A stretch of DNA of 60,636 nucleotides from a virus (taxonomy: Duplodnaviria > Caudoviricetes): IMG/VR virus record IMGVR_UViG_3300019768_000005, positions 1 to 60,636 of that record, one strand, 5' to 3'. This document shows positions 1 to 60,636 of this stretch, in pieces (position 1 is the first letter of the stretch; the number at the start of each line of letters is the position of its first letter). The translations under genes and the position numbers were made by a program. The notes under the pieces are model-generated. The model saw nothing but the letters and a program-made list of their open reading frames with translations. It searched no databases and was not told the origin of the DNA.

Positions 1-1
1 T

Positions 2-148
2 CCTTTAAATTTGAAACAATTCACAATGTTTATCGTAAAATACGGGATCGATGACCTCTTGAATGAGATCAAGGCACAATTCCGTAGGCACTGTGAAGAG
101 CAAAAAACAGAAGAATTGATTGAAAGGTTTATTGATTCCAAGCCATAA
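2..148 (+). CDS. 3' part of a small hypothetical protein spanning the window junction (joins 60572..60636)
   Basis: Open frame from nt 2 (PLNLKQF...DSKP*); in frame with the ORF starting at ATG 60572 if the ends are joined. Confidence 0.55.
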   Translation, partial: PLNLKQFTMFIVKYGIDDLLNEIKAQFRRHCEEQKTEELIERFIDSKP

Positions 149-162
149 TAGTTAAAGCCGAT

Positions 163-195
163 AAAACCCCCACAGATTATCTCAGTGGGGGTTTT
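163..195. terminator. Bidirectional intrinsic terminator
   Basis: AAAACCCCCAC...GTGGGGGTTTT inverted repeat between convergent genes. Confidence 0.8.
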
Positions 196-214
196 CTATT
201 TGGATCTCCATAAA

Positions 215-520
215 TCAGAATGGAATATCATCGTCAGGAGGTTCTTGTTGATTGTTTTGTGGTTCGTGTCGACTCTGACCACCACTATTCCCTCCGTCAG
301 TATAAAAGACCTTTGCATTCCCCAAGATTGGCAATTTAACACCACCCTGTCGTTCTTCTTTAGTTACTGACTGCGAGATTATGCCATTGTCTCCATACTG
401 GCCTACATTTTCAGTGTCAATGAATGTAGTAAGATCTACATAGACACCTTTCGTTCCCTTGTAAAATCTACTCTTATCAAGCTTTGATACATCTATTCTT
501 AAATTCACACCTAATTTCAT
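215..520 (-). CDS. ssb: Single-stranded DNA-binding protein (phage type)
   Basis: Beta-rich core, G/Q-rich linker and acidic C-terminal tip DDDIPF; at end of replication operon. Confidence 0.75.
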   Translation of the reverse strand: MKLGVNLRIDVSKLDKSRFYKGTKGVYVDLTTFIDTENVGQYGDNGIISQSVTKEERQGGVKLPILGNAKVFYTDGGNSGGQSRHEPQNNQQEPPDDDIPF

Positions 521-522
521 GA

Positions 523-957
523 TTAATCCTTTTTTGATAAAGTTAGTTTTGACGGATAAGGCATATAAAGTTTTGGTTTAGAGTTAGGCCCGGTGATCAC
601 CTCGACTAAATACCCTGTATCATACCCACCTGGTATTTGATAACCATCAAACATACGCGTATGATTTTTAAATTCCTTATCAGCTATATTACACGGGTTA
701 CGCCCACTCTTAATTGATGATGAGCTCAAAACCCTGACAATTTTGCCTATTTTGGTTTTCGTTCTTCCGCTTGCCTGGCTTGTCCATGTTACCTTGTCGC
801 CCACACCAAATCCGTCTTTTTTTTCTTTTAAAACCCTCCATGCCACGGACATTACCCCCCAGCAGCAAAGTTGAGGCCGATGATTATCAGTCCCACCAAC
901 ATCTTCCAACATGCAAGGGAATTTCTTTGAGCATGTATCGCATATCCATTTGGTCAA
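523..957 (-). CDS. Hypothetical protein (Cys-rich N-terminus, KOW/SH3-like segment)
   Basis: ORF; probable TTG start after AAGGA; FGVGDKVTW motif. Confidence 0.55.
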   Translation of the reverse strand: MTKWICDTCSKKFPCMLEDVGGTDNHRPQLCCWGVMSVAWRVLKEKKDGFGVGDKVTWTSQASGRTKTKIGKIVRVLSSSSIKSGRNPCNIADKEFKNHTRMFDGYQIPGGYDTGYLVEVITGPNSKPKLYMPYPSKLTLSKKD

Positions 958-987
958 TTGATTTTCCTTTAGTTTTTGTAAAATGCA

Positions 988-1019
988 AAAGACCACCTTA
1001 ATTATTTATGGTGGTCTTT
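988..1019 (-). terminator. Intrinsic terminator
   Basis: AAAGACCAC...GTGGTCTTT hairpin. Confidence 0.6.
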
Positions 1020-1265
1020 ATTTAGCACTTTTCGGCTAATGCGCCGGAACCTGGAGTTTTAAATATTATTCAAATATTCTTTATTGGGAATCGGTTTCAT
1101 ATCATCACCTCCTTTCTGCTTACGACCTTTTTGTCGCGTTGTCCTCAAGGGCGTAGAGGCGCGCGCGTTGTGAAATGTAAAACCACGGTTGTGTAAATCC
1201 TTATTCCGTGGGCTTCTTTGATACAGATCAAACAATGTCCTTAACATTGCGATCAAGGCTTTTTT

Positions 1266-1412
1266 TCATAATGTTTCCATATTCTTTTTTTCTAAAAATT
1301 TCTTAATCAAATACCGGACAAAAGAACTTATACTGTGTCCGTTTTTCTCAGCCTCATTAACTAACTTCACTATATCATCTTTGTCAAGTTTTACTTGTAT
1401 CGTCTTCTTCAT
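1266..1412 (-). CDS. Ribbon-helix-helix (CopG/Arc-like) DNA-binding protein, 48 aa
   Basis: Hand translation MKKTIQVKLDKDDIVKLVNEAEKNGHSISSFVRYLIKKFL..; RHH pattern; below the ORF-track cutoff. Confidence 0.7.
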   Translation of the reverse strand: MKKTIQVKLDKDDIVKLVNEAEKNGHSISSFVRYLIKKFLEKKNMETL

Positions 1413-1419
1413 GTGTTAT

Positions 1420-1448
1420 ATCGTAGTTCAAAGTGTTTCGCTTGTCAA
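1420..1448 (-). promoter_or_regulatory. Sigma70-like promoter, probably leaderless transcript
   Basis: TTGACA-17 bp-TACGAT, 7 nt before the ATG at 1412. Confidence 0.65.
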
Positions 1449-1462
1449 GTGTTTATTATCCA

Positions 1463-1711
1463 TTATAATCTAATCTGATCAACAATCTTTTTGTAAATTT
1501 CTTTTATTGTTGGCCAAGGTATCTGGTGCTTTTGCGTCCAATCTATCTCACCTCCACAGGCTTCGCATTCTTCGTCTGGCCCGTTAAAATAACAAGCTGA
1601 GCATGAGTGTTCAACTTCTACAAAGAACTCTCCGATTAACAGTTCCTTTGCGCCGCTTTCTGCTGTCAACTCTTTCGGTAGTATGATTTTATCATTTTGA
1701 CTTTCTGTCAT
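1463..1711 (-). CDS. Small zinc-finger hypothetical protein
   Basis: CSAC...CEACGG motifs. Confidence 0.7.
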   Translation of the reverse strand: MTESQNDKIILPKELTAESGAKELLIGEFFVEVEHSCSACYFNGPDEECEACGGEIDWTQKHQIPWPTIKEIYKKIVDQIRL

Positions 1712-1715
1712 ATCA

Positions 1716-1961
1716 TTATTCCTGTTTTATGTTTAAAATTGCGCGGTTGACTAATTCCGCTTCCTCTTTCATATCGAAGACCAAAACACCTATCTTATTC
1801 ACAGCTTCGGCGCATGCGTTGCGGGTCTCTCTGGCCTGCTGTTTGAGCATATCTGACAAACTTTCTACATAACGATCATTGTCAGCAAACCCATCTTCAA
1901 GCTTTCCTTCCGATATCCACCGCTAAATCCATTCCTTAGCTTTCTCTTCTGTTGTCTTCAT
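1716..1961 (-). pseudogene. Hypothetical gene with in-frame TAG at codon 13 (1923-1925)
   Basis: AGGAG RBS and ATG; MKTTEEKAKEWI*RWISEG... open to TAA at 1716, filling the gap to the next gene. Confidence 0.65.
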
Positions 1962-2056
1962 CGTTTCTCCTATATCAGTTTAACTGCTATCTACCCCCCG
2001 GGAGGGTTAACATACCTTTAGCTAACTCCATTTTATCTGACCCTCTAAACTCAGCT

Positions 2057-2335
2057 CTATGTAAGAATCCAAAGAACACCACCTTTTCGGTGTTTAGTTC
2101 TTTTTTTTACCAGTAGATTTTCTACAACAAACTCTTCTGTTGTGTCGCTATGCCTCACAAGTATTCGGTTACCGCAACTGATTGAAATCTTCCCTGCGCT
2201 TGGGCCTTTCTCTGTTTGCTTATCGCTAAGAAATTCTACATAGTCCCCTGCGCTTGGGTATCCACCATGGCAACACGCCGATGGACGTACAAAACCTCTT
2301 TTTTTGCAAGATGCACACAAAATAAATTTATCCAT
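2057..2335 (-). CDS. Hypothetical Cys-containing protein
   Basis: ORF in replication operon. Confidence 0.6.
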   Translation of the reverse strand: MDKFILCASCKKRGFVRPSACCHGGYPSAGDYVEFLSDKQTEKGPSAGKISISCGNRILVRHSDTTEEFVVENLLVKKRTKHRKGGVLWILT

Positions 2336-2336
2336 A

Positions 2337-2603
2337 TTATCTCCCATCCCCGATCCGTTTAATTACGTCATTTGCTTTCTTTAAATCAACCGCCATAAAC
2401 TTTAGCATCTCTGTTTTCTGCAAAGAAACTTTCAATAAGTCTTTATACGCCTGCTCCAAATCTTCCCTGGAAAGGCTTGATACATCAACCGTGGTGTGTT
2501 TAATAATTTTGCCCAACGCCAACCCCCTGGTGAAAATATGTTGTTTCGTGATGGAACATGATATTTTTGTCTGTGTATTTTGCGCCACTTCTGTTTTTTG
2601 CAA
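2337..2603 (-). CDS. Hypothetical coiled-coil protein (true start probably ~2516)
   Basis: ORF overlapping the dnaB 3' end. Confidence 0.5.
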   Translation of the reverse strand: MQKTEVAQNTQTKISCSITKQHIFTRGLALGKIIKHTTVDVSSLSREDLEQAYKDLLKVSLQKTEMLKFMAVDLKKANDVIKRIGDGR

Positions 2604-4860
2604 GATCTATAATTGCCATACCCTTCAACCCCTCTTTTTCCTCCTCAGAATCAGCATATTCTTCTGGCCTATGGATAAAAATTACAGCGTCTGCATCCTC
2701 TTCGATTTTACCTGATTGCTTTAAATCAGACAGTATCGGTCTTTTGTTACTCCTGGCCTTTAAATCCCGGTTTAGTTGTGCAAGCAAAACAATCGGTATT
2801 CCAAGTTCTTTTTTTAAAGATGATAGTCTTGTCGTATTTTCGGAATAACGAGTGGTTAAATCACTGCTGTTTACCTCCCGGTTACCGATCTGTGACAATT
2901 GATCAATAAAAAGTATCTCAGCACCTTTGTTTTTCATTCTGCGGCCTTTTCGCTCAACGTCTGATATATCCACCCCTCCCATGGAATCAATTTGGATATT
3001 GCTATTGTAATATACGCCTGCTGCATCATTCACCATTTGGTATTCTTGCATGTTAAGGCCTTTATACTGCCCGAATTTGGATGCGGTTACAGTTGATTCC
3101 ATGGACAATAATCTATCAATCATCTCAAATTCTGGCATTTCGATAGAGATTAACCCGGCATGAACGCCTGCCCGGTCAAGATTTTTTATCGCTGTCAATG
3201 CAAAAGATGTATTGTGCGTCACGGTAAAATCACCCAATAAGAACAAACCGTCACCGTCAAGCTCAAACCCGTAATAATCACCCTTGCCGATAGGAGAAAC
3301 ATTAACACCAGTGACTAAAACGTCTTTAATTTGCCTTCTCTCTCTTGCTACTTTTCTACCTAACTTGCACGGAATTTCACATGTCTGCCCTGAAATCAAA
3401 ATACGGTAGTATTTCTTTTTCTCAGTCCATCCTTGCGCCTTCTTAAATGACTCATTCAAGCTAACAAAGAAGCCCAATGACCTGGCAATAAAGGTTATGT
3501 CCTCTGCTAACTGTTTACTTTTTTGGATAATCTCATATGAATTTTTGTCTAAATGACCATCAGTGTCAATTATGCCAGCAAGCAAATCAACCCTGTCCAA
3601 AGCAGGCGCCGTTTTATATTTTTGAGGAATAAATAGGCATTTATCAAGGCCCAGCTTTCTTATTTTTTCAAGAAACGCATTTGGTTTTCCACCTGTCCGC
3701 CCGCTTGTTAGAAAATATGTCGGGCACCTTGTTCCGTTACTGTCTTGCTTTCTTATCCCAAGCCCTATTGATTTCCCGTATTCAACCCATGCGTTCTTTA
3801 TTTCTTCATCAGGGGTCGTAATCCCACCATGGTTAGAACTGTGGTTACCATCACCAAGCCATAATCCAAGTTCATATGGTGGAATTTCAAACACACTGTT
3901 TTTTTCATCAAAGACAACGCCAGTTTTCCAACCTTTTGCCTTTTCTTTGAATTTTTTATTAGACGCAAGGTACTCGTCAATAGAAATGTTTATTGTACTG
4001 CCGCCACGGAACCCATAAACATTGTGTTTTCCTGAAATCTTTAATGACAATATATGATCTTTATTAACAATATAATTATCACCTTTTTTTTGGTCCACGA
4101 GATATAAATCATCATATCCTTTAGCTGTCGACTGGACTGTCTTTGGCATGCTATCCGGACCCATAAGTTTATCTCCTGGCACAACGTCTTGAACCATTTT
4201 AACTGAACCATCGTACATGATGACAGGAGTGTCTAATCCAAGGCACTTTCCGGCACCAGGTCTTCCGGCCACAACTATCAACTTAGGTCCCTTTGTTTTA
4301 AGCCGTTTATCCAGGCCAGGGAATCCAAACCGAAGGAAGTTCTCAACTTGTGTTGTATTCGCAGCGTCGATACGTTCCATGTGTTCTTGAATTATGTCTC
4401 TAACATTTCGGATATCGTCTTCATGGCCAGACCCAGTAATTGCCAAAACTCCTTTCTGCGCATCGCTCAATATGTCATTCCCAAGTTTGTCAGAATGTAG
4501 GATTTCAGAGCAAACTTTTTTTATTTGCCTGGTTATTGAGCATTCCTTAATAATGTCCATGTATTGATTGATTTTAAAAAGAGGCGAATTATCAAGGATT
4601 TTAAGCATATCCATTTCTGTTAACGAACCGCCATCAGGAAAATCCTTTTTTGTTTGGTGACAAAAAGTAACAACATCAACAGGGTCTTTCCTTGAAAGCA
4701 TGTTCAGGATCGTTTTAAATGCGTTTCCGTGGCGTTTTGAATAAAAGTCATCCGGTTGTACTCGCATTTGATCAAAGAGGCTGTTTTGGGTAACTATGGA
4801 GCCTATAAGACTACATTCCGCGTCAATGTCATGGGCTGGGAGATCGTTGTTAAAATCCAT
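2500..4860 (-). CDS. dnaB: Replicative DnaB-like helicase containing an intein
   Basis: DnaB N-domain (AECSLIG..DFY..H); Walker A GRPGAGK/T split by an insert; IEM, IDQL, LAQLNR, LSDLKQSGKIEEDAD, AKNRSG. Confidence 0.95.
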   Translation of the reverse strand: MDFNNDLPAHDIDAECSLIGSIVTQNSLFDQMRVQPDDFYSKRHGNAFKTILNMLSRKDPVDVVTFCHQTKKDFPDGGSLTEMDMLKILDNSPLFKINQYMDIIKECSITRQIKKVCSEILHSDKLGNDILSDAQKGVLAITGSGHEDDIRNVRDIIQEHMERIDAANTTQVENFLRFGFPGLDKRLKTKGPKLIVVAGRPGAGKCLGLDTPVIMYDGSVKMVQDVVPGDKLMGPDSMPKTVQSTAKGYDDLYLVDQKKGDNYIVNKDHILSLKISGKHNVYGFRGGSTINISIDEYLASNKKFKEKAKGWKTGVVFDEKNSVFEIPPYELGLWLGDGNHSSNHGGITTPDEEIKNAWVEYGKSIGLGIRKQDSNGTRCPTYFLTSGRTGGKPNAFLEKIRKLGLDKCLFIPQKYKTAPALDRVDLLAGIIDTDGHLDKNSYEIIQKSKQLAEDITFIARSLGFFVSLNESFKKAQGWTEKKKYYRILISGQTCEIPCKLGRKVARERRQIKDVLVTGVNVSPIGKGDYYGFELDGDGLFLLGDFTVTHNTSFALTAIKNLDRAGVHAGLISIEMPEFEMIDRLLSMESTVTASKFGQYKGLNMQEYQMVNDAAGVYYNSNIQIDSMGGVDISDVERKGRRMKNKGAEILFIDQLSQIGNREVNSSDLTTRYSENTTRLSSLKKELGIPIVLLAQLNRDLKARSNKRPILSDLKQSGKIEEDADAVIFIHRPEEYADSEEEKEGLKGMAIIDLAKNRSGAKYTDKNIMFHHETTYFHQGVGVGQNY
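3211..4245 (-). mobile_element. Intein with LAGLIDADG homing endonuclease (345 aa) in the DnaB P-loop
   Basis: Starts CLGLDTPVIMYDG, ends FTVTHN followed by Thr; block B NKDHILSL; LGLWLGDG and LAGIIDTDG motifs. Confidence 0.93.
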
Positions 4861-5104
4861 ATTTCTTCAAAACCTCATCTCTTGTTGTTGCCTCTGAATG
4901 ACTAAATATTACCGACGGGACCGGAAAAAATCTCTCGGTTTTTGCAATCTTTACGCAAGCCTTGGCAAATGATTCGTTTGACATCTCATCTTTCAATAAG
5001 TCGTAATAGATACGCGCACGGTCAACGTTGAAGTCATAGTTAAATATCAATTCAAGTTTTTTCATTTCGTCTTTGAATATAGTTTTATCTAAAAGTTGGC
5101 CCAT
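4850..5104 (-). CDS. Putative helicase loader/inhibitor (SPP1 G39P-like)
   Basis: Between initiator and DnaB; YYDLLKD...FFPVPSVI pattern. Confidence 0.55.
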   Translation of the reverse strand: MGQLLDKTIFKDEMKKLELIFNYDFNVDRARIYYDLLKDEMSNESFAKACVKIAKTERFFPVPSVIFSHSEATTRDEVLKKYGF

Positions 5105-5898
5105 TTGTCCTCGTTTTGTTTTTTTGTAATGGTTTTATTATTGTTAAAATATTCAGGCTTAGGCTTAAGCCACTCCTCTTGCATCGTCCTTTCCAAGCAA
5201 TCAACCGGATCAAGCCCAGCCCTGATCAAATCACCTACGCTTGTTAATAGCCCATCTATACCTCTTGTTGTTTTATACCTGCTGCCTGCCGTGAGGCTCA
5301 TTCTGTATTTAATAAAAGAAATCAAGTCGCTTTGGTATTCAACAAAAGAAGTGCCGTTGATTTTCTCAATCAAATAATTCTCGAATTCTTTTTCCTTGGA
5401 AACCTTCTTTTCCCCTTGGGGGGTTAGGGGGGTATTTAGTTCTTTATTCTTTCTTTCTTCTCCTTCTTTAATAATGGCAAGACGCTCCTGGTCTGTTGCT
5501 GGTTGCTTCATTGGTCTGTTGCTGGTTGCTTCATTGGTCTGTTCGTAGTTTTTAGGGTCTTGGTAATAATCGTAATTACAGATAGTTATCATATTCCCCC
5601 TTGGACGCTTCGTTAGTGCTATCATGTGGTTGTTCATAAGACCCTTCATGCAGCCCTTCATCTGGCTCACAGTGTAACGCATTATTGTACATCCTTTATA
5701 CCACTTTAAATCATCCCTAATCTGTTGATATGACCGAAAAAGTTGCCCACGCTTAACAATGAAGCCATCATATTTTTGTTCAACATAATTTGCGTTTCGT
5801 AATAAATAAAACCATGTTTCTCTGGTTACAGGGGCTGAGTGTGAAATCCATGATTCATCTATGCACCTTGGCTGCAAAATGTATCCACCGTTAATCAT
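5089..5898 (-). CDS. Phage replication initiator protein
   Basis: N-terminal winged-helix pattern (WFYLLRNAN...KRGQ...ITICNYDYYQ); internal iteron repeats; TPLTP linker. Confidence 0.8.
   Translation of the reverse strand: MINGGYILQPRCIDESWISHSAPVTRETWFYLLRNANYVEQKYDGFIVKRGQLFRSYQQIRDDLKWYKGCTIMRYTVSQMKGCMKGLMNNHMIALTKRPRGNMITICNYDYYQDPKNYEQTNEATSNRPMKQPATDQERLAIIKEGEERKNKELNTPLTPQGEKKVSKEKEFENYLIEKINGTSFVEYQSDLISFIKYRMSLTAGSRYKTTRGIDGLLTSVGDLIRAGLDPVDCLERTMQEEWLKPKPEYFNNNKTITKKQNEDKWANF
5490..5543. repeat. 23-bp tandem repeat x2.3 (candidate origin iterons)
   Basis: GGTCTGTTGCTGGTTGCTTCATT repeated exactly inside the initiator gene. Confidence 0.75.
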
Positions 5899-5911
5899 AG
5901 ATTAAGCCCTT

Positions 5912-6073
5912 CTACTTTATTTTTTTGAGATGGCGGTATACTGCTGGCAGTGACAAAGAAAGAGCATTTGCAATCTCAACACCTGTCGCATTCCTGTTTT
6001 TTTCAAAATAAGCTTTTACTTTTTCAAAATTCCTTTTTCCTGCATTTTTGCCTGTTTTTGGAATATACTTCAT
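5912..6073 (-). CDS. Small winged-HTH protein (paralog 1 of 3)
   Basis: Hand translation ..RNFEKVKAYFEKNRNATGVEIANALSLSLPAVYRHLKKIK. Confidence 0.7.
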   Translation of the reverse strand: MKYIPKTGKNAGKRNFEKVKAYFEKNRNATGVEIANALSLSLPAVYRHLKKIK

Positions 6074-6077
6074 TTTT

Positions 6078-6332
6078 TTAAACCTTTTTGCGGTTAATAA
6101 ATAATTCTGCGTTACGAGCTTTTAGCGCCTGGCACGATTTCCGGTAATCAGTATATAATGGGCAGCTTCTACGTGAGGATCTACTTATAGGGCAATCAGG
6201 AGCGCAACAAATTTCACTGACACTTGATGGATGTGCGCAAAATTTTGCAACAGATCCATTTTCAAAATCTTTCGGCAAACCCAAAGACATCCAGAAACAA
6301 TCATTACTATTGATTATAATATCCCAAGTCAT
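6078..6332 (-). CDS. Cys-rich hypothetical protein
   Basis: ORF with AAGGA RBS downstream of the promoter at 6369-6397. Confidence 0.6.
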   Translation of the reverse strand: MTWDIIINSNDCFWMSLGLPKDFENGSVAKFCAHPSSVSEICCAPDCPISRSSRRSCPLYTDYRKSCQALKARNAELFINRKKV

Positions 6333-6367
6333 CTTACTAATCCTTTTTGTTTAAATTATCATATTCG

Positions 6368-6435
6368 TTATATACCACGACAAAAAATATATTGCAAGAG
6401 AATAACCGGCTGCCGAAACAGCCGGGTTGTTTGTT
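6368..6435 (-). promoter_or_regulatory. Terminator + promoter cassette, copy 1
   Basis: Hairpin CCGGCTG..CAGCCGG, then TTGCAA-17-TATATA; near-identical to 7457-7524. Confidence 0.75.
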
Positions 6436-6443
6436 ATGTGTTG

Positions 6444-7256
6444 TTAAATATGAAAAGGAACAATACCGTCCCAATCGTAAGATAAAACGCCATTTGGATG
6501 ATATATTAATTCGAAGGCCTGGTCATTATTTAAAATACTTATTGGCTCTGTGACGCCATGTGAGGTATGCACGGTTATCCCACGGATAAACCTGGTGTGC
6601 ATGCGTCAAACATATCCTGAAGACTCTTTGTTTATTATGCTATACCCTGATAGCTCCTTGTCAGTTGTAAGGTCATATATTTGGTCTGGGCTGCTTATCT
6701 CTCTAAACTTAACAGCGTATGCGTCTATGTCCCGGCACCAATCAATCATGGAATCTATGTCAAGGCCCTTAGTTACAACACAGTTTATAGTTACTGGTAT
6801 TCCGCACTTATGTGCCTTTAGAATAAAAGCTTTCATCTGTCTTGTAGTTTTAAACCCAGAATTAGTGTTTAATATACGACTATTACCAATAACATATGGT
6901 TTGTGCCTTGAAACATTTATAAAATCAACCATTCTGTCATTTATAATTTCATCAAGATCGAGTATCCCGAATCCATTGGTTGTTAAAACTACCTTTTCAA
7001 ATCGGTCTCTTAATATCCTTGCTGCTTTTGTTAAGTTTAAAATATCAAGAGTTGGCTCCCCTCCTGTGATACTCACCTGTTTGAATTTCTCAGGCAACCC
7101 ACCAACGACAAATTTAAGTTTTTCAAGCCAGGCTGATTTATCAAGTTCGGTATTCTGGTCATATTTATAAAAACAGAAATCACAAGAGGCATTGCACCCT
7201 CCTGGCATAATCACGCTGAAATTTGGATCATCTACTATAAAGTTTCTCATCATCAT
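6444..7256 (-). CDS. Radical SAM enzyme with in-frame TGA (6606-6608); candidate selenoprotein
   Basis: CxxxCxxC (CNASCDFC), TGGEP, TTNG; frame stays open 53 codons past the TGA to TAA at 6444, next to the terminator. Confidence 0.8.
6567..6602 (-). promoter_or_regulatory. Bacterial SECIS-like hairpin immediately 3' of the UGA
   Basis: mRNA UGA-CGC-AUGCAC-ACCA-GGU(U)UAUCC-GUG-GGAUAACC-GUGCAU: 6-bp lower stem, upper stem with a bulged U, loop starting GU 22 nt after the UGA. Confidence 0.6.
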
Positions 7257-7426
7257 TCCCCTCTCTGAATAGCAACAACATGTTTTTTGACAGTAGGCCA
7301 TGTAAACCCAAGCGCCCTTGCGCAGTCTGCAATATTCCTTTCCGGGTTTAGCTCAAACCATTTCTTTATTCTTGCCCTGTTTTTTTTGGCGTAAATAATA
7401 CCGCCCGTACCGCGTCCGTTTTTCAT
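7253..7426 (-). CDS. Small HTH protein (paralog 2 of 3)
   Basis: Hand translation ..KNRARIKKWFELNPERNIADCARALGFTWPTVKKHVVAIQRGE; GGAGG RBS; similar to 11991..12173. Confidence 0.8.
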   Translation of the reverse strand: MKNGRGTGGIIYAKKNRARIKKWFELNPERNIADCARALGFTWPTVKKHVVAIQRGE

Positions 7427-7456
7427 AACTACCTCCTATTTAATGTTTGTATTTGA

Positions 7457-7524
7457 TTATATACCACGACAAAAAATATATTGCAAGAGAAAAACCGGCT
7501 GCCGAAACAACCGGGTTGTTTGTT
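7457..7524 (-). promoter_or_regulatory. Terminator + promoter cassette, copy 2
   Basis: TTATATACCACGACAAAAAATATATTGCAAGAGAA identical to copy 1, followed by the same hairpin. Confidence 0.75.
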
Positions 7525-7530
7525 TAAGAG

Positions 7531-8397
7531 TTAAACAGCAATGTCGAATTTAATTTTTGGGTGGTGCTGATATCCATGCAAAACAGTATCAGTGTACTCC
7601 CAATCAAAAATTGACGTGAAATTAGGTGTTTTTATGTTTGGAAGGTCTTTCGGCAATCTTTCAAGTTGATCTTTAATTCCATGTATGTGGTTTTTGTAAA
7701 TATGGGTGTCTCCAAGGAAGCCGATTAGCTTTCCTGGTTTAAATCCTGATTCCATGGCCAGGAGCGTTAGTAGAAGGCCGTAACTTGCAATGTTGAATGG
7801 CAGCCCCAGGGCAACGTCAACGGATCTCATGTTCCACATGAGATTGAGTCGCCCATTTATTACCGTGACCTGGAATGCATAATGGCATGGTGGGATGGCC
7901 ATGCGATAGAGTTGTTGTGGATTCCAAGCAGATACTATCATCCTACGGTCATCTGGATTGGTTTTAAGCGTGGCTACCAGGTTTTTAAGCTGATCCACAC
8001 CAGCATAAAATGGATCCTCGTCCCAACCCCGATATTCACTTCCGAAAAAACGCCACATAAACCCATAAATAGGTCCAAGATCACGTTCGGCCCTCATCCA
8101 TTTTTTTGTTTTTTCATCATTCTCGTAGGCAACCTTAGCGGGTGAGCACCAGTCATCCCAGATATGATTGTTTCTGTCCTGCAGCCACTTTTTATCCGTT
8201 ATGCCTTTGATGAAGAATTCCAATTCTGAGGAAACGAGTCTGAATGGAACATATTTACTGGTAAGCAATGGGAACCCCTCGGCCATGTCATGTTCAAACA
8301 TCGCCCCGGCAATGGCAATGGTGTTTACTCCGGTACGGTTTTCTTTGATTTGGCCCTGGTTAAGGACCTTCCTGGCTATTTGCTTATATGCTATCAT
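7531..8397 (-). CDS. thyA: Thymidylate synthase
   Basis: RTG, FPLLTSK, LGPIYG, PPCH catalytic motif, RSVD, GLPFNIASY, GDTHIY. Confidence 0.97.
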   Translation of the reverse strand: MIAYKQIARKVLNQGQIKENRTGVNTIAIAGAMFEHDMAEGFPLLTSKYVPFRLVSSELEFFIKGITDKKWLQDRNNHIWDDWCSPAKVAYENDEKTKKWMRAERDLGPIYGFMWRFFGSEYRGWDEDPFYAGVDQLKNLVATLKTNPDDRRMIVSAWNPQQLYRMAIPPCHYAFQVTVINGRLNLMWNMRSVDVALGLPFNIASYGLLLTLLAMESGFKPGKLIGFLGDTHIYKNHIHGIKDQLERLPKDLPNIKTPNFTSIFDWEYTDTVLHGYQHHPKIKFDIAV

Positions 8398-8412
8398 TCT
8401 CAATCTCCTTTT

Positions 8413-8640
8413 CTATTTTTTAATCAACCAAGCCTTTGGCCGTTTCGTGGGTGTTACGAACTCAACTGGTACGATAAGCTGCATACCGGCTAAACGTGTT
8501 TCTAACGTCGATACGTGTTCTTCCAGGGTGTGGATTTTTTCCATGGCAGCGATTTGCCTATCATCGAAATCTGACAATAGGTAAAAAGTGCAAGCAGTAT
8601 TAAATAATAAAAATATTATTAATAGCCTGTGTGGTGTCAT
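8413..8640 (-). CDS. Membrane-anchored coiled-coil hypothetical protein
   Basis: Hydrophobic N-terminal helix followed by coiled coil; start probably MTPHR. Confidence 0.55.
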   Translation of the reverse strand: MTPHRLLIIFLLFNTACTFYLLSDFDDRQIAAMEKIHTLEEHVSTLETRLAGMQLIVPVEFVTPTKRPKAWLIKK

Positions 8641-8933
8641 TATTCTTCCCACGTCCGCTTTATTGTGTCCAAAACAGCTTGGGCGTTTTCTTTTGTTTTT
8701 TTTAGTGTCCATGTTAAATATGCACTACCTTCTTCTTCGCAATATGTAACACCTTCTCCCCATTTTACTGGGCAATATTCGCAGCTTCCAGCTTCAAGAC
8801 AAGCATGACAAAAATAATGGGATATCACCTCATTACATAATTCACTGTGAACCTCCGCCCACTCTTCTTTATCGGATTCGTTGTCTACAATCCACTGCCA
8901 CATATCGATGCATTTTTGCTTGTTTGATTTCAT
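8640..8933 (-). CDS. Cys/Trp-rich hypothetical protein (paralog of 17182..17484)
   Basis: Shares QKCI.MWQWIVDNESDKE.W, CHACLEA and TKENA.AVLD. Confidence 0.75.
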   Translation of the reverse strand: MKSNKQKCIDMWQWIVDNESDKEEWAEVHSELCNEVISHYFCHACLEAGSCEYCPVKWGEGVTYCEEEGSAYLTWTLKKTKENAQAVLDTIKRTWEE

Positions 8934-8989
8934 TATTCCTCCTTTTGTTACCCGTGGCCATATAGACCACGGCTGTTGGTTGTTTCAGC

Positions 8990-9337
8990 CTATCCCATAG
9001 ACCATTTAATTAAATCTTGCTTGTTGGTAAACACAGGTATCCCTAACGAGCCAGCCTCTTTTATTTCAGCTAATGTTCCTGCGGAATCCTGCCACCCGGG
9101 TACAAGGAACACCGCATCTGATGCTTTGAGCCACTCTATTGAATATTTATAAAATTGCTCAATAGTGAAGTCTGCCTCTGGATTATCAATAATAAAAGAC
9201 GCATCGCTCCACGGGCAAAACGGATGAAACCCGATCTGGAATAGTTTGGCGCACATTTTCCTTCCAACTCCAATGTTTTTTAAAACGTCAATTACATTTC
9301 CAGCCGAATATGGTCCTGCTACGTAGATTCTTTTCAT
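8990..9337 (-). CDS. Nucleoside 2-deoxyribosyltransferase-like (DUF4406/DUF1937-type) protein
   Basis: IYVAGPYS, DAVFLVPGWQDSAGTLAEI..A..LGIPV. Confidence 0.8.
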   Translation of the reverse strand: MKRIYVAGPYSAGNVIDVLKNIGVGRKMCAKLFQIGFHPFCPWSDASFIIDNPEADFTIEQFYKYSIEWLKASDAVFLVPGWQDSAGTLAEIKEAGSLGIPVFTNKQDLIKWSMG

Positions 9338-11994
9338 TTTATAGATGCCTCTTCGATAAAGTCAAAAAGAGACTTTTGATTTTGATTTCTCTCAAATGCT
9401 TCAAGGTATTTTACACCATCTTTAAAATATTCATGGTTTAGCTCACTCGCCATACCATATCTACCCATTTTAATGGCCATGTATGGGACCGTCATTATAC
9501 CGCCAAAAGGGTCAAATACGACATCTCCCTTGTTGCTGTATCTGTTAATTATTCTTTTAACAATATCCATCTGCAACGGGCAGATATGGTTGTTTTGGTT
9601 GCGTTTTGTTTGGCTTGTGTTTAATGTCAACATTCTATTTATGTCAGTCCAAACAGATGGGTCTTCGCTTTCAGGGGCGATACTCATAAATGTCGATGGA
9701 AGTTTCCCATGGTCGTCAACAACTTCACCGATCTTTATGTGTTCGTCATAATCATATATTTTTTCACGGCTGTATTTTTTAAATTCAGACACAAAATCAA
9801 GCGTGTTTAATTGCGTCATTTCATCTTGGCACAACAATCTATCTCCTGACGATTTCCAAAAAGCATGAGCGTCAACCTGCCACCGAGCGCGTGAATATTC
9901 TGTGTCTTTTTTAAAGTGGTGATATTCACCGCATTCATTACATAGCCACTTCCGTTCTTCTTCTTGACCATATAAAAGTGGCTCTTCGTTAAGATCTTCT
10001 GTTTTTATATCTTCGCATTTTTTGGGCACATGACCACAACTTGGGCATGCATGTTTTATTTTTTTTTGTTTTGATATAGGCTCATCTGCATATCCCTTAG
10101 TCCTGTCGGTTTGTGGTTTCCGAAATATCAGGATGTATTCCGGAGACCCTACACCCATTTTAGACCCATCTTTGCATTGCTCAGACCATCCAAGCCTATA
10201 TGTTTGATTGTTTTCCCTTACTACATCTGTAACAACTGTGATCATTCCGAGATAGTCAAACCCATGTTGCATCCCATGGAAAATGCATTCAGCGTGAAAT
10301 GGTGATACTGTCGGAGCACCCTTGCCTGTTACATTCCCGAAAAGGATTCTATCTTTTACGTGGCAGGCATATATCCTACCTGGTTTTAAAATCCTCACCA
10401 ACTCTGGAGTTAAATAATCCATCTGTTTCCAAAAATGGCCATTCGATGAAGTAAACCCAAAATCGTTATAAGATGGTGTATATTCGTAATGGTTCGCAAA
10501 TGGAATCGATGTATGTATAAGGCCAACAGACTCACTTCCTATTCGTCTTGTTTCGTCAACACAATCATTGTTAATGACACTGAAATTTTCACCTGAAACC
10601 TCATTCCTGTCAATGCCTATAGTTCTTTGCATGTCTTTAATGCGCGATGCGTTAGATAAGCCATATTTTTTAATAATATCTGTCATTTTATCAACCATTA
10701 CATCGTGTCTTTGCCACTTCTTTTTAAGCACTTCCAGGATACCTATTTCAGACGATGCGTAAATTATGTGGATGTGACACTCAGCAGTTTGTAAAAACCT
10801 GTAAATACGGTGGACAGCCTGGATGAAATCATTAAACTTAAATCCTATCCCAAGAAAAATAGAGTTATGGCAATATCTCTGGAAATTGCACCCTGATCCT
10901 GACAATATAGGTTTTGTTGCCAGGTGTTGAAATTTCCCGTTTGAAAAATCAATGATGCGCTGTTCACGAGTGTCCAAATCTTGTGAACCATAGACATCTT
11001 TCACAGTAGGAAGTGCTTTTTTTATAGCATGGCGCTCTATTTCTTGATCATGCCAGATAATAAAATGGTCTTCTGGATCTGCATTGATAATCTCGGCCAT
11101 TTTCTCGATACGATTATCAAGGGAATTACGTTTCTCCATGCTGGCAGCCTGCAAAGACATTGCAGCATCACCAAACATTAGAGTTTGACCATCCCTCTTA
11201 TCTATCCGTTCGATATCCCCTGATGCTACCTCATGATAATGGACATGCAATTTAGGTAAAATGTAACCATCATCAGGATATCCCAAATCAGATGGCTTTT
11301 GCAAAAAGATGGCCCACGATGAAACCCACAACCAGAACCGCTTTTCCATGTGCGGGTGGATTTGCAAATTATTTGCTTTTGTTGAATCTCGTTTAAAAAA
11401 CCTTGTGAGAGCCTGCCCTGTATCCATAACACCCAAGAAACCTGCATAGTGGATCAATTCTTTGTATCTGTTTGGAGATGGTGTGGCTGTAGCAACAAAA
11501 CGATATTTAACGCTTTTGAAAGCAGTCAAGAACGTCTGAAACGTCTTAGATCCATATGATCTCAAAACGCTGGCTTCATCCAGGCAAACTCCGTTGAATT
11601 GGTTTACATCCAAACGGAAATCTCTAACAGATTCATAATTTGTAATATAAATCCCTGGGCCGGATATTTCTTCTGTGCGCCGAATAAAAGTTATTTTAAT
11701 ACCAAGCTTTTCAGCGTCAATCTTAAATTCTTGCCTTACTCCCAAAGGTGCTATTATTAATTGATTACCGTGTTCTCGTTTGCCGATTATGCGCAATATT
11801 TCAAGCTGCATAAACGATTTTCCGAGCCCGAATGAAGCGAATATTGCACGGCAACCTCCGAGCAGCGACCATGACACAATATCCTTTTGATGAGGTTTTA
11901 ACAGTTGGTTTATTTCGTCTTGATTGATTTCAAACCCTGTTGAAATAGACACGTCTATTTTGTTTTCAAGAAACTTTTGATATTCCACGATCAT
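9334..11994 (-). CDS. SNF2-type helicase / DNA methyltransferase (N4C/N6A, beta class) fusion
   Basis: GLGKS Walker A, TNYE, LDEAS, TATP, QAVHRIYRF; MTase motifs TSIPF and VFDPFGG; start MIVEYQKF. Confidence 0.88.
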   Translation of the reverse strand: MIVEYQKFLENKIDVSISTGFEINQDEINQLLKPHQKDIVSWSLLGGCRAIFASFGLGKSFMQLEILRIIGKREHGNQLIIAPLGVRQEFKIDAEKLGIKITFIRRTEEISGPGIYITNYESVRDFRLDVNQFNGVCLDEASVLRSYGSKTFQTFLTAFKSVKYRFVATATPSPNRYKELIHYAGFLGVMDTGQALTRFFKRDSTKANNLQIHPHMEKRFWLWVSSWAIFLQKPSDLGYPDDGYILPKLHVHYHEVASGDIERIDKRDGQTLMFGDAAMSLQAASMEKRNSLDNRIEKMAEIINADPEDHFIIWHDQEIERHAIKKALPTVKDVYGSQDLDTREQRIIDFSNGKFQHLATKPILSGSGCNFQRYCHNSIFLGIGFKFNDFIQAVHRIYRFLQTAECHIHIIYASSEIGILEVLKKKWQRHDVMVDKMTDIIKKYGLSNASRIKDMQRTIGIDRNEVSGENFSVINNDCVDETRRIGSESVGLIHTSIPFANHYEYTPSYNDFGFTSSNGHFWKQMDYLTPELVRILKPGRIYACHVKDRILFGNVTGKGAPTVSPFHAECIFHGMQHGFDYLGMITVVTDVVRENNQTYRLGWSEQCKDGSKMGVGSPEYILIFRKPQTDRTKGYADEPISKQKKIKHACPSCGHVPKKCEDIKTEDLNEEPLLYGQEEERKWLCNECGEYHHFKKDTEYSRARWQVDAHAFWKSSGDRLLCQDEMTQLNTLDFVSEFKKYSREKIYDYDEHIKIGEVVDDHGKLPSTFMSIAPESEDPSVWTDINRMLTLNTSQTKRNQNNHICPLQMDIVKRIINRYSNKGDVVFDPFGGIMTVPYMAIKMGRYGMASELNHEYFKDGVKYLEAFERNQNQKSLFDFIEEASIK

Positions 11995-12173
11995 TCCCCT
12001 TTTTGTATAGAAACAACATGTTTTTTTACTGTTTGCCAAGCCAAGTTCAAAGCCCTTGAACAATCAGTAACTGTTCTGCCTGGGTTTGATAAAAACCATC
12101 GTTTAACCCGCTCTCTATTCCGATTTGAAACTTCGCGCATTCCGCTTGTTTTATCGCTTTTAACGTCTATCAT
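11991..12173 (-). CDS. Small HTH protein (paralog 3 of 3)
   Basis: NRERVKRWFLSNPGRTVTDCSRALNLAWQTVKKHV. Confidence 0.8.
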   Translation of the reverse strand: MIDVKSDKTSGMREVSNRNRERVKRWFLSNPGRTVTDCSRALNLAWQTVKKHVVSIQKGE

Positions 12174-12208
12174 CTAATGCTCCTTTTGATATTGATTTCG
12201 TATTCGAA

Positions 12209-12240
12209 TTATATATAGCATGGCAAAAAATATATTACAA
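12209..12240 (-). promoter_or_regulatory. Promoter cassette, diverged copy 3
   Basis: TTGTAA-TATATTTTTTGCCATGC-TATATA; spacer related to copies 1 and 2. Confidence 0.65.
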
Positions 12241-12248
12241 TGTTTTAA

Positions 12249-12286
12249 AACAGATGTTACCGAAATTCATTTCGGTAACATCTGTT
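12249..12286 (-). terminator. Perfect 17-bp inverted repeat (terminator)
   Basis: AACAGATGTTACCGAAA-TTCA-TTTCGGTAACATCTGTT. Confidence 0.7.
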
Positions 12287-12293
12287 CCGTTGG

Positions 12294-12698
12294 TTATTCA
12301 CCACACCATCTTTGATATATTTCATAAGATTCCTCATGGTCAACATCATCCGGGTAAAAATCAAGGCAATTTTGGGCGGCGTAAATAACCGAATCAAGTA
12401 TATCGTGCCTGTCTGGATTGCATTTTGAATAAATGTCAGTTAATCCAGCTATAAGCATTGATAGTATCTCTTGTGGCTCCATAGGCTTTGATAATAGGCA
12501 CCCAACTGCATCAACTATTTTTTCAACTTTTTTCTTGGAAGATGTTGAAGATGGGTATTCCCCGCAAGCCTCGTATCCGGCAATTCTTAGGGATTCTCCT
12601 GATCCCCTTATGTTTTCTGTTTCTCCTGTGAGTCTGATGCGTTCTGCGACTGCCGCAGATAGTGACAGTGTTGCAAATACTTTTGTGGTTGTGTTCAT
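12294..12698 (-). CDS. Hypothetical protein
   Basis: Likely start MNTTTKV after GGAG. Confidence 0.6.
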   Translation of the reverse strand: MNTTTKVFATLSLSAAVAERIRLTGETENIRGSGESLRIAGYEACGEYPSSTSSKKKVEKIVDAVGCLLSKPMEPQEILSMLIAGLTDIYSKCNPDRHDILDSVIYAAQNCLDFYPDDVDHEESYEIYQRWCGE

Positions 12699-12699
12699 A

Positions 12700-12885
12700 T
12701 TATTTTTCTCCGTTGCGTTTGTTTTCGCGTATTTGCCAGTCACGTCTCGCCTGGCAGTCGCCTTGACAATAAATTTCTGGTCCAGAACGTGGCATATGCT
12801 TAAACCACGTTTGGCCGAAACATTGACCGGTCTGTTTATCGCGCGCCGGGCAATAGTTGTCATATTGCGTTTTTGAATTTTTCAT
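12700..12885 (-). CDS. Small Cys-containing hypothetical protein
   Basis: ORF filling the operon gap. Confidence 0.45.
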   Translation of the reverse strand: MKNSKTQYDNYCPARDKQTGQCFGQTWFKHMPRSGPEIYCQGDCQARRDWQIRENKRNGEK

Positions 12886-13264
12886 ATCGCTGGCACCCCA
12901 AACACGGAAGTTTCTTTTTACGTTTTTTTACAATAATATCAGTCATACACTGAGACCTGTGCATGCAATCCCAAGCATCCTCTGATGCCTTAGTTTCCTT
13001 TAATACCTGCTCTATGTGGCTCTTATCACCATGCCGCTGTTTGTGTTTTGCTATCTTGTTTTGTTCGGCAAGTCTTATTTTTCGGCAGGCAGGGCACCTT
13101 GTCGTATTTGAGTTTTTTGCCTTAACTTCCGCTCCACAATCTTCGCAATTTGTTACAAAAAAAGCTTGCCGGCCAGCTTTGATGCACGGGCAGCGATAAG
13201 TCCCTTTTATTCTGAGCCTTTCGTCTGCTGTAATCTTACAACCACAGGTCATTTCGTATAGCAT
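12860..13264 (-). CDS. Multi-zinc-finger hypothetical protein
   Basis: CEDCG, CPAC and CLGC motifs. Confidence 0.65.
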   Translation of the reverse strand: MLYEMTCGCKITADERLRIKGTYRCPCIKAGRQAFFVTNCEDCGAEVKAKNSNTTRCPACRKIRLAEQNKIAKHKQRHGDKSHIEQVLKETKASEDAWDCMHRSQCMTDIIVKKRKKKLPCLGCQRYEKFKNAI

Positions 13265-13265
13265 T

Positions 13266-13445
13266 TCATTCCCCTTTTTTCTCATCCCTCAGTCGTTTAA
13301 TATTTATCGTTGCCGCGCCACCAGGGCACCTATATCCAAGCTCGTAATGTTCCACGGTGCGACCGGATACGCCGATCAGTTTACCGAAATCTGATCTGTT
13401 TAACCCCAACTTCCGCCGTATTGCTCTTATTTCGTCTTTGTTCAT
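13266..13445 (-). CDS. XRE-family HTH regulator, 59 aa
   Basis: Hand translation MNKDEIRAIRRKLGLNRSDFGKLIGVSGRTVEHYELGYRCP. Confidence 0.85.
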   Translation of the reverse strand: MNKDEIRAIRRKLGLNRSDFGKLIGVSGRTVEHYELGYRCPGGAATINIKRLRDEKKGE

Positions 13446-13447
13446 TT

Positions 13448-13636
13448 TTAAGGCCTTTTATCGGCTTGCCCTGGTATAGTTGGTTGTTCTTCGCTTTTTG
13501 TTAGAGATATACTACCAGGGAAAATAAAGGCAAAAAGAGGCCATAGACTATGGGTAAAATATATTGCAAGACACACCCCTGCTGATGTTGCAACCCATGC
13601 TAATCCGTAAGCTAAATATGCCATTTCATCTGCCAT
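13448..13636 (-). CDS. Small membrane protein
   Basis: AGGAG RBS; two hydrophobic segments. Confidence 0.65.
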   Translation of the reverse strand: MADEMAYLAYGLAWVATSAGVCLAIYFTHSLWPLFAFIFPGSISLTKSEEQPTIPGQADKRP

Positions 13637-13707
13637 GTCGATTCTCCTTTTGTGCCCGGTTTCCCGGGCGTTAGCTGTTAAAAATACATCTCGATATAAC
13701 ATTTTAT

Positions 13708-14109
13708 TTATTTTTTTCTATTCTCATGATTCAAGTTAGGCAAGCTCCAATCTGCGGCCATGTATCTACATCCTGGGCACATAAACAGTTCTTGGGTACA
13801 TCCGTGACACCCTCCGTGGAATAAAGGACGTTTAATTTCTTTATTCTCAGATAACAAAACGTTCACAGTGGAAGCTTGCCTATCGTCGGCTTTCGTTATT
13901 TTGGTCTGTTTGAATTTAATGATGTCAGTATCTTTACCGGCAGCATGAAGAAAACCATCCAACACAACCTTTTCAACGGATCCGCGCATGTATTGGATAG
14001 ATGCAATTGCAAGCATCTCAAAAAATTCAATCCGTGATTCTTCATCCATTTTACGCGCAACCGTCAATACATTTTTAATTTCCATTTCTACCGACTTCCT
14101 TTTGTCCAT
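13708..14109 (-). CDS. Hypothetical protein with C-terminal Cys cluster
   Basis: AGGAG RBS; CHGC..CPGC. Confidence 0.65.
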   Translation of the reverse strand: MDKRKSVEMEIKNVLTVARKMDEESRIEFFEMLAIASIQYMRGSVEKVVLDGFLHAAGKDTDIIKFKQTKITKADDRQASTVNVLLSENKEIKRPLFHGGCHGCTQELFMCPGCRYMAADWSLPNLNHENRKK

Positions 14110-14153
14110 AACGTTCTCCTTTGTGCCAGGTTTTCCCGGCGGTTTGGTTTTTA

Positions 14154-14372
14154 TTAAGTCACGCTAACAAGAACAACACCACCCTTTTTTACATAGAAGT
14201 TAAAAAGTTTCTTCCCGCGCGGCTTCCTGCATTTACCTGTTGCGGAATTTACTTCCTTCCCGACTATGTTTTTTGTTTGGATTGTCTCAACGATAAATGC
14301 TGTTTTACAATTTTCGTATGTAAGCTCGATACTGTTATCTTTTTTTGTCAGTGTGGTTTCTTCGGTGTGCAT
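14154..14372 (-). CDS. Hypothetical protein
   Basis: First gene after a strong promoter; AAGGGG RBS. Confidence 0.65.
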   Translation of the reverse strand: MHTEETTLTKKDNSIELTYENCKTAFIVETIQTKNIVGKEVNSATGKCRKPRGKKLFNFYVKKGGVVLVSVT

Positions 14373-14415
14373 GTTGTATCCCCTTTGTTAGTGTTTTCAC
14401 CTCAACCTGACAAAC

Positions 14416-14444
14416 ACTATACATACCTCAATGAGGTATGTCAA
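14416..14444 (-). promoter_or_regulatory. Strong promoter with a perfect palindromic operator as spacer
   Basis: TTGACA-17-TATAGT; ACATACCTCA-A-TGAGGTATGT at 14421-14441. Confidence 0.8.
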
Positions 14445-14486
14445 CACCTTTTAAATAAATTGTAAAAATAAAACTTTGCAGATTAA

Positions 14487-14516
14487 AAAAGCCCAACCGG
14501 TTATGGATGGGCTTTT
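14487..14516 (-). terminator. Intrinsic terminator
   Basis: AAAAGCCCA...TGGGCTTTT. Confidence 0.7.
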
Positions 14517-14542
14517 GCTGGCGTCACGAAAATGGTTTCGGG

Positions 14543-14749
14543 TTATTTAGATTCGCGCTCAAACATGTCACAGACAGAATTTGGCTTAACCATAAAGTCG
14601 CCAATTTTACACCTCAGTTTTTTTTCTGTATCATATCCCCACCTATCTTTGTAAATAGTAGATCTAAAGTTCTTACAAACACGACATCTTCTTTGCAACG
14701 GCTTGACTTGATAGTTTTGTGCTTTCTTAGCTTCTAATGTTTTGCTCAT
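14543..14749 (-). CDS. Small Cys-rich hypothetical protein
   Basis: CRVCKNF..C..VCD; RBS present. Confidence 0.65.
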   Translation of the reverse strand: MSKTLEAKKAQNYQVKPLQRRCRVCKNFRSTIYKDRWGYDTEKKLRCKIGDFMVKPNSVCDMFERESK

Positions 14750-14763
14750 TGATTATTCCTTTT

Positions 14764-14994
14764 TTAAATTGATGTAGTAATCTCAGGTATTTTATTATAC
14801 ATATCAATGATCTCCTTAAGATCTGAACCTTTAGCTATTACATGAGAAAAGTGTTTAAGCTCAAACCACACCCTTTTTGTCGCAACTCGGACAACAATCT
14901 CAATAGATTTATTATGTCCGTTACCGTAGCTGCCAAACAGCAGTGTTCTTGCTTCAAACTCATCTAACATTTCAACTGATATCTTGTCTTTCAT
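14764..14994 (-). CDS. Hypothetical protein
   Basis: ORF with RBS. Confidence 0.6.
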   Translation of the reverse strand: MKDKISVEMLDEFEARTLLFGSYGNGHNKSIEIVVRVATKRVWFELKHFSHVIAKGSDLKEIIDMYNKIPEITTSI

Positions 14995-15188
14995 TCTTCA
15001 TTGTCCTTATCAAATTTTTTGTAAAAAGTTATTATTGTGTTTGTGGTGCCTTGTGTTCTGTTTATATAATCCTGTATCCTCGTGATGTCTTTCCCTGATG
15101 TTATTTGCTTGTCACGAATTATTTCTGCGTTTCCATAGCCAAGGTCATTGTCTTCGATAAAAGTGTACGATACGAAATACTTAAAAAT
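14991..15188 (-). CDS. Hypothetical protein with ATT start or mutated ATG
   Basis: AGGGGTG RBS, then ATT-FKYFVSYTF...; stop overlaps the next ATG. Confidence 0.5.
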   Translation of the reverse strand: MFKYFVSYTFIEDNDLGYGNAEIIRDKQITSGKDITRIQDYINRTQGTTNTIITFYKKFDKDNEE

Positions 15189-15244
15189 ACGACGTCACCC
15201 CTTTATTCTGCATTTATTCTGCAAAGTTTAAATTTTATTCTGCA

Positions 15245-15625
15245 TTAGATAGTTTCAGGCACGGCCCTGCATCCAGAATAATAAGCCTCTAATGTCCGTG
15301 GCGATATTCCCAGGTGTTCTGCAAATTCCTTAAGTGATAATCTAAGCCACTCCTGCCGGTCTTTTAATTTCTCAACTCGCTGATGCTCCACAATGCTCCT
15401 GCCGTGCGCTCTATGCTTCGCAAACGCCTTTGCTGCGGTCATGGTATGAAAGCCTCTAAAGTAGCCGTTCCTGGTGTCCGTGACTGTACATCTATAAGAG
15501 TAATGATCAATGGTTAATTTTGTTGGGCCAACATACGCAACCCAATCACCCTCGTCATGTGAAAAAATAAGATCGTGTACGCCTCGCAAACCTCCTGTTT
15601 GTCGTATTTTGGTTTTTTTAATCAT
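15245..15625 (-). CDS. Protein with C-terminal XRE HTH
   Basis: LSLKEFAEHLGISPRTLEAYYSG. Confidence 0.7.
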   Translation of the reverse strand: MIKKTKIRQTGGLRGVHDLIFSHDEGDWVAYVGPTKLTIDHYSYRCTVTDTRNGYFRGFHTMTAAKAFAKHRAHGRSIVEHQRVEKLKDRQEWLRLSLKEFAEHLGISPRTLEAYYSGCRAVPETI

Positions 15626-15809
15626 TTAGCAACCCCTTTCTATCGTAGAAATCAATAATAGATTTGAATGTGTGGTGCTGCATTTCTATGGCTTTTGAAT
15701 GATCTTCATTGTCTCTTATCATTACAACATTTTCATATATTTCAAATTCATATCCAAACAGATACAGGCTACCTATTTTATTACCAGTTTGGTGTTTTGT
15801 TTCTTTCAT
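15618..15809 (-). CDS. Hypothetical protein
   Basis: ORF in operon. Confidence 0.55.
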   Translation of the reverse strand: MKETKHQTGNKIGSLYLFGYEFEIYENVVMIRDNEDHSKAIEMQHHTFKSIIDFYDRKGLLND

Positions 15810-15852
15810 CTTTCACCTTGTCGTATTTTGTGGTTTTTACTTGTCGTTGCGC

Positions 15853-16062
15853 TCAAACATTTTTAGTTTTTGCTGCAAGATAGCCAATGGCCATAGGCAA
15901 TACAGAAACAACAATGGGAATCAATATGGCATCATACCAGTAGACTGGCGCTACTTCCGTAGGTGGACTTGCTACGTAGTCAATTACTGCAACAAACCAA
16001 GATGTAACATACAATAAACACATAAAAATTGTTGGGTTGATTCTACTAAATAATTTTTTCAT
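15853..16062 (-). CDS. Small membrane protein
   Basis: Two hydrophobic helices. Confidence 0.55.
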   Translation of the reverse strand: MKKLFSRINPTIFMCLLYVTSWFVAVIDYVASPPTEVAPVYWYDAILIPIVVSVLPMAIGYLAAKTKNV

Positions 16063-16202
16063 GTTATTTAAATCTCCGATACAAAAACTGCCTAACATCT
16101 TTATCTATCCGCTTGTTATACTTGCCCCACTCTTCTGGGGTCATTTTTCTTGCTATCCCTGGGTGGACTTTTACCGGCTTGGCCTCTTTTGTTTTTTTCA
16201 TT

Positions 16203-16829
16203 TTAAGCCTCCTTTTTAGTCTTTTTTTTGCGTAATTTGATAACTGTTGTTTCAATAGCTTTTTCCACACTCCACCCTCTTGACAATCTCTTTCTTAAAG
16301 TAGAGTGATTTATTCCAAACCTTTCGGATATTGTGATCAATAAAACACGTTCGCCGCGATATGTTATAAACCGGTTGCTTCTCATATTCCTTTGGTTTTC
16401 TTTCCGGCTAGACCATTTGCAATTAGATTTGTAATAACCACAATTATTATTAATCCTGTCTATCTGCGCACCAACAAATGGCTTCATGCCCATATCAGAC
16501 AAGAATGATTCAAATTTTTCCCATCTTTTGCAAACAGATATCCCTCTACCACCGTAATCAATAAACCTCTTATCTTTTTCATTATTACATCTATGAATCA
16601 TTGACCTCCAAGTTTTATATTCAGAGGTATTAGACATAAGATGTTTAGAGTTCCTTTTTATAAGGACTTCTCTTAAATAACATCCACAACTTTTTGTTTC
16701 TCCTTTTATTAGGTGGTCCATTCTTACCTCTTTTTCATTGCCGCATTCACACACAACAGAAACATACCGTTTCCTTTGTATGTCCATGTTTGTGACTGTC
16801 AACCTTCCAAATACGTCTCCTATCTTCAT
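16203..16829 (-). CDS. HNH homing endonuclease
   Basis: FGRLTV, CECG, KSCGC, YGGRGI, IDRINN..GY..SNCKW. Confidence 0.85.
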   Translation of the reverse strand: MKIGDVFGRLTVTNMDIQRKRYVSVVCECGNEKEVRMDHLIKGETKSCGCYLREVLIKRNSKHLMSNTSEYKTWRSMIHRCNNEKDKRFIDYGGRGISVCKRWEKFESFLSDMGMKPFVGAQIDRINNNCGYYKSNCKWSSRKENQRNMRSNRFITYRGERVLLITISERFGINHSTLRKRLSRGWSVEKAIETTVIKLRKKKTKKEA

Positions 16830-16830
16830 A

Positions 16831-17031
16831 CTATTCCATCCTTGCAGGGTCGCAAAGAACTGATTTTGGTATTCCAAGTTTACGCAATTTTTTAAACACA
16901 GCCGGATTAATAGGCCTTTTACCAGTATTCCATCCGGACATGGTTTGTGCCGTAACCCCCAGGACCTTTGCAGCTTCTCCTAATGACATCATAGCCTCTT
17001 CCCTAAGTGCTTTTTTCAGTGCTGTTTCCAT
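16831..17031 (-). CDS. Cro-like HTH regulator
   Basis: SLGEAAKVLGVTAQTMSGWNTG; first gene of the leftward arm at a divergent control region. Confidence 0.75.
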   Translation of the reverse strand: METALKKALREEAMMSLGEAAKVLGVTAQTMSGWNTGKRPINPAVFKKLRKLGIPKSVLCDPARME

Positions 17032-17065
17032 AACAATCTTCCTTTTTAAGTTAAAATCTAACTAA

Positions 17066-17147
17066 ACATAATTTAACTAAAAATTAAAGTCAACTTAAAA
17101 TAAATTTAAAAATAACAGTTGACATCCTGTCCGGTACGGCATATGTT
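17066..17147. promoter_or_regulatory. Divergent promoter region
   Basis: Leftward TTGACT-17-TATGTT; rightward TTGACA(17119)-17-TATGTT. Confidence 0.65.
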
Positions 17148-17181
17148 TGTCGTGCGGTTAACTTTTAATTTTGGAGGCGTT

Positions 17182-17484
17182 ATGGTGGACAAAACAAACA
17201 GACAAAAATGCATAGAAATGTGGCAATGGATAGTCGACAACGAATCTGATAAAGAGGCTTGGGCGGACGAGCACCCGGAAGAGGCTAAAGTGATTGCAGA
17301 ATATGTATATTGCCACGCATGCCTTGAAGCAAAAAACTACTGCAATCATTGTCCGGTGTTGTGGGGTTGTGAAAACGCCTGTTGCAGTCAAGGCAGTCCA
17401 TATATGGCATGGCTTAATGATAGAACAAAAGAAAATGCCAAAGCGGTTTTGGATGTGATCGATAGAACTTGGGAGGAAAAATGA
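17182..17484 (+). CDS. Cys/Trp-rich hypothetical protein (paralog of 8640..8933)
   Basis: GGAGG RBS; sequence similarity to 8640..8933. Confidence 0.75.
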   Translation: MVDKTNRQKCIEMWQWIVDNESDKEAWADEHPEEAKVIAEYVYCHACLEAKNYCNHCPVLWGCENACCSQGSPYMAWLNDRTKENAKAVLDVIDRTWEEK

Positions 17485-18284
17485 AACCAGGAATATACAA
17501 AGATTTATCGAACAAAGATTACCACTTGGCGAAGGGGCTTAACGTATCAAAGCTTAAGACGTTTGATATTAGCCCGGGTCTGATTAAATGGGCCAATGAT
17601 TGCCCTGAATATCCTGAGAAAAAAAAAGTTTTTGATATAGGAAACGCTGCACATACTATGGTTCTTGAGCCATTGAAATTTAATGAACGATACGCGGTTG
17701 AACCTGCTGTTAATAAGCGGACTAATGCAGGCAAGTTCATTATCTATGATTTCCTTGCTGAGAATTCGAATAAGACCATTTTGACCGCAGCCGAACATAG
17801 ACAGATTGATCTTATGTCAAGGTCTGTCTATGCGCATCCTGACGCACGCAGGATTATTGAAAATCAGGTGGGTGCAGAAATATCCATTTTTGCCAAGGAC
17901 GAAGACGGGCAAATGATGAAGATCCGGTTAGATATGGAATCAAGGATAAATGGCAAGCGGATTGTACTTGACCTGAAAACAATTGATAAGATAGAAAACA
18001 TATCAAAAGCTATCAACGAACGCGGGTATAATATCCAAGAGGCGTTTTATAGAGAAGTATACAAAATGCACCATGGCGTTTATCCGGATTTTTTCCTATT
18101 TTGCTTTATTGGGAAAGCCGTAGAGTTGGGCAGGTATCCATGCCGAATTGGTGAGCTATGTCAGGCTGACAAGGATGATGGATACAGAAAAATGAACGCT
18201 TTGGTGAGTGAATATAAGTCGTGCAAGGCATCTGGTAACTGGCCGGGGATTCAGACTTTTTCGAGATATAAATGGGCTAAATAA
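17481..18284 (+). CDS. RecE/exonuclease VIII-like PD-(D/E)XK nuclease
   Basis: PGIY..LSN.DYH, GNAAH..LEP, KIRLD..DLKT, YNIQEAFY. Confidence 0.85.
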   Translation: MKPGIYKDLSNKDYHLAKGLNVSKLKTFDISPGLIKWANDCPEYPEKKKVFDIGNAAHTMVLEPLKFNERYAVEPAVNKRTNAGKFIIYDFLAENSNKTILTAAEHRQIDLMSRSVYAHPDARRIIENQVGAEISIFAKDEDGQMMKIRLDMESRINGKRIVLDLKTIDKIENISKAINERGYNIQEAFYREVYKMHHGVYPDFFLFCFIGKAVELGRYPCRIGELCQADKDDGYRKMNALVSEYKSCKASGNWPGIQTFSRYKWAK

Positions 18285-18298
18285 AGAAGGAAATTAAA

Positions 18299-18487
18299 AT
18301 GAGTGAACAAGACAGGAAGTCTATATTACTTAAAGCGGCATATGATATTTTAAAGAAATGCAACTCAGGGCCATATGTATAAAATGCGTTAGAAGTTACT
18401 GCTATCTGGGACGATGCCGAGTGCGATGGATATTGCCTAATGGAAGAGATAGCAGATGAACTTGATTTAATCGAAGGTAATTTTTAA
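18299..18487 (+). pseudogene. Hypothetical gene with in-frame TAA (18380-18382)
   Basis: AAGGA RBS; MSEQDRKSILLKAAYDILKKCNSGPYV*NALEVTAIWDDAECDGYCL.. Confidence 0.65.
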
Positions 18488-18507
18488 TAAGTCTAAACGG
18501 AGGTAGT

Positions 18508-19446
18508 ATGAAAAACGAAATCACAGCAATTGATCAAGTATCAAACGAAATTGACTATGTGGTAGAGCAATGTTTGCCAATAACAAATCAGCAGGCAGCC
18601 AACTTTTCGCAGGCCCTGGTATTGGCAAAGGGTGTAAAGCGTTTACGGGAGATATTCCAGACAAATAAAGATATCCAGGAAAACGTAATGGCTATGGTTA
18701 ATACAAACCTTGGATTTATGACAGACCGCACACCAGATGCAATAAGAAATAGCAAGAACAAGAAGAAGGAGCTTGTACCGTATACATACAGCGAAATATC
18801 AGAATGTTGTATTGAGGCAATGTTGAACGGATATCGTATAACAAACAACGAGTTTAACATCATTACAGGTAGGTTTTATGCTGCCAAGAATGGTAAACAC
18901 AGGAGGATAGTAGAAAATGAAAAAATTTCGAACTTCAAATTTAGCCACACGCCACCATTGTTTTGTACAGAAGAGCGCAAGGGGTACAACGGTATGGAAA
19001 CTGTACAGGTAGCAAAAGTGCAGTGCTTTGCATCATGGATGCAAGATGGAAATATAGTAATCTTGGGCGACGACAGAGACAAGCTTGTTTTTAAAATAAA
19101 AGTCAATTACGGCATGGGAGATGATGGAGTGGTTGGCAAGGCATTAAGCAAGCTTTTTACCAGGGTGCTGATGAGACTCGATGGAAATATCATCCCAGAA
19201 TCAACAGACATTGAACCATCAATTGATTTAAGCCCAGACCCAAACAAACTGCTTAATGGTCCCAAAATAGAATATAAGGATATCCAAGAAAACCCACTAC
19301 ACAAAACAGAAGCCTGGAAGAGGTACGCTGAATCCCGTGAAATTGACCCGGTGTTTGCGGCCACTATGCCGGAGCCTACAACAGAAAAGCAATGCGAGGA
19401 AGCAACAAAGGCCATCAACCAGAATATTGACAAGAATATTTCTTAA
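18508..19446 (+). CDS. Putative single-strand annealing/recombination protein
   Basis: Size and position after the RecE-like nuclease; family not recognised. Confidence 0.45.
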   Translation: MKNEITAIDQVSNEIDYVVEQCLPITNQQAANFSQALVLAKGVKRLREIFQTNKDIQENVMAMVNTNLGFMTDRTPDAIRNSKNKKKELVPYTYSEISECCIEAMLNGYRITNNEFNIITGRFYAAKNGKHRRIVENEKISNFKFSHTPPLFCTEERKGYNGMETVQVAKVQCFASWMQDGNIVILGDDRDKLVFKIKVNYGMGDDGVVGKALSKLFTRVLMRLDGNIIPESTDIEPSIDLSPDPNKLLNGPKIEYKDIQENPLHKTEAWKRYAESREIDPVFAATMPEPTTEKQCEEATKAINQNIDKNIS

Positions 19447-19490
19447 AACTTAGGCCAGGGACCGGTAGGTCCTGGCCGTAAAGGATAACA

Positions 19491-19655
19491 ATGGATTGGA
19501 ATAAGATCGGTGTGTTTATGGTTGCGTTGCAAATTGTTTGCACTCTTATTCTCGCAGGTGTTGCTGTTTTTTTGGAAGATGGGGTTTTAGGGTTAGTTCG
19601 TTATATATTCCTGCTGATATTGTTCTCTATTGGCTCTTATTTAATAACCACTTGA
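19491..19655 (+). CDS. Small membrane protein
   Basis: Hand translation; two hydrophobic helices; AAGGA RBS. Confidence 0.55.
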   Translation: MDWNKIGVFMVALQIVCTLILAGVAVFLEDGVLGLVRYIFLLILFSIGSYLITT

Positions 19656-19734
19656 CAATCAATACATATTGGCATACAAAGGAATAGAATTTAACCACAA
19701 CGGACGATAACTTTTATTTAACAAGGACAATCGA

Positions 19735-20967
19735 ATGAATGATTTAGTAACAACATCCACACAATTAAAGATTTATGACATCCAGGAATCAGTCCTTTCA
19801 GAATTCCGAGAAGCAGAGAAAATCAAGTGCGAAGATTCAGAAAGCCGGAAGATGCTTGGGAAATTCCGGGCTGATGCGAAGTCAATTAGGTCAAAAGTTG
19901 AAAAGGCAAGGTTAGCTAAAAACCGGGAACAGACGACATTAAACAACGATGCAGCAAAAGCTATAAACGACAGGCTCACTGCAAGCATTGACGCATATGA
20001 CGCCGAAATCAAACCCTATGATCAAATTGCTATCGACAAGGCTAACGAACGCAAACGGGAAGAAAAGAAGAGGATTGAGGCAATTGCAGAGCAACTTGAA
20101 AGCCTTACAAAGCTTTGTGCAACAGCTATGGAGTTTAACATTTCATCCGATCACATCCGTTTCCGAATTGAAATGATTTCAAACTTTGTTGTCGATGAAG
20201 AAACATTTCAGGATAGCTTTGGTCAGGCGGATATATTAAAGATATCAGGTTTGGCCCAGGCTAAGGCTGCGCTAGAATCAAGGATAAAATGGGAAGAACA
20301 GCAGGCCGAAAACGAACGCATCCGGATCGAGAATGAAGCAAAGGAGAAAGAGCTTGAGGATGAAAAAGAGAAAATCCGTATTGAGAATGAAAAAAGGCAG
20401 GCTGAACTTGACCGGATAGAAAAAGACCGTGAGGAAAAGGCCAGGTTTGCTCGCGAAGAATCAACCAGAAAAGAGGCAGAGGCAAAGGCAAAGGCAGATA
20501 AGGAATCGGCAGAGCTAAAGGCTAAGGAGGAAGCAATAAAGGCCCGTGAAGATGCAGTAAAAGAAAAAGAAAGGGCAGCTGCGGCCAAAGCAGAACTTGA
20601 AAAGAGAATTGCATGGGCAACGGAAATGTTTGAAGCAAAAGAAATTGAAATTGAAGAACGGCGTCAATCAGATTGGTGCGATGCCATAAAAGAAAACGAT
20701 ATCTTCGATGCTGCGTGGTCAATTGCAAAAGATATTGATTGTGAAATCAAGAAAGAAGCGCTCAAATCTGATGCTGAACGGGCCAAGATGGTTGCTGCTG
20801 ATAAAAAGATAATCCAGTCAGCCGTAACCAATATAGACACTTTGCTTTCAGGCGTTGTTCGGCCTAAATGCAACACCGATTATGCCGAAGCGATTATGCT
20901 TGAATTGCATGAGTCAATTAAGGTTGCTTTGGATGTCGCAGAAAAATCAGGAAATATCCTTGTTTAG
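19735..20967 (+). CDS. Long coiled-coil protein of the recombination module
   Basis: E/K/A/R-rich helical sequence. Confidence 0.7.
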   Translation: MNDLVTTSTQLKIYDIQESVLSEFREAEKIKCEDSESRKMLGKFRADAKSIRSKVEKARLAKNREQTTLNNDAAKAINDRLTASIDAYDAEIKPYDQIAIDKANERKREEKKRIEAIAEQLESLTKLCATAMEFNISSDHIRFRIEMISNFVVDEETFQDSFGQADILKISGLAQAKAALESRIKWEEQQAENERIRIENEAKEKELEDEKEKIRIENEKRQAELDRIEKDREEKARFAREESTRKEAEAKAKADKESAELKAKEEAIKAREDAVKEKERAAAAKAELEKRIAWATEMFEAKEIEIEERRQSDWCDAIKENDIFDAAWSIAKDIDCEIKKEALKSDAERAKMVAADKKIIQSAVTNIDTLLSGVVRPKCNTDYAEAIMLELHESIKVALDVAEKSGNILV

Positions 20968-21019
20968 CAAAACATGTTGGTTTTCTAACCGGATATCATA
21001 TTATTATTGAGAGGACTAT

Positions 21020-21265
21020 ATGAAATTATCAACAGATGAAATCAACCTTGTCAGACAGTGGTTCAATGCTGTCCAAGACCTCAACCCTAAATACATGCAA
21101 AAAGCAGATTATAAGTTATATCTAAAAGTGTTGGATGCTTACAAACAGCCTATCAATAAGGGAAATGCAACTGAACGCTACGGGGAGATTTGTGATTTAG
21201 ACTGTGAACATGTCTACCGTGGTAAATGTAGCTGGCGTGGTCTTTGTGGGCTTCGCGTCCGCTGA
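21020..21265 (+). CDS. Hypothetical protein
   Basis: GAGGA RBS. Confidence 0.6.
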   Translation: MKLSTDEINLVRQWFNAVQDLNPKYMQKADYKLYLKVLDAYKQPINKGNATERYGEICDLDCEHVYRGKCSWRGLCGLRVR

Positions 21266-21294
21266 TGTCCATATTCTTTTTCTTAGGAGCATAA

Positions 21295-21498
21295 ATGAGC
21301 ATTGTAAGAGATAATTTAATGACACGACCAGGATACTCCCCATACTGCGGAAATTCAACCGGGCATTGTCCGTTGCCCCGAACGCATTTCGAAGGTGAAC
21401 AATTCGTATGTAAACACTGTGGTTGGAGGTCTGAATTTCCGAAAGACTTTATTGATTGTTACAAACGGGAGTGGGGCTTTGAACACGAAAAAGAATAA
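21295..21498 (+). CDS. Small zinc-ribbon protein
   Basis: YSPYCG..C..CKHCGW. Confidence 0.7.
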   Translation: MSIVRDNLMTRPGYSPYCGNSTGHCPLPRTHFEGEQFVCKHCGWRSEFPKDFIDCYKREWGFEHEKE

Positions 21499-21587
21499 AA
21501 ACATACACACGTATATCGCTACTCTCAACGGTGATGTACGTCATTATCTATCGGACAAGCCGGTTAGCGAGCCGGGAAAGAGGAAAA

Positions 21588-21851
21588 ATGGAAAAGCTTG
21601 CAAAAATTTTTGAGACAGACAAAGTAGGACAAATCCTGGTGAAAGTTGATGCTGATGAAAACTCAAAGCCAGAAGTAAGATATTTCTTTTCTCCAAAAGA
21701 TATGGGTGTTTGCTCAATGGCTGTAACATTTGATGACTCTGATTCTGGATGGAATTCAGCAGATAAACTTTTTGATAAGACAAATGAAGAGCAAGCCTTA
21801 AAAGTTATATGTGAGATCATGGATAAGATCGCGGAGCAAATCAGCAAATAA
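21588..21851 (+). CDS. Hypothetical protein
   Basis: GAGGA RBS before MEKLAK. Confidence 0.65.
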   Translation: MEKLAKIFETDKVGQILVKVDADENSKPEVRYFFSPKDMGVCSMAVTFDDSDSGWNSADKLFDKTNEEQALKVICEIMDKIAEQISK

Positions 21852-21941
21852 CACAATTAACCAGGATATTGCTACGACCACCGGTTATCGTGGGCATTAA
21901 CCATCAAGCCCTTGGCAAGGCGTTAAACTGCCTGGAGAACC

Positions 21942-22151
21942 ATGAAAAACATGCTAAATTGCAGAATGCTGGCAGAAGCAACAGGCAGAACGCCTGCGTC
22001 TATCAAAAACATTGCATCTCAGATCCCAGGGTCGAATAAAGATTTGGGTATTTGGGTCTTCCCAGAATCGGCAATCAAATGGGTAAACGAACGTAAGTCT
22101 GGAGCTCCATGCGGTAAACGTAATGGTCGTTGGAATGGTGGGAATGGATGA
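21942..22151 (+). CDS. Small HTH (excisionase/AlpA-like) protein
   Basis: LAEATGRTPASIK..IPG..WVFP. Confidence 0.5.
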   Translation: MKNMLNCRMLAEATGRTPASIKNIASQIPGSNKDLGIWVFPESAIKWVNERKSGAPCGKRNGRWNGGNG

Positions 22152-22621
22152 TATTTATTCCTGGCAACGTCCCAAGTTCGAAAAACTCAAAAATCGCAAC
22201 AACCGTAGGTAACGGTGAAAGTTCAAAAACTGTTTTACTGCATTCAAAAACAGTTAAAAAATACCTGCGTAATCTTGGGATACAGAGGCTTTCATCAAAA
22301 ACAGGTATTACCGGATATGTCACAAGACCGAACATATTTAAACAGCACATAGATGGTTTTTTTGAAGGAGTAGAGTATCCTTGTGTGCTTGGGTTTAATT
22401 TTGTGAGGAATTCCTATCGCAAGTTTGATTTTATAAACGCCTGCCAGATTCTATGCGATCTTTTTGTTGCACACGGATACATAGAGGACGACGACATGAA
22501 ACACCTGATACCAATCCCGATGATGATTAACGGATCATATTATTCTGTTTGCAAGGAGAAACCTGGTGTTCACCTGGCAATTATAGAAAAACCGATCGAA
22601 CAAATTAACTATACGATATAA
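22148..22621 (+). CDS. RusA-like Holliday junction resolvase
   Basis: IPGNVPSSKNS, KFDFIN..DL..G.IEDDD. Confidence 0.7.
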   Translation: MIFIPGNVPSSKNSKIATTVGNGESSKTVLLHSKTVKKYLRNLGIQRLSSKTGITGYVTRPNIFKQHIDGFFEGVEYPCVLGFNFVRNSYRKFDFINACQILCDLFVAHGYIEDDDMKHLIPIPMMINGSYYSVCKEKPGVHLAIIEKPIEQINYTI

Positions 22622-22631
22622 GGACAAATAA

Positions 22632-23240
22632 ATGATGTCAAAAGACGCGAGAAGTTGCGAGACGTGCTGGAGAAACGATGGAACATGTAGTATGTGTGAT
22701 GGTTGTGACCGGCATTCTTTGTGGGAGCCTAAGTTGCGTTCGGCTGCCACCCCCGAGCCTATGTCTAAACCTGGAATTGATGACGTTTTGCCAGAGGTTA
22801 TAAAAGACCTTAACGCAAGGGACTCAATTGGTCGTGTAAAATACGGCACAACATTACAGACTCACAATGGTCGTGATGCCTTAAATGATGCGTACCAAGA
22901 AAGTCTTGATCAATCAATGTATCTAAAACAAGAAATTATGAATCGTGACGGGTCTTTTAAAGACAAAATCGCAGAATGGGCAAACGATCGCAACCTTTAC
23001 GATGTTGCAACGCCTTTTTCTCAAATGAAGAAACTTTTTGAAGAAACTATTGAATGGATCGCAGAGGTTGAATCAGGTAACCGTGAAGCTGAGATGATGG
23101 AAATGGGAGATATGAAGGTTGTCCTTCAAAATATGTGTAATTTTCGAGGTTATTCTCTGGATGAATGTGGGTGGATGGCGTATCGTAAAATTAAAGACCG
23201 CACTGGCCACACTGAGAACGGAACATTTGTGAAGGATTAA
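22632..23240 (+). CDS. MazG-like nucleotide pyrophosphohydrolase (two-domain fusion)
   Basis: R..G..KYGTTL..YQESLD domain; WA.DRNL..KLFEE..E..MGD..AY.KIKDRTG..NGTFVK. Confidence 0.75.
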   Translation: MMSKDARSCETCWRNDGTCSMCDGCDRHSLWEPKLRSAATPEPMSKPGIDDVLPEVIKDLNARDSIGRVKYGTTLQTHNGRDALNDAYQESLDQSMYLKQEIMNRDGSFKDKIAEWANDRNLYDVATPFSQMKKLFEETIEWIAEVESGNREAEMMEMGDMKVVLQNMCNFRGYSLDECGWMAYRKIKDRTGHTENGTFVKD

Positions 23241-23243
23241 CAG

Positions 23244-23420
23244 GTGAAACCAAAACACTGCAAAGGATGCGATTATCATAACAACGCCGGTCACGGCAAA
23301 GGGACAGCTCTTGGGATGTCAAGGTTTAACAATTGGTGTTGCTATTACGGTAAATTTGCCCCTGCTGTTGTCGGATGGTGCAAAAACAAAGGTGGACACT
23401 CTAAAAATGAGAGGAAATAA
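23244..23420 (+). CDS. Small Cys/His-rich protein
   Basis: Hand translation KPKHCKGCDYH..NNWCC. Confidence 0.5.
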   Translation: MKPKHCKGCDYHNNAGHGKGTALGMSRFNNWCCYYGKFAPAVVGWCKNKGGHSKNERK

Positions 23421-23920
23421 GAATGGAAATATTGGTTGTTGGTAAAGGGGCAATTACAACACATGGCGATATGATGGTTACATCGTCCGCTGATGCTTAT
23501 GTTGAGCTTTATTCAAAGGTTATATATGCAGCAATGGCAGGCAACTTGTCTATTGATTTTGTTGATTCTGATATATAGTTAATACAAAAAGAAAACCCGG
23601 AAGGCACTATGCCAACCGGGCTTTAAAAAAACTACAAAGGAAGAACGAATGAATTTAATTAATATCATTACGTTTTACTCTTTGTCAATAAAAAATATTG
23701 ATTTTAACCGAATTTAAATAAAACAGATAGGTGCTATGATATTATTCAGACAAGGCGGGATATACAATAATACGATTTGTGGAGTTAAATATATCAAAAT
23801 AGCAATAAGAAACCCATTCCCAGAAGGTTTTTTCTTTTATAGTAAATTCAGGAACAAGATTAAGACGGTCAGATTTTTTAATTGCCTTACTGTTATATGA
23901 ATAAAGGGAGATAATCCAAA

Positions 23921-24313
23921 ATGAAAGAACAATACGGATGCCAAGCACATTACTGCTATTTAACCGGACCGAGATCAGGGATGTGTACAAACAGCGGGTG
24001 TGCATGCCTTAAAAGCTTACCTACTGGGATCAGGCTTGCTATTGAGCGCAGGATACTTGGGCTTGAGGCTAATGTCAATAAATTGGAAGCTCAGGCCGAA
24101 AAGAATCAAAGAGAATATCAGAAATACGAATTCTGCAAGGCGGTTGATTGTGCTTCTTTGCTGTGCGATCAAAACGGAGTATATCATTGCATACGATCTA
24201 ACAAAATGTGCCAACATACGGCCAAAGAGATACACCACTGGCTGAAAGAAAACGGGTTTAAGATTGTTAAGGAAACTAATCATGAAAAACAAGCTCAGAG
24301 TACTTGTTGTTAA
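23921..24313 (+). CDS. Cys-rich hypothetical protein
   Basis: GGAG RBS. Confidence 0.6.
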   Translation: MKEQYGCQAHYCYLTGPRSGMCTNSGCACLKSLPTGIRLAIERRILGLEANVNKLEAQAEKNQREYQKYEFCKAVDCASLLCDQNGVYHCIRSNKMCQHTAKEIHHWLKENGFKIVKETNHEKQAQSTCC

Positions 24314-24542
24314 CGAAAAAACAGCATTGGATAGCATTCTGAGTGATGTTTTTACTTTCGGCTCTTTATTCGGAGGATTCTTTTTAAATCATTACTTTCT
24401 TGGCGGGTCTATTGTTTTGCATATCATGTTTGCTGTAATGTTTTTGATATTAATATCAAGCCATTATGGCAAAAAAATTAAAACAATGAACTGTGAAGAA
24501 GCATTAGAATATTTGAGTAGATTACGCGACAAAGAGAAATAA
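24282..24542 (+). CDS. Membrane protein
   Basis: Two hydrophobic helices. Confidence 0.6.
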   Translation: MKNKLRVLVVNEKTALDSILSDVFTFGSLFGGFFLNHYFLGGSIVLHIMFAVMFLILISSHYGKKIKTMNCEEALEYLSRLRDKEK

Positions 24543-24563
24543 TTCAACAATTGTTTTTGAATA

Positions 24564-24591
24564 AAGCCCCATGAAATAGCACATGGGGCTT
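24564..24591. terminator. Bidirectional terminator
   Basis: AAGCCCCATG...CATGGGGCTT between convergent arms. Confidence 0.75.
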
Positions 24592-24600
24592 ATATGAATT

Positions 24601-25101
24601 TTATTCATATCCGCGATTGTATTCTTCTGCAAGGAAATTGTTGTAATACGCCATGGCCCCGGGATCTGCGGCAAGTTTTGTAATTTCGCTGATAACGCCG
24701 TGAATCTCTGTAAATTCTTTCTGACATTTGTTTCTGACATAAACCATGTACTGCTTTGTTACCTCTGCGCCACGCTCTGCGGCTGCGGATATCATTGCGT
24801 CAAGATTGGCTAACATTTTTTTTTCTAAATCTACGATGATTTTTAAAGCTGCCGGGTTTGCCGGGCCATGGGTTGGTGCAGGTTGTGCAGAGTAAACCAC
24901 GCCATTTTTGTTTTCATTCTGGATGTAATCAGCGATACAGGCTGACAACTCATACCGTTCCATTTTTTCAGCACGCAAAAAGTCAGCTATGCCGTTATCA
25001 TTTGCCGCGATAAAATCCCTCATACAAGCCTTGTATTGCCCGCCAATCATGATAAGCGAGTTCATTACGGTGTTCAGGTCTTTTAGACATTCTGGGGTCA
25101 T
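24601..25101 (-). CDS. Ferritin-like protein with degenerate ferroxidase centre
   Basis: 166 aa with FtnA-like spacing (LN..N......Y, G.A.FL, LEK, Q, C-terminal G...YN..L); several metal ligands appear replaced. Confidence 0.6.
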   Translation of the reverse strand: MTPECLKDLNTVMNSLIMIGGQYKACMRDFIAANDNGIADFLRAEKMERYELSACIADYIQNENKNGVVYSAQPAPTHGPANPAALKIIVDLEKKMLANLDAMISAAAERGAEVTKQYMVYVRNKCQKEFTEIHGVISEITKLAADPGAMAYYNNFLAEEYNRGYE

Positions 25102-25469
25102 TATATTCTCCCTGTTTTTCTCTCTTCGGTTAGTTTTTTAACATAATCAGTTACAATTGCAGATTTTATAAATGCTTTTTTTGCACAAGCAGGGTTAGCA
25201 CAGACTGCGATGCCTTTTGGGGCAGTATCCTTATTGACCATAATTGAATCCAAGCCACAATTGGGGCACCTAAAAATAAAACCAGACCATTCGCCCATAC
25301 GGTTTGGTATCATGTAGATGTCAGTAACTGTTGTGATTGTCTCGCCAAAATTGTGCGGATCTTCTGTCTTGTCAGGAACTGAATGTACTGGGCAAGGGGC
25401 GGTCATAAACTTCCCGCATGTGCATCCCTCTATTTTTTCCGCAACTTCTGACTTTTCTTTTTCAGACAT
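25101..25469 (-). CDS. Cys-rich zinc-binding protein
   Basis: CTCG..CPVH, CPNCG and CANPAC. Confidence 0.65.
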   Translation of the reverse strand: MSEKEKSEVAEKIEGCTCGKFMTAPCPVHSVPDKTEDPHNFGETITTVTDIYMIPNRMGEWSGFIFRCPNCGLDSIMVNKDTAPKGIAVCANPACAKKAFIKSAIVTDYVKKLTEERKTGRI

Positions 25470-25487
25470 TTAAAAACCTTTTTTGAT

Positions 25488-25509
25488 GGCCCCCTTTTTA
25501 CGGGGGGCC
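25488..25509 (-). terminator. GC hairpin (terminator or processing site)
   Basis: GGCCCCC...GGGGGCC. Confidence 0.45.
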
Positions 25510-25543
25510 GATTTGACTTGATCCCTCAAGACCTTTGCCGTGG

Positions 25544-26437
25544 TTATTTTGCCTTTGCCTTAACGGCTTTTGCTGCCGCTTCTGGCTCTGGTTCCAGGAC
25601 AGGCTCCGGGCAAGCGCCGCATGTTCCACCAGCATTTAAAATGCCTGGGCAGGCGTTACGGCTTACGTTGATCGTGTTATCATTGAGGCACATGTCGATT
25701 TTTGTTCCCGGTTCGTCTCCGCAGCATCGTTCGTCGCAACCTCCGCATACAGCGCCTTGCGCTTTCATCGTTGATACGCAGCTTTTCGGAACTTCAATCG
25801 TCTGGTCCTCATAACACATGATCACTTCTTCACCGGTTTGGCCAGGGCAGTGGTCAGTTCAGGAGGGGCAAGGAGTAGAACATCCAGTAACACAACCACA
25901 TGCAATGCGTGTTTCAAGGGCAGTAATCATTGCGTTTTTCTCGCCGATCTCTTTGTTAGCATCGAGCTTGGCATCAATCGCGGATAGTCTGGCCTGGACT
26001 GAGCCGTTATCAACTGCCTGTTGTTTTGAAAGTTCGGCAAATTTTTCAATTGTTAAGATTTTTGCGTCACAGCAACACTTATCTGCAACTCTGGCGTTAT
26101 TTGCGATTTCACGCTCGATATCTCTCAGCCGGTCACCGTTTCTAAGTTCAGCCTGAAACTGACCGTCTTTGATTGAATCGAACCGAAGGATGTTTCTTGT
26201 TTCGGAATTCTGGTCGCTGATGCGGTCAAGGTTTGCACCAAGACCAGCCTCAAGGCAACGAGTCTCTGCTTTTGTTACTTCATTGTTGCGATTGATTCTA
26301 ACAGCGTTTGATCCCATATCGGCGAAAGGGGAACCATAGTAACCACCACCCCACTGACCGCCGCCACGACCACCAAAACCACCACCGCTCATTGCTGCTG
26401 TAAGTACCGCATCGCTTGTGCTAAAGCCATTATCCAT
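25544..26437 (-). CDS. Gly-rich/coiled-coil/Cys-rich protein, 297 aa if the TGA at 25859-25861 is read through; candidate selenoprotein (CxxU)
   Basis: ORFs 25859..26437 and 25544..25825 share a frame, linked by TGA plus 11 sense codons; CPS*TDHC aligns with the repeat CGGCDERC. Confidence 0.7.
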
Positions 26438-26474
26438 GTTTTTTGCTCCTTGTGTGATGGAGCATAAAAGAAAA

Positions 26475-26542
26475 GCCCCATCAAGTAAAATATACTCAAT
26501 GGGGCCATGTGGCGCAACTGAATGAAGTTAGGGCGGCAACTG
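26475..26542 (-). promoter_or_regulatory. Promoter overlapping a terminator hairpin, with a direct repeat
   Basis: TTGCGC-17-TATATT within a GCCCCAT..ATGGGGC hairpin; GCAACTG repeated 22 bp apart. Confidence 0.5.
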
Positions 26543-26581
26543 TTTAATATGCGGGCCTGTAAATAATTATATTATATACAG

Positions 26582-26788
26582 CTAAACAGGGCTTTTGTAA
26601 ACACGTTTTATTCTTTCAAGGCTGCTTTTTATCAATTTCATGCCACGTTTTAGAGATGTGTTGGTTTCTTTTAGGCTTTTAGAGCCTTCAATACCAGGTA
26701 TTGTAGTACCTATCCCGCGGTCTATAGCTTCGATGAAACAGTTTAATTTTTCTTCTATACGTGACACCCTGGATTTTAAATCCGTCAT
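26582..26788 (-). CDS. Small coiled-coil protein
   Basis: GAGGA RBS before MTDLKSRVSRIEEK. Confidence 0.55.
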   Translation of the reverse strand: MTDLKSRVSRIEEKLNCFIEAIDRGIGTTIPGIEGSKSLKETNTSLKRGMKLIKSSLERIKRVYKSPV

Positions 26789-26811
26789 AAGATACACTGT
26801 CCTCAAAATTA

Positions 26812-27381
26812 TTATTGCGTTTTATTAATATATTCTTCTATGTGCGTCAAGAGATGATCTTTCATTCGTCCAAAAACATCCCACCACTTTTTATCCCTTG
26901 GCAAAACAACAACTTTGGTTATTCTGTGCACAAACCGGCTCCATCCTATTTTGACCACAACATCATCATCATCTATAAATATAACAGTTTTATGGTTTTC
27001 TTTTGTATCTGTAAAGCCCATTGATGGGCAAAAAGCAACACAATATTCTGCGCATAAAAGTTCTTGCAAATAAATCCCAGTCGGGCCTGATTTTGAATGA
27101 CATGTTATTAATAATGGCATTCCTGGAGTCCGGATAAAAGTCTTTAATATCCTTTGTGCTGAAACATAAGACCCGTATTTAACACCATCTTTTTGCAAAA
27201 ACAGGAAGTTCCAAAACCAATCAATTATGCCGTTTGTGCCAGGTATTGCTAAAACTTGTAATGCCTCTTTATTATACTCCGTTTTATATACCGACCATTG
27301 CGTGCTACCGACTGAATTTGATGGGATTTTATAGGCTTTCTGCAAAAAGTCGACTGATATTTTGTATAATTCTTTATTCAT
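26812..27381 (-). CDS. Lipase class 3-like alpha/beta hydrolase
   Basis: IPGT...DW..N, nucleophile elbow TCHSKSG, DDDVV, C-terminal DH. Confidence 0.7.
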   Translation of the reverse strand: MNKELYKISVDFLQKAYKIPSNSVGSTQWSVYKTEYNKEALQVLAIPGTNGIIDWFWNFLFLQKDGVKYGSYVSAQRILKTFIRTPGMPLLITCHSKSGPTGIYLQELLCAEYCVAFCPSMGFTDTKENHKTVIFIDDDDVVVKIGWSRFVHRITKVVVLPRDKKWWDVFGRMKDHLLTHIEEYINKTQ

Positions 27382-27788
27382 AAGTCACCTGATAATAAAT
27401 AAGTTTTTTCTGCAATAAAACCACGTTTAGGACTCCACAATGAGAAGGGAGAGTTTCTGCAATCAATGTGCAGCCACGATATATCAACTTCAAGAAACGA
27501 AATATAAGGAAAGTCCTGTTTGTTGTTTATTATGTGCATCCTTATTTCCTCTGGATCATATTTGTCAGAATGAAGATCCAGAGCCCTCCCAAATTTATGC
27601 TGAGATGTTTTAGATCCGGTTGTTCTGAAACCACACTGCGTAAGCCCACGGCCGTTAACCCACAAAGGTCCAAATAAATATCTCAAATTATCCGCAGAAA
27701 TCAAGATACGGTCATCAAAATATTTCCAGCCTTTGGGGAAGTTTTTTGGGAAGCATTCATTTAAATTAAAATATTTAGGTTTATACAT
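27378..27788 (-). CDS. Endolysin, peptidase M15 family
   Basis: GFR, SQHKFGRALD and WLHID zinc-peptidase motifs. Confidence 0.85.
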   Translation of the reverse strand: MYKPKYFNLNECFPKNFPKGWKYFDDRILISADNLRYLFGPLWVNGRGLTQCGFRTTGSKTSQHKFGRALDLHSDKYDPEEIRMHIINNKQDFPYISFLEVDISWLHIDCRNSPFSLWSPKRGFIAEKTYLLSGDL

Positions 27789-27796
27789 ATCAATGT

Positions 27797-27991
27797 TTAA
27801 ACCTCGTCACACATGCTTTTTTGATACTCAGCTAAATCTTCTTGCCACTGGTCAGGTAAAGCCCATGTTTCAATGTAGAAATCTATCTTTTCTGGATCTT
27901 CAAATACTGTCCTTACAATATCACCATTCATGATAAACCATCCAGGAACTGGGAGTTTAAGCATAACTAACTCAGATTTTTTTGCTTCCAT
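27797..27991 (-). CDS. Hypothetical protein
   Basis: ORF in late operon. Confidence 0.45.
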   Translation of the reverse strand: MEAKKSELVMLKLPVPGWFIMNGDIVRTVFEDPEKIDFYIETWALPDQWQEDLAEYQKSMCDEV

Positions 27992-28095
27992 TTTACCTGC
28001 GCAATTATCCTATTTTTAAACAATTCAATAGCTTTTTCTTTTAACCAATCTGGCGTCTTTCTGTTGCGCTTCCTTCTGTCTTTTTTGCATTCCAT

Positions 28096-28521
28096 CTATC
28101 CCGGCCAGCCGGTTGAAATATCTGTGTTAATATCTACCTTCAGCGCTTCGATTAATTCCATTTCCCTGGTATGGCAGGCCTGGACGTGATTAAAAAGGGC
28201 TGTGCCGATTGATGTCATCGTCGCTGCATCCAACTGCACATACCCATCGCTGGTTTTGAAATTAATTATCGCTCCGGGGTTCTGCGTTACCCCCATGACT
28301 GCCCCGTCAATTTTCCGCTGGTCTTCCTTGTCTGTGCCTATAAATGTGCCGTCCTGGAGAGTGAATCCCCCGAACTCTTTTTGCTCTCTATATGCTTTGA
28401 GCGCTTGTTTTTTTCTCTCCAGCTCACCAGATAACCATTTTAATTCTTTTGCAATAGCAATCGACTCTTCCTCTATAGTAAAAGGAATCTGTCCATTCTT
28501 TGTCGCTTTACATCTTGTCAT
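28096..28521 (-). CDS. Tail fibre assembly-like protein (DUF4376-type)
   Basis: R...E.GGF..TD..DQ..I..HVQACH, C-terminal GWP; follows the fibre gene. Confidence 0.65.
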   Translation of the reverse strand: MTRCKATKNGQIPFTIEEESIAIAKELKWLSGELERKKQALKAYREQKEFGGFTLQDGTFIGTDKEDQRKIDGAVMGVTQNPGAIINFKTSDGYVQLDAATMTSIGTALFNHVQACHTREMELIEALKVDINTDISTGWPG

Positions 28522-29600
28522 TTTACACCATAAAGTTTAAAAGTCCCAGAAATAGTCCCAGAATCAGGCTCTATTTTTAATGCCGTAATGGGTGTGGTGC
28601 TATCCCATTTCGCGACCCCGTTGTACCCACTAACAGTTGTACTTGATGCTGAGTTTGAAACACTTAATTGTGATTGTATAAATGATCTATATGAACTCGC
28701 AGGTTCACCTATACTTATAGATATTCTTGCTCCCGTCCCGGTTCCGCCAACAAGACCCAGCAACAACCTGCTATCAGATTCATCGTTAGTTATAGTCAAC
28801 GTCGTACTATTACTGGCCTGCTTTGCTAATGTTGTTCTATAATTTGACGATTGGTAGGTTGGCCCCGTGCCTGTGCCAACAGTTAAGCCCACAGGGTTGC
28901 TGTTCAAGCTGGTATGAAAATTGTCAGACTCTATAATATATTTATCATAAGTACCGTCTATATCATCTTCAAAAACCACCGCACTCGCTGCTGTTGCCGT
29001 GACAGAGTAAAGCAAAGTCCTGTACTCACTCCCGCCAGTATCTCCCTTTGCACCCTGGCTACCGGATAGAGAAATACCCCAATCTGCAAATGTGCCAGAC
29101 CCGCCCGTATTAGTAACATTTACAATCAGCGTGGTGCCGGAATAGCTGGTCACCGCCCCGTGCATATAATTATCCGAATCGGCGTCGCTGATGATGGAAA
29201 CGAATTGGCCGGCAGCAAATTGTTTCCCTGTTTGAACAGTAAATGTCTTTGATCCTGTTCCAATTGTCACACTGGTGGTGCTTGTCGCGATAATCGCATT
29301 TGCATAGCTCGCCGCTATAGCCGCGTCATCCTCTGCTGAGCTTGCCGAACTTGCCGCATTGCTTGCGCTTTGATTTACCTCTGATGCAACCGTATTCATT
29401 TCTGTGGCTACATCGTTTATATTGCCAGCGACTGCATTGATTTGCGTTCTAACTGTATTAATCTCTGTCGCGTTGTCGTCCATCTCATCCATGCGCGTTT
29501 GAACGTCTGAATTAAAAGATGCCGTCCCTCGTACAGGTGTTGTCGTGTACCCTGTGACAGACTGGTCAACTGTACCAACTTCGGTTGTGATCGTTGTCAT
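28518..29600 (-). CDS. Tail fibre/receptor-binding protein
   Basis: Ser/Ala coiled stalk, SVTIGTGSKTF motif, GxxGxxG, C-terminal GTFKLYG. Confidence 0.75.
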   Translation of the reverse strand: MTTITTEVGTVDQSVTGYTTTPVRGTASFNSDVQTRMDEMDDNATEINTVRTQINAVAGNINDVATEMNTVASEVNQSASNAASSASSAEDDAAIAASYANAIIATSTTSVTIGTGSKTFTVQTGKQFAAGQFVSIISDADSDNYMHGAVTSYSGTTLIVNVTNTGGSGTFADWGISLSGSQGAKGDTGGSEYRTLLYSVTATAASAVVFEDDIDGTYDKYIIESDNFHTSLNSNPVGLTVGTGTGPTYQSSNYRTTLAKQASNSTTLTITNDESDSRLLLGLVGGTGTGARISISIGEPASSYRSFIQSQLSVSNSASSTTVSGYNGVAKWDSTTPITALKIEPDSGTISGTFKLYGVK

Positions 29601-30511
29601 TAAATCATACCCCTCATTGCGAATGATATTCTACTATATTTTATGGATGGGATTGATATCCTGACTTTAGACGGAAAACCGTAAAAAATAAAAGACTCAT
29701 AATTTAACCCATCGTTATTAAAATCATAAATAGCAACTTTACCCCTGTTATTTATCAAAGTTCTCCTTGCTGCGTCTAATATTTCATTCCCTACCCAAAC
29801 TTTTAAACTCCCTACGTCAGAATAGTTGCCAGGGATCATTTTAACCGCCCCTGTTGTTTCGCTTTCGTATTTATACGAATAATCATTAAATCCTATTTCC
29901 GGGTCATATGTGGTTCCTCCGATCTCGTATGCATGTCCAATTGCAAGGACTCCACAGGCCGTGTCAGACAACGAATTAACAAATGTAACGGACAATCTCG
30001 CAGTAGAAGACACGAGATATGGAAATTCCCAAACTGCCCTTTTTTTATATACAGCCGGGCTAAAAAACCACTCATCGTAATCGGTAGGGGCTGAAGAGTC
30101 CATATCTATTGTTTCGGTTGCTTGCGTAATGCCATCTTCAATCAATGAGAATGTAATCTCGGTCGCATCGCAATTGAAAATCCCTACATAATCGCTTTCA
30201 TTTGCATCCACAGCAACTGTAAATGACGTTGTGTTAGTTGTTTGAGTGTTCATATATTCGTCAAACATCAGCCACCTATCGGTTGCCCCAAGGTCTGTCC
30301 ATTTTGTAATGTCTGTACCTGGAGTCGCTGTATTTGAATCTGCTATAGATTGATATACTTTGTGTGGCGTCGACCCTGTATAATAAACAACATCCCCATT
30401 CGCATATGTCCCGGCCGACCATTCTCCGTTTGCTGTTGCAGATCCTCCATATTGATCTTCCGGAATGGTGGACGAAGTCAGATCGATATCTTTCAGAGTA
30501 ACTATTTTCAT
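29600..30511 (-). CDS. Tail tip/distal tail protein with carbohydrate-binding-like insert
   Basis: WSAGTYANGDVV..YQS, W..LGAT.RW.MFD; follows the tape measure gene. Confidence 0.65.
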   Translation of the reverse strand: MKIVTLKDIDLTSSTIPEDQYGGSATANGEWSAGTYANGDVVYYTGSTPHKVYQSIADSNTATPGTDITKWTDLGATDRWLMFDEYMNTQTTNTTSFTVAVDANESDYVGIFNCDATEITFSLIEDGITQATETIDMDSSAPTDYDEWFFSPAVYKKRAVWEFPYLVSSTARLSVTFVNSLSDTACGVLAIGHAYEIGGTTYDPEIGFNDYSYKYESETTGAVKMIPGNYSDVGSLKVWVGNEILDAARRTLINNRGKVAIYDFNNDGLNYESFIFYGFPSKVRISIPSIKYSRISFAMRGMI

Positions 30512-33500
30512 GCGGCCTCGGTTTTGAATGGTAAGTTGCCCATGGTGTTTCGATCAAAAATATCTAATAGGTCTTCCATGGATTCTTTCTTGTCACCGGA
30601 CAAATTAAGCATTGTCCAAAGCACTTCATATATTTTGTCAAGTCTGTTTTTCACACCTTGCATTTGACTATCCGGTGTTACATGCTCAGCTTGTCCTCCT
30701 TCGCCAATTAAAGAAAAAGTTGGTTTATATACTGTCCCGCCATCTGCAAAAGCTGGTATTTCACCGGAAGCAAGAGCAGCATTTAAAAAAGCCTCTTCAA
30801 AATTGCTTAAATCAACGGAGTCGGTTGGATCAATAAGCGAATTAACCCAATAATCAATTCCTGCGGGCTTACCGGCTCTACCCAGTTTTGACCAAAACAT
30901 ATTTTTAACTATTGATTCATAATCTATCCCGCTACCCACAATAGATAATTCGCCTTGCTCCACGGCAGCATTTCTAAACGCTTCCTTAAAATTGCTTAAA
31001 TCAACAGGGTCTGAATCGTCCATCAAAGAATTAACCCAATAGTCAATTCCTGCGGGCTTACCGGCGCGTCCAAGCTCTGACATAAACGTCTGCTTTACAA
31101 GTGTTTCGTAAGAGCTTCTGACAGTATCATCAAGGGTTTTCGTTGAATCTCCTTGGGTTGCTGTGTTGTAATCACTCGTAGCGGTCTCTAAAGTTTTTTG
31201 AGCATCAATGTATTGCTGTTTTGCTTGCTCAAGACTCATTGTTAACAAATTATTCGTCCCGGAAATTTCTTCCAGGATGGCACCCAAAGAATCGATTTGC
31301 GTTTGATAATAAACTTGACTTTCTTCTAAGATTGCATTTTGCGCATACAATCCGTATACTGTATCTTCCGTTTTATCGATCTGGACATTTGCAATGTTTT
31401 GTGATGTGTTTAAAATTTCTTGAACGTAACCGAGCGCTTTGATTTGATCAAGCTCATTGACGTTCATTTTTTGCGATAGATCTAAATATTCCTTGCTTAC
31501 CGTCGGCAGGTTTGCAAGGGCGCTTTGAACTTCACTTTGATCGGTCGAATAAAGGCCCTGTACCGTTGCGTCAAGTAAGCTCTTTGCGTATGATAGTTGA
31601 TATTCTGGGGATGCAGATCCACTTGATAACACAAGATCTGATTGAAAACCCGCAATTTCATCTTTCAGCGTTTTAAAAGAGTCTAATAGATCTTCGTTCT
31701 CACTTATCAGGTCCCCTTTCGCGTCAATCTCTTCCTGTATTTGATCATAAATAGTCTCATATTGATCTATCTCTGCATTCAAAGCATCTGTGTATACATC
31801 TTTAGCCTCGGAAAGCGAATTGGTGGCATCATTTAATGATTCTGATAACTCGGAATTTGCGAGTAGCTCTAACTGATATTTATAGGCTTTATTAAGATCA
31901 TCAAGTGGAATCCCTAAATCCTTAGCGCTGCGAACCTGCTCTTTATACCATGTGTCCAGATCTCTTAACCCTTGAGCATATTCTGACATAGTAGTTCCAA
32001 CTAAGATGTCATCAATGTCGCTACGGAAGTTTTCCTTCAAAACCTCTATTTGATAACTGTAAGCCTCGTTTAGCTTCTCAAGGGATACGCCAAGATCATC
32101 CGCTGTTGATTTTTGTTCTTCGTACCACTCGCTTAATGATTTTAGATCTTTCCCGTATTCGGATAATGCACCCTCTGTTAAAATATCGCTGATAGTTGAG
32201 TTAAATGATTCAACTTCTTCCAGATATTTGTAATATTCGGTTGCTCCGCTTGATAAAGACATCAATATTGTAAATAACCGCTTGCCACTATCGGTTGTAA
32301 CATCTAACCCTTCAACCAGTTCCCGAAGAGCTTCTTTCGTTTTTGGGAATCCAACACTCGAATCAACGGATTGAATAGACTTCGTAGCATTATCAAAAAA
32401 TGATGATTGCTGTTCGAATGTGAAATAAAATGCTTCATAAAATGATTCTACGCTCTTCTGAAAAGCCTCAAGATCACCACTTAAATCTGCAATGTCTTGG
32501 CTTAAATCTATGGCCTCTGTTGCGGTTACACTAAAAGACACCCCGAGCTTATCAAAGGCATTTTCAATGATTGCTTTTGTTGAAACAAGCCGTATGGCCG
32601 CTTCATACATTCCTTCGTCAATTTCTTGGTATGGCTTTACAACATCGTAAAATAAATCCTCAGTCATGGTATCTGCGACTTCGGAAAAAACGTTGTTCAA
32701 TGCCTCTTCAATTTCTTTCCCCTCAAGATCCATTAGATTTATTTTACCAAGGTCAAAAACATATTGTTCTGCTGCGTCAACAGTATATCCAAGAGATTCA
32801 GCAAGATTGATTGAAATATCAGAAAAGGAATCTAAAACACTTTGAAAGTATTTTGATATGTCATCATCTACTGCTTGTAACTTTGTCTCAGTCCATGATT
32901 TATCGGAATGGAACCAGCCACCTTCTTCTTCCACTTTGACATCTTGATATGATTGTACGAGCAAATCTTGGCCAATTGTATATGGATCAATTTTAAAGCC
33001 AGATCCGATTAGTTTTTTACTTTGTCCACCTCCAAATATATTGCCTGCCAAACCACCCAATAGATCATTCGCAAAACCACCAAGCATTCCACCAATCCCA
33101 TCTAAAAGAATCATGGAATAGTTTTGAATAAACTTATCTATTTTTTCATCTTCAAACACAGATTCAGCGCCACCAGCGAAGAATCCCTCTGAGATCCCAA
33201 AATACTGGGCGGAAAAATCACCATAGCTCCTAACTACACTCGACGCTAACGCAGTGATATTTTTATTAAGATCGTTCATCTCGTAATAAATATCAACAAG
33301 AGTTGAGTATTGTTCGGCCTCAATATCCTGCAAAAACTCCATTGAATTGGATACAGATTCGCTCATTGCTGATTCATCGCCCAATACAGTTCCAGTGCCG
33401 CTTACAAGGCCTACTCTTTGAGGTTCACCCCCACCTCCACCCCCACCACCACTACTAAAATCAATATTGGCAATAGAAAGTACTCCGGATATAACCGCAG

Positions 33501-35835
33501 TCATCGCAGCTATACGGGCAAAAGCAGTATAAGGGTCACCTGTCCCCTGCTGTGCGACAGCACCAACTGCAATCATCAAATTCTTTTGGACCAGCATCCC
33601 CATTTCTACAGCGTATGCTGCCTTTGATGCAGCCGAAGCTATTTCCTGCTGCTTTGATCCCTCTTCATAAAGTGATGCGATGGATGATAAATTTGATGAG
33701 ATTTGGGAAAATGATTCTTCTCTATTCTCCATTTCTTTCATGGCCGTTTCTTCATTTAAGGACTGGATCTCTTTGTTCTTCCACTCCTCTGCTAAGACCA
33801 TGTCCCCTCCGAGTTCTTCATATTTCGCTACATATTTTTCTAATTCTAAAAGTTGCTTTTCGTATGGAGACTCTATTAAATCTACTTCCATTTGTTCGCG
33901 CATAGTTTTTTCTTTTTCAGCCCTACGTTCTTCTTGTCTCCTTGCTTTTTCTTCTTCGGATATTTTTTTATCTTGAATCTTTAGCCACTCATAAAAAAAC
34001 CAGTCTTCGAGTTCGAGTTGAGATATCAATCCTTGTTCTACAAGTTTTTCGCGCTCATCATAAGATGCATCAAGCGCCTTTTCCTGATAATCAGCGCTTG
34101 AAAGCGTGGCTTTGTCGTAGTCTGCGTAGAATGATTCTATTTCAGATATCTGTTTTTTATAATCAAACGTATCAATCCCAGTAAATGATTCAGTTAATTC
34201 TTTGTTTGCTTTTATTGCCGGCACTACACCAGTTTTTATATATTTGTCATATCCTTCTGTTTGCTCGTTAATTGACTTCGTAACAGATTGAGTGCCAAAG
34301 TTTACTGCGTCAAACTGCATAATCAACAACTTAAGCTCATTTGTGCTTGATGTTATATATGTCCCCCATGATATATACCCCTGTGTTGCAAGGGCTAATG
34401 CCTGGGAGTTTATGGCAATGTTTTTTGTTGTATCACCGAATATTTTACCTAAAAACTTAACTGACTTTGCCATTTCGCCAATATATGACGGTAAATCGTT
34501 CCTTATAAATTCTTTGTTCTCAGTTGTCCATGTTCTAAAATCGTTTATTATATCAATAACAGCAGGAGCAAGGCCTGAGCCTATACTTGCTGCTATTTCA
34601 TCAACAGCATTCCAGGCAAATGTTATTTGAGACTTAAAACTTTCTGTTGCTTTTATTGATTCTTCCATTAACGCCGTAGAATTTTCAACTTCTGAGTTAG
34701 CTAATTCAAAAGCTTTTTCTAATTCTTCAACATTAGAAACAAGAGGTGTTAGTCCCTTAATTTGTTCTACTCCTGTCATGCCAAACTTTTCAAGCAGAGT
34801 TATGGCAGATTCTCCAGAATCAACCATCTTGCTCATGCCTTTTATCCATGCGTTAAAAACAACAGAAGAGTCAGTTTTAAAAGTTTTCTTAATTTGTTCG
34901 CCGGTCATGCCTGTTGTTTCCTGCAAATACTCAAACTTTTCACCACCGGATATAATAGATTTCTCTATTTCTACCATAGACCTACCTATTGCAGATCCTG
35001 ATAGCTCAGCTTGTGCCCCCATCGATTTTAAAGCTGCACCATATGCTGTAGACGCAGCGGCAGAGACTTCAAACGCAGATACGCTTCTTGAAATTTCTGA
35101 CGCCATTTGAACTATTTCTGATTCAGATGCTGCCATATTGTTACCCAATGCAACAATTACAGAACCGAGTTCGTCAACGCTATCAACAGTTTCGCCGGAA
35201 ACGTTTATAATTCTGGCAAGTGCTTTTGCCCCATCTTCTCCGACTAAATCAGTAGTCAATTGCAATCTTGCAACGGTATCTGTAAAAAGAGTGATATTAT
35301 CGACTCCCTTAACTCCAAGCTGGCCTGCTGCCGCTGCAATTTCAAGCAAAGAGTCCCTCGCTACAGGGATTTTGTTTGCCATGTCAAGCAAATTATTTTT
35401 AAGGGAAATCATTTCTGAATCAGTGGCGTTTGTTGTTTTCTGAATACCGATTAACCCAGAATCCAAATCTGAAAATTCTGACAATGATTTTGCTGAAATT
35501 GCAGCGACAGACGCCATTGCAGCACCTAATGCTACGATACTGCTTGTACTTAATTGGACCGAGGGCGCAAGCGTTTTTAGGGCTCCACCGTAATCCCCTA
35601 TGCTCGCTTTAAGCTTAACTGTTTCAAGCCTGGTAAGATTTATTGACTTGTTAAGGTTATCAAAAGACTTTTTAGCCTTTTCAGCCTTAAGTCCTTTATC
35701 CATTCTGGCTTCAAGCCGCTCGAACTCCTTTTCGTTTTTTACGGCCTGAGACCCAAGGGCGGCAAGGTCTTTTTTTAACTGACGTGACGAACGCTCAGAA
35801 TCACCAGTATCAAGTACTATTTTTAAACCGGGCAT
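30508..35835 (-). CDS. Tail tape measure protein (TP901-type core)
   Basis: 1775 aa; AAAAGQLGV..LGNNMAASESEI core; FADGG..GEGG..E motif at C-terminus. Confidence 0.92.
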   Translation of the reverse strand: MPGLKIVLDTGDSERSSRQLKKDLAALGSQAVKNEKEFERLEARMDKGLKAEKAKKSFDNLNKSINLTRLETVKLKASIGDYGGALKTLAPSVQLSTSSIVALGAAMASVAAISAKSLSEFSDLDSGLIGIQKTTNATDSEMISLKNNLLDMANKIPVARDSLLEIAAAAGQLGVKGVDNITLFTDTVARLQLTTDLVGEDGAKALARIINVSGETVDSVDELGSVIVALGNNMAASESEIVQMASEISRSVSAFEVSAAASTAYGAALKSMGAQAELSGSAIGRSMVEIEKSIISGGEKFEYLQETTGMTGEQIKKTFKTDSSVVFNAWIKGMSKMVDSGESAITLLEKFGMTGVEQIKGLTPLVSNVEELEKAFELANSEVENSTALMEESIKATESFKSQITFAWNAVDEIAASIGSGLAPAVIDIINDFRTWTTENKEFIRNDLPSYIGEMAKSVKFLGKIFGDTTKNIAINSQALALATQGYISWGTYITSSTNELKLLIMQFDAVNFGTQSVTKSINEQTEGYDKYIKTGVVPAIKANKELTESFTGIDTFDYKKQISEIESFYADYDKATLSSADYQEKALDASYDEREKLVEQGLISQLELEDWFFYEWLKIQDKKISEEEKARRQEERRAEKEKTMREQMEVDLIESPYEKQLLELEKYVAKYEELGGDMVLAEEWKNKEIQSLNEETAMKEMENREESFSQISSNLSSIASLYEEGSKQQEIASAASKAAYAVEMGMLVQKNLMIAVGAVAQQGTGDPYTAFARIAAMTAVISGVLSIANIDFSSGGGGGGGGEPQRVGLVSGTGTVLGDESAMSESVSNSMEFLQDIEAEQYSTLVDIYYEMNDLNKNITALASSVVRSYGDFSAQYFGISEGFFAGGAESVFEDEKIDKFIQNYSMILLDGIGGMLGGFANDLLGGLAGNIFGGGQSKKLIGSGFKIDPYTIGQDLLVQSYQDVKVEEEGGWFHSDKSWTETKLQAVDDDISKYFQSVLDSFSDISINLAESLGYTVDAAEQYVFDLGKINLMDLEGKEIEEALNNVFSEVADTMTEDLFYDVVKPYQEIDEGMYEAAIRLVSTKAIIENAFDKLGVSFSVTATEAIDLSQDIADLSGDLEAFQKSVESFYEAFYFTFEQQSSFFDNATKSIQSVDSSVGFPKTKEALRELVEGLDVTTDSGKRLFTILMSLSSGATEYYKYLEEVESFNSTISDILTEGALSEYGKDLKSLSEWYEEQKSTADDLGVSLEKLNEAYSYQIEVLKENFRSDIDDILVGTTMSEYAQGLRDLDTWYKEQVRSAKDLGIPLDDLNKAYKYQLELLANSELSESLNDATNSLSEAKDVYTDALNAEIDQYETIYDQIQEEIDAKGDLISENEDLLDSFKTLKDEIAGFQSDLVLSSGSASPEYQLSYAKSLLDATVQGLYSTDQSEVQSALANLPTVSKEYLDLSQKMNVNELDQIKALGYVQEILNTSQNIANVQIDKTEDTVYGLYAQNAILEESQVYYQTQIDSLGAILEEISGTNNLLTMSLEQAKQQYIDAQKTLETATSDYNTATQGDSTKTLDDTVRSSYETLVKQTFMSELGRAGKPAGIDYWVNSLMDDSDPVDLSNFKEAFRNAAVEQGELSIVGSGIDYESIVKNMFWSKLGRAGKPAGIDYWVNSLIDPTDSVDLSNFEEAFLNAALASGEIPAFADGGTVYKPTFSLIGEGGQAEHVTPDSQMQGVKNRLDKIYEVLWTMLNLSGDKKESMEDLLDIFDRNTMGNLPFKTEAA
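30780..31110 (-). repeat. Two ~55-aa DUF4214-like repeats in the tape measure C-terminus
   Basis: YE..VK..F.S.LGRAGKPAGIDYWVNSL.D..D.VDLSNF..AF twice. Confidence 0.65.
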
Positions 35836-36170
35836 TATTTTTTTTGCGCCTCCATGATCATTGGATATGCTACATCTTCGATCATTAAAACCTTCTCAAA
35901 ATCATCGAGATACGCCCCAGATATCTCGCACAGCGACCGAACTTCTGATACTTTTAATCTTTGATGCACAACCGACATACCTACTGACAACTCTCTATGC
36001 CGGTTGCACCTCTGCCAAATAGATAAAGCTAATCTATTCTTGTTATTTAAATCGCTGGGTTTCCCGCAAGCTTCGCAATCCGGCTCCAATCCATCTATTT
36101 CATGAGCCGACCAGCAATCGTCACAGTCGGCTTTATGAGGATTAAATTCCCAGGAAACCCAGTCAGTTAG
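35835..36170 (-). CDS. Tail assembly chaperone frameshift extension (gpT-like)
   Basis: -1 frame open from the slippery site (LTDWVSWEF...LEPDCEACG) to the tape measure start. Confidence 0.75.
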   Translation of the reverse strand, partial: LTDWVSWEFNPHKADCDDCWSAHEIDGLEPDCEACGKPSDLNNKNRLALSIWQRCNRHRELSVGMSVVHQRLKVSEVRSLCEISGAYLDDFEKVLMIEDVAYPMIMEAQKK

Positions 36171-36544
36171 TTTTTTACGGTCTTGACTTCTTCCTCTTCC
36201 CTTGCGTTACCGATATTTTCGATTTCTTCCAGGATGTACGTGCAAATATCCTCGTTCTCCTTCATATTCGCAAGGGCGCGTTTGTTCTCGCTGTTACACT
36301 CTGGATTACCGGCAATACCTTTCCATGACTTTACCTGGATGTCAATCTTATCTACCATCAACTCCAAAAAATCAATTACCTCGGCATATTCAGCTTTTGA
36401 TCCTTTATTTTTTTTGACTTTTTTGGAATGGGTGTGCTTTTCAATTAGGTCTCTGAGCTGTTCTTTTGTCATAGGTACAACTTCAAACTTTGCGCCCATG
36501 TACTCAATTTCGTGTTTGATTTCTTTTGTGACCAACTTTAACAT
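36167..36544 (-). CDS. Tail assembly chaperone (gpG-like)
   Basis: Between tail tube and tape measure; ends GTA AAA AAC TAA. Confidence 0.8.
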   Translation of the reverse strand: MLKLVTKEIKHEIEYMGAKFEVVPMTKEQLRDLIEKHTHSKKVKKNKGSKAEYAEVIDFLELMVDKIDIQVKSWKGIAGNPECNSENKRALANMKENEDICTYILEEIENIGNAREEEEVKTVKN

Positions 36545-36639
36545 GTTTTCATCCCCGTATTATTTATTCCCCGGTTAAAAATGACGGAAATGGGCCGGGG
36601 AAACCCAAGTTCGGCTTGTGCCTATCCGTCAATAAAAAA

Positions 36640-37779
36640 TTATGTAAAGACTATCGTTGCCGAATCTTCACCTGTATCACCCAACGCTGTTCCAGAAATA
36701 GTCAGAGACACAGTAGGAGAAGATGATTGAACCTGTGGAACCTCAAGCTCAACGTAAGGCAAGTTAATCGTGCAAGTCTTCCCTGCCCCGTTTGCAATTG
36801 AGATTATTACCGCTGTTTTAACGTTTTGTGTTGCGTTATAAAAATAGCTTAGATCATTTTCCCTGAATAAAACGCTTGGTGAAAATGTGATATTTCTTTG
36901 ATCTTCGACATATTCTTCAACGTATCCAGATGATGTGATTTCGTCCGTTTGCCATGCTACAGGCGAGTTAATTGTCACATCTGTTGATTTTAAGGCCTTT
37001 GTTGATCCGTCGAATGAAATGGTAGTGTCTTTGTTTTCAAGGACGGATCCTACTGGCGTAAAAGTCGGCAGAAATCCTTTAATAACGGCTCCGTCATCAC
37101 AAGTGATACTGTCTGCCATGGTCAACGTGTCTGTGTCATAGTCAACAGACACAATTTTATATCCGGCATCGGTGTTAGTATCAGATCCAATCTGAACATA
37201 TCCACCAGCGATGAATTTCTTTGCATCGTCAACAATAACCTCTGTATCCGCAGATACGGCACCGGCAACGGCATCGGTACCGACCCAACCCCTAACCATG
37301 AATCCACCCGAAAAATCAACCTTTGCACCACCAGTTGTCGACATTGACAACTTTCCGGATTCTGCACATGCGCCTGTACCGAAGAAAACAGTATGACCCT
37401 TCTTCATCCAGATCGTAAAACTTGGCTTTTCCTTCGCTTGCGCGTATGTCACTGATGTGGCAGGCGAAATAGTTTCAAGTCCCTGCAAAGATTTAAAAAG
37501 AACACCGCCCATTGGTGCCGTTCCAGCAGTTCCTGACGGCCGCAAGTAAATCGGAATACTCCACGTACCAGCCCCGGTCTGATCCTGAATTCGGTCCAAA
37601 ACATCAAGGGAATCAACGATTTCCTCTGAATTTGTAAAAGACGGCTGCTGATTAATATCCGCGTCACCAGCCGAAACAACCATCTGTGCTGCCGTTGTGG
37701 GGAAAACGGCTGTCCCTTTTGTGCTTTCCTCGACGCAAAAAACAATCTGCTCACGCGCCTTTGCTACTGTATTAGTCAT
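36640..37779 (-). CDS. Major tail tube protein
   Basis: Position; EEST.GT N-terminus; beta-rich sequence. Confidence 0.75.
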   Translation of the reverse strand: MTNTVAKAREQIVFCVEESTKGTAVFPTTAAQMVVSAGDADINQQPSFTNSEEIVDSLDVLDRIQDQTGAGTWSIPIYLRPSGTAGTAPMGGVLFKSLQGLETISPATSVTYAQAKEKPSFTIWMKKGHTVFFGTGACAESGKLSMSTTGGAKVDFSGGFMVRGWVGTDAVAGAVSADTEVIVDDAKKFIAGGYVQIGSDTNTDAGYKIVSVDYDTDTLTMADSITCDDGAVIKGFLPTFTPVGSVLENKDTTISFDGSTKALKSTDVTINSPVAWQTDEITSSGYVEEYVEDQRNITFSPSVLFRENDLSYFYNATQNVKTAVIISIANGAGKTCTINLPYVELEVPQVQSSSPTVSLTISGTALGDTGEDSATIVFT

Positions 37780-37780
37780 T

Positions 37781-38179
37781 TTAACTCTCCGTTATTACAG
37801 AAAATGGTATTGTAACTTGGTGATGATTCGCTTGTAAGTCGTTATCAACTCCAAGAAATTCGGTATGGGGCATGATATCCCCGATTTCACACACCACACC
37901 GCCTATGTCCTTGCGAAAAAAAAGTTCCTCAATCGCCCCTGAATATGCTTCTCCCTGGATTGTGCCCGCTCCCAAAACTGTGAATACATTGATTTTAAAA
38001 ATACCGACGCGATTAGACGCACCTCCTATTTCCAAAGAGGTATTTCCACCAGGCAAAAAATAAGATTCTATATATGGCAAGTCCGGCTGTTGGTCTTGAG
38101 ACACCCGCCTGATGCTTGTATGATCCCAATTAGCGTCAAGATAATCCGATATCGTCGTGTTTATTTCATGAGGCTTCAT
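37781..38179 (-). CDS. Tail terminator/completion protein
   Basis: Position; G...INVF...G.G, VTIPF. Confidence 0.7.
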   Translation of the reverse strand: MKPHEINTTISDYLDANWDHTSIRRVSQDQQPDLPYIESYFLPGGNTSLEIGGASNRVGIFKINVFTVLGAGTIQGEAYSGAIEELFFRKDIGGVVCEIGDIMPHTEFLGVDNDLQANHHQVTIPFSVITES

Positions 38180-38637
38180 GCTGGCTCAAGTCCCTCAAAT
38201 TTAGCTAATTCTTTGTTGAAGTGGTTTGAAAAATCAGCGAGAGAGAGAGCGACAAAACCGACAGGGGCTTGTGTGGACGTCCCGTTTTCAAGTTGCTCGA
38301 TATACTCAATATTGTTGTATATGATGACTTGGTTATCGCTGATTCCGAAAGAAAATCCGTCCATTTCTTTACCGGCAAATTGGCCTATCATCGAGTCTCT
38401 GATATCTTTAGGCCAGCCCCCTTCAGGAGGCTCTGTAGATAGCTTGGTTGAGCCAGTTGAGATTCCCCAAGAAGCGGCAGCCCTTCCGGTGTCACGAGGG
38501 CATCGCCTGACGACCTCTCTGTAAAGATCAAGGCATGACTTCCTTATTACTTTCTCAACATTTTTAGTTGCGTAATCAGCAATGGCATTTAATGATTTTA
38601 CAAACTCTGCTGCATTGCCAGTGACATCGTTCATCAT
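38176..38637 (-). CDS. HK97 gp10-like tail completion protein
   Basis: P.DTGRA..SW, NNIEYIEQLENGTSTQAP.G. Confidence 0.8.
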   Translation of the reverse strand: MMNDVTGNAAEFVKSLNAIADYATKNVEKVIRKSCLDLYREVVRRCPRDTGRAAASWGISTGSTKLSTEPPEGGWPKDIRDSMIGQFAGKEMDGFSFGISDNQVIIYNNIEYIEQLENGTSTQAPVGFVALSLADFSNHFNKELAKFEGLEPA

Positions 38638-39206
38638 GATAAGGCCTGCCTTCCGTGATTTTCGTGATATCCCAGTGACGCTTCTGCTTTTTGCCTTGCT
38701 ACGGCTGCATCTTCAAATAGGTCGAAATACCCAAGGTGTTTTCGCCTGTTTTTTCCGCCGATATATGCAACCCACTTATCCATCCCTTTGTGCCAACCAA
38801 CGCCTACTGAACCTGAAATGTTGTTCTTTTGCATACTGTGGTTTTGGGCATTTTCAAGCTTCGATGCAGACCTTAAGTTAGCCCATGCATTGTTCAAACC
38901 CACACCATCGATATGGTCCACATCGCATTCAGGGAAAGAACCTTCCATATATAGAAATGCAAGCCTGTGGGTCTTGTATATTTTTCCAAAGACTTTTACC
39001 TTTCGATATCCGATTAGCGGGGCATCTTGATACTCAACCCACCCGGCAACATTCCCTGCATTTTTTTTATTCCATGCGTTACATGTTCTATGTGGAATCA
39101 CACAATGCTGGAACATATCAACCGTACGTAGATTCCACGTAAATACGCCTGTGAATGGGTTGTAATCTAAAACTTCCTTCAACAATTCTTGAGTAAGTTC
39201 AATCAT
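38634..39206 (-). CDS. HNH endonuclease with AP2 domain
   Basis: HRLAFLY, VDHIDG..NN..NLR, SG..GV.W..KW.A..HLGYF. Confidence 0.9.
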   Translation of the reverse strand: MIELTQELLKEVLDYNPFTGVFTWNLRTVDMFQHCVIPHRTCNAWNKKNAGNVAGWVEYQDAPLIGYRKVKVFGKIYKTHRLAFLYMEGSFPECDVDHIDGVGLNNAWANLRSASKLENAQNHSMQKNNISGSVGVGWHKGMDKWVAYIGGKNRRKHLGYFDLFEDAAVARQKAEASLGYHENHGRQALS

Positions 39207-39571
39207 GTCCGCACCTGGATGTTAAAGAGCAAAGGAACGTTGCCGGGGGATAACGGATATATATTGATAACCTCCTGGGTATCTGATCCTATTAAAACCT
39301 GATATGTCGTATCAAGATCAGTCGGAAGGCCGTAAGCTGGTGTGACCAATAAACAATCACCAATTTGTATAATTGTTCCATCCACTTCTCGTATGTCGTA
39401 TTCTTTGCGTATTGCGTATGTTTCGACATTGACAGGGTCTGTCTTGCCAACCCACTCCATGGTGTCCGGGTCAAATTCCCCTGGACTACCTGGCAGGCTT
39501 ACTGTTACAGCAAAGCCCTCAGACTTTATATCATTATAAATAGATAACTGTTCTGCTGCCCAATCAGTCAT
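39203..39571 (-). CDS. Head closure protein
   Basis: Position; VDGTIIQ.GD motif. Confidence 0.65.
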   Translation of the reverse strand: MTDWAAEQLSIYNDIKSEGFAVTVSLPGSPGEFDPDTMEWVGKTDPVNVETYAIRKEYDIREVDGTIIQIGDCLLVTPAYGLPTDLDTTYQVLIGSDTQEVINIYPLSPGNVPLLFNIQVRT

Positions 39572-39573
39572 AG

Positions 39574-40032
39574 TTAACCCCTTTCAAGCCTTACATTAAC
39601 ACTTGATGTGATGTAAGGAGCCAAAAGCATATCAACTCCGCGAAACCGCTTCCAAGCAGGCGCATTTGATCGGTAAACTTTTTTGATTGCGCCCCCAATC
39701 TCTTTGCTGGAAATATAGTCGTCATTTGTTAATGCAGGGGTCAAAACACCCGGCACTTTAAGCTCTTCAAGCGACAATAGGATATGCGCTTTGGTTATGT
39801 CTTCCGGCTGTTCTACGGAAAGGCTAAATGCTTCACCGATCCATGGCAATGTTTTGAGGTAATCCCAAGCCCTTTGAAGAGCTTGGGATTTTGCGTCATC
39901 TGTACCAGTCCATGTTGAATTACCACGGTCTTCGTGGTATGTATCAGCGGAGTCAACCGTTGCCTGCTCCCAATAATCATCAATATCTATTCTTAAAGAA
40001 ACTGGCCCGACATATTCAAATGGATAAAACAT
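39574..40032 (-). CDS. Head-tail adaptor (DnaT-like ssDNA-binding family)
   Basis: ADTYH..RGN..W..AL.RA.DYL, VD.LL.PY. Confidence 0.7.
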   Translation of the reverse strand: MFYPFEYVGPVSLRIDIDDYWEQATVDSADTYHEDRGNSTWTGTDDAKSQALQRAWDYLKTLPWIGEAFSLSVEQPEDITKAHILLSLEELKVPGVLTPALTNDDYISSKEIGGAIKKVYRSNAPAWKRFRGVDMLLAPYITSSVNVRLERG

Positions 40033-40047
40033 ACAAAGTCCCTTATG

Positions 40048-40224
40048 TTAAATAGATGGTACTTCGCCGGATTGCGAAGCTTTGCTATTGCTTGCTGGTT
40101 TAGCTTTTTTTTTCACTTCAACCTCACCCATAGCCCATCCGCCGGAATCCACCATTTCTCTCGCATCTATGGCTTCAACAGTTTTGATATCGCCTGTTTT
40201 AAGATCTGTTACTTTTTGCTTCAT
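40048..40224 (-). CDS. Small head-associated protein
   Basis: Hand translation MKQKVTDLKTG..IDAREMV. Confidence 0.55.
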   Translation of the reverse strand: MKQKVTDLKTGDIKTVEAIDAREMVDSGGWAMGEVEVKKKAKPASNSKASQSGEVPSI

Positions 40225-40232
40225 AATTTATC

Positions 40233-40628
40233 CTATGCCAGAGTTACTCCGAATTCATCTAAAACCACCCATTTTGTAGAATTAGAAATTAATGTAAGCG
40301 TTTCTCCGGCTGCATTAAAAGTTGCTGTGGTCGCCGCTGACCCACCTGCCACATTTGTTAGTGCCAAGGTGACCGCATTAGTGCTTGTCGTCCCAGTCAT
40401 TTCAATAACCATCGTTTGGCATCCACGGATTGGAGCTGCAAGGGTCACTGCATAAGTGGATGTAGCAGGTCCTGTGATCTTAACGTGGCAAGCATCTGTT
40501 GAGATTGCATCAGCTTCGGTTATTTCCTGTACTGAGCCAATAACATCTGTAATAGCAGTCTCTTTACGTTTAATAACACCTATGGCTGGCTTGTCGTATG
40601 TCTCAATATATCCTGATGTTGTTCTCAT
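40233..40628 (-). CDS. Putative virion structural protein
   Basis: Thr/Ala-rich beta protein in head cluster. Confidence 0.55.
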   Translation of the reverse strand: MRTTSGYIETYDKPAIGVIKRKETAITDVIGSVQEITEADAISTDACHVKITGPATSTYAVTLAAPIRGCQTMVIEMTGTTSTNAVTLALTNVAGGSAATTATFNAAGETLTLISNSTKWVVLDEFGVTLA

Positions 40629-40637
40629 CGGATGCCC

Positions 40638-41090
40638 TTAAACCTGGATTGCGTAGGCAGAGTAATTGATGCCGGTTGCAATAGTTCCGGCAACGACAGT
40701 ATAAATCCTGATATACCTGTAATATGTGCCGTCATTTTCGTTATCAAAATACAGCTTGTATCGTCCGGTTGAATCGTCTTTGTTGCAATCCGTGCGCTTT
40801 ACTTCAGCAGCGCTCAAATTGATGGATGCAAGGTCGGCAATAGTTGCCGCTGTGAAATCAGTATCAGGAGAACCCTGAATCACGATGTCGTAAATCTCAT
40901 CGTTTGATGCAATTTCCAGGGCAGATACATCCAAGATCATACATCCCTTAAACAGTCCTGTGCCTACATCAACATATTTTGCGGCGCTGTCTACCTGCGC
41001 GGCTGCTGATGCAGCGACAAGCCCTGCGTCTTTAAATTCAAGCTCCGAGTCAAAAGTTCCTGTCGGTCGTGTTTTTACTCCAGTAGCCAT
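40638..41090 (-). CDS. Putative capsid cement/decoration protein
   Basis: Directly after the major capsid gene; YRYIRIY..VAGT. Confidence 0.6.
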   Translation of the reverse strand: MATGVKTRPTGTFDSELEFKDAGLVAASAAAQVDSAAKYVDVGTGLFKGCMILDVSALEIASNDEIYDIVIQGSPDTDFTAATIADLASINLSAAEVKRTDCNKDDSTGRYKLYFDNENDGTYYRYIRIYTVVAGTIATGINYSAYAIQV

Positions 41091-41104
41091 TTTTTATTCC
41101 TTTC

Positions 41105-42031
41105 CTATGCCGTTACGGCTGCGTTTTTAACTCCGCGCAAACGCGCGGCTGCTCTGCCGTGATACATGCTGATACCGGCATACCATTCAACTCTTGTCCT
41201 CATAGCTGGCTTGTTTTGTAATTCTCCGAGGTCTCTTGCTTCAATAGTTTTATTCTGGATACCCTGCAATTTGCCTGGCATCATTGATACACAATAAATT
41301 GAGCATGCTGTAGCAGTCGATCCGCCCGACCCAACTTCTGTGAATGGCAAGATGTCGCTATCTTCATTGTCCTTGTCAAGCACCAAAATTGGTAAACCTG
41401 AATAGGTCTGGATCGGTTTGCCCCAGTTGTCTTTTTCTGTTACCAGAAACCCACCGATTGACGTTGAACGAGAAGCTGTTGTAATTCTCCTGACTAACGT
41501 CTTGTTGAAAAGCAAATGAGTCGGGTCGTCAACTGCCTGTATCAATTCGTCAAGCTTTTCCAGGGATAGGGCGTCACCGCCGTCAGTTGATCCAGCTTCA
41601 ATGAGCTGGCTTCCTGTCAGCCTTACCTGAAGGCCATCAAATTCCCTCGGGTCTGATTCCTGGTCTCCTTTGATAAAAGCTTTTGTCCATGCCAGCGCAA
41701 GTGATTTAGCCTTCATCTCTTCTTGTACGGATCTTTGACCCATACCCATCGTGTCTATAATAAATTTATCTACATCAAGGTCACCACCTGCGATGACAAG
41801 TGGTTCAATTTGCGGGTTAATGATTCCAGTAGATTCAGTATAAGACTCATTGATACCACGAAATCCAACACCTGGGAGAGTTTCCTCTCTGTTGTACTTC
41901 ATCGCTGATCCCATGATATTGTCAAAGCCAAGGTTAGCCAATACTGGAGATGATTTTGCATACATTTCTATTACGGCAGATTGAACTGGGTCTTGAATCC
42001 TTTTCAGCGCCTCGAGCAGTGTTAGTGCCAT
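41105..42031 (-). CDS. Major capsid protein (HK97 fold)
   Basis: LTLLEA, LPGVGFRGINE, GGDLDVD, FDGL..R, RTRVEWY. Confidence 0.85.
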   Translation of the reverse strand: MALTLLEALKRIQDPVQSAVIEMYAKSSPVLANLGFDNIMGSAMKYNREETLPGVGFRGINESYTESTGIINPQIEPLVIAGGDLDVDKFIIDTMGMGQRSVQEEMKAKSLALAWTKAFIKGDQESDPREFDGLQVRLTGSQLIEAGSTDGGDALSLEKLDELIQAVDDPTHLLFNKTLVRRITTASRSTSIGGFLVTEKDNWGKPIQTYSGLPILVLDKDNEDSDILPFTEVGSGGSTATACSIYCVSMMPGKLQGIQNKTIEARDLGELQNKPAMRTRVEWYAGISMYHGRAAARLRGVKNAAVTA

Positions 42032-42044
42032 TGTTTATAGTTCC

Positions 42045-42725
42045 TTAAAATGATTTTACGCCCCGCGAATAATCAAGCCGTTCGGTTGGAGTCATCTTTG
42101 ATATATCCGCGTTGCCGGGTTTATGTACTCCAGGCGGTGTACCTCCACCACCAGGAATGCCAGGGAAATACCTGGGCTTCAATTCCTTGAAATCTTTTGA
42201 ATAAAAATCTGTTAGCGTCTTTGCCGTCGGGTCTCCGTCATCGTCCACGACTACAATGTTGCCTTCGTCGTCAAGCTTACGGTTTTTTGCAGTAATCAAA
42301 AGCACGTCGTCAATGTCTTCCGGGATCACCCCGGCGTCAAGTGCTGCTTTTCTGGCTTCGCGGTCAAGATGGAATTTGTGGAGTTTTTGCTCAAGGTCTT
42401 TCGCCTTTGATTCTCCCTCTTCCTTGATACGTGCAATTTCAGCGTCCCTTTTTTTCAGGGAATTTTCGTATCTCTCTTTTTCTGTCAAGCCTTCTTCATG
42501 TGCCTTCAACATGTCGGCGTATTTTTCAGGGTCTACGTTTTTAAATCTTGCAAGGTTCTTTGCGGCCAACTCTTTGGCTTCACGCTCTTTTTGAAGAGCA
42601 GATTTTAAACCGGATACGTCTGGCATCTCAACATCTCGTTGAAACTTGCCGTCAACTTCAGTCCAATTTGCTTTTTCATCATCTGGAACGTTGTCCAGAT
42701 TTTCAATGATTTCAAGTATCGCCAT
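42045..42725 (-). CDS. Capsid scaffolding protein
   Basis: GLKSALQKER coiled coil, GGGT tail; precedes the capsid gene. Confidence 0.75.
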   Translation of the reverse strand: MAILEIIENLDNVPDDEKANWTEVDGKFQRDVEMPDVSGLKSALQKEREAKELAAKNLARFKNVDPEKYADMLKAHEEGLTEKERYENSLKKRDAEIARIKEEGESKAKDLEQKLHKFHLDREARKAALDAGVIPEDIDDVLLITAKNRKLDDEGNIVVVDDDGDPTAKTLTDFYSKDFKELKPRYFPGIPGGGGTPPGVHKPGNADISKMTPTERLDYSRGVKSF

Positions 42726-42905
42726 TTTTTTAAGCCTCTCGCTTTGGTCGGCACCGTCTCGGAATCCAACCTATTTTTTTAATTGATACTACTTCTATCC
42801 TATATTACCTTTAGCGCAGTTTAATAATAAGTAATACGTATGTCAAGTTAATTTGTGGTTTAACTTTGTGGAATAACTTTTTTCTTACTTTTTTTGAAAA
42901 AGGTA

Positions 42906-42934
42906 TTGACTTGATTTGTAGGTGGGTGTATAGT
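42906..42934 (+). promoter_or_regulatory. Strong sigma70-like promoter
   Basis: TTGACT-17-TATAGT with TG extension. Confidence 0.7.
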
Positions 42935-42978
42935 TTGATTATTGAGTGAGCGAAAAACAAACCACAAAGGGAAAAGCC

Positions 42979-43203
42979 ATGACAAATGTAAAAACATTAC
43001 ACGCAAAAACAGAAGACGATTTCAAAAAACTTGATAGAATTATTGACAGTCTTACAAAAGAAGTTGTCGAATCAGTCAAGGGTTCAAAAGATTTTGTAAT
43101 AACGACGGCTTGCTTTATCGACGATGAATTTGTTTTAGTTAGCGAATATGATATAAACGAGTCTTTTTATAATTCGCTTAAAAAAGCTGCTTTAGCGATA
43201 TAA
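42979..43203 (+). CDS. Hypothetical protein
   Basis: RBS before MTNVK. Confidence 0.6.
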   Translation: MTNVKTLHAKTEDDFKKLDRIIDSLTKEVVESVKGSKDFVITTACFIDDEFVLVSEYDINESFYNSLKKAALAI

Positions 43204-43250
43204 AACACCAAACAGCCCCGGCAACCGGGGCATAACTAAAGGATGACGGA

Positions 43251-43397
43251 ATGGAATACAAAATGATCAAAGCAGGAGAAGAAAGCACAATCAAAGAAAC
43301 CGAAGCAATCGAAATCATCGGCAGCAAGAATGGCCTTGAGATCGCTAAAGAAGGATTGTCTTTTGTGCAGGATGATATTGAAATCTTTTTTGAATAA
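43251..43397 (+). CDS. Small hypothetical protein
   Basis: Hand translation MEYKMIKAGEE..; hairpin and RBS upstream. Confidence 0.55.
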   Translation: MEYKMIKAGEESTIKETEAIEIIGSKNGLEIAKEGLSFVQDDIEIFFE

Positions 43398-43436
43398 ACC
43401 CAACCAGCCGGGATGCGGGCACAAAGGAACGAAGCA

Positions 43437-43637
43437 ATGGAGTGGATTGATATAAAAGTAAAAAAGCCTGATACAAAAGAGCCTGTTGTATACGCAAGGC
43501 CAAACATAAACGGCGGTTACCATGTAGGTATAGCTTATTGGGTGATTGGTAAGAAATGGAACCCTGAGATGGAATCAGTCAATTCGCCTGAGGGGTTCAC
43601 ACACTGGATACCCCTACCAGAACCGCCAAAACAATAA
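43437..43637 (+). CDS. DUF551-like protein
   Basis: MEWI..K.KP ... THWIPLPEPP. Confidence 0.8.
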   Translation: MEWIDIKVKKPDTKEPVVYARPNINGGYHVGIAYWVIGKKWNPEMESVNSPEGFTHWIPLPEPPKQ

Positions 43638-43678
43638 ACCAAAGCACTGTCAACCGTGGTGCAAAAAAGGAGAAACAA

Positions 43679-43999
43679 ATGACTGACACAACTTATGAAA
43701 AAATTGGAACAACGATCACCATCGAGTCGAAAAAAGAAGACGGTATCAAGCTTTGTCTGTTACACCCCTTGGAAGTTTTCTGGCTCAACAAAAAAGCATA
43801 TATGATGACAAATTTGCAGGATGCAAGCTTGCCCCTTGTTGTAAGTTTGTCAGATGGATCAGCCGTGGCCATGAGCCCAGATTGCAAAGTTTTTCCTGTT
43901 GAGGCAGAAGTCGTTGTCTCGTCTCGTCCTGTAAAAGAGATTCGTCCTTTTTTTGAAAAACGAGAGGTGTCTATTAACTGGTATTTAGAGGAGAAGTAA
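43679..43999 (+). CDS. Hypothetical protein
   Basis: AGGAG RBS. Confidence 0.6.
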   Translation: MTDTTYEKIGTTITIESKKEDGIKLCLLHPLEVFWLNKKAYMMTNLQDASLPLVVSLSDGSAVAMSPDCKVFPVEAEVVVSSRPVKEIRPFFEKREVSINWYLEEK

Positions 44000-44002
44000 A
44001 AG

Positions 44003-44155
44003 ATGCAGTTTATTGATATTCTTAGGGTTGCGTTGTGTTAGATAATAGTGATCAGCATATTAAAAAGTATTAAGGAAAAGAATACGAATGCATTCTGTGG
44101 ATAGACCGTTGCTGGGATTGAGTGGTTGGAGTTATATTTAAGGATACAATCTTAA
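44003..44155 (+). pseudogene. Small membrane-protein gene with two in-frame TAGs (44039, 44102)
   Basis: MQFIDILRVALC*IIVISILKSIKEKNTNAFCG*TVAGIEWLELYLRIQS; fills the operon gap. Confidence 0.5.
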
Positions 44156-44182
44156 ATAATATCAACAAAACAAGGATGAGTT

Positions 44183-44341
44183 ATGAAGAATTATTTTGTG
44201 CAGATTATAGAATATGAAAATGATAGGGTTGTAGAAATAATGGGACCATTTGCAGAAATAAAGGCTGTAAAAGTTGATGATGGTGTCAACATAAACCTAA
44301 ATCATGAGAAGTATTACACTATTATAGTTGAGGATGAGTAG
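44183..44341 (+). CDS. Small hypothetical protein
   Basis: Hand translation MKNYFVQIIEY..; AAGGA RBS. Confidence 0.55.
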   Translation: MKNYFVQIIEYENDRVVEIMGPFAEIKAVKVDDGVNINLNHEKYYTIIVEDE

Positions 44342-44344
44342 TCA

Positions 44345-44539
44345 ATGTTAAAAGAGAACAGAATACCTAAATGCCCATTTTGCAACGGTCGTGTAATTTA
44401 CACCGAGTGTGATTATGAAATAAGGCAACCAGATATAGTTCAATGTGTTGGCGAATGTTTCTTTGAAATAATGTGTGATTATGAAAAAGGGAAATCGCTT
44501 GAATGGTATATGAACGCCTTTAAGCACAAGAAACAATAA
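44345..44539 (+). CDS. Lar-like zinc-ribbon protein
   Basis: KCPFCNG..VQC..C. Confidence 0.55.
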   Translation: MLKENRIPKCPFCNGRVIYTECDYEIRQPDIVQCVGECFFEIMCDYEKGKSLEWYMNAFKHKKQ

Positions 44540-44558
44540 AACAAAGGAGAAGTAAAAA

Positions 44559-44768
44559 ATGGAATACCTAAACATCAAAAACCTGAAAGAACCTGGTTAT
44601 TACTGGTGGCTGCCTATGTGTGATGTAAAAAGCCCTGAAAATGAAAAATGTTGGACTATAATTAATTTCCACCCCCTCCATTCTCATCGTGAAAAGTCTG
44701 GAATAGTTTGTGGCCCAATAGTGGCTCCTGTTTGTTCTCCGATTGATTTAAATAAACACCTTAAATAG
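44559..44768 (+). CDS. Hypothetical protein
   Basis: EPGYYWW motif; RBS. Confidence 0.6.
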   Translation: MEYLNIKNLKEPGYYWWLPMCDVKSPENEKCWTIINFHPLHSHREKSGIVCGPIVAPVCSPIDLNKHLK

Positions 44769-44815
44769 AATGCCAACCAGACCCAGGTAAGTCGATAAAC
44801 TGCCTGAAAGGAATC

Positions 44816-45004
44816 ATGGAAGAAATAGAATCGTACACCCACGGCGGGAAACGACAAAAGGCAGGCCGGAAGACCAAGCCCGACAAGAAGGTGCCGTATT
44901 GCACTAAGGTAAGGCCAGATCAGCGTGAATGGCTCAGGATGCGTAACGGGTCAAAAGAGATAGAAGTACTCATAGACGGCGCAATGTTGCGCGAAAAAGA
45001 ATAA
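44816..45004 (+). CDS. Small DNA-binding protein
   Basis: HGGKRQKAGRK motif. Confidence 0.65.
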   Translation: MEEIESYTHGGKRQKAGRKTKPDKKVPYCTKVRPDQREWLRMRNGSKEIEVLIDGAMLREKE

Positions 45005-45032
45005 ATTAAAAGAAACGTAAGGAACAGCAAAA

Positions 45033-45380
45033 ATGAAGAAAACGCTAACAGCAATACTGGTAATGGCAATCGTATTTGTAATGGTAGCTTTTGCATACGC
45101 AGGGGATGTGAAATACACAAAGAAAACCTACATCGCGTCGATTTGGGAACATCAGCTCGACAAGGCTTGCGAAGTTTCTTCGAATGATGACAAAGTTGCA
45201 TTTATGAGTATGATAAATAACAAGCTGGTGTTCGTGATGAAAGAAGGAATTCCGGTTTATATCGTAGAATACAGCTTTCCTGGCAAGATAAAAATCAGGC
45301 CTCACGGATCTTTTTCTGAATTTTGGACTCTTTCCGAAGCTGTCCAAAACGATAAGCCTAATCAAACAGAAACTAAATAA
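45033..45380 (+). CDS. Secreted protein
   Basis: Signal peptide MKK..AFAYA. Confidence 0.7.
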   Translation: MKKTLTAILVMAIVFVMVAFAYAGDVKYTKKTYIASIWEHQLDKACEVSSNDDKVAFMSMINNKLVFVMKEGIPVYIVEYSFPGKIKIRPHGSFSEFWTLSEAVQNDKPNQTETK

Positions 45381-45391
45381 ACATCAAAACC

Positions 45392-45428
45392 AAACCGCTG
45401 GACTATTTAATTATAGCCCGGCGGTTTT
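45392..45428. terminator. Bidirectional terminator
   Basis: AAACCGCTGG...CCGGCGGTTTT between convergent genes. Confidence 0.7.
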
Positions 45429-45437
45429 CTGTTTGTT

Positions 45438-45923
45438 TTATTTCTTTTCAAATCCGAACGAAAGCATATCTATTGTTACCAAAACCTCTTGGCCAGATTC
45501 TGTGTTTACCAAACTAATTTTATCAACGGTTATATAGTCTACCGTGAATTCTTCGTCAGATGGTATATTGTCTCTGCTATTATTGTATATGTTTGTTTTT
45601 ACCGGGTACTTATTTATATAAACATCTTCCATTTTATTCCATCCTTTTGTGTCTCCCCAAGAACCGTAAATATAGGCAGCAAAATTATTTTTTGCGTATT
45701 CTATAAACGATTCCTCGATTTCATTTGATAGATCTTCAAGCGATTGTTTAAACGTCTTTTTGGGTTCTTGTTTGGCTTTCAATTTTGATAATTCTTTTTG
45801 GCTATATATAAAGTGTACTTCCTGTGCAACTTCAAACGCAACTTGCTTCAATGCAAGGTACAATGACTTGCTGTCCGGCATTCCTAAATCGCGCATTATC
45901 TGTTTAAATCTTCCGTCATCCAT
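45438..45923 (-). CDS. Hypothetical protein
   Basis: AGGAG RBS. Confidence 0.6.
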   Translation of the reverse strand: MDDGRFKQIMRDLGMPDSKSLYLALKQVAFEVAQEVHFIYSQKELSKLKAKQEPKKTFKQSLEDLSNEIEESFIEYAKNNFAAYIYGSWGDTKGWNKMEDVYINKYPVKTNIYNNSRDNIPSDEEFTVDYITVDKISLVNTESGQEVLVTIDMLSFGFEKK

Positions 45924-45924
45924 G

Positions 45925-46116
45925 TCATTCTCCTTTTTGCTTGGCTATTATTTTAAGGCAGTTCTTGCAGGTAACCTTGCTTTTATCTGTTGTGTGGCGT
46001 CCACTATCTGGCTTGTGATTATCCTGAAACGACATGCCACAAATTGTAATGGTATGTCGCCCGCTCATCGGACCAAAGAAGAACTTCCCGTTGTTGTAAT
46101 GGATCACTTTTTTCAT
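45925..46116 (-). CDS. Small zinc-binding protein
   Basis: H..ICG..VTCKNC. Confidence 0.6.
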   Translation of the reverse strand: MKKVIHYNNGKFFFGPMSGRHTITICGMSFQDNHKPDSGRHTTDKSKVTCKNCLKIIAKQKGE

Positions 46117-46237
46117 AATGCGACCCCAAAATATTTTAATAGTTGCAAACAATCCAAACTTGTGGTACTAATTAAATCAGTCATAGTTCTTCCTTTGTTT
46201 TGTGGTTGCCCGGCAGGTTCGCTTGCCGGGTTTTTCT

Positions 46238-46423
46238 TTAATCACTAAGAGACCATACTTTACTTCCGTCATGGCTATCAATAATATGAGCCCATTCGAT
46301 ACGCTGTTCTTCTTTTTCCAACACAGCCTTTAAATGGCTAACGCTGTCACCATCGCTAATTAAATCATCCCATCCCCCATCAAGGTAATAACACTCACCA
46401 CCAAATAACAAATATCTTTTCAT
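46238..46423 (-). CDS. Hypothetical protein
   Basis: YLLFGG..YY..GGWDD. Confidence 0.65.
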   Translation of the reverse strand: MKRYLLFGGECYYLDGGWDDLISDGDSVSHLKAVLEKEEQRIEWAHIIDSHDGSKVWSLSD

Positions 46424-46453
46424 GTCGCTAACCCCTTTTAATCTAACACTTAT

Positions 46454-46801
46454 TTATCTTGATATTGAAATAGTTGCATTCGGATATTGAATACACGCAT
46501 TTAAATATTCCTCAACCCAAGGTACAAAATGATCGTATAATCCCCAACCGTTTTTAGCATTAAATTGTTTAAAATATTCAGGGTCTTTATTTAGCCTATC
46601 AAGACCATCTTTCAATGGCTTTATGATATCTGACGCCTTTGATATGTTTAATTCTTCTGGTCGCCAACAATGGTAATAAATACCGGCCTTGTCAGCCATT
46701 GTATTTAAATTGTGAGTTATGTTTGAATCAAATACAGTAATGTTTTCCGTTTCTTTATTGCCGGTATCTGCTTTTACCACCAAATATACATCTAAACTCA
46801 T
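46454..46801 (-). CDS. Conserved phage hypothetical protein
   Basis: MSLDV, NITHNL..MA..AG, NGWG; GGAGG RBS. Confidence 0.75.
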   Translation of the reverse strand: MSLDVYLVVKADTGNKETENITVFDSNITHNLNTMADKAGIYYHCWRPEELNISKASDIIKPLKDGLDRLNKDPEYFKQFNAKNGWGLYDHFVPWVEEYLNACIQYPNATISISR

Positions 46802-46929
46802 AGCACCTCCAAATAAAAAACCCCGAAAGATTGGCTGCTTGTGAAGAAACTGTATCTTACACCAATCTGACGGGGTCGAGTTAATTTTATACTACAATTT
46901 CATATCACAAGCAAGTTTATTATATCACA

Positions 46930-47733
46930 TCACCCAACAATCGCAACCGTATAGAACAGATCCATAAAGGTATCTTCGTACCAGTGCGGCTGTGTTTCCC
47001 GTGGGTTGCTCGGACTTGTGTCGTTCTGGCCGTATTTCAGGCCGTATTCTGTGATCGAATTGTACTTCTTGATCTGGCCCTTGTACCCGGTCCTTGTTTT
47101 GACTTCCAGGATTCCATTCCCAATCAAAAGTCTATTAAAAACCCGAGCGCTGATCCCACACTCATTCTTTTTAAGCAGATCCGTGGCCGAGAACGTTGCC
47201 CTTACATTCTCTACGTATTCGGGCAGCATGGCGGTAGACACTCAAATTTCACAATGCAACTTTTTAGCGCACCCAAGATATGACACATCGCTCATTTTTA
47301 AATGGTTCTTTAAGTGGCCCAGGGCAACATACCCAATATCAAGCTGCTCTTTTTTGTCTGATGGGATTGGCAAAGATTTGGCCTGTTTTTCCATGAGAAG
47401 GAAATAATCTCTGGCCTCATTCCCACGGGCTGTTTGCTCAGCCATTGAAACTTTCTTCGCCGTGTCTTGGGTCAAGGCATAGTCTTTTCGGTTATGCCCT
47501 CCGCGACCTGTTTGCTTGACAGAATTATCAAGCAAAATAAAGTCCTGGTTTTCTTGAAAAAATGGATTCTCAATCACCTTTAACTTTACCCAGTTTGCAA
47601 ATTCCTGCTTACTACCAAGGAAAGAATGCAGCTCCCTGGCATCAACAGAATTGACAGACTCTTCCCCGATAGTCGCTGATTTGATTTTTACTTGATTTGA
47701 AATTGATGTTGTGGTATTACTTTGGATAGTCAT
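46930..47733 (-). CDS. AntA/AntB antirepressor split by an in-frame TGA (47242-47244)
   Basis: VDARELHSFL..GGHNRKDY N-domain; abutting same-frame ORF supplies the antirepressor C-domain (SATDLL..FNRLL..ETQPHWY). Confidence 0.8.
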
Positions 47734-47818
47734 TCGATTTAAACCTCATCTTGAATTGTTTGATATGGCCCGGTTGGATGTGCAGTCCTTCCGGGTTTGG
47801 TTGATTATTAACGCTTAT

Positions 47819-48229
47819 TTAACCTTCTTCGGTATGCTCATGAACAAAGCCACCCTTAATAGTAAATGTTTTCTCATCGGATGCCTTCATCATGTATGTT
47901 TTTATTTTTAAACACTTTTCTTGTCTATGCCCAAGTAAGCGTTTTATTTTACCTGGACTATACATGAACCAATCTGTATCCTTTATTATAAATTTATCGG
48001 TATGTTTTGTTATATCTACGCCAAACATTGTATCAATAGGATCGTGTGCCACAAAGGTTCGTTCGAGCCCATGAATCACAACATCATCCCCAGCATAACA
48101 AACAACAACGTCTGTCAAAAAATGGTGTTGGTATGGCAGATATGCAAAGTCTCCGGTATACAGCACCGGCGTTTTTCTTGTGTTTGAGCCAAGCACTAAA
48201 TAGGCTTTATCGTATCTATGCTCTATCAT
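47819..48229 (-). CDS. Hypothetical protein
   Basis: ORF only. Confidence 0.5.
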   Translation of the reverse strand: MIEHRYDKAYLVLGSNTRKTPVLYTGDFAYLPYQHHFLTDVVVCYAGDDVVIHGLERTFVAHDPIDTMFGVDITKHTDKFIIKDTDWFMYSPGKIKRLLGHRQEKCLKIKTYMMKASDEKTFTIKGGFVHEHTEEG

Positions 48230-48311
48230 TCGGACACATCCTTAATGACATCAATTACACCACCACACCACTTAATCTGCTGAATCGGAGTTCCGTCGGA
48301 ATACTTTTTAT

Positions 48312-49085
48312 TCAAAATTCAATCCCGTTATTAGCAAACTCATATGATTCTTGGAGAAGGCTCTTTATATCATTTTCATGGAATGAAATATTTTCAGTCT
48401 CGTATCTTTTATAGATTGCTGCACAAAGGGCATTATTCGTATTATAGCCTGTGGATTTTCTCTTGATATCTACAGCTGATAAAATCATACCAAGAATATA
48501 ATGTATCTTGTTATTAACCAAAGTAACAGCAGTCATGGATTTGCTGTCAAATACAGCATCATTTTTGTTTTCAATGCAACCTAAGAACATACTCAACACA
48601 GCATCATATTTCTTTAAAGCAATTAAATACCCACGACAGCGGGAATATAACTGATTGAATGAATCTTCCGTCAATAAATTAAGTAAGCATTCACTATTAG
48701 CCTCTTTTTTATATATCGGCTTCGATTCGAAGTAAGAATTTTCAATAAAGGTCGTTGCTTGTTCTATCGTTATATCAAACCATTCACCTATAATTTTTTT
48801 ATATGAGAAATGCTTGTGTGCAAGGTTTTCTATTTCACTATAGTTTGAACATGGTATTGAAATAAAGGCCTTCTCTAAACATAGGCCTCCTTGCATAGTT
48901 ATATTTGCAAGCCTTGCCGCAGGCTCTTTTGTTTTGCCTATCTTAACACGATTTTCAGTTGATATTGCGTAAACGTATCCAAAACTTTTTGACGTTGTTT
49001 CTTTAAACTTTAATGTCTTTAATAGATATTTACGAACGGAGTCTTGATCTGAAATTGATTTTGTGGTAATTACTTGAATAGTCAT
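48312..49085 (-). CDS. T5orf172 / GIY-YIG domain protein
   Basis: GYVYAI..VKIGKT..P..R..E..H..F..GEWF. Confidence 0.8.
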   Translation of the reverse strand: MTIQVITTKSISDQDSVRKYLLKTLKFKETTSKSFGYVYAISTENRVKIGKTKEPAARLANITMQGGLCLEKAFISIPCSNYSEIENLAHKHFSYKKIIGEWFDITIEQATTFIENSYFESKPIYKKEANSECLLNLLTEDSFNQLYSRCRGYLIALKKYDAVLSMFLGCIENKNDAVFDSKSMTAVTLVNNKIHYILGMILSAVDIKRKSTGYNTNNALCAAIYKRYETENISFHENDIKSLLQESYEFANNGIEF

Positions 49086-49190
49086 GGATTTTAATCCCTT
49101 TCATTAAAGTTTGTGATCAGAGCCTGGAAGACACCCACTGTCTTTCAGGCTTGTTTGTTTATACTATCATATCAGATACAGCATATCAAT

Positions 49191-49922
49191 CTAAGAACAT
49201 TGAAGTTCATGATACTTGCACCCGGCTTTCTTGTGTATCGCCTTGTGGCAATCGCGGCAAAGCGTCACGCAGCAATCAGGGTCATTGGCCGTCATTGGGT
49301 TTTGCGTGGCCGGTACGGTGTGGTGGCAGTGCAAATACTCCGTTGAACAGCATTTCTGGCAAGTGTAATCGTCGCGCTTTAAAACGAGTTGGCGTAGGGA
49401 TGGGTTGGATTCTCTTGAAGATGCCTTTTTATATCCTTTTGGGTAATTTCTTCTTTTATAGGTTGGGCAAGATTCTTTACACCCATGTGAACAATATAAT
49501 CTACATTCTCCAAAACCGTTTTTATTTATAGACCGCAATCTGTCCCTAACTGATTGTATAGTAGGTGTAAACTCACGTCCACAATAGGCACATTTTACTA
49601 TAAGCAATCCAGCTTTACCATGGTTACATTTTTCATAAACACATAAGTTCACAGATACAGGATCACTGTATTTAGCCATGCGTTTCACATGTTTTTTTTG
49701 TTTCTGCTTTTCAGTTGTTGAATTTTCTACATAATATTTTTTCCTATATTCGCGGTAACATGACTTGCATTGTGATTTTAAAAGGCTACCATTTTTCCCA
49801 AAAAACTCCAAGGTGTCCGGAAGAGTAAATCCGCATTTCGTGCAGGTCTTGGTCTTTTGATCAGGTGAGTTTAAATATGATTGCGGTACGGCAGTCGGTG
49901 TGTTAATATTCGAATCAGTCAA
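49191..49922 (-). CDS. HNH endonuclease with zinc fingers
   Basis: KTCTKC, CKSC, RDDYTCQKC..HCHH..TLC..CH. Confidence 0.85.
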   Translation of the reverse strand: MTDSNINTPTAVPQSYLNSPDQKTKTCTKCGFTLPDTLEFFGKNGSLLKSQCKSCYREYRKKYYVENSTTEKQKQKKHVKRMAKYSDPVSVNLCVYEKCNHGKAGLLIVKCAYCGREFTPTIQSVRDRLRSINKNGFGECRLYCSHGCKESCPTYKRRNYPKGYKKASSRESNPSLRQLVLKRDDYTCQKCCSTEYLHCHHTVPATQNPMTANDPDCCVTLCRDCHKAIHKKAGCKYHELQCS

Positions 49923-50038
49923 GGTTCAACCTCCTTCAAAGGTTTTATTTTGATCAGAGCTCGGACGATCCCCACGATCTCCGGGCTTGTTTCTTACAGT
50001 ACCATACCAAATACAAGATATCAACCGTCAAGTAATGC

Positions 50039-50067
50039 TTGACAGTTCGAAATAAAAATTATATTCT
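50039..50067 (+). promoter_or_regulatory. Promoter for a putative ncRNA
   Basis: TTGACA-17-TATTCT; no credible plus-strand ORF downstream. Confidence 0.55.
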
Positions 50068-50073
50068 ATTATT

Positions 50074-50212
50074 CCATTGCGGTTGTGGGGCGTTACTTTT
50101 GGCTATATAGATCGGCCCCTTGTGAGCCCACAACCGCATTGCTGGAAAAATAGACAAGCGCCAATGGTTTGGGTATGAATATACGCGGGTTCGATTCCGG
50201 TATCCGATACCA
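50074..50212 (+). ncRNA. Structured tRNA-like RNA (not a canonical tRNA)
   Basis: 12-bp stem TGCGGTTGTGGG/CCCACAACCGCA; T-loop GGTTCGATTCC; ATCGG/CCGAT; 3' ACCA. Confidence 0.45.
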
Positions 50213-50216
50213 ATTC

Positions 50217-50603
50217 TTATTTAGCAACCTGAATCTGTTCTGTCGTTCGCCTTTCGTCACGATCAAGCAAAACAAGGATAGACCCATTTATTTTCGATAC
50301 GCTACTGTTCATCTTCCTGATATCTTTTTGAGTTGTGTCAATGCTTTGTAAAATTTGGGTGACCGAAGTTTCGATCCTGGCAACCTTATTATCAACGTCA
50401 CGAATGCTTATCTGGTTCGCCATGATCCTGCCGTTATGCTCACGACCTATCCGGTCAATGTCTTTTTGGGCGTGTGATACTTCTGATTTTGCGCTCCAAG
50501 TAAAAAATAAAGCTGCAAAAAATAATGGGATTAGAATAGGGATAATTGATTTAGAAAAATACTGGCAGATAGTTGATATTGTGGATGAATTAGAGTTTGA
50601 CAT
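50217..50603 (-). CDS. Single-TM coiled-coil protein (possible holin-like)
   Basis: N-terminal transmembrane helix, then coiled coil. Confidence 0.5.
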   Translation of the reverse strand: MSNSNSSTISTICQYFSKSIIPILIPLFFAALFFTWSAKSEVSHAQKDIDRIGREHNGRIMANQISIRDVDNKVARIETSVTQILQSIDTTQKDIRKMNSSVSKINGSILVLLDRDERRTTEQIQVAK

Positions 50604-50616
50604 ATGTACCTTGTGC

Positions 50617-51708
50617 TTAGTTAATTAGACCTATGTAATTACCGTCTTTGTCTTTTTTTAAGAGTTTTACCACGCCATTTTTATCAGACAAGTCTTTAAT
50701 TTTAATTTTTCCGGACTTCCAAAGTTTATACCTGTTAGGCCCAAGAAAATCCATTTGATACTTTTTATCCCTTGATTTAAGGAATCCTTCAAAGTCTCCA
50801 ACAAATTGACCTGCTTCAATTATTTTTCTTTTATCACCACGTTCAGTGTACGGGCGAATATTGCTTTTAAGTTCGTCTATATCCAAACCAAGATTTTTAT
50901 AAGTATCTGTCTTGGGTAAAAGAAAACATCGGCAGCGGGGATGAATTGGAGCTGTTGGATGGGGTTCATTTAAATCCCAGACCCTTCCATCGAGCGATGC
51001 GCATATCATGCAAGTGCCTCGGCCATGTATAGTTGACACTTCAAGCGTTGCACTCCATTCGACACGTTTTACGATATCTGAGTTTGCTTTATAAACAGCT
51101 TCGGCGGCATCGTTATTTATTGACGCAATATAAGTCCTAACAAGCGTTTCCGCATCGGTTTTGATGACACCAAAGGCCTCTTCCATATGCTTAACAATCT
51201 TGTCCGTGCTAAGACCCTGAAGAGTATCTGCAATAATAGCCGTTTGAAGTTCATCTGCTATCCTGAGTTCAAATGTATCCTTAACCCAATCCTCAAGCAA
51301 CTTGCCACCAACCGGAGTTGACACCACCATGGCCCGAAGCTGATCAGGCGAAACAGCAGAAAAGTTGAACCCAACCGTCTCCGCAAGCTTCCCATCAAAC
51401 GAAAGCATGTTGTCGTATTTTTGAAAAGAATATTCCCCGGCCACGACAGACGCATCTATAATGTCGCTGGATAGCTTGGCTTGGATGCCGAATGTCAACC
51501 GGTTAAGTTCTTCCAGGACCTCAAATTCCCGGGCCTTAGACGTAAACACCCCGGCAAGATCAGCAACATCATCAAACAGTTGTTCCCGCGCAATATCCAA
51601 CGCCTTCTGGATCTGGACCAACGAGGCGTCGGTGTATTGCTCTATTCGGTACTGCTGCTCTATATTGCGATAAAGCAGCAATAGGTCTTTGTATTCGTCA
51701 CCTGTCAT
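50617..51708 (-). CDS. Head morphogenesis protein (Mu gpF/SPP1 gp7-like)
   Basis: LVRT, WSATLE..TC.ICASLDG, P.HPRCRC. Confidence 0.85.
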   Translation of the reverse strand: MTGDEYKDLLLLYRNIEQQYRIEQYTDASLVQIQKALDIAREQLFDDVADLAGVFTSKAREFEVLEELNRLTFGIQAKLSSDIIDASVVAGEYSFQKYDNMLSFDGKLAETVGFNFSAVSPDQLRAMVVSTPVGGKLLEDWVKDTFELRIADELQTAIIADTLQGLSTDKIVKHMEEAFGVIKTDAETLVRTYIASINNDAAEAVYKANSDIVKRVEWSATLEVSTIHGRGTCMICASLDGRVWDLNEPHPTAPIHPRCRCFLLPKTDTYKNLGLDIDELKSNIRPYTERGDKRKIIEAGQFVGDFEGFLKSRDKKYQMDFLGPNRYKLWKSGKIKIKDLSDKNGVVKLLKKDKDGNYIGLIN

Positions 51709-51813
51709 TTTTCAAAAATAACGCCTTTTGCTGCCGCATCTAATATTCTGTCCGCTGGAAGGTCGAGCCTTGTAACTCCACCTATTTCGATAATATTTGT
51801 ATTTTGATCCACA

Positions 51814-52110
51814 TCAAGTCCCCTCAATATAAAATTTTTGCTTAAATATTTCACCGGCAGCATAAGAACCATCGCTGAACCGAACATGTGCCCAAAACTT
51901 CCAGGTGCCTGGTTTGTCAATGTCGTCTTCAGATGTTACTCTATAAGTTATTTCTCCTGTCGAGTCGTCTGATGACACAGCGTTAAATTCCCCTGTTGTT
52001 GTTAAATCTGGTTTTACATATTTTATTACCAATGCCGTTGCCCCTGTAATATCTTGCCCAACAGTGGCTACTAAATCCAACGCTGTTTGTCCTACGAAGA
52101 CTTTTCCCAT
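51814..52110 (-). CDS. BppU N-terminal-like virion protein
   Basis: KPD..G.F.A..G.I.Y..DID.PGTW. Confidence 0.55.
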   Translation of the reverse strand: MGKVFVGQTALDLVATVGQDITGATALVIKYVKPDLTTTGEFNAVSSDDSTGEITYRVTSEDDIDKPGTWKFWAHVRFSDGSYAAGEIFKQKFYIEGT

Positions 52111-52112
52111 AC

Positions 52113-52304
52113 TTAATCACCTATATTGCTGTCAAATTCAATTCTTTTCGTTATGTAGCTATCAAAATAGATTGACATTGTGATAATACTATCAAATTCT
52201 ACAACCTCGCGCCAGGTCGAAACAATAACGTCTCCATATTCCGGAAAATAATTTTCAGAAAAATAAGATTCGGCAATATAATTGCCTTGGATGTATCCTG
52301 ACAT
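52113..52304 (-). CDS. Small virion-associated protein
   Basis: YF repeats and FDS.IT repeats. Confidence 0.5.
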   Translation of the reverse strand: MSGYIQGNYIAESYFSENYFPEYGDVIVSTWREVVEFDSIITMSIYFDSYITKRIEFDSNIGD

Positions 52305-54049
52305 TATTCACCGTCCAAAGCAATTGCGGTTCTATTGCCGCTTTCATCGACCGTTGCCGTTATCCTGTTTTTATCATCTGCGGAACTCCTAAAATTAATA
52401 GTATTTGTTCCGCCTCCAGTAGATTTACCGGCAGCGAATGCAAAAATGATGCGCAACATCTCTTGCAAGTCATATCCACCATCTGTAACTCCTGCAATAA
52501 GATCGGCAACAGACATATTATTCAAGGCTGATATCTGAGACGGAATAGTAGTCCCTGTGTTTGTCAAAATATCGGAAATTTTCAAATCTAAAGCAGACTC
52601 TGTGGCTGTAATGGCTGACTCTACGTCTGATTGATCGGCTGGATCAACCGGTAGGTTGTCTGTCTTAGCCCTGATAGCATCAATAATAACATCCAATGCG
52701 GCAACCTCTGCGCTCGTTGATACACTTGACACATCTGCTTTGTATGTTGATGCGTCGTCACTGTGAGCAATATCACCAGTTACATTTAGCTTGTCAATGT
52801 ATCCTGCCCTAACAGATGTTAATCTTGATATCAATGTATCAATGTTTGTAGCCACTGTGCTCAAACTGTCCGATGTTGCAAAACCAGTAGCCGTTGCCCA
52901 TGACCCTTGATTTGTCTGTAGATCGTTTGTGTCTGCTACAATAGCTGCAAGCTTTGTGGAGTTGGTGTCAATCTCTGATCGGATTTCTTCAGCCGATGGC
53001 GCAGACCCTGCGGCACCAGTTATCCAAGCAGCATCACCACGATCCCTTATAGCCTCCAAAGAATCTGTTTCCCCAGAAAAAGTTGTGCCTTTAACATCAT
53101 TTAAATGGTTTATGATTGTTGTTTGATTAGACGCACTTGCCAACGTAGACACATCTGCTTTGTAATCGCTTACAGACTCAGAAGGTATGAGGTTTTGATT
53201 TTTTGCCCCAAACGTTCCTGCCGTTGTGTGTCCAGAAATGGCCTCGTCCCAAACAGCGTCAGCCAAAACAGAGACATCAACGCCTCCAGATGATGCGGTA
53301 GCGAGTGCAATTCCAGCCGTGCCAGCGGTAGTGTGACCGCTAAGGAGTTCATCCCAAACAGCATCAGATATTGATGTTGGGCTTATTGCGTCAATCAAAG
53401 CCTTTAATGCCCCAAGCCCATCTGTTGCGTTGCTAAGGTCGGCCTGGATACCATCAACAACAGTGTCAACTGTGGATAGATTTACAGCCTGAGCAATAGA
53501 CGTCAAAGCTCCTGAGTCGGGTAAATTATCGGTAGTAGCCTTAATGCCATCAATCAACGTATCAATAGATGCCAGCAAACCTGGGATCGTTGTACCGCTA
53601 TCCTCTAAAATTGCCGACAATTGTGTTGAATTAGCGTCAATGTGGGCTGTTATCTCAGACGTTGTCGGAGGGGTTGTGGTGTTCGCGCCATAATCAGCTA
53701 AAGCAATATCACACTGAGCGTTAACATCATCTGTTGATACATCATTAAGCAACCCGATCGCAGAATAAGCGTCACCTGTCTGTGGGGTTGTGGTGTAAAT
53801 ATTGACTGTTTGAACAAAAGCGCCCGAAATAGACATAGTAAAAGCAATATGTGCATAATTCGTTTCTGCTTGAGTTGGAATATATGACCAAACACCATTC
53901 CCCTCATGGACAGATGTCCCTGAACCTGTTGCCTGTGTGCCTCCATCGCCTAAGACATAAACAGTCGGGGTCCCGGATGTGATAATGCTTCCGTCTGTTG
54001 TCGATAGCATTTCGAAACAAATACTCTGATCGCCTGTATTTTTTATCAT
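52304..54049 (-). CDS. Repetitive fibre-like virion protein
   Basis: Repeated DAVWDE..SGHTTAGT, KA.TDNLP and YKADVS; RITATVD..GNRTA C-terminus. Confidence 0.65.
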   Translation of the reverse strand: MIKNTGDQSICFEMLSTTDGSIITSGTPTVYVLGDGGTQATGSGTSVHEGNGVWSYIPTQAETNYAHIAFTMSISGAFVQTVNIYTTTPQTGDAYSAIGLLNDVSTDDVNAQCDIALADYGANTTTPPTTSEITAHIDANSTQLSAILEDSGTTIPGLLASIDTLIDGIKATTDNLPDSGALTSIAQAVNLSTVDTVVDGIQADLSNATDGLGALKALIDAISPTSISDAVWDELLSGHTTAGTAGIALATASSGGVDVSVLADAVWDEAISGHTTAGTFGAKNQNLIPSESVSDYKADVSTLASASNQTTIINHLNDVKGTTFSGETDSLEAIRDRGDAAWITGAAGSAPSAEEIRSEIDTNSTKLAAIVADTNDLQTNQGSWATATGFATSDSLSTVATNIDTLISRLTSVRAGYIDKLNVTGDIAHSDDASTYKADVSSVSTSAEVAALDVIIDAIRAKTDNLPVDPADQSDVESAITATESALDLKISDILTNTGTTIPSQISALNNMSVADLIAGVTDGGYDLQEMLRIIFAFAAGKSTGGGTNTINFRSSADDKNRITATVDESGNRTAIALDGE

Positions 54050-54879
54050 TGGATTATCCTCGTTGGTTTTGAGGCGTTTAGTGCTGCTAAGTTAAAAGTT
54101 GGTATATCACCGCTCGGAATAAAATACGTGCGGAATGTTGGGGGTTGGATTAGGGCGTACGGGTTGTCGTACAAGTATGACACCTGACCATTGGACAAAT
54201 AACCATTATATACAAGCAACGAACTTATCGTAGCGTTTAGATAAACTGACTTGCCCGGGTTGTATAACACATATGTGGTAACAGCGCTATCTGTGATGGT
54301 CCCGTTGACTACATACGATGGTGACATCCTGTCGTTATAAATATGCCGCAGGTTGTCACCATCCCATGTAAAACCAAGCATAACCTGCTGTTTGGTTTTG
54401 ATTTCCCCGAAAGAAAAGTCGTTGGCGGCGGTCCATCCGTTAACCCCTGTCGTACCCAACAAGTTCCTGACTGTTCCTGAACTACTGTCCTGGATACCGG
54501 CACTGATTGAGTTGTCAGCCTTGAATATCGTACTTGCCTCAGTTACAACTGAATGTAGCGTTACGAGCGCAACAATTGACAACTTAGATAAACCGTTTGT
54601 GTTTGTTACAAACGAAGGGTTTTGTAACAAACTATCATCTACAGCATTACCGAAACCGTCAAACCCCCAGTCACCCGCCGCAACAGACATTGTTGTATAA
54701 GGTACGCCTGATATTACAGACCTGGCGTCACCAACAAACTCCCACATTGGATAGTATGCAATTATATTCCCCCCAAGCATACCCATCTGCTCGCAGTTGT
54801 TGACCACACTGTGTTCGACCAAGCTACCAGGACCCCACTGCTTGGGCCTTTGCTTCCACAAACCTCGCAGGAAAGTCAT
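54046..54879 (-). CDS. LamG/concanavalin A-like virion protein
   Basis: FTWDG....Y, ISSLLVYN..LS..V..LY.NPY. Confidence 0.65.
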   Translation of the reverse strand: MTFLRGLWKQRPKQWGPGSLVEHSVVNNCEQMGMLGGNIIAYYPMWEFVGDARSVISGVPYTTMSVAAGDWGFDGFGNAVDDSLLQNPSFVTNTNGLSKLSIVALVTLHSVVTEASTIFKADNSISAGIQDSSSGTVRNLLGTTGVNGWTAANDFSFGEIKTKQQVMLGFTWDGDNLRHIYNDRMSPSYVVNGTITDSAVTTYVLYNPGKSVYLNATISSLLVYNGYLSNGQVSYLYDNPYALIQPPTFRTYFIPSGDIPTFNLAALNASKPTRIIQ

Positions 54880-55283
54880 TACTGAGCCTGCGGCAAAATC
54901 GGTACAATATTGAGCGACGCGGTAAATCCTACGTCTTCCGCAGCTATCGCAATTCGTGACAATTTATCCGGATAAAAAAGTGGTCCCAAGGGATATTCTC
55001 CTGTTTCCGCAGATGGTATTTTTACGTTCAACGATCCTGTATCAAACTTTGCCGGTGTGCCTGTCGATGCTCCGGAATAATACAGCCTGCAAATAGCATC
55101 ACCTCCTGTGTGTGCTGTGACGTTAACAAAGCATTGATACGCATGTGCCCCTGCACAATTGCCAGTAAGCGTATTGTCAAGCGTAACGCAACCAGTTGTA
55201 TCAAGTGCAGCGTCTGCGGTAAGGGCAATTGACGATTGGGCTTCAATACTAGAATCGTAAATAATAGGTATTCGCGTTGCCAT
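54879..55283 (-). CDS. Hypothetical virion protein
   Basis: Translationally coupled ORF. Confidence 0.55.
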   Translation of the reverse strand: MATRIPIIYDSSIEAQSSIALTADAALDTTGCVTLDNTLTGNCAGAHAYQCFVNVTAHTGGDAICRLYYSGASTGTPAKFDTGSLNVKIPSAETGEYPLGPLFYPDKLSRIAIAAEDVGFTASLNIVPILPQAQ

Positions 55284-55717
55284 TATTCAAAATCCTCCAA
55301 GGTAATTTTCCGATCAAAAAGTTCTTCGGACCTGGACTTCAACACCTCTCCTTTGCGCATGAGCCTATTATATTCATCATCAGTTCCTACCCCTACAAGG
55401 TTTAAGCTTTTTAGTAAATCTCGTACTGGCTCAAGTGATAGGTTTATGCCTTTACCCTCGACTTCATCCATGATCATCTTTATGTCTTGTCCTAATTGAG
55501 TTGTTCCTGACATAAACTCTCTTAGTGCAATCCTGGACGGCTGGCTAAGATAAATTATGAATAAATCGCTTTTTGATATCATCACTGGTTCTATTGATAT
55601 CACCCACGATTCAACACTGGCAGACCCAGGTTTATTCAGTGCCTCAATAATTATTCTAGGGCTCGCACCGGTAAGTTCTGGATGCAAGTCTATTTCTGTT
55701 TGTAATCCTTCAAGCAT
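55283..55717 (-). CDS. Hypothetical protein
   Basis: Coupled ORF; SRSEEL C-terminus. Confidence 0.55.
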   Translation of the reverse strand: MLEGLQTEIDLHPELTGASPRIIIEALNKPGSASVESWVISIEPVMISKSDLFIIYLSQPSRIALREFMSGTTQLGQDIKMIMDEVEGKGINLSLEPVRDLLKSLNLVGVGTDDEYNRLMRKGEVLKSRSEELFDRKITLEDFE

Positions 55718-55745
55718 GTCTTTAAAATCCTTTGTTCTGTTTCAT

Positions 55746-55922
55746 TTAAACGCCCCGGCTATGGCTTCTTAATTTAACTTCATCAAATATATGATTGCCA
55801 TTCATCTCTCCAAGCCATGAAATATCTATATCAGTAATGGCAACCCCGGTTTTATCTTCATAGTCTTCTATTAGCTTCTTGAGTTCCTTTAAAAAGAGCC
55901 TTGTGCTGTCTTGTTTTTCCAT
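55746..55922 (-). CDS. Small hypothetical protein
   Basis: Likely start MEKQDS. Confidence 0.5.
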   Translation of the reverse strand: MEKQDSTRLFLKELKKLIEDYEDKTGVAITDIDISWLGEMNGNHIFDEVKLRSHSRGV

Positions 55923-55926
55923 ATAT

Positions 55927-56172
55927 TCAACCGTTATCCTTATTACCGTTTTCGCATGGGAACATATATTTAAATTCATCAAATTTTGACGTATCCACAC
56001 CAAAACAGTTGGCCATGAACATTGCGGCAGCTATATTTGCTGCTTTGTTTTCCACTCCATTGTCATATGCTGCCATGGCTAAATCGCAATGCCATCCCCA
56101 TGCATAAGATTTATCATCCTTCAAAGCATTTGTAATTGCAGTCATTGCCTGTTCAATACTTAAATCTTCCAT
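55927..56172 (-). CDS. Hypothetical protein
   Basis: YAWGWHCDLAMA. Confidence 0.65.
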   Translation of the reverse strand: MEDLSIEQAMTAITNALKDDKSYAWGWHCDLAMAAYDNGVENKAANIAAAMFMANCFGVDTSKFDEFKYMFPCENGNKDNG

Positions 56173-56188
56173 ACATCCCCCGTTATTT

Positions 56189-57595
56189 TCAAGTCAAAAA
56201 TGTAGACCCGATGCCACCAAAGCTGCTACCCTCGTTTGCAATGGCTGCCGCAATCTCTACCGGGTCCGCGTTCTCGTTGATCAACCCTCGACGTTTCATT
56301 TCGTCAATAACAGTAGTCCTGTCCAATATGCTTAATTTAAATGCATTTAGTAATGTGTTTGTATCAAAGTTTTGCAATGCAAGACTAAAATCAGTATTAA
56401 CAACCGCGCCACCCTTGAATTCAACGCCAAGCATCTCACACATAAAGCCAAGCGCCGTGTTTAATACATCCTGACACTCCATTGCCGTTGCGTTTAAAAA
56501 GCTGCCTGTTTTGGCCCCTGTTAATGCCTTCTCAGTTGCTGTTATGTTGCCGGATCTATCGTTTGCTATTAGATCGAGCCCCCACAAGGACATTAACGTC
56601 TCAATCCTGTCAAGGTCGGTCCATCCGTCCCCTATCGCTTTCCCTGAATGCTCAACATACATTAACTCGCCAAACTCGCTGCTTGAAAGTATTAAATTAC
56701 TCGGGGCTATTACAACCTTTCCATTTTCATCAACGTCGAGCATTTTGGCGAATAAAATAGGCACCCTGCAAAAGTGTAAAATATTATTCTGATCGCTGGA
56801 TGATACCCAGTGCTGCTGGTTTAGCTCTGCAAGGCCTGTCAACGGAGGTTTAGATGTGAACTCAGATATTTTTTTGCCTGTGAATAGGCTCGCCAGGCAG
56901 ATTTTATTTAGCGGAGTAGATCCAGAGTCATGTAAAACAAACTCATCTTTTTTGCTCTCCCGGTAAACTTCCCACCTGCCTGGATAAACTGCCCTGATTT
57001 GGTCTATCTCTTTAACATCAAAAGCACCATCATCTTCCTTTACTGTTTCTTTTATTCTGATTTGTGCAAGCTCCATATCTGGTCCGAGCTTATACCCAAT
57101 CAGATTCCCGGCTGGCACATGGACAAAATAAGGACGCCTACCAAGCTTGTTGTCTTGGCTTTTGTTCGTTTTGATTTCGTTCCCGTCATCGTCTTTGGGT
57201 AGAGGTTGAACATCAACGAATATATGGCCAGTTCCGTTAATGATAGCCCATTCAAAAAAATCCCTTGAGAATCTGGTCAAATTACGCTTTAAAAGGTCCA
57301 CGTTGTCCATCAGGTCAATTACTTCTTTTGGCGTGTCTTCCTGGAATGTAACCGGTTTGTCGAACACCTCACCACCCAGAATTGAGATTGTCCGCTCATA
57401 CCCACCAAACAAAAAAGACCTTAAAAGCCTTGCTTGATAATCCTTTGTGCCCTCGCGCTCTTCTTGCGGTAAAAATTCTTGGGCTGCATCTCGCATAGCC
57501 TGTGTGCCGCCCATCAGCGCATGTGGCAATGCAAGCGTTTTCATTAACTCGGTATATTCTTTGGCTGGTATTGACGGATCTTGCTTATCTACCAT
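56189..57595 (-). CDS. Portal protein (DUF4055-type)
   Basis: LMGGT.AMR..FLP..E..Y..RL, PPL..LA.LN..H..SSD, TATE; follows terminase. Confidence 0.88.
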   Translation of the reverse strand: MVDKQDPSIPAKEYTELMKTLALPHALMGGTQAMRDAAQEFLPQEEREGTKDYQARLLRSFLFGGYERTISILGGEVFDKPVTFQEDTPKEVIDLMDNVDLLKRNLTRFSRDFFEWAIINGTGHIFVDVQPLPKDDDGNEIKTNKSQDNKLGRRPYFVHVPAGNLIGYKLGPDMELAQIRIKETVKEDDGAFDVKEIDQIRAVYPGRWEVYRESKKDEFVLHDSGSTPLNKICLASLFTGKKISEFTSKPPLTGLAELNQQHWVSSSDQNNILHFCRVPILFAKMLDVDENGKVVIAPSNLILSSSEFGELMYVEHSGKAIGDGWTDLDRIETLMSLWGLDLIANDRSGNITATEKALTGAKTGSFLNATAMECQDVLNTALGFMCEMLGVEFKGGAVVNTDFSLALQNFDTNTLLNAFKLSILDRTTVIDEMKRRGLINENADPVEIAAAIANEGSSFGGIGSTFLT

Positions 57596-57792
57596 TTTTC
57601 CCACGCTCCCATTTCCACAAACCCACCTTCTGAATTAAATTCAAACAATATTTCTTGGTTGCTTTGGGTCTGTTTACCGTTAATACTTGGGCTTAAACAA
57701 ATAAACAGTTCAGACGGCTTTGACAGCTCAACTGATTTATATTCAACGCCCAATTCATTAAAAGTGTTTTTCAGTTTTTCCAGGTCAGTCAT
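57589..57792 (-). CDS. Tandem paralog 3
   Basis: MTDLEKLK..GVEY..FEFNSEGGFVEMGAW. Confidence 0.75.
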   Translation of the reverse strand: MTDLEKLKNTFNELGVEYKSVELSKPSELFICLSPSINGKQTQSNQEILFEFNSEGGFVEMGAWEKW

Positions 57793-57986
57793 TATTTCCA
57801 AGCTCCCATTTTCACGAACTTCCCTTGCTCATCGAACTCAAAATCTGTATAAAACAACGAAAACCCAGACACCTTTTTAGATCCTTCTTTGCAACAAACA
57901 AAGACATCGTCGTGTTCGTCCCTTTCCACAGAGAACTCAACCCCGAATTCATCAAGCAGTCCTTTTAGTTTTTCAAAATCTGTCAT
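57792..57986 (-). CDS. Tandem paralog 2
   Basis: MTDFEKLK..GVEF..FEFDEQGKFVKMGAW. Confidence 0.75.
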   Translation of the reverse strand: MTDFEKLKGLLDEFGVEFSVERDEHDDVFVCCKEGSKKVSGFSLFYTDFEFDEQGKFVKMGAWK

Positions 57987-58174
57987 TATTCATGAATCCA
58001 CATTTTAATAAATTTACCGCTAAAATCAAATTCAAAGCTTGCCGATCCTTCGCCGCTGACCATGTCCATGCCTGATTCGCATTCTACTATGACTGCACTC
58101 CTGCTATAATTATAGCATTTCGATTCGACACCGGAATCAGTTAGCATTTGCTTAAATCTTTCAAAGTCAGTCAT
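57986..58174 (-). CDS. Tandem paralog 1
   Basis: MTDFERFK..GVES..FEFDFSGKFIKM. Confidence 0.75.
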   Translation of the reverse strand: MTDFERFKQMLTDSGVESKCYNYSRSAVIVECESGMDMVSGEGSASFEFDFSGKFIKMWIHE

Positions 58175-58176
58175 TA

Positions 58177-59571
58177 TTATAGCCTCATTGATTGTGTTGT
58201 TGGCGGCATACGTTTCTTGATCGGGAATTTTGCGTTTAGATAATACCTTATCGCCGTTCCGATGTCTTGAACCCCTTCAGTGTCTCGCTCTTCGTGAAAC
58301 ACAGACCCCTTTTTTAACTGTATAGTCCCTAATTTGTCTATGGTCTTGCACTTCTCAGGGTTCACAAAAAACGATCTCTTGCCTGTTGCGTCAAGTATTT
58401 TGGCTCTTACTGCATTTTGCCCATTCTTTATAGGCCCGTTTTCCCTTGGGACTTTCATATATACTTTAAACCCAGCCTCCTCAAGCAGCTTTTTGAGTAT
58501 CAAGTAGTTTGATTCAAGCCCATGTTTCGCCCCTTTGTTCCCGTCTGCGTCACCATATATATATACAGGACATTTGGTGTGTTCCTTGTACCTCTCAATA
58601 AATTCAAGCCCTGCCATTTTAGCGTCAGCGCCACTTATCACAAATTCATCAACTGCATAAACGTCGTCGCCGTACTCTTGCAAAACACCAGAGCATAACG
58701 GAACAAAGTTGAAATCATGCGTCCAGATTATAGGCCTGCCTGGATCAAACACTTTGTCCGTGTGGTTTTCTTTTCCATAATTTGCGTATACATAAGATCC
58801 TGGATCACTACTACCATATTTATTGAGTATGAAGACATTAACCCATTCGATTGGCTTTCCTGCGATCTGTTTAAAATAATAATCTATGCCTATAACATGG
58901 TTCTTTATGTTTTCAGCTTCAGGGTTTTCTATAAACTCAGGCTCTTTTGTGGTACCGATATTAATAAGGGCTGGCGGTTGGTCAAAAAACTCCCAATCGC
59001 TTGGCTTTTCTGTTTCAGCCATCTTATACCACCAATTTGCTTCATCAGGTGAATTGGTGTCCATAATAACACCGGACCAATTAAAGCCGCCCATGCTTTT
59101 TGATGGATATCTGTTAACCCTACCCGTACCCATAGAGACATGCGTGTAGTCAATCTCAGATGCCTCATTAAACCATATACCGGTAAACTCAAGTGATTTT
59201 AGTTTTTTAACATCTTTGGGATGATCAAGGGCTAAGAATATAAGTTCGCATTCAACGACAGTCCCATCTTTTAAAGGAAATGTCATAACGCCTTGAATGG
59301 GGTGCCCATATGATATCTTTGTTACGCTGTCAAACCAGTCAAGCCACGTTGATATGGTGGTTGTTCTAAGCTCCCCATATGTCCCACGTACTATGCCCCA
59401 TTTTGATTTACGCTTTCCTTCAAAGGCCGTTTGATTGATTGATTTTAAAAGGATTTCCATGCAACACCCGACGCTTTTCCCACTACCGATACTACCACGC
59501 AGTCCTCGAACAAATGCATTTGACTTATGAAAACTTCTAATCGTTGGTTCGGCTTTGTAGTTTATATCCAC
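58177..59571 (-). CDS. terL: Terminase large subunit
   Basis: GSIGSGKS Walker A, WFNEASE Walker B, DTNSP, nuclease-domain DFN and YGDA. Confidence 0.92.
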   Translation of the reverse strand: MDINYKAEPTIRSFHKSNAFVRGLRGSIGSGKSVGCCMEILLKSINQTAFEGKRKSKWGIVRGTYGELRTTTISTWLDWFDSVTKISYGHPIQGVMTFPLKDGTVVECELIFLALDHPKDVKKLKSLEFTGIWFNEASEIDYTHVSMGTGRVNRYPSKSMGGFNWSGVIMDTNSPDEANWWYKMAETEKPSDWEFFDQPPALINIGTTKEPEFIENPEAENIKNHVIGIDYYFKQIAGKPIEWVNVFILNKYGSSDPGSYVYANYGKENHTDKVFDPGRPIIWTHDFNFVPLCSGVLQEYGDDVYAVDEFVISGADAKMAGLEFIERYKEHTKCPVYIYGDADGNKGAKHGLESNYLILKKLLEEAGFKVYMKVPRENGPIKNGQNAVRAKILDATGKRSFFVNPEKCKTIDKLGTIQLKKGSVFHEERDTEGVQDIGTAIRYYLNAKFPIKKRMPPTTQSMRL

Positions 59572-59573
59572 CG

Positions 59574-59906
59574 CTAATCGCCTAAATCAATGTTGAACAC
59601 TATTTGTTCTTTTTCTTCCGAGTCCTTGCTTGATTCTTTCTCTCGGTAACCACGATTTTTACCCTGACACTTCAAATACCAAATAATGGCACCCAAATCT
59701 TCGTCTTTTATTTTCTGAATTAGTTTATGTTCCGACAGGTCAAGATAAGACTCCCGTATTTCCAACAACGTCCTCTGTAACTGTGGACTTTTTTGAATCC
59801 TTGCATAGATAGCTTGATATGTAACACCAAGCTTCTTGGCTGCGTATGTGGTGAATCCACCTGTGGCCCTTAAAGCTGCATCTATTTCCCCTATCGACAA
59901 AGACAT
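59574..59906 (-). CDS. terS: Terminase small subunit
   Basis: N-terminal HTH, AIIWYLKCQGKNRGY; upstream of terL. Confidence 0.75.
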   Translation of the reverse strand: MSLSIGEIDAALRATGGFTTYAAKKLGVTYQAIYARIQKSPQLQRTLLEIRESYLDLSEHKLIQKIKDEDLGAIIWYLKCQGKNRGYREKESSKDSEEKEQIVFNIDLGD

Positions 59907-60080
59907 TTTTTATATATAAACTTTCTTAATCATAGCATAAAGATTAAATGTTGATAAACTTACCAAGCCCCATGACCATTTGCATGTGAGAACATCCCGG
60001 CTGAATACATAAAATTAATCAAATAAACACCCCTTTTATACAGCACATTTAAAAAAAATGCAAAACTATTGTTTTTATTG

Positions 60081-60109
60081 TTGACAACCTATGCTTGTTA
60101 GTATATATT
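60081..60109 (+). promoter_or_regulatory. Strong sigma70-like promoter
   Basis: TTGACA-17-TATATT. Confidence 0.7.
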
Positions 60110-60154
60110 GAACTTAAGAGTGAGACAAAAACCACTAACAAAGGAGAAAAAGAA

Positions 60155-60403
60155 ATGGAAGAATTAGCAATGTTGGCTGTAGAAAAAATCAATGGTTATA
60201 GATCAAACAAAACAATAATGGATTTTGTAACAAAAGAAGCGAGGGAGAAGGTTGCCGCAGAGATCAGAGCAGAATACAAAGGCGGCACAACCTATAAGGC
60301 TGTAGAGCTTTTGGAAATAAGACACCAGAATATTAAAGATCGGGTGAATACATACATTGACGCAGGCCTTGTTGGCTGTTACATGGCATCATTCGCACAA
60401 TAA
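60155..60403 (+). CDS. Hypothetical protein
   Basis: AGGAG RBS before MEELAM. Confidence 0.65.
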   Translation: MEELAMLAVEKINGYRSNKTIMDFVTKEAREKVAAEIRAEYKGGTTYKAVELLEIRHQNIKDRVNTYIDAGLVGCYMASFAQ

Positions 60404-60445
60404 ACCCAAAAGCCCGGGCAACCTGGCAACAAAGGAGAACAGATT

Positions 60446-60568
60446 GTGAAAAAAGTAATACCAACATTAGGATTTATAGCAGGCCTTTTAATGGCCGGAT
60501 CAGAAGGCCCAATATACATAAATTTTATCGGCCTTGGCGTTTTTTTATTAAGCTGCAAGGAGATATAA
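60446..60568 (+). CDS. Small membrane protein
   Basis: AGGAG RBS; hydrophobic; AGSEG motif. Confidence 0.5.
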   Translation: MKKVIPTLGFIAGLLMAGSEGPIYINFIGLGVFLLSCKEI

Positions 60569-60571
60569 AGA

Positions 60572-60636
60572 ATGGAATTTATAGCAACAATAGAAGACTC
60601 ATTTTTTGAATATGAAGTCAAGGCTTACATCACGAA
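60572..60636 (+). CDS. 5' part of the junction-spanning ORF
   Basis: AGGAG RBS, MEFIATIEDSFFEYEVKAYIT; continues at nt 1. Confidence 0.6.
   Translation, partial: MEFIATIEDSFFEYEVKAYIT

What the first reader, a model, noticed from the sequence alone, without database searches (positions are those of the whole stretch)
6444..7256. Phage radical SAM enzyme with in-frame UGA and a SECIS-like hairpin: candidate phage-encoded selenoprotein
Seen: the ORF appears to stop at ESSGYV-TGA (6606-6608), but the frame continues for 53 protein-like codons (RMHTRFIRGITVHTSHGVTEPISILNNDQAFELIYHPNGVLSYDWDGIVPFHI) to a TAA beside the cassette terminator. Just 3' of the UGA is AUGCAC/GUGCAU plus GGU(U)UAUCC-GUG-GGAUAACC, with a bulged U and a loop beginning GU 22 nt downstream. 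Known: bacterial SECIS elements such as E. coli fdhF lie immediately 3' of the UGA, with a bulged U and loop G-U bound by SelB. Inference: the phage borrows host SelA/B/C/D, none of which I see here, to make a Sec-containing radical SAM enzyme. That implies a Sec-using, probably anaerobic, host. I know of few or no characterised phage selenoproteins.
Basis: partly seen in the sequence, partly recalled or inferred. Interest (0 to 1): 0.92.

Follow-up and report, generated by a model that had tools for sequence, protein, structure and literature searches.

The report
Phage radical SAM gene, probable selenoprotein
A tailed phage from a microbial mat carries a radical SAM enzyme gene whose internal UGA sits where relatives have a conserved cysteine and is followed by a hairpin like a bacterial selenocysteine signal, so it is probably read as selenocysteine, which I found no published report of for a phage.

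Summary
On the minus strand a radical SAM gene (7256..6444) has an in-frame TGA (6608..6606), then 53 more sense codons to TAA (6446..6444), and a terminator only after that.

- **The TGA is real.** It stands unchanged in contigs of two runs other than the possible source run.
- **TGA is otherwise a normal stop here.** It ends 24 of 100 ORFs.
- **Homology spans it.** The column is Cys in 84 of 103 homologs, the second Cys of a CPVC motif.
- **The stop is conserved.** Five relatives (44-64% identical) end at the same column, and four small ORFs elsewhere match the downstream piece.
- **The hairpin is unusual.** It is more stable than after 98.5% of TGAs in the phage. Only 0.4% of synonymous recodings and 0 of 26 Cys-form homologs reach it. 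It has a bulged U and a G-U loop like the E. coli element.

Best reading: UGA is decoded as selenocysteine by host machinery (about 0.65). The phage encodes no tRNA, SelA, SelB or SelD.

Main rival (about 0.22): a conserved split gene restarting at the ATG two codons after the stop.

I could not fetch DNA of close relatives, so covariation is untested. This scan has noted two other phage selenoprotein candidates, in other protein families, on other DNA.

The parts
6609..7256 (-). Radical SAM core, codons 1-216 (MMMRNF...ESSGYV), with the CX3CX2C cluster motif CNASCDFC. The first ATG overlaps the TGA stop of the upstream small HTH gene.
   Evidence: PF04055 53.8 bits, residues 16-175..
6606..6608 (-). 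In-frame TGA (codon 217), proposed selenocysteine codon. It aligns with the second Cys of the family's CPVC motif.
   Evidence: (Cys in 84 of 103). Contigs of runs X4 and X5 carry it unchanged.
6447..6605 (-). 53 sense codons after the TGA (R, then MHTRFIRGITVH...VPFHI). They encode the rest of the C-terminal beta-sheet domain that is conserved in full-length homologs (YELxxHxxGxLTxDW).
6444..6446 (-). TAA, the true end of the read-through frame.
6551..6608 (-). Extended stem-loop that includes the UGA in its base (UGACGC pairs with GCGUCA). MFE -19.7 kcal/mol for 59 nt.
   Evidence: z -1.81; 11 of 200 shuffles as stable.
6567..6602 (-). Core SECIS-like hairpin: lower stem AUGCAC/GUGCAU, a 4-nt 5' internal loop, and an upper stem-loop at 6592..6573 (13 nt after the UGA). 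The bulged U is at 6589 or 6588 and the apical loop G-U-G is at 6583..6581.
   Evidence: E. coli features taken from PMC8659212.
6600..6602 (-). ATG two codons after the TGA, lying inside the lower stem. It is the possible restart codon of the rival split-gene reading.
   Evidence: P0086, P0087 and P0098 start with M at the same position.
6406..6425 (-). Terminator-like hairpin (8 pairs, U-rich tail) 18 nt after the TAA. The transcript therefore covers the whole read-through frame.

Best explanation
The gene encodes one 270-residue radical SAM enzyme in which UGA (6608..6606) is decoded as selenocysteine.

Proposed mechanism:
- During infection of a selenocysteine-using host, the hairpin immediately 3' of the UGA acts as a bacterial-type SECIS.
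- Host SelB, carrying Sec-tRNA(Sec), binds its apical stem-loop (bulged U, G-U loop) and delivers Sec to the UGA.
- Translation then continues for 53 codons and completes the C-terminal beta-sheet domain.
- Sec replaces the most conserved cysteine of that domain, the second Cys of CPVC. The first Cys has become Gly.

Shown:
- The TGA, the open and homologous downstream frame, and the Cys alignment.
- A stop at the same column in five relatives.
- The unusual hairpin and its absence from Cys-form genes.
- The absence of Sec machinery genes in the phage.

Inferred:
- That SelB binds the hairpin.
- That the host has SelA/B/C/D.
- That selenium is in the product.
- What the enzyme does. Its fold is closest to MoaA and viperin, so a nucleotide substrate is a guess.
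For: 1. **Cys aligned to the TGA.** The TGA aligns with Cys in 84 of 103 homologs (Y 10, gap 7, S 2). C217 is at least 90% conserved in the 73-row alignment A3. A distant subgroup (L014-L039) keeps only this Cys of the pair, as SHWCR.
2. **Collinear homology across the stop.** Full-length homologs cover 93-98% of the read-through protein. AlphaFold2 folds the read-through as one confident body (pLDDT 95.1, pTM 0.92), with the TGA at the start of the second of two adjacent beta-strands (207-213, 217-224).
3. **Stop conserved, downstream piece conserved.** All five relatives at 44-64% identity end at the column before the TGA. Four small ORFs in other contigs match the downstream piece at 50-78%. 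One of them sits on a contig of the same length (1617 bp) as relative P0004.
4. **TGA is not reassigned genome-wide.** It ends 24 of 100 greedy ORFs, and coding density under code 11 is 0.894.
5. **Hairpin stability.**
   - Rank 36 of 2339 TGA sites.
   - 20 of 5000 weighted synonymous recodings fold as well, and 113 of 5000 uniform ones.
   - 0 of 26 Cys-form loci reach -12.9 kcal/mol (mean -5.05, best -10.1).
6. **Hairpin shape.** A loose E. coli-type pattern (bulged U, G-U in the loop, 8-16 nt from the TGA) fits 17 of 2339 TGA sites. Only 3 of those have 8 stem pairs, and this is one of them. The features come from PMC8659212.
7. **Extra constraint on the hairpin codons.** The 16 codons that hold the hairpin are 75-94% identical among the four TGA-clade peptides, against 57-71% for the rest. 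In Cys-form pairs of like divergence the same segment is the less conserved one (0.31-0.36), and only 1-2% of pairs show the reverse.
8. **Terminator position.** The terminator follows the TAA, not the TGA.
Against: - No DNA of the close relatives was seen. That their stop is TGA, that their frames are continuous, and that the hairpin covaries are all untested.
- An ATG lies two codons after the stop, and three of the four downstream ORFs called elsewhere begin with M at that same position. That fits a restart. In Cys-form homologs this position is mostly T, S or V.
- The first Cys of the CxxC pair is lost (Gly, or Gln in one relative). So the usual CxxU redox pair is absent, and both Cys could simply have been given up.
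- Shuffle z-scores of the fold are modest (-1.2 and -1.8). No Rfam family matches.
- The pattern test was written after I had seen the hairpin.
- The four TGA-clade peptides share ancestry, so one search does not rest on independent samples.
- The host is unknown, and no RNA or protein data exist.
- A second 'CxxU' candidate in the same phage did not hold up. The phage therefore gives no second example.
Confidence: 0.65

Rival explanations
1. This is a conserved split gene. The ribosome stops at UGA, releasing a 216-residue radical SAM core, and restarts at the ATG 3 nt downstream. That gives a separate 52-residue peptide which docks onto the core to complete the C-terminal domain. The CxxC pair has been given up in this clade. 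The hairpin hides the ATG so that only terminating ribosomes can use it.
For: - The ATG is at 6602..6600, two codons after the stop.
- P0086, P0087 and P0098 start with M at that same position. Cys-form homologs mostly have T, S or V there.
- The first Cys is also lost.
- This phage often couples genes by overlapping or abutting stops and starts. It also has another gene split by a TGA that is followed at once by GTG, at 47242.
Against: - The break falls exactly on the most conserved residue of the domain, and the stop codon is one base change from Cys.
- It cuts within a beta-sheet: one strand (207-213) stays with the core and the next begins at the TGA position.
- There is no Shine-Dalgarno at useful spacing. 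The only AGGA lies 12 nt upstream.
- P0089 starts eight codons later, so the +2 start is not universal.
- A restart does not require the synonymous-site selection for structure, the E. coli-like bulge and loop geometry, or the extra conservation of the 16 codons.
- Only ORFs with a start codon get called, so the shared M is partly an ascertainment effect.
Confidence: 0.22
2. This is programmed or leaky read-through of UGA by an ordinary near-cognate tRNA (Trp, Cys or Arg). It would give a minor full-length product beside a major short one, as in the Q-beta coat extension.
For: - The UGA is followed by C. From memory, this is the leakiest context in E. coli; I did not check that here.
- The downstream frame is conserved.
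Against: - A conserved Cys position would mostly receive Trp.
- Read-through gives little product.
- It does not explain a hairpin with SelB-type features.
Confidence: 0.06
3. The gene is decaying. A nonsense mutation at the Cys codon truncated the enzyme and the downstream frame is a remnant.
For: TGC or TGT to TGA is a single base change.
Against: - Five relatives down to 44% identity end at the same column.
- The downstream piece is kept at 50-78% identity in four other contigs, no less than the upstream part.
- There are 53 open codons in a 40% G+C genome.
Confidence: 0.03
4. The TGA is an assembly or sequencing error, or TGA is a sense codon throughout this phage (code 4 or code 25).
For: None beyond the in-frame TGA itself.
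Against: - Contigs of runs X4 and X5 carry the TGA with 0 differences.
- TGA ends 24 of 100 ORFs, many in ATGA-type overlaps, and coding density under code 11 is 0.894.
- No suppressor tRNA is encoded.
Confidence: 0.02

Closest known systems
Bacterial selenoprotein genes with a SECIS directly 3' of the UGA (E. coli fdhF type)
   Same: - An in-frame UGA stands at a position where homologs have Cys.
- A stem-loop starts just after the UGA, with the UGA itself in its base.
- The upper stem-loop has a bulged U on the 5' side and G-U in the apical loop. In the centroid fold the bulge lies 6 nt before the loop G, as U17 does before G23 in E. coli (PMC8659212 passages).
- It meets the field's usual first criterion: at least two Cys homologs and more than 50% TGA/Cys pairs (PMC1976440 passages).
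   Different: - It is carried by a phage that has none of the machinery.
- The upper stem-loop starts 13 nt rather than 11 nt after the UGA, is 20 nt rather than 17 nt long, and has a 3-nt loop.
- SelB binding is untested and the host is unknown.
Known radical SAM selenoproteins: ArsS (TIGR04167), TrsS (NF045646), CUAEP/CCAEP-tail family (NF040546, Haft 2022 preprint 10.1101/2022.07.06.499078)
   Same: It is a radical SAM enzyme with Sec outside the CX3CX2C motif, in the C-terminal part, and gene callers truncate it at the UGA.
   Different: - It is not a member. TrsS scores 19.2 bits against a cut-off of 490.
- ArsS and NF040546 give no hit at E <= 0.01 for the window protein.
- Sec here is a lone residue (GxxU) in a beta-hairpin 53 residues from the end. 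It is not a C-U dipeptide in a short tail.
Uncharacterised phage radical SAM family with C-terminal CPVC...YELxxHxxGxLTxDW (Cys forms; IMG/VR and metagenome loci L002-L053, proteins P0007-P0071)
   Same: It has the same domain order and 29-37% identity over 93-98% of the length. These are mostly phage-borne genes.
   Different: - Those genes have TGC or TGT at the position and no comparable hairpin.
- Many carry an extra Gly/Ser/Cys-rich tail ending CGxxxC, which the TGA clade lacks.
MoaA (GTP 3',8-cyclase) and viperin-like enzymes
   Same: These are the best structural matches to the model: 1tv7 at TMq 0.65 over 286 columns, and viperin-like enzymes at TMq about 0.56. They are also the best sequence-profile matches to the core.
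   Different: - Scores are far below the family cut-offs: MoaA 49.8 against 284, viperin 45 against 180.
- Sequence homology stops at about residue 178.
- There is no MoaA-type three-Cys auxiliary motif.
Poxvirus glutathione peroxidase selenoproteins (molluscum contagiosum, fowlpox)
   Same: A virus carries a selenoprotein gene and relies on host Sec machinery. In fowlpox the SECIS lies in the coding region (PMC8310308 passages).
   Different: Those are eukaryotic viruses with a eukaryotic SECIS and SBP2 system, and a captured cellular GPx gene. The 2021 review names no phage example.

Membership tests
Bacterial-type selenoprotein gene (Sec-UGA plus SECIS) | In-frame UGA aligned with Cys in homologs (at least 2 Cys homologs, more than 50% TGA/Cys pairs; criterion as worded in PMC1976440) | tested here: met
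   Cys in 84 of 103 aligned homologs. C217 is at least 90% conserved in A3. Criterion read.
Bacterial-type selenoprotein gene (Sec-UGA plus SECIS) | In-frame UGA conserved in at least two different sequences | tested here: inconclusive
   Five relatives end at the same column, and four downstream ORFs exist elsewhere.
Bacterial-type selenoprotein gene (Sec-UGA plus SECIS) | Stable stem-loop immediately 3' of the UGA with G in the apical loop (for the E. coli type: bulged U plus G-U loop) | tested here: met
   Features taken. The bSECISearch program itself was not available.
Bacterial-type selenoprotein gene (Sec-UGA plus SECIS) | SelA, SelB, tRNA-Sec and SelD available in the translating cell | not testable with these tools
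   None is in the phage. The host is unknown. The portal protein is only about 34% identical to those of siphophages of Proteobacteria.
Bacterial-type selenoprotein gene (Sec-UGA plus SECIS) | Selenium in the protein, and SelB-dependent read-through | not testable with these tools
   This needs an experiment.
Radical SAM superfamily (PF04055) | CX3CX2C motif and a Pfam score over the gathering cut-off | tested here: met
   CNASCDFC is present. The score is 53.8 bits against 29.5. C21, C25 and C28 are invariant.
Known radical SAM selenoprotein families (ArsS TIGR04167, TrsS NF045646, CUAEP-tail NF040546) | Score over NCBIfam's curated cut-off | tested here: not met
   TrsS scores 19.2 against 490. 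ArsS and NF040546 do not appear among hits at E <= 0.01.
MoaA (TIGR02666) / prokaryotic viperin (NF038283) | Score over NCBIfam's curated cut-off | tested here: not met
   49.8 against 284.05, and 45 against 180. The likeness is at fold level only.

The most novel reading that the evidence does not exclude
The site works in two modes. When the host has selenium and SelB, the hairpin drives Sec insertion and gives a one-piece selenoenzyme. When Sec-tRNA is scarce, the ribosome terminates, has already melted the hairpin, and restarts at the ATG 3 nt downstream. That gives a two-piece, Sec-less enzyme. A clade of phages would then carry a selenium-sensing recoding switch with a built-in fallback. 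This would explain why both a SECIS-like hairpin and a start codon at +2 are kept.
Probability: 0.12. Interest if true: 0.88.

Novelty: new variant of a known kind. Interest (0 to 1): 0.72.

Why it matters
I found no paper describing a selenoprotein encoded by a virus of bacteria. A 2021 recoding review names only two poxviruses, and the main text of the 2026 BSepDB paper contains neither "phage" nor "virus".

If the UGA is read as Sec, several things follow:
- Phages can exploit the host's Sec machinery, and they evolve a SECIS inside a coding region to do so.
- Such a gene marks the host as a Sec user, which helps host prediction for uncultured phages.
- Gene callers cut a whole clade of these enzymes short and split them into two "genes".
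- A large, uncharacterised phage radical SAM family gains a pointer to its key residue. The Cys/Sec position in the C-terminal domain is the natural first target for mutagenesis.

The case is also directly testable with reporters.

Tried and rejected
**Genome-wide TGA recoding: rejected.**

**Assembly error: rejected.**

- All 50 homologs (164-227 aa) cover at most 65% of the read-through.
- The C-termini I read end at or within three residues of that point: CPS*, CPSRS*, CPSAS*, CPPPQ*, CPPCGG*.
- Its downstream fold is no better than shuffles (z +0.34).
- It is a natural stop followed by a separate Cys-rich gene.

**Third in-frame TGA (47242, antirepressor).** I only translated and folded it and took it no further.

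**Rfam.** No family matched at gathering score over the whole window. Nothing relevant appeared at E <= 10 around the site.

**DNA of close relatives: none found.**
- The search for related loci found only Cys forms at 39% identity or less, or nothing. This covered viral contigs, metagenome contigs and genome contigs.
- tblastn against GenBank phages also found only distant matches.
- No covariation test or covariance model was therefore possible.

**Word-indexed search with the 52-aa piece.** It scored only 2 candidates. It cannot say whether the long contigs of P0003 and P0005 have a called downstream ORF.

**Expression.** No RNA holder was listed.

**C-terminal domain against the PDB.** The profile search matched only the radical SAM core, up to about residue 178.

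**Distance from residue 217 to the Fe-S cluster.** Not obtainable, because no coordinates are returned.

**Papers.** PMC147357 and PMC139081 are not held. E. coli SECIS features were taken from review passages instead. Supplementary files were not consulted. The family tables of BSepDB and deep-Sep (in supplements) might list a related family.

**Complex prediction.** Not used, because halves of one fold would pass by construction.
Full report
**What is there.** The feature lies on the minus strand. A small HTH gene (7426..7253) ends in a TGA that overlaps the first ATG of a radical SAM gene (7256). That gene reads MMMRNF...CNASCDFC...ESSGYV, then TGA (6608..6606). The frame goes on for 53 sense codons (R, MHTRFIRGITVH...VPFHI) to TAA (6446..6444). 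A terminator-like hairpin with a U-rich tail follows at 6425..6406, after the TAA and not after the TGA. Pfam finds Radical_SAM at 53.8 bits against a cut-off of 29.5. The record is a 60.6-kb tailed-phage genome with terminase, portal, major head and head-morphogenesis proteins, and CheckV rates it 100% complete.

**Not an artefact, and not a changed code.**
- Logan contigs from runs X4 (6601-6754) and X5 (6520-6813) cover the TGA with no differences. So does X1, which may be the source run. All come from microbial-mat metagenomes of one year and may belong to one campaign.
- Under code 11, a greedy set of 100 ORFs covers 89.4% of the genome. Stop use is TAA 60, TGA 24 and TAG 16, and many TGAs sit in stop-start overlaps.
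- TGA is therefore an ordinary stop in this phage, and this site is a local exception.

**Homology runs through the TGA, with Cys aligned to it.**
- A search with the read-through protein gave 85 proteins at E <= 0.001.
- Distant relatives (29-37% identical, about 250-470 aa) cover 93-98% of the query, so they span the stop.
- In an alignment of 104 rows (the query, P0002-P0085 and 19 locus translations, some possibly redundant), the TGA column holds Cys in 84 of the 103 others, Tyr in 10, a gap in 7 and Ser in 2.
- It is the second Cys of a CPVC motif and is at least 90% conserved in the 73-row alignment A3.
- The first Cys of the pair is Gly in the window.
- A distant gut-phage subgroup (L014-L039, SHWCR) also lacks the first Cys but keeps the second. 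The TGA therefore stands at the residue the family can least spare.

**The stop is conserved in a clade, and the downstream piece is kept.**
- The five closest relatives (P0002-P0006; 44-64% identical, 213-216 aa) all end at the column just before the TGA. Two of them are on contigs of 10 and 23 kb, so contig ends do not explain this.
- A full HMMER search with the 52-residue downstream piece found small ORFs P0086 (50 aa, 68%), P0087 (58 aa, 61%) and P0089 (45 aa, 50%). The word search added P0098 (58 aa, 78%).
- P0086 lies on a Logan contig of 1617 bp, the same length as the contig of P0004, so the two are very probably neighbours.
- The downstream piece is thus under purifying selection, which excludes a recent pseudogene.

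**The hairpin.** The 59 nt from the UGA fold to -19.7 kcal/mol. From base to tip:
- the UGA itself is paired in the base;
- a lower stem, AUGCAC/GUGCAU;
- a 4-nt 5' internal loop;
- an upper stem-loop, GGUUUAUCC-GUG-GGAUAACC.

Shuffle z-scores are modest: -1.81 for the 59 nt, with 11 of 200 shuffles folding as well, and -1.21 for 68 nt. More pointed controls say more:
1. The 42 nt after this TGA (-12.9 kcal/mol) rank 36th of 2339 TGA trinucleotides on both strands. Many of those ahead are terminators.
2. With the peptide held fixed and codons drawn by the phage's own usage, 20 of 5000 recodings fold as well (113 of 5000 with uniform codons). Synonymous sites therefore favour the structure.
3. 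At the same place in 26 distinct Cys-form loci the mean is -5.05 kcal/mol and the best is -10.1. None reaches -12.9.
4. A review describes the E. coli element as a 17-nt upper stem-loop 11 nt from the UGA, with bulged U17 and loop G23-U24, where U17 and G23 contact SelB (PMC8659212 passages). Here the upper stem-loop starts 13 nt from the UGA. In the centroid fold the bulged U is nt 20 and the loop G is nt 26, which is the same 6-nt spacing.
5. A loose pattern built on those features fits 17 of 2339 TGA sites, and only 3 with eight stem pairs, this one included. I wrote that pattern after seeing the hairpin, so it is generous to the hypothesis.
6. Among the four TGA-clade peptides, the 16 residues encoded by the hairpin region are 75-94% identical, against 57-71% for the next 28. 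In Cys-form pairs of similar divergence the same segment is the less conserved one (0.31-0.36), and only 1-2% of pairs show the reverse. This fits an RNA constraint laid over the coding sequence. It rests on four related sequences.

**Fold and family.**
- AlphaFold2 on A3 gives one compact body (pLDDT 95.1, pTM 0.92). The TGA position is the first residue of strand 217-224, just after strand 207-213 of the C-terminal sheet.
- The best PDB matches are MoaA (1tv7, TMq 0.65 over 286 columns), then viperin-like enzymes, SkfB and BlsE.
- By sequence only the core matches, and no NCBIfam model comes near its cut-off.
- It is not ArsS, TrsS or the CUAEP-tail selenoprotein family.
- The function is unknown. 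The neighbours are a thymidylate synthase, a nucleoside 2-deoxyribosyltransferase-like protein and an SNF2-methylase fusion. Together with the fold, these make a nucleotide or DNA-related substrate a reasonable guess and no more.

**Machinery.** The phage has no tRNA, no Rfam hit including tRNA-Sec, and no SelB, SelA or SelD. Sec decoding would depend wholly on the host. The host is unknown: the portal protein is only about 34% identical to those of siphophages of Proteobacteria.

**The main rival.**
- An ATG lies two codons after the stop, and P0086, P0087 and P0098 also begin with M at that position. Cys forms mostly have T, S or V there. A terminating ribosome could restart there and make a two-piece enzyme.
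- Several points count against this as the whole story:
  - The break sits exactly on the family's most conserved C-terminal residue and at the edge of a beta-strand.
  - The only AGGA lies 12 nt upstream of the ATG.
  - P0089 starts eight codons later.
  - Small ORFs are only called when a start codon exists, so the shared M is partly ascertainment.
  - The M lies within a segment that is 75-94% conserved anyway.
  - A restart does not predict a SelB-type bulge and loop.
- I put Sec decoding at about 0.65 and the split gene at 0.22. Ordinary read-through gets 0.06, decay 0.03, and artefact or recoding 0.02.
- A mixed mode, Sec when possible and restart otherwise, is not excluded.

**Other in-frame TGAs in the phage.** Its homologs end at or within three residues of that point, and the fold downstream is unremarkable. 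The phage therefore offers no second Sec site as support.

**Novelty.**
- Searches for selenoprotein with bacteriophage and SECIS (30 papers, 20 listed), for selenoprotein with phage and radical SAM (4 papers), and for phage-encoded with selenocysteine (19 papers, 12 listed) showed no report of a phage selenoprotein in titles or abstracts.
- I read passages of PMC8310308, which names only two poxviruses.
- I also read passages of PMC1976440, PMC12013277, PMC13326102, PMC8659212 and the Haft preprint.
- This scan's own notes list two other phage selenoprotein candidates on other DNA, one HesB-like and one SelW-like. I did not test them.
- The mechanism would be the known bacterial one. What is new is the carrier (a phage clade) and the protein family.

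**Limits.**
- There is no DNA of close relatives, so there is no covariation test.
- There is no host, no RNA or protein data, and no model coordinates.
- bSECISearch was not available.

Noticed in passing
All 50 homologs of the upstream Gly-rich/CCC protein are 164-227 aa. The C-termini I read end at or within three residues of that point (CPS*, CPSRS*, CPSAS*, CPPCGG*). The TGA is therefore a natural stop followed by a separate Cys-rich repeat gene. The family is widespread in phage contigs, including Shewanella phage 1/44, and has no Pfam domain.
   Followed up: yes
window 46930-47733 (-): An antirepressor-like gene is interrupted by a TGA (47244..47242) that is followed at once by GTG. It looks like a plain split or coupled pair. 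I only translated and folded it.
   Followed up: partly
window 6368-6435 and 7457-7524: Near-identical terminator-plus-promoter cassettes bracket the HTH + radical SAM unit (terminators at 6425..6406 and 7514..7495). A 1114-bp Logan contig closes on itself across the repeat. A T/A variant at 6403 is seen in three runs.
   Followed up: partly
loci L002-L053; proteins P0007-P0071: Many Cys-form homologs of the radical SAM enzyme carry a long Gly/Ser/Cys-rich C-terminal tail ending CGxxxC. The TGA clade and some short homologs lack it. It could provide extra cluster ligands or be a tethered substrate. It is unexplained.
   Followed up: no
loci L014-L039 (IMG/VR, large phage contigs): A distant subgroup of the family has SHWCR in place of CPVCR. 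Only the Cys that aligns with the window's TGA is kept.
   Followed up: partly
loci L012 / L049: A G+C-rich homolog matches only residues 8-139 and then runs into stops in that frame. It may be frameshifted or truncated.
   Followed up: no
window 2500-4860 (-): A 786-aa replicative-helicase-like ORF has a long insert whose sequence looks like an intein. This rests on the translation only, with no domain search.
   Followed up: no
window 7531-12063 (-): Directly upstream of the unit lie a thymidylate synthase (PF00303, 302 bits), a nucleoside 2-deoxyribosyltransferase-like/DUF4406 protein, and a 909-aa SNF2-plus-DNA-methylase fusion. This is a nucleotide and DNA-modification neighbourhood.
   Followed up: partly

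Follow-up and report, generated by a model that had tools for sequence, protein, structure and literature searches.

Comparison of related phage loci points to a tailed-phage protein, gA, that is apparently made both in a short form and, by read-through of its UGA stop codon, in a longer form carrying the extension gB. Taking as the criterion for read-through that in-frame coding sequence past the stop stays open, we judge from these comparisons that selection has kept such sequence past the gA TGA. We read gA and gB, together with the downstream genes gC and gD, as an accessory cassette for a rod with a UGA read-through tip, which would form an extracellular fiber attended by metal/redox helper proteins, and we put the probability of this joint reading at about one half.

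The cassette and its rod-like protein

The window, that is, the whole stretch of 60,636 nucleotides analyzed, is a complete 60.6-kb tailed phage, and the cassette lies at the 3' end of its late block of tail fiber and lysis genes. The genes follow one another on the minus strand in the order gA, gB, gC, gD, with hairpins at both ends of the set (Table 1), and the GC content of the cassette is 0.461 versus 0.405 for the phage. The gC stop overlaps the gD start by 1 base. A blastn search of the cassette against phage records gave no matches, and literature searches on phage-encoded ferritin/EncFtn and on Shewanella phage 1/44 turned up nothing about the gene set.

The first-pass annotation had placed a terminator-embedded promoter and a GCAACTG direct repeat ahead of the set and a terminator after the ferritin-like gene. 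The last of these agrees with the stable hairpin beyond gD. The terminator part of the first also stood, as the hairpin ahead of gA is stable (-22 kcal/mol, z = -4.25, equaled by 0 of 200 shuffles) and carries a U-run, while the promoter part did not: a scan of positions 24300-27000 gave 6 promoter-like matches versus 5.7 in shuffles, none of them correctly placed upstream of gA. Both copies of GCAACTG are there, but the window has 6 occurrences of this 7-mer where 6.97 are expected; this is chance frequency and shows no significance for the repeat. The two end hairpins have AAAGCCCCAT in common. The terminator scan gave the hairpin between gB and gC on the plus strand only, and the one beyond gD was absent from its list.

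Table 1. Coordinates of the cassette genes and of the elements around them
Feature	Position	Strand	Description
GCAACTG pair	26514-26520 and 26536-26542 (span 26514..26542)	.	Both copies present
Hairpin with U-run (UUUUCUUUU)	26474..26506	-	From terminator scan; terminator-like, just 5' of the gA ribosome-binding site
gA, 192 codons	25862..26437 (from 25859 with stop)	-	Gly-rich head, long helix, Cys-rich tail
gA TGA stop, proposed read-through site	25859..25861	-	Context ccctccTGAact
gB, in-frame extension, 104 codons	25547..25858	-	Same frame as gA, open from the TGA to the TAA at 25544-25546
GC-rich hairpin between gB and gC	25488..25509	-	z = -3.04, stretch -20.6 kcal/mol; no U-run
gC, 122 aa	25101..25469	-	N-terminal CxC...PCPxH and zinc-ribbon CPxCG...CxxC
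gD, 166 aa	24601..25101	-	Ferritin homolog: four-helix bundle and short fifth helix
Hairpin followed by UUUAUUC	24564..24591	-	Cassette end, between convergent genes; -17.7 kcal/mol, z = -3.61

The description of gA as a Gly-rich CCC protein was confirmed. Its head, rich in Gly and aromatic residues, is disordered at residues ~19-40, a single continuous helix was predicted for residues 41-180 (AF2, pLDDT 72, pTM 0.24) with an invariant CCC inside it at residues 121-123, and the C terminus is Cys-rich, the last residues being ACGCVTGCSTPCPS. As modeled, gA is a rod in which a flexible, Gly-rich head leads into a helix of ~140 residues that bears CCC at mid-length and ends in a Cys-rich cap. A single heptad register was tried for the helix and rejected, the best fit accounting for 0.5 of the a/d positions; because this fit is weak, we name no oligomeric state for gA. 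The protein had no match in Pfam or PHROG and no signal peptide, and its profile hit nothing significant among solved structures (best E, 0.082). In the ESM Atlas, gA and gC matched nothing but unnamed clusters of viral or bacterial proteins and zinc ribbons of a generic kind.

Fifty relatives of gA were found, and a fused gA-gB query against 1.84 billion representatives gave 132 matches, most of them to the gA part. A scan of genome contigs with the gA alignment gave 55 pattern matches, none of which was confirmed. The survey described below covers 47 non-redundant gA loci, in which B, C, and D denote genes of the gB, gC, and gD types and E an EncFtn-like gene.

The surroundings of gA suggest one function that we consider quite improbable, that of a lysis accessory in which gA, with its helix of ~21 nm, would disrupt the envelope together with the Pro-rich gB, like a spanin pair. 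In the window the cassette adjoins an endolysin gene (27378-27788, phrog_894, E = 1.1e-14), lysis-type genes, identified by ORF reading, adjoin it in four further loci (L002, L005, L007, and L010), and spanins are likewise helical, Cys-linked, and Pro-rich. However, sequence reading revealed neither a transmembrane segment nor a lipobox in gA or gB, the gA gene of Shewanella phage 1/44 (S144_28) lies among head genes on the opposite strand, and such a model leaves no role for the ferritin and the zinc ribbon.

Open coding sequence past the gA stop codon

The letters of the TGA codon were identical in the contigs of runs X1, X4, and X5, with no other letters seen. A TGA terminates gA in 21 loci, and in every one of them the frame continues without a stop for 23 to 163 further codons (median, 89), versus 0 to 40 codons (median, 9) in the 24 loci with TAA or TAG; the difference in extension length, tested on the 41 complete rows only, was significant (Mann-Whitney p = 6.6e-8). 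The extension of S144_28, the gA of Shewanella phage 1/44, is 30 codons long. On the gA tree the stop type changes 13 times, no fewer than in shuffles, and at least 6 of the changes are forced by well-supported branches. Given this scatter, the extension pattern is not the inheritance of one clade. Past the stop codon, B continues the gA frame without interruption in 9 of 10 TGA loci versus none of 9 TAA/TAG loci (Fisher p = 1.2e-4), L007 being the sole TGA locus with B out of frame.

Conserved residues of gB sit, by their position in the sequence, where only read-through could translate them. The extension in the window consists of a conserved linker, CPGQTGEEV, two Cys-rich modules of ~30 residues (MCYEDQTIEV...CGGC and MCLNDNTINV...CGAC), and a Pro/Glu/Ala/Lys tail, and the stretch from the TGA to the conserved CPGQTGE segment contains no start codon. 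In the window and in two other loci (L021 and L023) the motif CP(G/D)QTG(E/D)xV comes after the TGA but ahead of the first start codon, with synonymous differences, and a stand-alone B, P0058, has the same segment inside its ORF. In L028, L029, and L031 it is the conserved CCP... part of B that lies upstream of the first Met. The extensions of L001, L008, L050, and L051 finish in the motif K(K)Q(G)GF(L/F)N at their C termini. In one relative, P0134 (353 aa), gA and the extension form an unbroken protein with W where its kin have TGA, although this W was read from the protein, whose source may have translated TGA by another code; no locus encoding it was found in viral contigs.

The open frames and the conserved residues ahead of any start point to programmed UGA read-through yielding a rod-plus-tip fusion. 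Elsewhere in the phage TGA is an ordinary stop, which ends 22 of 96 ORFs with a median extension of ~7. Recoding of TGA throughout the genome was rejected, as code 11 gives unbroken ORFs of 1775, 909, and 786 aa, the extensions of the TGA-ended ORFs are mostly short, and no tRNA gene was found in the window. In the same connection, a cruder count, of internal TGA codons in frames bounded by TAA or TAG, did not separate TGA-type from TAA/TAG-type loci. Regarding the context of the codon, a U at position +4 is reported, in the accessible part of the source, to strengthen termination (PMC5289835). It follows 3 of 21 TGA codons, that of L007 among them, versus 10 of 24 TAA/TAG codons, a difference of marginal significance (p = 0.055).

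The earlier description of the region as a CxxU protein was right in that the in-frame TGA is real and gB continues in the same frame; its selenol was not upheld. On that account the TGA would encode Sec within a CPS-U redox motif of a single 297-residue selenoprotein, and it is consistent with the recoded stop always being TGA, never TAA or TAG, and with the Cys-rich stretch around the TGA in the window and in L006, L021, L023, and L031. We nevertheless regard it as very improbable. The 8 weak Rfam matches include no SECIS family, and RNA structure 3' of the TGA shows no excess over shuffles (z = -0.16 in the window; median z = -0.35 over the 21 TGA loci, below the structure at TAA/TAG loci). 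Moreover, Gly codons within a tail rich in Gly, His, and Arg precede the TGA in 10 of the 21 loci, a Cys codon stands at this position in none of the 24 non-TGA loci, all of which have TAA or TAG, and the sole continuous relative, P0134, has W there.

An unlikely explanation is that there is no recoding at all, gA and gB being separate genes, with the TGA a relic of repeated splitting of a fused gene (TGG or TGY to TGA) or gB translated by re-initiation. TGA is indeed one mutation away from the Trp and Cys codons, and gB has candidate starts of its own past the linker, a GTG at 25825 and an ATG at 25819, the listed gB ORF spanning 25544-25825 with its TAA stop at 25544-25546. Public gene calls also list B alone (P0051, P0061, and P0067), and at the TAA/TAG loci, as in L007, B clearly stands as a gene of its own. 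The explanation should be weighed, however, against the rarity of fused forms with a sense codon, seen in none of the 47 loci and in 1 of the 132 representative matches, and against an open frame kept in 9 of the 10 TGA loci despite gA identities of ~40-60% and many switches of the stop. It also has to contend with conserved residues, differing synonymously, that precede any start codon, and with the B module of L028, which has no start codon of its own that would make it long enough for listing.

Zinc-ribbon and ferritin-type partners

The gC cysteines C68, C71, C90, and C95 never vary among the aligned relatives (14 of 14). Database matches of gC were to zinc ribbons and weak only; its similarity to the rubrerythrin Cys4 domain was not significant (E = 0.56), and its profile gave nothing significant against solved structures (best E, 0.042).

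The claim of a degenerate ferritin at the end of the set was substantiated on both counts, fold and degeneracy. gD exceeded the cut-off of Pfam Ferritin PF00210 narrowly (24.8 versus 24.5 bits) and its relatives more clearly (30.5 and 45.5 bits), and the family profile matched solved ferritins over positions 1-158 (E = 7.7e-15). The AF2 model (pLDDT 89.9, pTM 0.84) has five helices, at 3-32, 36-63, 83-109, 113-143, and 147-162, and Foldseek aligned it to the bacterial ferritins 3qz3, 2x17, and 1eum with TM scores of 0.86-0.87. In the numbering of E. coli FtnA, the di-iron ferroxidase ligands are E17, E50, H53, E94, and E130. All 8 family members have L, M, or F at the E17 position, an invariant Arg at E50, and a residue other than His at H53; E94 and E130 are retained in 7 of 8 and a Tyr in 8 of 8. 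Judged by these alignments, gD is a true ferritin homolog lacking the ferroxidase site, with three of the five ligands replaced. It shares with prokaryotic non-heme ferritin (Ftn; e.g., PDB 1z4a, 3qz3, and 1eum) full-length homology, the five-helix fold, the Tyr, and two Glu ligands, and differs in the loss of the A-helix Glu, the B-helix Glu, and the His. L-chain ferritins are ferroxidase-inactive, and gD resembles them in its lost ferroxidase ligands.

The proposed co-occurrence of CCC proteins with ferritin-like genes was found among the 47 gA loci: 16 have gC downstream of gA, of which 10 also have a ferritin-type gene, full-length or EncFtn-like. A lack of co-occurrence, or of a ferritin-like fold for 24601..25101, would have refuted the first-pass annotation, and neither was observed. 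Two of the six gC-bearing loci with neither D nor E end at a contig edge. The EncFtn-like half-ferritin, of 64-73 aa, occurs in six relatives. Two E proteins passed the Pfam EncFtn-like cut-off of 27 bits (32.8 and 28.0) and a third, at 21.7, fell below it; E-type relatives scored 23.5 bits against Rubrerythrin (cut-off, 22.8), and the E...ExxH pattern is retained by eye. Among the 32 loci with at least 1200 nt downstream, B was present in 12, C in 12, D or E in 8, and P, an unrelated non-metal partner, in 13, with none of these in 6; C and P never occurred together in this set. P was paired with gA in 16 of the 37 loci having at least 600 nt downstream, and its profile gave nothing significant against solved structures (best E, 5.4).

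These partners could argue for a metal or oxidative-stress moron, in which the proteins would bind metals or destroy peroxide and so protect the infected cell, with gC and gD/E amounting to a split rubrerythrin. The homology of gD to ferritins, the ligand pattern and model matches of the E-type partners, the rubredoxin-like four-Cys set of gC, and the hairpin-bracketed, GC-richer cassette agree with such a role, and rubrerythrin/EncFtn likewise combines a ferritin-superfamily unit with an adjacent Cys4 unit of the zinc-ribbon or rubredoxin-like kind. Here, however, they are two separate proteins, gD has lost di-iron ligands in all family members, and the gC match is not significant. A complex prediction for gD with gC, made without control runs, scored 0.00 and speaks neither for nor against their association. 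The dead ferroxidase site, and partner P in 16 of 37 loci, make an oxygen- or metal-stress role less likely. As gA stands with P or by itself in 19 of the 32 assessable loci, and modules of the B type are found in secreted proteins, we hold this role to be doubtful.

A putative fiber with fused or docked tips

Repeats of the gB type were found in P0164, the N terminus of which, judged by eye, resembles a signal peptide. They also occur in proteins of 1401-2317 aa, including one with Cadherin-like and Glucodextran_B domains. We infer that the gB modules are of a type found as tandem repeats in secreted or surface proteins of bacteria. The gB of L007 matched Pfam Collagen (42.6 bits), and in seven of the nine TAA/TAG loci the separate B carries an extra N-terminal Cys-rich module (CCxxPVCL...). 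Tips in the fused arrangement would include Cys-knot modules, collagen-like stretches, and others.

In the read-through model, most ribosomes would stop at the UGA and release the short rod, and a minority would read it, most likely by near-cognate decoding, e.g., by tRNA-Trp, adding the gB tip. gA would then act as a socket for exchangeable tips, the tip of relatives being a collagen-like stretch or another domain. At TAA/TAG loci the CCxxPVCL... module of the separate gB probably docks onto gA in place of the covalent link. The product may be an extracellular fiber, carried by the virion or set free when the cell lyses, with its cysteines stapling it outside the cell, and gC and gD, or the EncFtn-like half-ferritin of other loci, would serve it as cytoplasmic metal/redox helpers. 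Gene order by itself suggests the tie of gC and gD to gA and gB, and a fiber with metal/redox helper proteins is suggested as the function of the gene set with low confidence. More tentatively, at somewhat less than even odds, the loci may form a family of UGA-socket rods that has switched repeatedly between a fused tip and a separate docked subunit, the cysteine-stapled appendage or fiber being matured by the zinc ribbon together with a dead ferritin or EncFtn-like protein.

The closest parallel is A1 of the ssRNA phage Q-beta, where a leaky UGA in the gene of an abundant short protein gives a minority form with an in-frame C-terminal extension. By analogy, gA would share the leaky-UGA design, in which a small share of an assembling protein is made in extended form; it differs in belonging to a dsDNA tailed phage, in not being a capsid protein, in its variable extension, and in being known from genes alone. 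T7 makes 10A and 10B by programmed frameshift, the long form gaining a C-terminal part. Two forms in a fixed ratio from one start, the long one with a C-terminal addition, would also relate gA to this pair and to G/GT of lambda, but those systems use a -1 frameshift at slippery sites, whereas gA and gB share one frame with the TGA alone between them. For lambda G/GT, the accessible part of a recoding review reports a programmed frameshift giving two forms from one start, and it describes frameshifting for dsDNA phages (PMC5009743). In a search of the literature that was not exhaustive and covered sources in part, no case of stop-codon read-through in a dsDNA phage was found. In design, T4 fibritin and the cystine knots of collagen are also similar, with a helical rod, terminal Cys clusters, and, in gA relatives, a collagen-like partner, although gA has no sequence or fold match to them.

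Read-through that gives a minor extended structural protein is textbook knowledge for ssRNA phages and many eukaryotic viruses. In tailed dsDNA phages, as far as found in the accessible part of the review, the recoding described consists of frameshifts (PMC5009743). The gA family offers 21 independent natural TGA cases, with 24 TAA/TAG relatives as built-in negative controls, and a cultured member, Shewanella phage 1/44, in which the read-through claim is directly testable. Because gene callers split or truncate gA-gB genes, the tips are annotated as orphan peptides. The set also adds a phage-borne ferritin without a ferroxidase site and shows that a zinc ribbon and a ferritin-type protein recur as a pair, which had gone unnoticed. 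If the proposed reading is true, the family would represent a cysteine-stapled appendage or extracellular fiber of a kind previously undescribed.

Setting of the cassette

The window (60,636 bases) is a complete virus record, in which portal, head, tail and tail-fibre genes on the minus strand are followed by the endolysin gene, two small ORFs, a strong hairpin with a U-run and then gA (Cys-bearing rod), gB (Cys-rich, putative tip), gC (zinc ribbon) and gD (ferritin homologue). A second hairpin lies between gB and gC, and a third, with a U-rich run, at the cassette end. The outer hairpins match at 14 of 16 bases and have the stretch AAAGCCCCAT in common. The GC content is 0.461 for the cassette and 0.494 for gA-gB versus 0.405 for the window. 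Judged from its sequence, the cassette looks as though a single terminator had been copied to either side of an insertion. The GCAACTG repeat described by the first-pass annotation is present, but this 7-mer occurs only at chance frequency, and the promoter proposed there was not borne out, promoter-like matches being no commoner than in shuffles.

For a 74-aa ORF directly upstream of the cassette, a homologue occupies the same place, the endolysin-gA gap, in locus L007 (36% identity, E 5.6e-11), and none was found in the other 13 viral loci. A 189-aa ORF, which overlaps the endolysin gene stop to start, resembles an esterase/lipase family of PHROG only weakly (E 0.011). The runs that contain the stretch are labelled microbial mat metagenomes, and a host search of 185,579 species genomes gave no match.

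Positions of the cassette genes and associated features
Feature	Position	Strand	Remark
Endolysin gene	27378-27788	minus	phrog_894, E 1.1e-14
189-aa ORF	26812-27381	minus	between endolysin gene and cassette
74-aa ORF	26582-26806	minus	
Hairpin with U-run	26474-26506		upstream of gA
Outer hairpins, matched bases	24563-24578, 26472-26487		
gA	25859-26437	minus	192 aa
gB	25544-25825 (as listed)	minus	
gC	25101-25469	minus	122 aa
gD	24601-25101	minus	166 aa
Second in-frame TGA pair	46930-47733	minus	163-aa and 103-aa ORFs
Ferritin-type gene and gA in L024	3317-4477 (L024)		order D-A
P (alternative gA partner)	downstream of gA		L001/L009, L011, L012, L015, L034, L036, L038, L039, L041-L044, L046-L050, L053

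The TGA codon between gA and gB

gA ends in TGA, with the same letters in contigs from two other runs, and gB lies beyond it in the same frame. Across the gA loci, an open in-frame extension of 23 to 163 codons (median 89) follows gA in all 21 TGA loci, whereas in the 24 TAA/TAG loci it measures 0 to 40 codons (median 9; Mann-Whitney p = 6.6e-8 for 41 complete rows). Since TGA and TAA/TAG loci are interspersed on the gA tree, with 13 changes of stop type (no fewer than in label shuffles), at least 6 of them forced by well-supported branches, the association does not come from a single ancestor. gB follows in frame with no stop between in 9 of 10 TGA loci versus 0 of 9 TAA/TAG loci (Fisher p = 1.2e-4), the exception being L007, where gB is not in the open frame and a T follows the TGA.

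The rival account, in which gA and gB are separate proteins made without recoding, would suit L007 and the TAA/TAG loci, and has to accommodate several conserved segments lying ahead of any start codon. In L028, L029 and L031 the module's CCP... start comes before the first Met. In the window, L021 and L023 the segment CP(G/D)QTG(E/D)xV follows the TGA and ends before any possible start codon, with synonymous differences among the three; P0058, a stand-alone gB, has this segment within its ORF. The extensions of L001, L008, L050 and L051 end in a K(K)Q(G)GF(L/F)N motif, and those of L043 and L048, long and conserved (138 codons), have 90 identical codons, 26 synonymous and 22 non-synonymous differences. 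We consider programmed UGA read-through the probable, and best, reading of the TGA data, at roughly three chances in four. Leaky decoding would yield the short rod as the majority form and rod-plus-tip (gA-gB) as the minority form, much as Q-beta makes its A1 protein. An extra N-terminal Cys-rich module (CCxxPVCL...EEFKEQM...) was present in 7 of 9 stand-alone gB proteins after a TAA/TAG gA versus 0 of 11 TGA-linked ones (p = 4.6e-4, module classed by eye). This regularity supports a physical gA-gB link, and a docking module replacing the covalent link would look like this one.

Two other decodings of the TGA were considered. The first-pass annotation had taken it for the selenocysteine of a CxxU motif. 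No SECIS match was found, RNA structure 3' of the TGA was not in excess either in the window or in the set of 21 TGA loci, where there was if anything less of it than in the TAA/TAG loci, many gA TGAs stand in Gly-rich contexts, and relatives carry stops at this position, not Cys codons; a gA-gB selenoprotein is thus not supported. P0134, a continuous relative known here from its protein sequence alone, has W exactly at its kin's TGA position. Genome-wide recoding is excluded, because code 11 leaves very long ORFs unbroken, TGA is an ordinary stop (ending 22 of 96 ORFs, with mostly short extensions) and the window holds no tRNA genes.

Elsewhere in the window, TGA is also the stop of a 163-aa ORF whose N-domain is of the AntA/anti-repressor type (phrog_5817, E 5.6e-31; Pfam AntA, E 7e-19). 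Directly after it, in the same frame, comes a 103-aa ORF that aligns with the C-terminal portion of a regulator family (phrog_129, positions 179-267 of 273). The pair may represent another case of read-through or a gene split by a nonsense mutation, or may have arisen by chance.

The cassette proteins and their possible roles

gA has no family in Pfam or PHROG, and none of its 50 relatives in a 5.8-billion-protein set bears a functional name; the one named match, a 'hypothetical protein' of Shewanella phage 1/44, is the sole one among deposited phage records. A fused gA-gB query against 1.84 billion representatives gave 132 matches, mostly to the gA part. The gA model (AF2, 26 relatives; pLDDT 72, pTM 0.24) has a disordered Gly-rich head and a single continuous helix (41-180); E97, R99, D102, C121 and C122 are invariant and C123 nearly so. 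gB consists of two copies of a Cys-rich module of ~30 residues, which has no Pfam family, and a Pro/Glu/Ala/Lys tail. In the gB of L007 the module stands behind collagen-like repeats (Pfam Collagen, 42.6 bits). The module (C-x-x-G-x-T-I-x-V ... A-H-L-x-H-G-D-x-x-G-x-C and variants) is also a repeat unit of very large bacterial proteins, which are 1401-2317 aa long, show 6 to 12 matched stretches and in one case carry Cadherin-like and Glucodextran_B domains. The repeat carriers were P0107, P0118, P0162, P0167 and the small, secreted-looking P0164 (211 aa, three copies, N-terminus resembling a signal peptide by eye).

gC shows a zinc-ribbon pattern of four invariant Cys, with an N-terminal CxC...PCPxH motif in most members, and at best weak generic zinc-ribbon matches to known proteins. 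By sequence and predicted fold, gD is a genuine ferritin homologue: it matches Pfam at threshold, its family profile matches solved ferritins over the full length (E 7.7e-15), and its AF2 model (pLDDT 89.9) gave TM 0.86-0.87 with bacterial ferritins in Foldseek. The ligands were read from the profile alignment to solved ferritins against the eight-member family alignment, with the ligand identities of E. coli FtnA as reference. The A-helix Glu, B-helix Glu (an invariant Arg here) and His are replaced in all eight members, with the Tyr and two other Glu mostly retained; 'degenerate ferritin', as first proposed, is therefore correct.

Recurrence of the genes, a check set beforehand, was determined in 14 viral and 37 metagenome loci with ORFs classed by iterated HMMs (47 after six duplicates were dropped). 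The 32 assessable loci, whose sequence reaches 1200 nt or more past gA, contained gB-type genes in 12, gC in 12, ferritin-type genes in 8, P in 13 and nothing recognisable in 6; gC and P were together in none. A ferritin-type gene directly adjoins gC in 10 of 16 gC loci, so the genes do recur together and refutation by non-co-occurrence fails; two of the other six are cut at the contig end. The neighbour is a gD-like full ferritin in the window, L006, L007 and L025, or a 64-73-aa protein matching Pfam EncFtn-like in L003, L005, L013, L021, L023 and L026. The ferritin link is robust, in two architectures. In L024, the ferritin-type gene immediately precedes gA instead of following gC, and the contig stops 42 nt past gA. 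P (about 97-142 aa, ~126) is an unrelated partner; its invariant residues include D32, G36, D43, E65, P79 and R97 (alignment A4). Pfam gave no match for the one member run, nor did P match any PDB sequence.

gC and gD or its EncFtn-like counterpart may act as cytoplasmic metal or redox helpers, a role we propose with low confidence. A rival reading, a moron for metal or peroxide protection, a split rubrerythrin included, would draw on the same zinc-ribbon and ferritin genes, and would have to work with the replaced di-iron ligands; another rival, a lysis accessory, would suit the neighbouring endolysin gene, and would leave the ferritin link to be accounted for. For gA/gB we tentatively favour an extracellular fibre, carried on the virion or freed at lysis, on account of the signal-less rod with its Cys clusters, the tips that resemble secreted or surface protein types or are collagen-like, the short-form/long-form design typical of assembling structures, and the place of the cassette, where the tail-fibre and lysis block ends.

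Follow-up and report, generated by a model that had tools for sequence, protein, structure and literature searches.

A phage-specific rod protein encoded on the minus strand of the window (here, the whole 60,636-nucleotide stretch of DNA that was analyzed) ends at a UGA that is most likely a conserved in-frame recoding site, as judged from its recurrence in related loci. Programmed read-through of this codon, with the short rod protein as the main product and a version extended by two Cys-rich modules as a minor one, is the explanation favored here, and on comparative grounds we assign it a probability of roughly 0.6. Read-through is the best reading because an open module lies in frame behind the TGA, the codons following the stop evolve as coding sequence, one relative (L010) is devoid of a start codon before its first module, and no SECIS-like structure accompanies the UGA.

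According to the proposed mechanism, the rod protein, whose family normally ends at this stop, is stopped by UGA here and in at least nine relatives, and the ORF of the Cys-rich module has been kept open in the same frame behind it. Most ribosomes would terminate at the UGA and release the short rod protein, and occasionally a minority would decode it with a near-cognate tRNA, presumably tRNA-Trp. In the resulting read-through product of 297 residues, a flexible linker would connect the C-terminal end of the rod to two beta-beta-alpha modules. By analogy with their occurrence at the C-termini of bacterial surface proteins, these modules may serve as accessory surface or adhesion domains.

Organization of the Locus

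The terminase, portal, and major head genes of the window are those of a tailed dsDNA phage. On the minus strand, a 192-codon ORF starting with ATG (26437..25859) encodes the rod protein, as supported by the ORF list, 50 homologues, and an AlphaFold2 model, and runs into a TGA from which 104 in-frame codons lead to a TAA (25546..25544). The listed 93-residue ORF shares this frame and this TAA, and its possible starts are GTG 25825 and ATG 25819. Thus, the layout described in an initial annotation of this sequence, namely two same-frame ORFs parted by a TGA and 11 sense codons, is confirmed on the minus strand. The proposed read-through site (25859..25861, context TCC UGA A) is supported by comparison of ten loci. 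It is followed by a linker of 11 codons (25826..25858) that extends from the UGA to the first possible start, the GTG, and contains a conserved C-P-x-Q-x-G motif. Alignments and AlphaFold2 place two modules behind the linker, each composed of a beta-hairpin and a helix: module 1 (25736..25828, residues ~204–234 of the fusion) closes with CGGC and module 2 (25610..25705, residues ~245–276) with CGAC. A Pro/Glu/Ala/Lys-rich tail, marked by a fall in AlphaFold2 pLDDT, completes the ORF together with the final TAA (25544..25609). The TGA codon is identical, with 0 differences, in contigs from three sequencing runs, X1 (possibly the source of the window itself), X4, and X5, so the codon is not an assembly slip.

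Just past the TAA, a hairpin scan detected a GC-rich hairpin of nine pairs (25487..25510), scored on the plus strand, whose minus-strand tail, read by eye, has an A-rich stretch followed by a T-rich one; this terminator-like hairpin marks the end of the unit. A second terminator-like hairpin (26474..26506, minus strand), found in the same scan, lies upstream between the rod gene and the lysis genes; the rod gene stands after the tail-fiber and lysis genes and behind this hairpin. The next gene on the minus strand (25101..25469) encodes a 122-residue protein with CxxC pairs, which we label zinc-ribbon-like. In tblastn searches, this gene is found downstream in nine of 24 related loci, and in seven of the eight searched loci that have a TGA and an in-frame module, and is a conserved partner within the cassette. 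The last cassette gene in the window (24601..25101, minus strand) encodes a ferritin-like protein of 166 residues matching Pfam PF00210 (E 2.3e-5, 24.8 bits against a cut-off of 24.5), and occurs in one of the 24 related loci (L025). No prophage copy and no relative was found in a scan of genome contigs, and a 581-residue protein of the window has a single uncultured record as its sole match in the phage collection.

The Rod Protein and the Cys-Rich Module

The rod protein begins with a Gly-rich disordered stretch, continues as one long helix in which a CC(C) motif is invariant, and closes with a Cys-rich tail whose last residues are ...PCPS. AlphaFold2 models the helix over residues 41–179, mostly with pLDDT >90, and a predicted complex of three copies of residues 38–192 scores 0.74 with one control at 0.56, figures that do not decide whether the copies associate. 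The 50 homologues found range from 164 to 227 residues, and all 24 that were aligned share a common end point. The alignment indicates that the rod family normally terminates exactly at this stop, with TAA, TAG, or TGA. The initial annotation had taken the stop to stand in the place of the second Cys of a module CxxC; the 24-sequence alignment contradicts this, since the residues preceding the stop (CPS) form the conserved natural C-terminus of the upstream family. No family match for the rod protein was obtained in Pfam, PHROG, or NCBIfam, and neither the rod nor the module matched any of the PDB sequence profiles. The rod family is seen in the Atlas in viruses only. Its sole match in the phage collection is in Shewanella phage 1/44, where the homologue is devoid of the module and is located in a moron-like manner on the opposite strand between portal and head genes.

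The extension consists of two homologous copies of a Cys/His-rich beta-beta-alpha module of ~30 residues. The internal repeat noted in the initial annotation is therefore real, the two copies being aligned and each predicted as a beta-hairpin plus helix. AlphaFold2 assigns strands to residues 204–209 and 212–217 and a helix to residues 218–226 of module 1, and strands to residues 246–251 and 254–259 and a helix to residues 260–268 of module 2; over these stretches (204–226 and 246–268), the mean pLDDT per 10-residue block is 78–94, and the last two 10-residue blocks of the fusion fall to 62 and then 49. Residues 181–194 around the UGA are disordered (pLDDT <50). Judging by the model, a disordered linker that parts a long helix from two modules, all three modeled with confidence, is the layout that would be expected of an appended domain.

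The module gave no family match in Pfam, PHROGs, or NCBIfam, and a Foldseek comparison of its model with the PDB gave no fold match, all rows having E >5. A few of these chance-level PDB rows, and likewise one Atlas row, are Kazal-type domains, a lead only. A likeness to HNH, NUMOD3, or homing-endonuclease proteins among viral models (Foldseek, best E 6e-3, TM 0.13) was unconvincing and was rejected. The module was also found at or near the C-termini of several other kinds of protein, including one with an HYR_4C domain and one with collagen repeats, and in proteins of 900–2300 residues with cadherin-like domains; some module proteins exhibit N-terminal hydrophobic leaders and LAxTG-like anchors, both read by eye. 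From this distribution, it appears to be a mobile extracellular-type domain that is also met on unrelated proteins, including the C-termini of bacterial surface proteins.

Stop Codon and Reading Frame in Related Loci

At the DNA level, the comparison covered 27 distinct related loci in which the rod gene is complete at its 3' end (25 plus L046 and L066), while the closest homologues, P0003 and P0004, were compared as proteins and stand outside these counts; L033 was a spurious short match and was discarded. A module adjoins the rod gene in 14 of the 27 loci. Wherever the rod gene stops in TGA and a module adjoins it, the module is in frame and open, with that TGA as the only stop between them (10/10: the window, L002, L003, L007, L010, L011, L013, L023, L024, and L046). 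Between the TGA and the first module lie 27–240 nt, with at least seven different lengths, each of them a multiple of 3, and identity to the window protein is 27–49% among the eight of these ten loci that were aligned. All four rod genes with an out-of-frame module stop in TAG (L001, L017, L029, and L066), and no TAA-stopped rod gene has a module behind it among the 27 loci. Across the 17 loci other than the ten, i.e., those without an in-frame module, the rod gene stops in TAA (seven), TAG (six), or TGA (four). The view of the initial annotation that the site is a conserved in-frame recoding site and not a lone mutation is borne out by the ten loci, which are also consistent with its alternative proposal of a short and a long isoform.

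The main competing explanation, which we consider unlikely, is that the two ORFs are separate genes, that the UGA is a plain stop, and that translation of the module starts at ATG 25819 or GTG 25825, perhaps by termination–reinitiation, the shared frame being meaningless. At a single locus, an open shared frame has a chance of ~0.2 (about one in five), as this explanation allows; the arrangement is more than chance, because it recurs in relatives, although simple probabilities overstate its significance, since the loci are not phylogenetically independent. Separate module genes do exist: in L001 and L017, the rod gene ends in TAG and the module lies in another frame; in L001, the module gene has a GGAGG site of its own and follows a hairpin. 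Since rod and module are clearly separate genes in these two loci, fusion is not obligatory for function. In L029 and L066, the module lies in an overlapping -1 frame, and L066 shows a C CCC CCU run one codon ahead of its TAG. However, separate genes would not need the module to be in frame behind TGA alone, nor to stay in frame and open in all ten TGA loci despite at least seven linker lengths.

No rod and module protein fused in sense codons was found among the 50 homologues or 133 representatives, an absence that fits a need for both forms, as far as the sequences suggest. The sole long 'fused' representative, P0138, reads ...GHHGG-R-W-K... where L007 has its TGA; as it is known as a protein only, its R-W junction may stand for sense codons or for a TGA read by the gene caller. 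All database entries examined for the rod and module family stop at the UGA or begin at the first Met after it.

Start Codons and Coding Signal after the UGA

In the window, GTG and ATG stand at codons 12 and 14 counted from the TGA, i.e., 11 and 13 codons past it, and public gene callers start module proteins at that Met (P0064 and P0071–P0073), both of which agree with an independent module gene. The initial annotation saw no convincing RBS for the downstream ORF, and this is roughly right, since only a weak purine-rich stretch (AAGAAG, GGTGA) was seen by eye before the ATG. As both possible starts follow this stretch, the window could additionally give rise to the module as a free protein. 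The relatives argue against independent initiation as a general solution. The 180-codon extension of L010 contains three modules and a single in-frame ATG, GTG, or TTG, at codon 83, beyond the first module; in L002, the first in-frame start codon does not appear before codon 44, and in L024, none precedes a TTG at codon 13. The GTG of the window is GTA or GTT in L023 and L024.

Moreover, the sequence upstream of any start is conserved as coding sequence in the window, L023, and L024, an observation that also speaks against two separate genes. L023 and L024 retain the C-P-x-Q-x-G motif despite third-base differences, which are synonymous; in all three pairs, pS (0.42–0.96) is higher than pN (0.21–0.36) across the 13 codons that follow the UGA. 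The same motif is found inside an ordinary ORF in P0065, a stand-alone module protein. These patterns indicate that the 13 codons after the TGA evolve as coding sequence and that the extension is under purifying selection. The UGA is followed by A in six loci, by G in three, and by C in one, and Pro occupies position -1 or -2 in six of the nine loci listed; neither a conserved stimulatory context nor, in the folds of nine loci, a conserved structure was found at the UGA.

UGA Usage Elsewhere in the Genome

A second explanation, which we regard as quite unlikely, is that the host reads UGA unusually in general, through a suppressor tRNA, a weak RF2, or partial reassignment to Trp or Gly. It would accommodate the several rod-gene UGAs that fall within Gly-rich linkers, and P0138, a protein sequence only, which continues through the TGA position of L007 as R-W. 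It would also accommodate the sole other coding-strand ORF of the genome apparently split by TGA, an AntA antirepressor (47733..46930), where the 16 full-length homologues have Gly (nine), Asn (six), or Ala (one) at the TGA position. Against it, TGA ends 14 of the 51 large ORFs, nine of these 14 as ATGA overlaps, and also ends the second half of AntA itself, at the same point as in its closest homologues, P0175 and P0176. Furthermore, long ORFs of up to 1775 residues are free of internal TGA, this complete phage genome contains no tRNA genes, and it shows no other convincing split ORF. A third apparent case, the same-frame ORFs 52110..51814 and 51708..50617, was rejected, the read-through sequence between them being junk. 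Recoding of TGA throughout the genome (code 4 or 25) was likewise rejected, given that TGA is an ordinary stop, no tRNA is encoded, and further convincing split ORFs are lacking.

The Selenocysteine Alternative

The initial annotation proposed a selenoprotein with a CxxU motif, in which SelB and tRNA-Sec of the host would insert Sec at the UGA. Several observations speak for it: the in-frame UGA is kept in ten loci, Cys and His abound around it, the window and L003 have CPS-UGA, the window, L023, and L024 have a Cys four residues past the UGA, and these last three loci have in common a small 4-bp stem-loop ~12–28 nt past the UGA. The comparison makes it very unlikely. The hairpin described in the annotation as weaker does exist, and its stability is not beyond chance: the 72 nt from the UGA of the window have a folding energy of -10.4 kcal/mol, compared to a mean of -12.5 for shuffled sequences (z = +0.77), and 158 of 200 shuffles are at least as stable. 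Over nine loci, these z-scores (+0.77, +0.18, +0.62, -1.57, +1.88, +0.33, -0.78, +0.37, and -1.47) have a mean near 0, and the 72-nt folds contain no SECIS-like hairpin in any of them. The consensus fold of the window, L023, and L024 reaches -4.7 kcal/mol with a covariation term of +0.11, its stem being made by Pro and Gly codons, while synonymous sites past the UGA vary freely. Rfam gave no match at the gathering threshold nor at E up to 10. Thus, the SECIS prediction that the annotation had recommended yielded no support in any of its three forms.

The alternation of Cys and UGA anticipated at residue 193 did not appear either, as none of the 27 loci has Cys (TGC or TGT) at the site, where the codon is TGA, TAA, or TAG; P0065 has Pro at the position aligned by eye with the UGA. 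CxxU is present in only two of the ten TGA loci, the short rod protein is a complete stand-alone family, and TGA is an ordinary stop elsewhere in the complete phage genome. This genome encodes no tRNA-Sec and no selB, an absence of little weight, as both could come from the host. The annotation had named two outcomes that would speak against its proposal, namely that all close homologues have TGC or TGT with no conserved hairpin, or that the two halves are separately translated in relatives. Neither was found as worded: the hairpin is indeed not conserved, yet close homologues are without TGC or TGT, and the halves are separate genes in some relatives only. A phage selenoprotein family whose UGA is decoded by host SelB without a recognizable SECIS is highly improbable. 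Were it true, Sec would lie in a Cys/His-rich hinge between the rod and metal- or disulfide-bonded modules, and selenium supply would set the ratio of short to long protein. The case warns against calling CxxU selenoproteins from a single sequence.

Finally, a recent nonsense mutation in a once-continuous rod–module gene, of which a single in-frame TGA is the expected look and for which nothing more specific was found, is effectively refuted by the comparative evidence: the same arrangement in ten diverged loci, no uninterrupted rod–module homologue among the 133 representatives, the common family end at this position in 24 aligned homologues, and an extension under purifying selection.

Comparison with Known Recoding Systems

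Stop-codon-reassigned phages have many in-frame recoded stops and often suppressor tRNAs. The present genome resembles them in having an in-frame stop inside a region that is presumably translated, and differs from them in that its 60 kb contain two candidate sites, TGA serves as an ordinary stop, and tRNA genes are absent. Bacterial selenoprotein genes share with this locus an in-frame UGA in a Cys-rich context that is conserved in relatives, whereas SECIS-like structure, Cys homologues, and a conserved CxxU are missing here and the protein before the UGA is a complete family.

A closer parallel is offered by phage Q-beta. Programmed read-through of stop codons is textbook knowledge for RNA viruses and for this phage, whose coat/A1 pair depends on a leaky UGA read by tRNA-Trp. 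As in Q-beta, a UGA ends a short protein and an in-frame extension would give a minor long form, here proposed from sequence; the leaky UGA stands at the junction in ten of ten in-frame loci, with coding conservation across the stop; and the extension has no obligatory start of its own, as L010 and L002 illustrate, although the window does have a GTG and an ATG. However, Q-beta is a small ssRNA phage in which A1 is a proven capsid component, whereas the genome analyzed here, known from its genes only, is that of a 60-kb tailed dsDNA phage, and its base protein is a coiled-coil-like rod; no sequence similarity was found. UGA is described as the stop most prone to read-through, and read-through is the means by which viruses gain C-terminally extended isoforms (PMC7026636); an entry among the references of that paper calls A1 of Q-beta a read-through protein.

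In tailed dsDNA phages, accessory domains are known to be appended by another route. Ig-like domains are described as being added to phage structural proteins by frameshifting, as in the capsid of T3, Lactobacillus phage A2, and Listeria phages A118, A500, and PSA, and the mode of joining, which differs among relatives (in frame, by frameshift, or unjoined), is ascribed to whether or not a domain happens to land in frame (PMC5009743). The present family is similar in that a small extracellular-type domain would be placed on the C-terminus of a fraction of subunits, and in that joining varies: through a UGA in ten loci, as a separate gene in two, and in an overlapping -1 frame in two (L029 and L066). 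It differs in that the recoding would be stop read-through, in that the module has no Pfam family or PDB fold match, and in that the rod protein, known from its gene alone, is no more than a possible virion component.

No description of a conserved read-through site in tailed dsDNA phages came up among the papers listed by literature searches. If programmed read-through is confirmed, this family would be an example, defined by comparative genomics, in which UGA read-through occurs in nature next to separate genes and an overlapping -1 frame, making it a convenient system for understanding how phages balance plain against decorated subunits, and automatic annotation would be systematically missing the long form.

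Organization of the rod–module locus

The window is a complete virus record of 60,636 bp (CheckV estimate 100%) and derives from a tailed phage that has terminase, portal, head-morphogenesis, major-head and tail-fibre-like genes and an endolysin, nearly all genes being carried on the minus strand. Behind the tail-fibre and lysis genes, the rod ORF (26437..25859, minus strand) starts with ATG, encodes 192 aa and stops at TGA 25861-25859. The same frame then stays open for 104 codons up to TAA 25546-25544, its earliest candidate starts being a GTG at codon 12 and an ATG at codon 14. A terminator-like hairpin (26506-26474) lies upstream of this rod–module unit and a GC-rich hairpin (25487-25510) downstream. 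Since the ORF layout is clear and the TGA is identical in the contigs of three sequencing runs (X4, X5 and X1, the last possibly the source; 0 differences), the observation in the initial annotation that a TGA splits one open frame is correct.

On its 3' side, the unit is followed by the gene of a 122-aa protein with CxxC pairs (25101..25469, minus strand), which 9 of 24 related loci likewise have downstream, and then by that of a ferritin-like protein (24601..25101, minus strand; PF00210, barely over the cut-off), present in 1 of the 24. Elsewhere, a 189-aa ORF (26812..27381, minus strand) overlaps the endolysin stop in an ATGA and had no match in Pfam or PHROG; its H-S-x-S-G recalls the lipase/esterase nucleophile motif, as an impression only.

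The rod protein family

Judging from its homologues, the upstream rod protein is a complete family that ends at the position of the window TGA. The 50 homologues obtained by a word-indexed search measure 164-227 aa, each covering at most 65% of the read-through query, and when 24 of them are aligned the C-termini fall only a few residues from the window tail, ...CGC-x-GC-x-PCPS. In an exhaustive HMMER search, 133 of 1.84 billion representatives matched, the rod-type ones (100-353 aa) confined to query residues 1-195 and most of the module-type ones (46-122 aa) to residues 202-293; none of the 133 is a single ORF joining rod and module. The sole long exception, the database protein P0138 (353 aa), runs on into a different, Gln/Asn/Gly-rich tail and, as known from the protein sequence alone, reads ...GHHGG-R-W-K... 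where the related locus L007 has TGA. In another locus, L012 (2794-3555), the rod gene stops at TGA-C and is followed by 73 in-frame codons of Gln/Asn/Gly-rich tail without a module; the two tails look similar to the eye, and BLASTP between them gave no alignment.

No model of the rod family was found in Pfam, PHROG or NCBIfam and no relative in the PDB, and in the Atlas the family occurs in viruses only. In the AlphaFold2 model, built from a 58-row alignment, a Gly-rich, disordered N-terminus leads into a single predicted helix at residues 41-179 (mostly pLDDT >90), followed by disorder at residues 181-194 around the TGA and then by two near-identical beta-hairpin-plus-helix modules. The only rod homologue from a cultured phage is S144_28 of Shewanella sp. 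phage 1/44 (NC_025463; locus L031, 8890-9980), which together with two small ORFs lies on the strand opposite to the flanking portal and head genes, as a moron-like cassette; behind its TGA the frame continues for no more than 30 codons and carries no module.

Conservation of the stop codon and the module frame

Viral and metagenome contigs were searched for related loci with rod-based queries and one module-based query, and 27 distinct loci with a complete rod-gene 3' end were left after same-sequence duplicates had been dropped. In ten of these (the window, L002, L003, L007, L010, L011, L013, L023, L024 and L046), the rod gene ends in TGA and one to three modules follow in the same frame with no further stop between. 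The module lies in another frame in four loci, all with TAG as the stop: in L001 and L017, it is a separate gene farther downstream (in L001 with its own GGAGG site), and in L029 (2423-2896) and L066 (1741-1992) its ORF overlaps the rod-gene end in the -1 frame. The other 13 loci carry no module in the available sequence, which includes short downstream stretches (<200 nt in L025 and L026, ~530 nt in L021), and end in TAA (7), TGA (4) or TAG (2). Neither TGA with an out-of-frame module nor TAA or TAG with an in-frame one occurs among the 27 loci.

Between the TGA and the first module lie 27 to 240 nt, in at least seven different lengths that are all multiples of three. Because the loci are related, simple probabilities of the kind (1/3)^7 exaggerate the case; even so, the module frame has evidently been kept through many insertions and deletions. 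This conservation of a TGA plus in-frame module is the unexpected result.

Several signals indicate that the sequence 3' of the TGA is translated in the rod frame. The extension of L010 comprises 180 codons and three modules, and its sole in-frame ATG, GTG or TTG is codon 83, past the first module; L002 has no such codon before codon 44. In the window, L023 and L024, the codons that separate the TGA from the first candidate start they share encode a conserved C-P-x-Q-x-G motif and show synonymous differences at the third base; the window GTG has GTA or GTT as its counterpart in L023 and L024. For each of the three pairs of these loci, pS (0.42-0.96) is higher than pN (0.21-0.36) over the 13 codons after the TGA, as it also is in the module body. 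The same motif is internal to the ordinary ORF of P0065, a stand-alone module protein. Moreover, a 'V-N-[IV]-x-[IV]' element common to the longer linkers of L002, L010, L029, L046 and L012 points to coding sequence.

The module as a probable accessory domain

The window-type module (..MC-x4-TI-x-V..G-x2-CG-x-C) aligns with a commoner His-rich one (..C-H..TI-x-V..H-L-x-H-G-D-x2-G-x-C). A module-based scan found 47 viral-contig loci, in many of which the module stands at or near the C-terminus of a larger protein; His-rich examples are L043, L047, L050-L059, L062, L067, L068, L075 and L085, with the module at ~1801-1914 of each. By eye, several of the larger proteins have N-terminal hydrophobic leaders and two have LAxTG-like C-terminal anchors; one carries an HYR_4C domain and one collagen repeats. 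In representatives of 900-2300 aa the module occurs in 4-10 copies, and two of these proteins also have cadherin-like domains. The fold had no PDB match and no Pfam model. This C-terminal placement on leader-, anchor- and cadherin-like-bearing proteins suggests that the module is a widespread extracellular-type accessory mini-domain of fibrous or surface proteins.

Stand-alone module genes and proteins (L001:3593-3979, P0065) share a Cys-rich N-terminal segment, CC-E-x-P-x-C-L ... F-x-x-L-C, which a small ORF (L020:2542-2703) consists of alone, without a module. By inference only, this segment may serve as a tether or adapter that binds non-covalently to the Cys-rich rod tail when the module is unfused.

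Proposed decoding of the UGA

Termination with occasional read-through of the UGA is the most likely mechanism. Ribosomes terminating at the UGA would yield the short rod protein, and a near-cognate tRNA occasionally decoding it would yield a minor long form whose rod bears two modules at its C-terminal end via a flexible linker. In bacteria, UGA is usually read by tRNA-Trp, and termination is weakened by a C-terminal Pro. For L066 and L029, the overlap may reflect -1 frameshifting as an alternative to read-through: it is conceivable in L066 given the run C CCC CCU, which precedes the TAG by one codon, and the overlapping ATG there has no obvious ribosome-binding site.

A leaky or otherwise unusual host UGA is a rival consideration raised by the AntA/AntB antirepressor gene (PF08346; 46930..47733, minus strand), which has an in-frame TGA at 47244-47242. 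Full-length homologues (258-271 aa) are common, and 16 aligned ones have Gly (9), Asn (6), Ala (1) and never Cys at this position, the two closest (73% and 70% identical) having Gly. A GTG directly follows this TGA. The gene, probably the first selenoprotein candidate of the initial annotation, may carry a recent GGA-to-TGA mutation, may be split and restart at the adjacent GTG, or may hint at a leaky host UGA; the codon does not look like Sec. The second half has its own TGA stop where the two closest homologues end and, thus, UGA still terminates in this system.

An altered genetic code with UGA as sense is rejected, since TGA terminates 14 of 51 large ORFs (9 of the 14 in ATGA start-stop overlaps) and lies inside none of up to 1775 aa. 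In a scan for TAA/TAG-delimited frames cut by TGA into two sizeable pieces, credible splits on the coding strand were confined to two genes, rod–module and AntA; a third same-frame ORF pair was rejected, its read-through sequence being junk.

Selenocysteine, which the initial annotation had proposed within a CxxU motif, is highly improbable: CxxU occurs in only 2 of the 10 loci (the others have His, Gly or Pro before the UGA), no homologue has Cys at the site, and across the family the site holds stop codons of all three kinds, which is the signature of a genuine terminator. No SECIS-like structure emerged either. In nine loci, the 72 nt that begin with the UGA fold no better than their dinucleotide shuffles (z -1.57 to +1.88); for the closest three loci, the consensus fold reaches -4.7 kcal/mol, with a 4-bp stem of Pro and Gly codons that covariation does not support; Rfam, searched with its gathering score and also up to E 10, gave no match, and synonymous sites 3' of the UGA vary freely. 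The phage has no tRNA gene at all, tRNA-Sec included, and no selB, though the host could supply them, and search entries on phage selenoproteins describe none of this kind. The comparative evidence lends good support to the other suggestion of that annotation, in which a single in-frame UGA gives rise to a short and a long isoform.

Comparison with known recoding systems

Search entries for the full-text literature found on read-through and phages describe no tailed phage with a conserved read-through site. Of the three stops, UGA leaks most, and viruses make extended isoforms by read-through (PMC7026636). According to a review, phages add accessory domains to a fraction of structural subunits by recoding, and relatives vary in having the domain in frame, frameshift-joined or unjoined (PMC5009743). 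The mix found here (UGA in 10 loci, an overlapping -1 frame in 2 and separate genes in 2) matches the recoding-appended phage domains treated in that review (PMC5009743), and the in-frame UGA followed by modules would represent a known kind of recoding in a new form.
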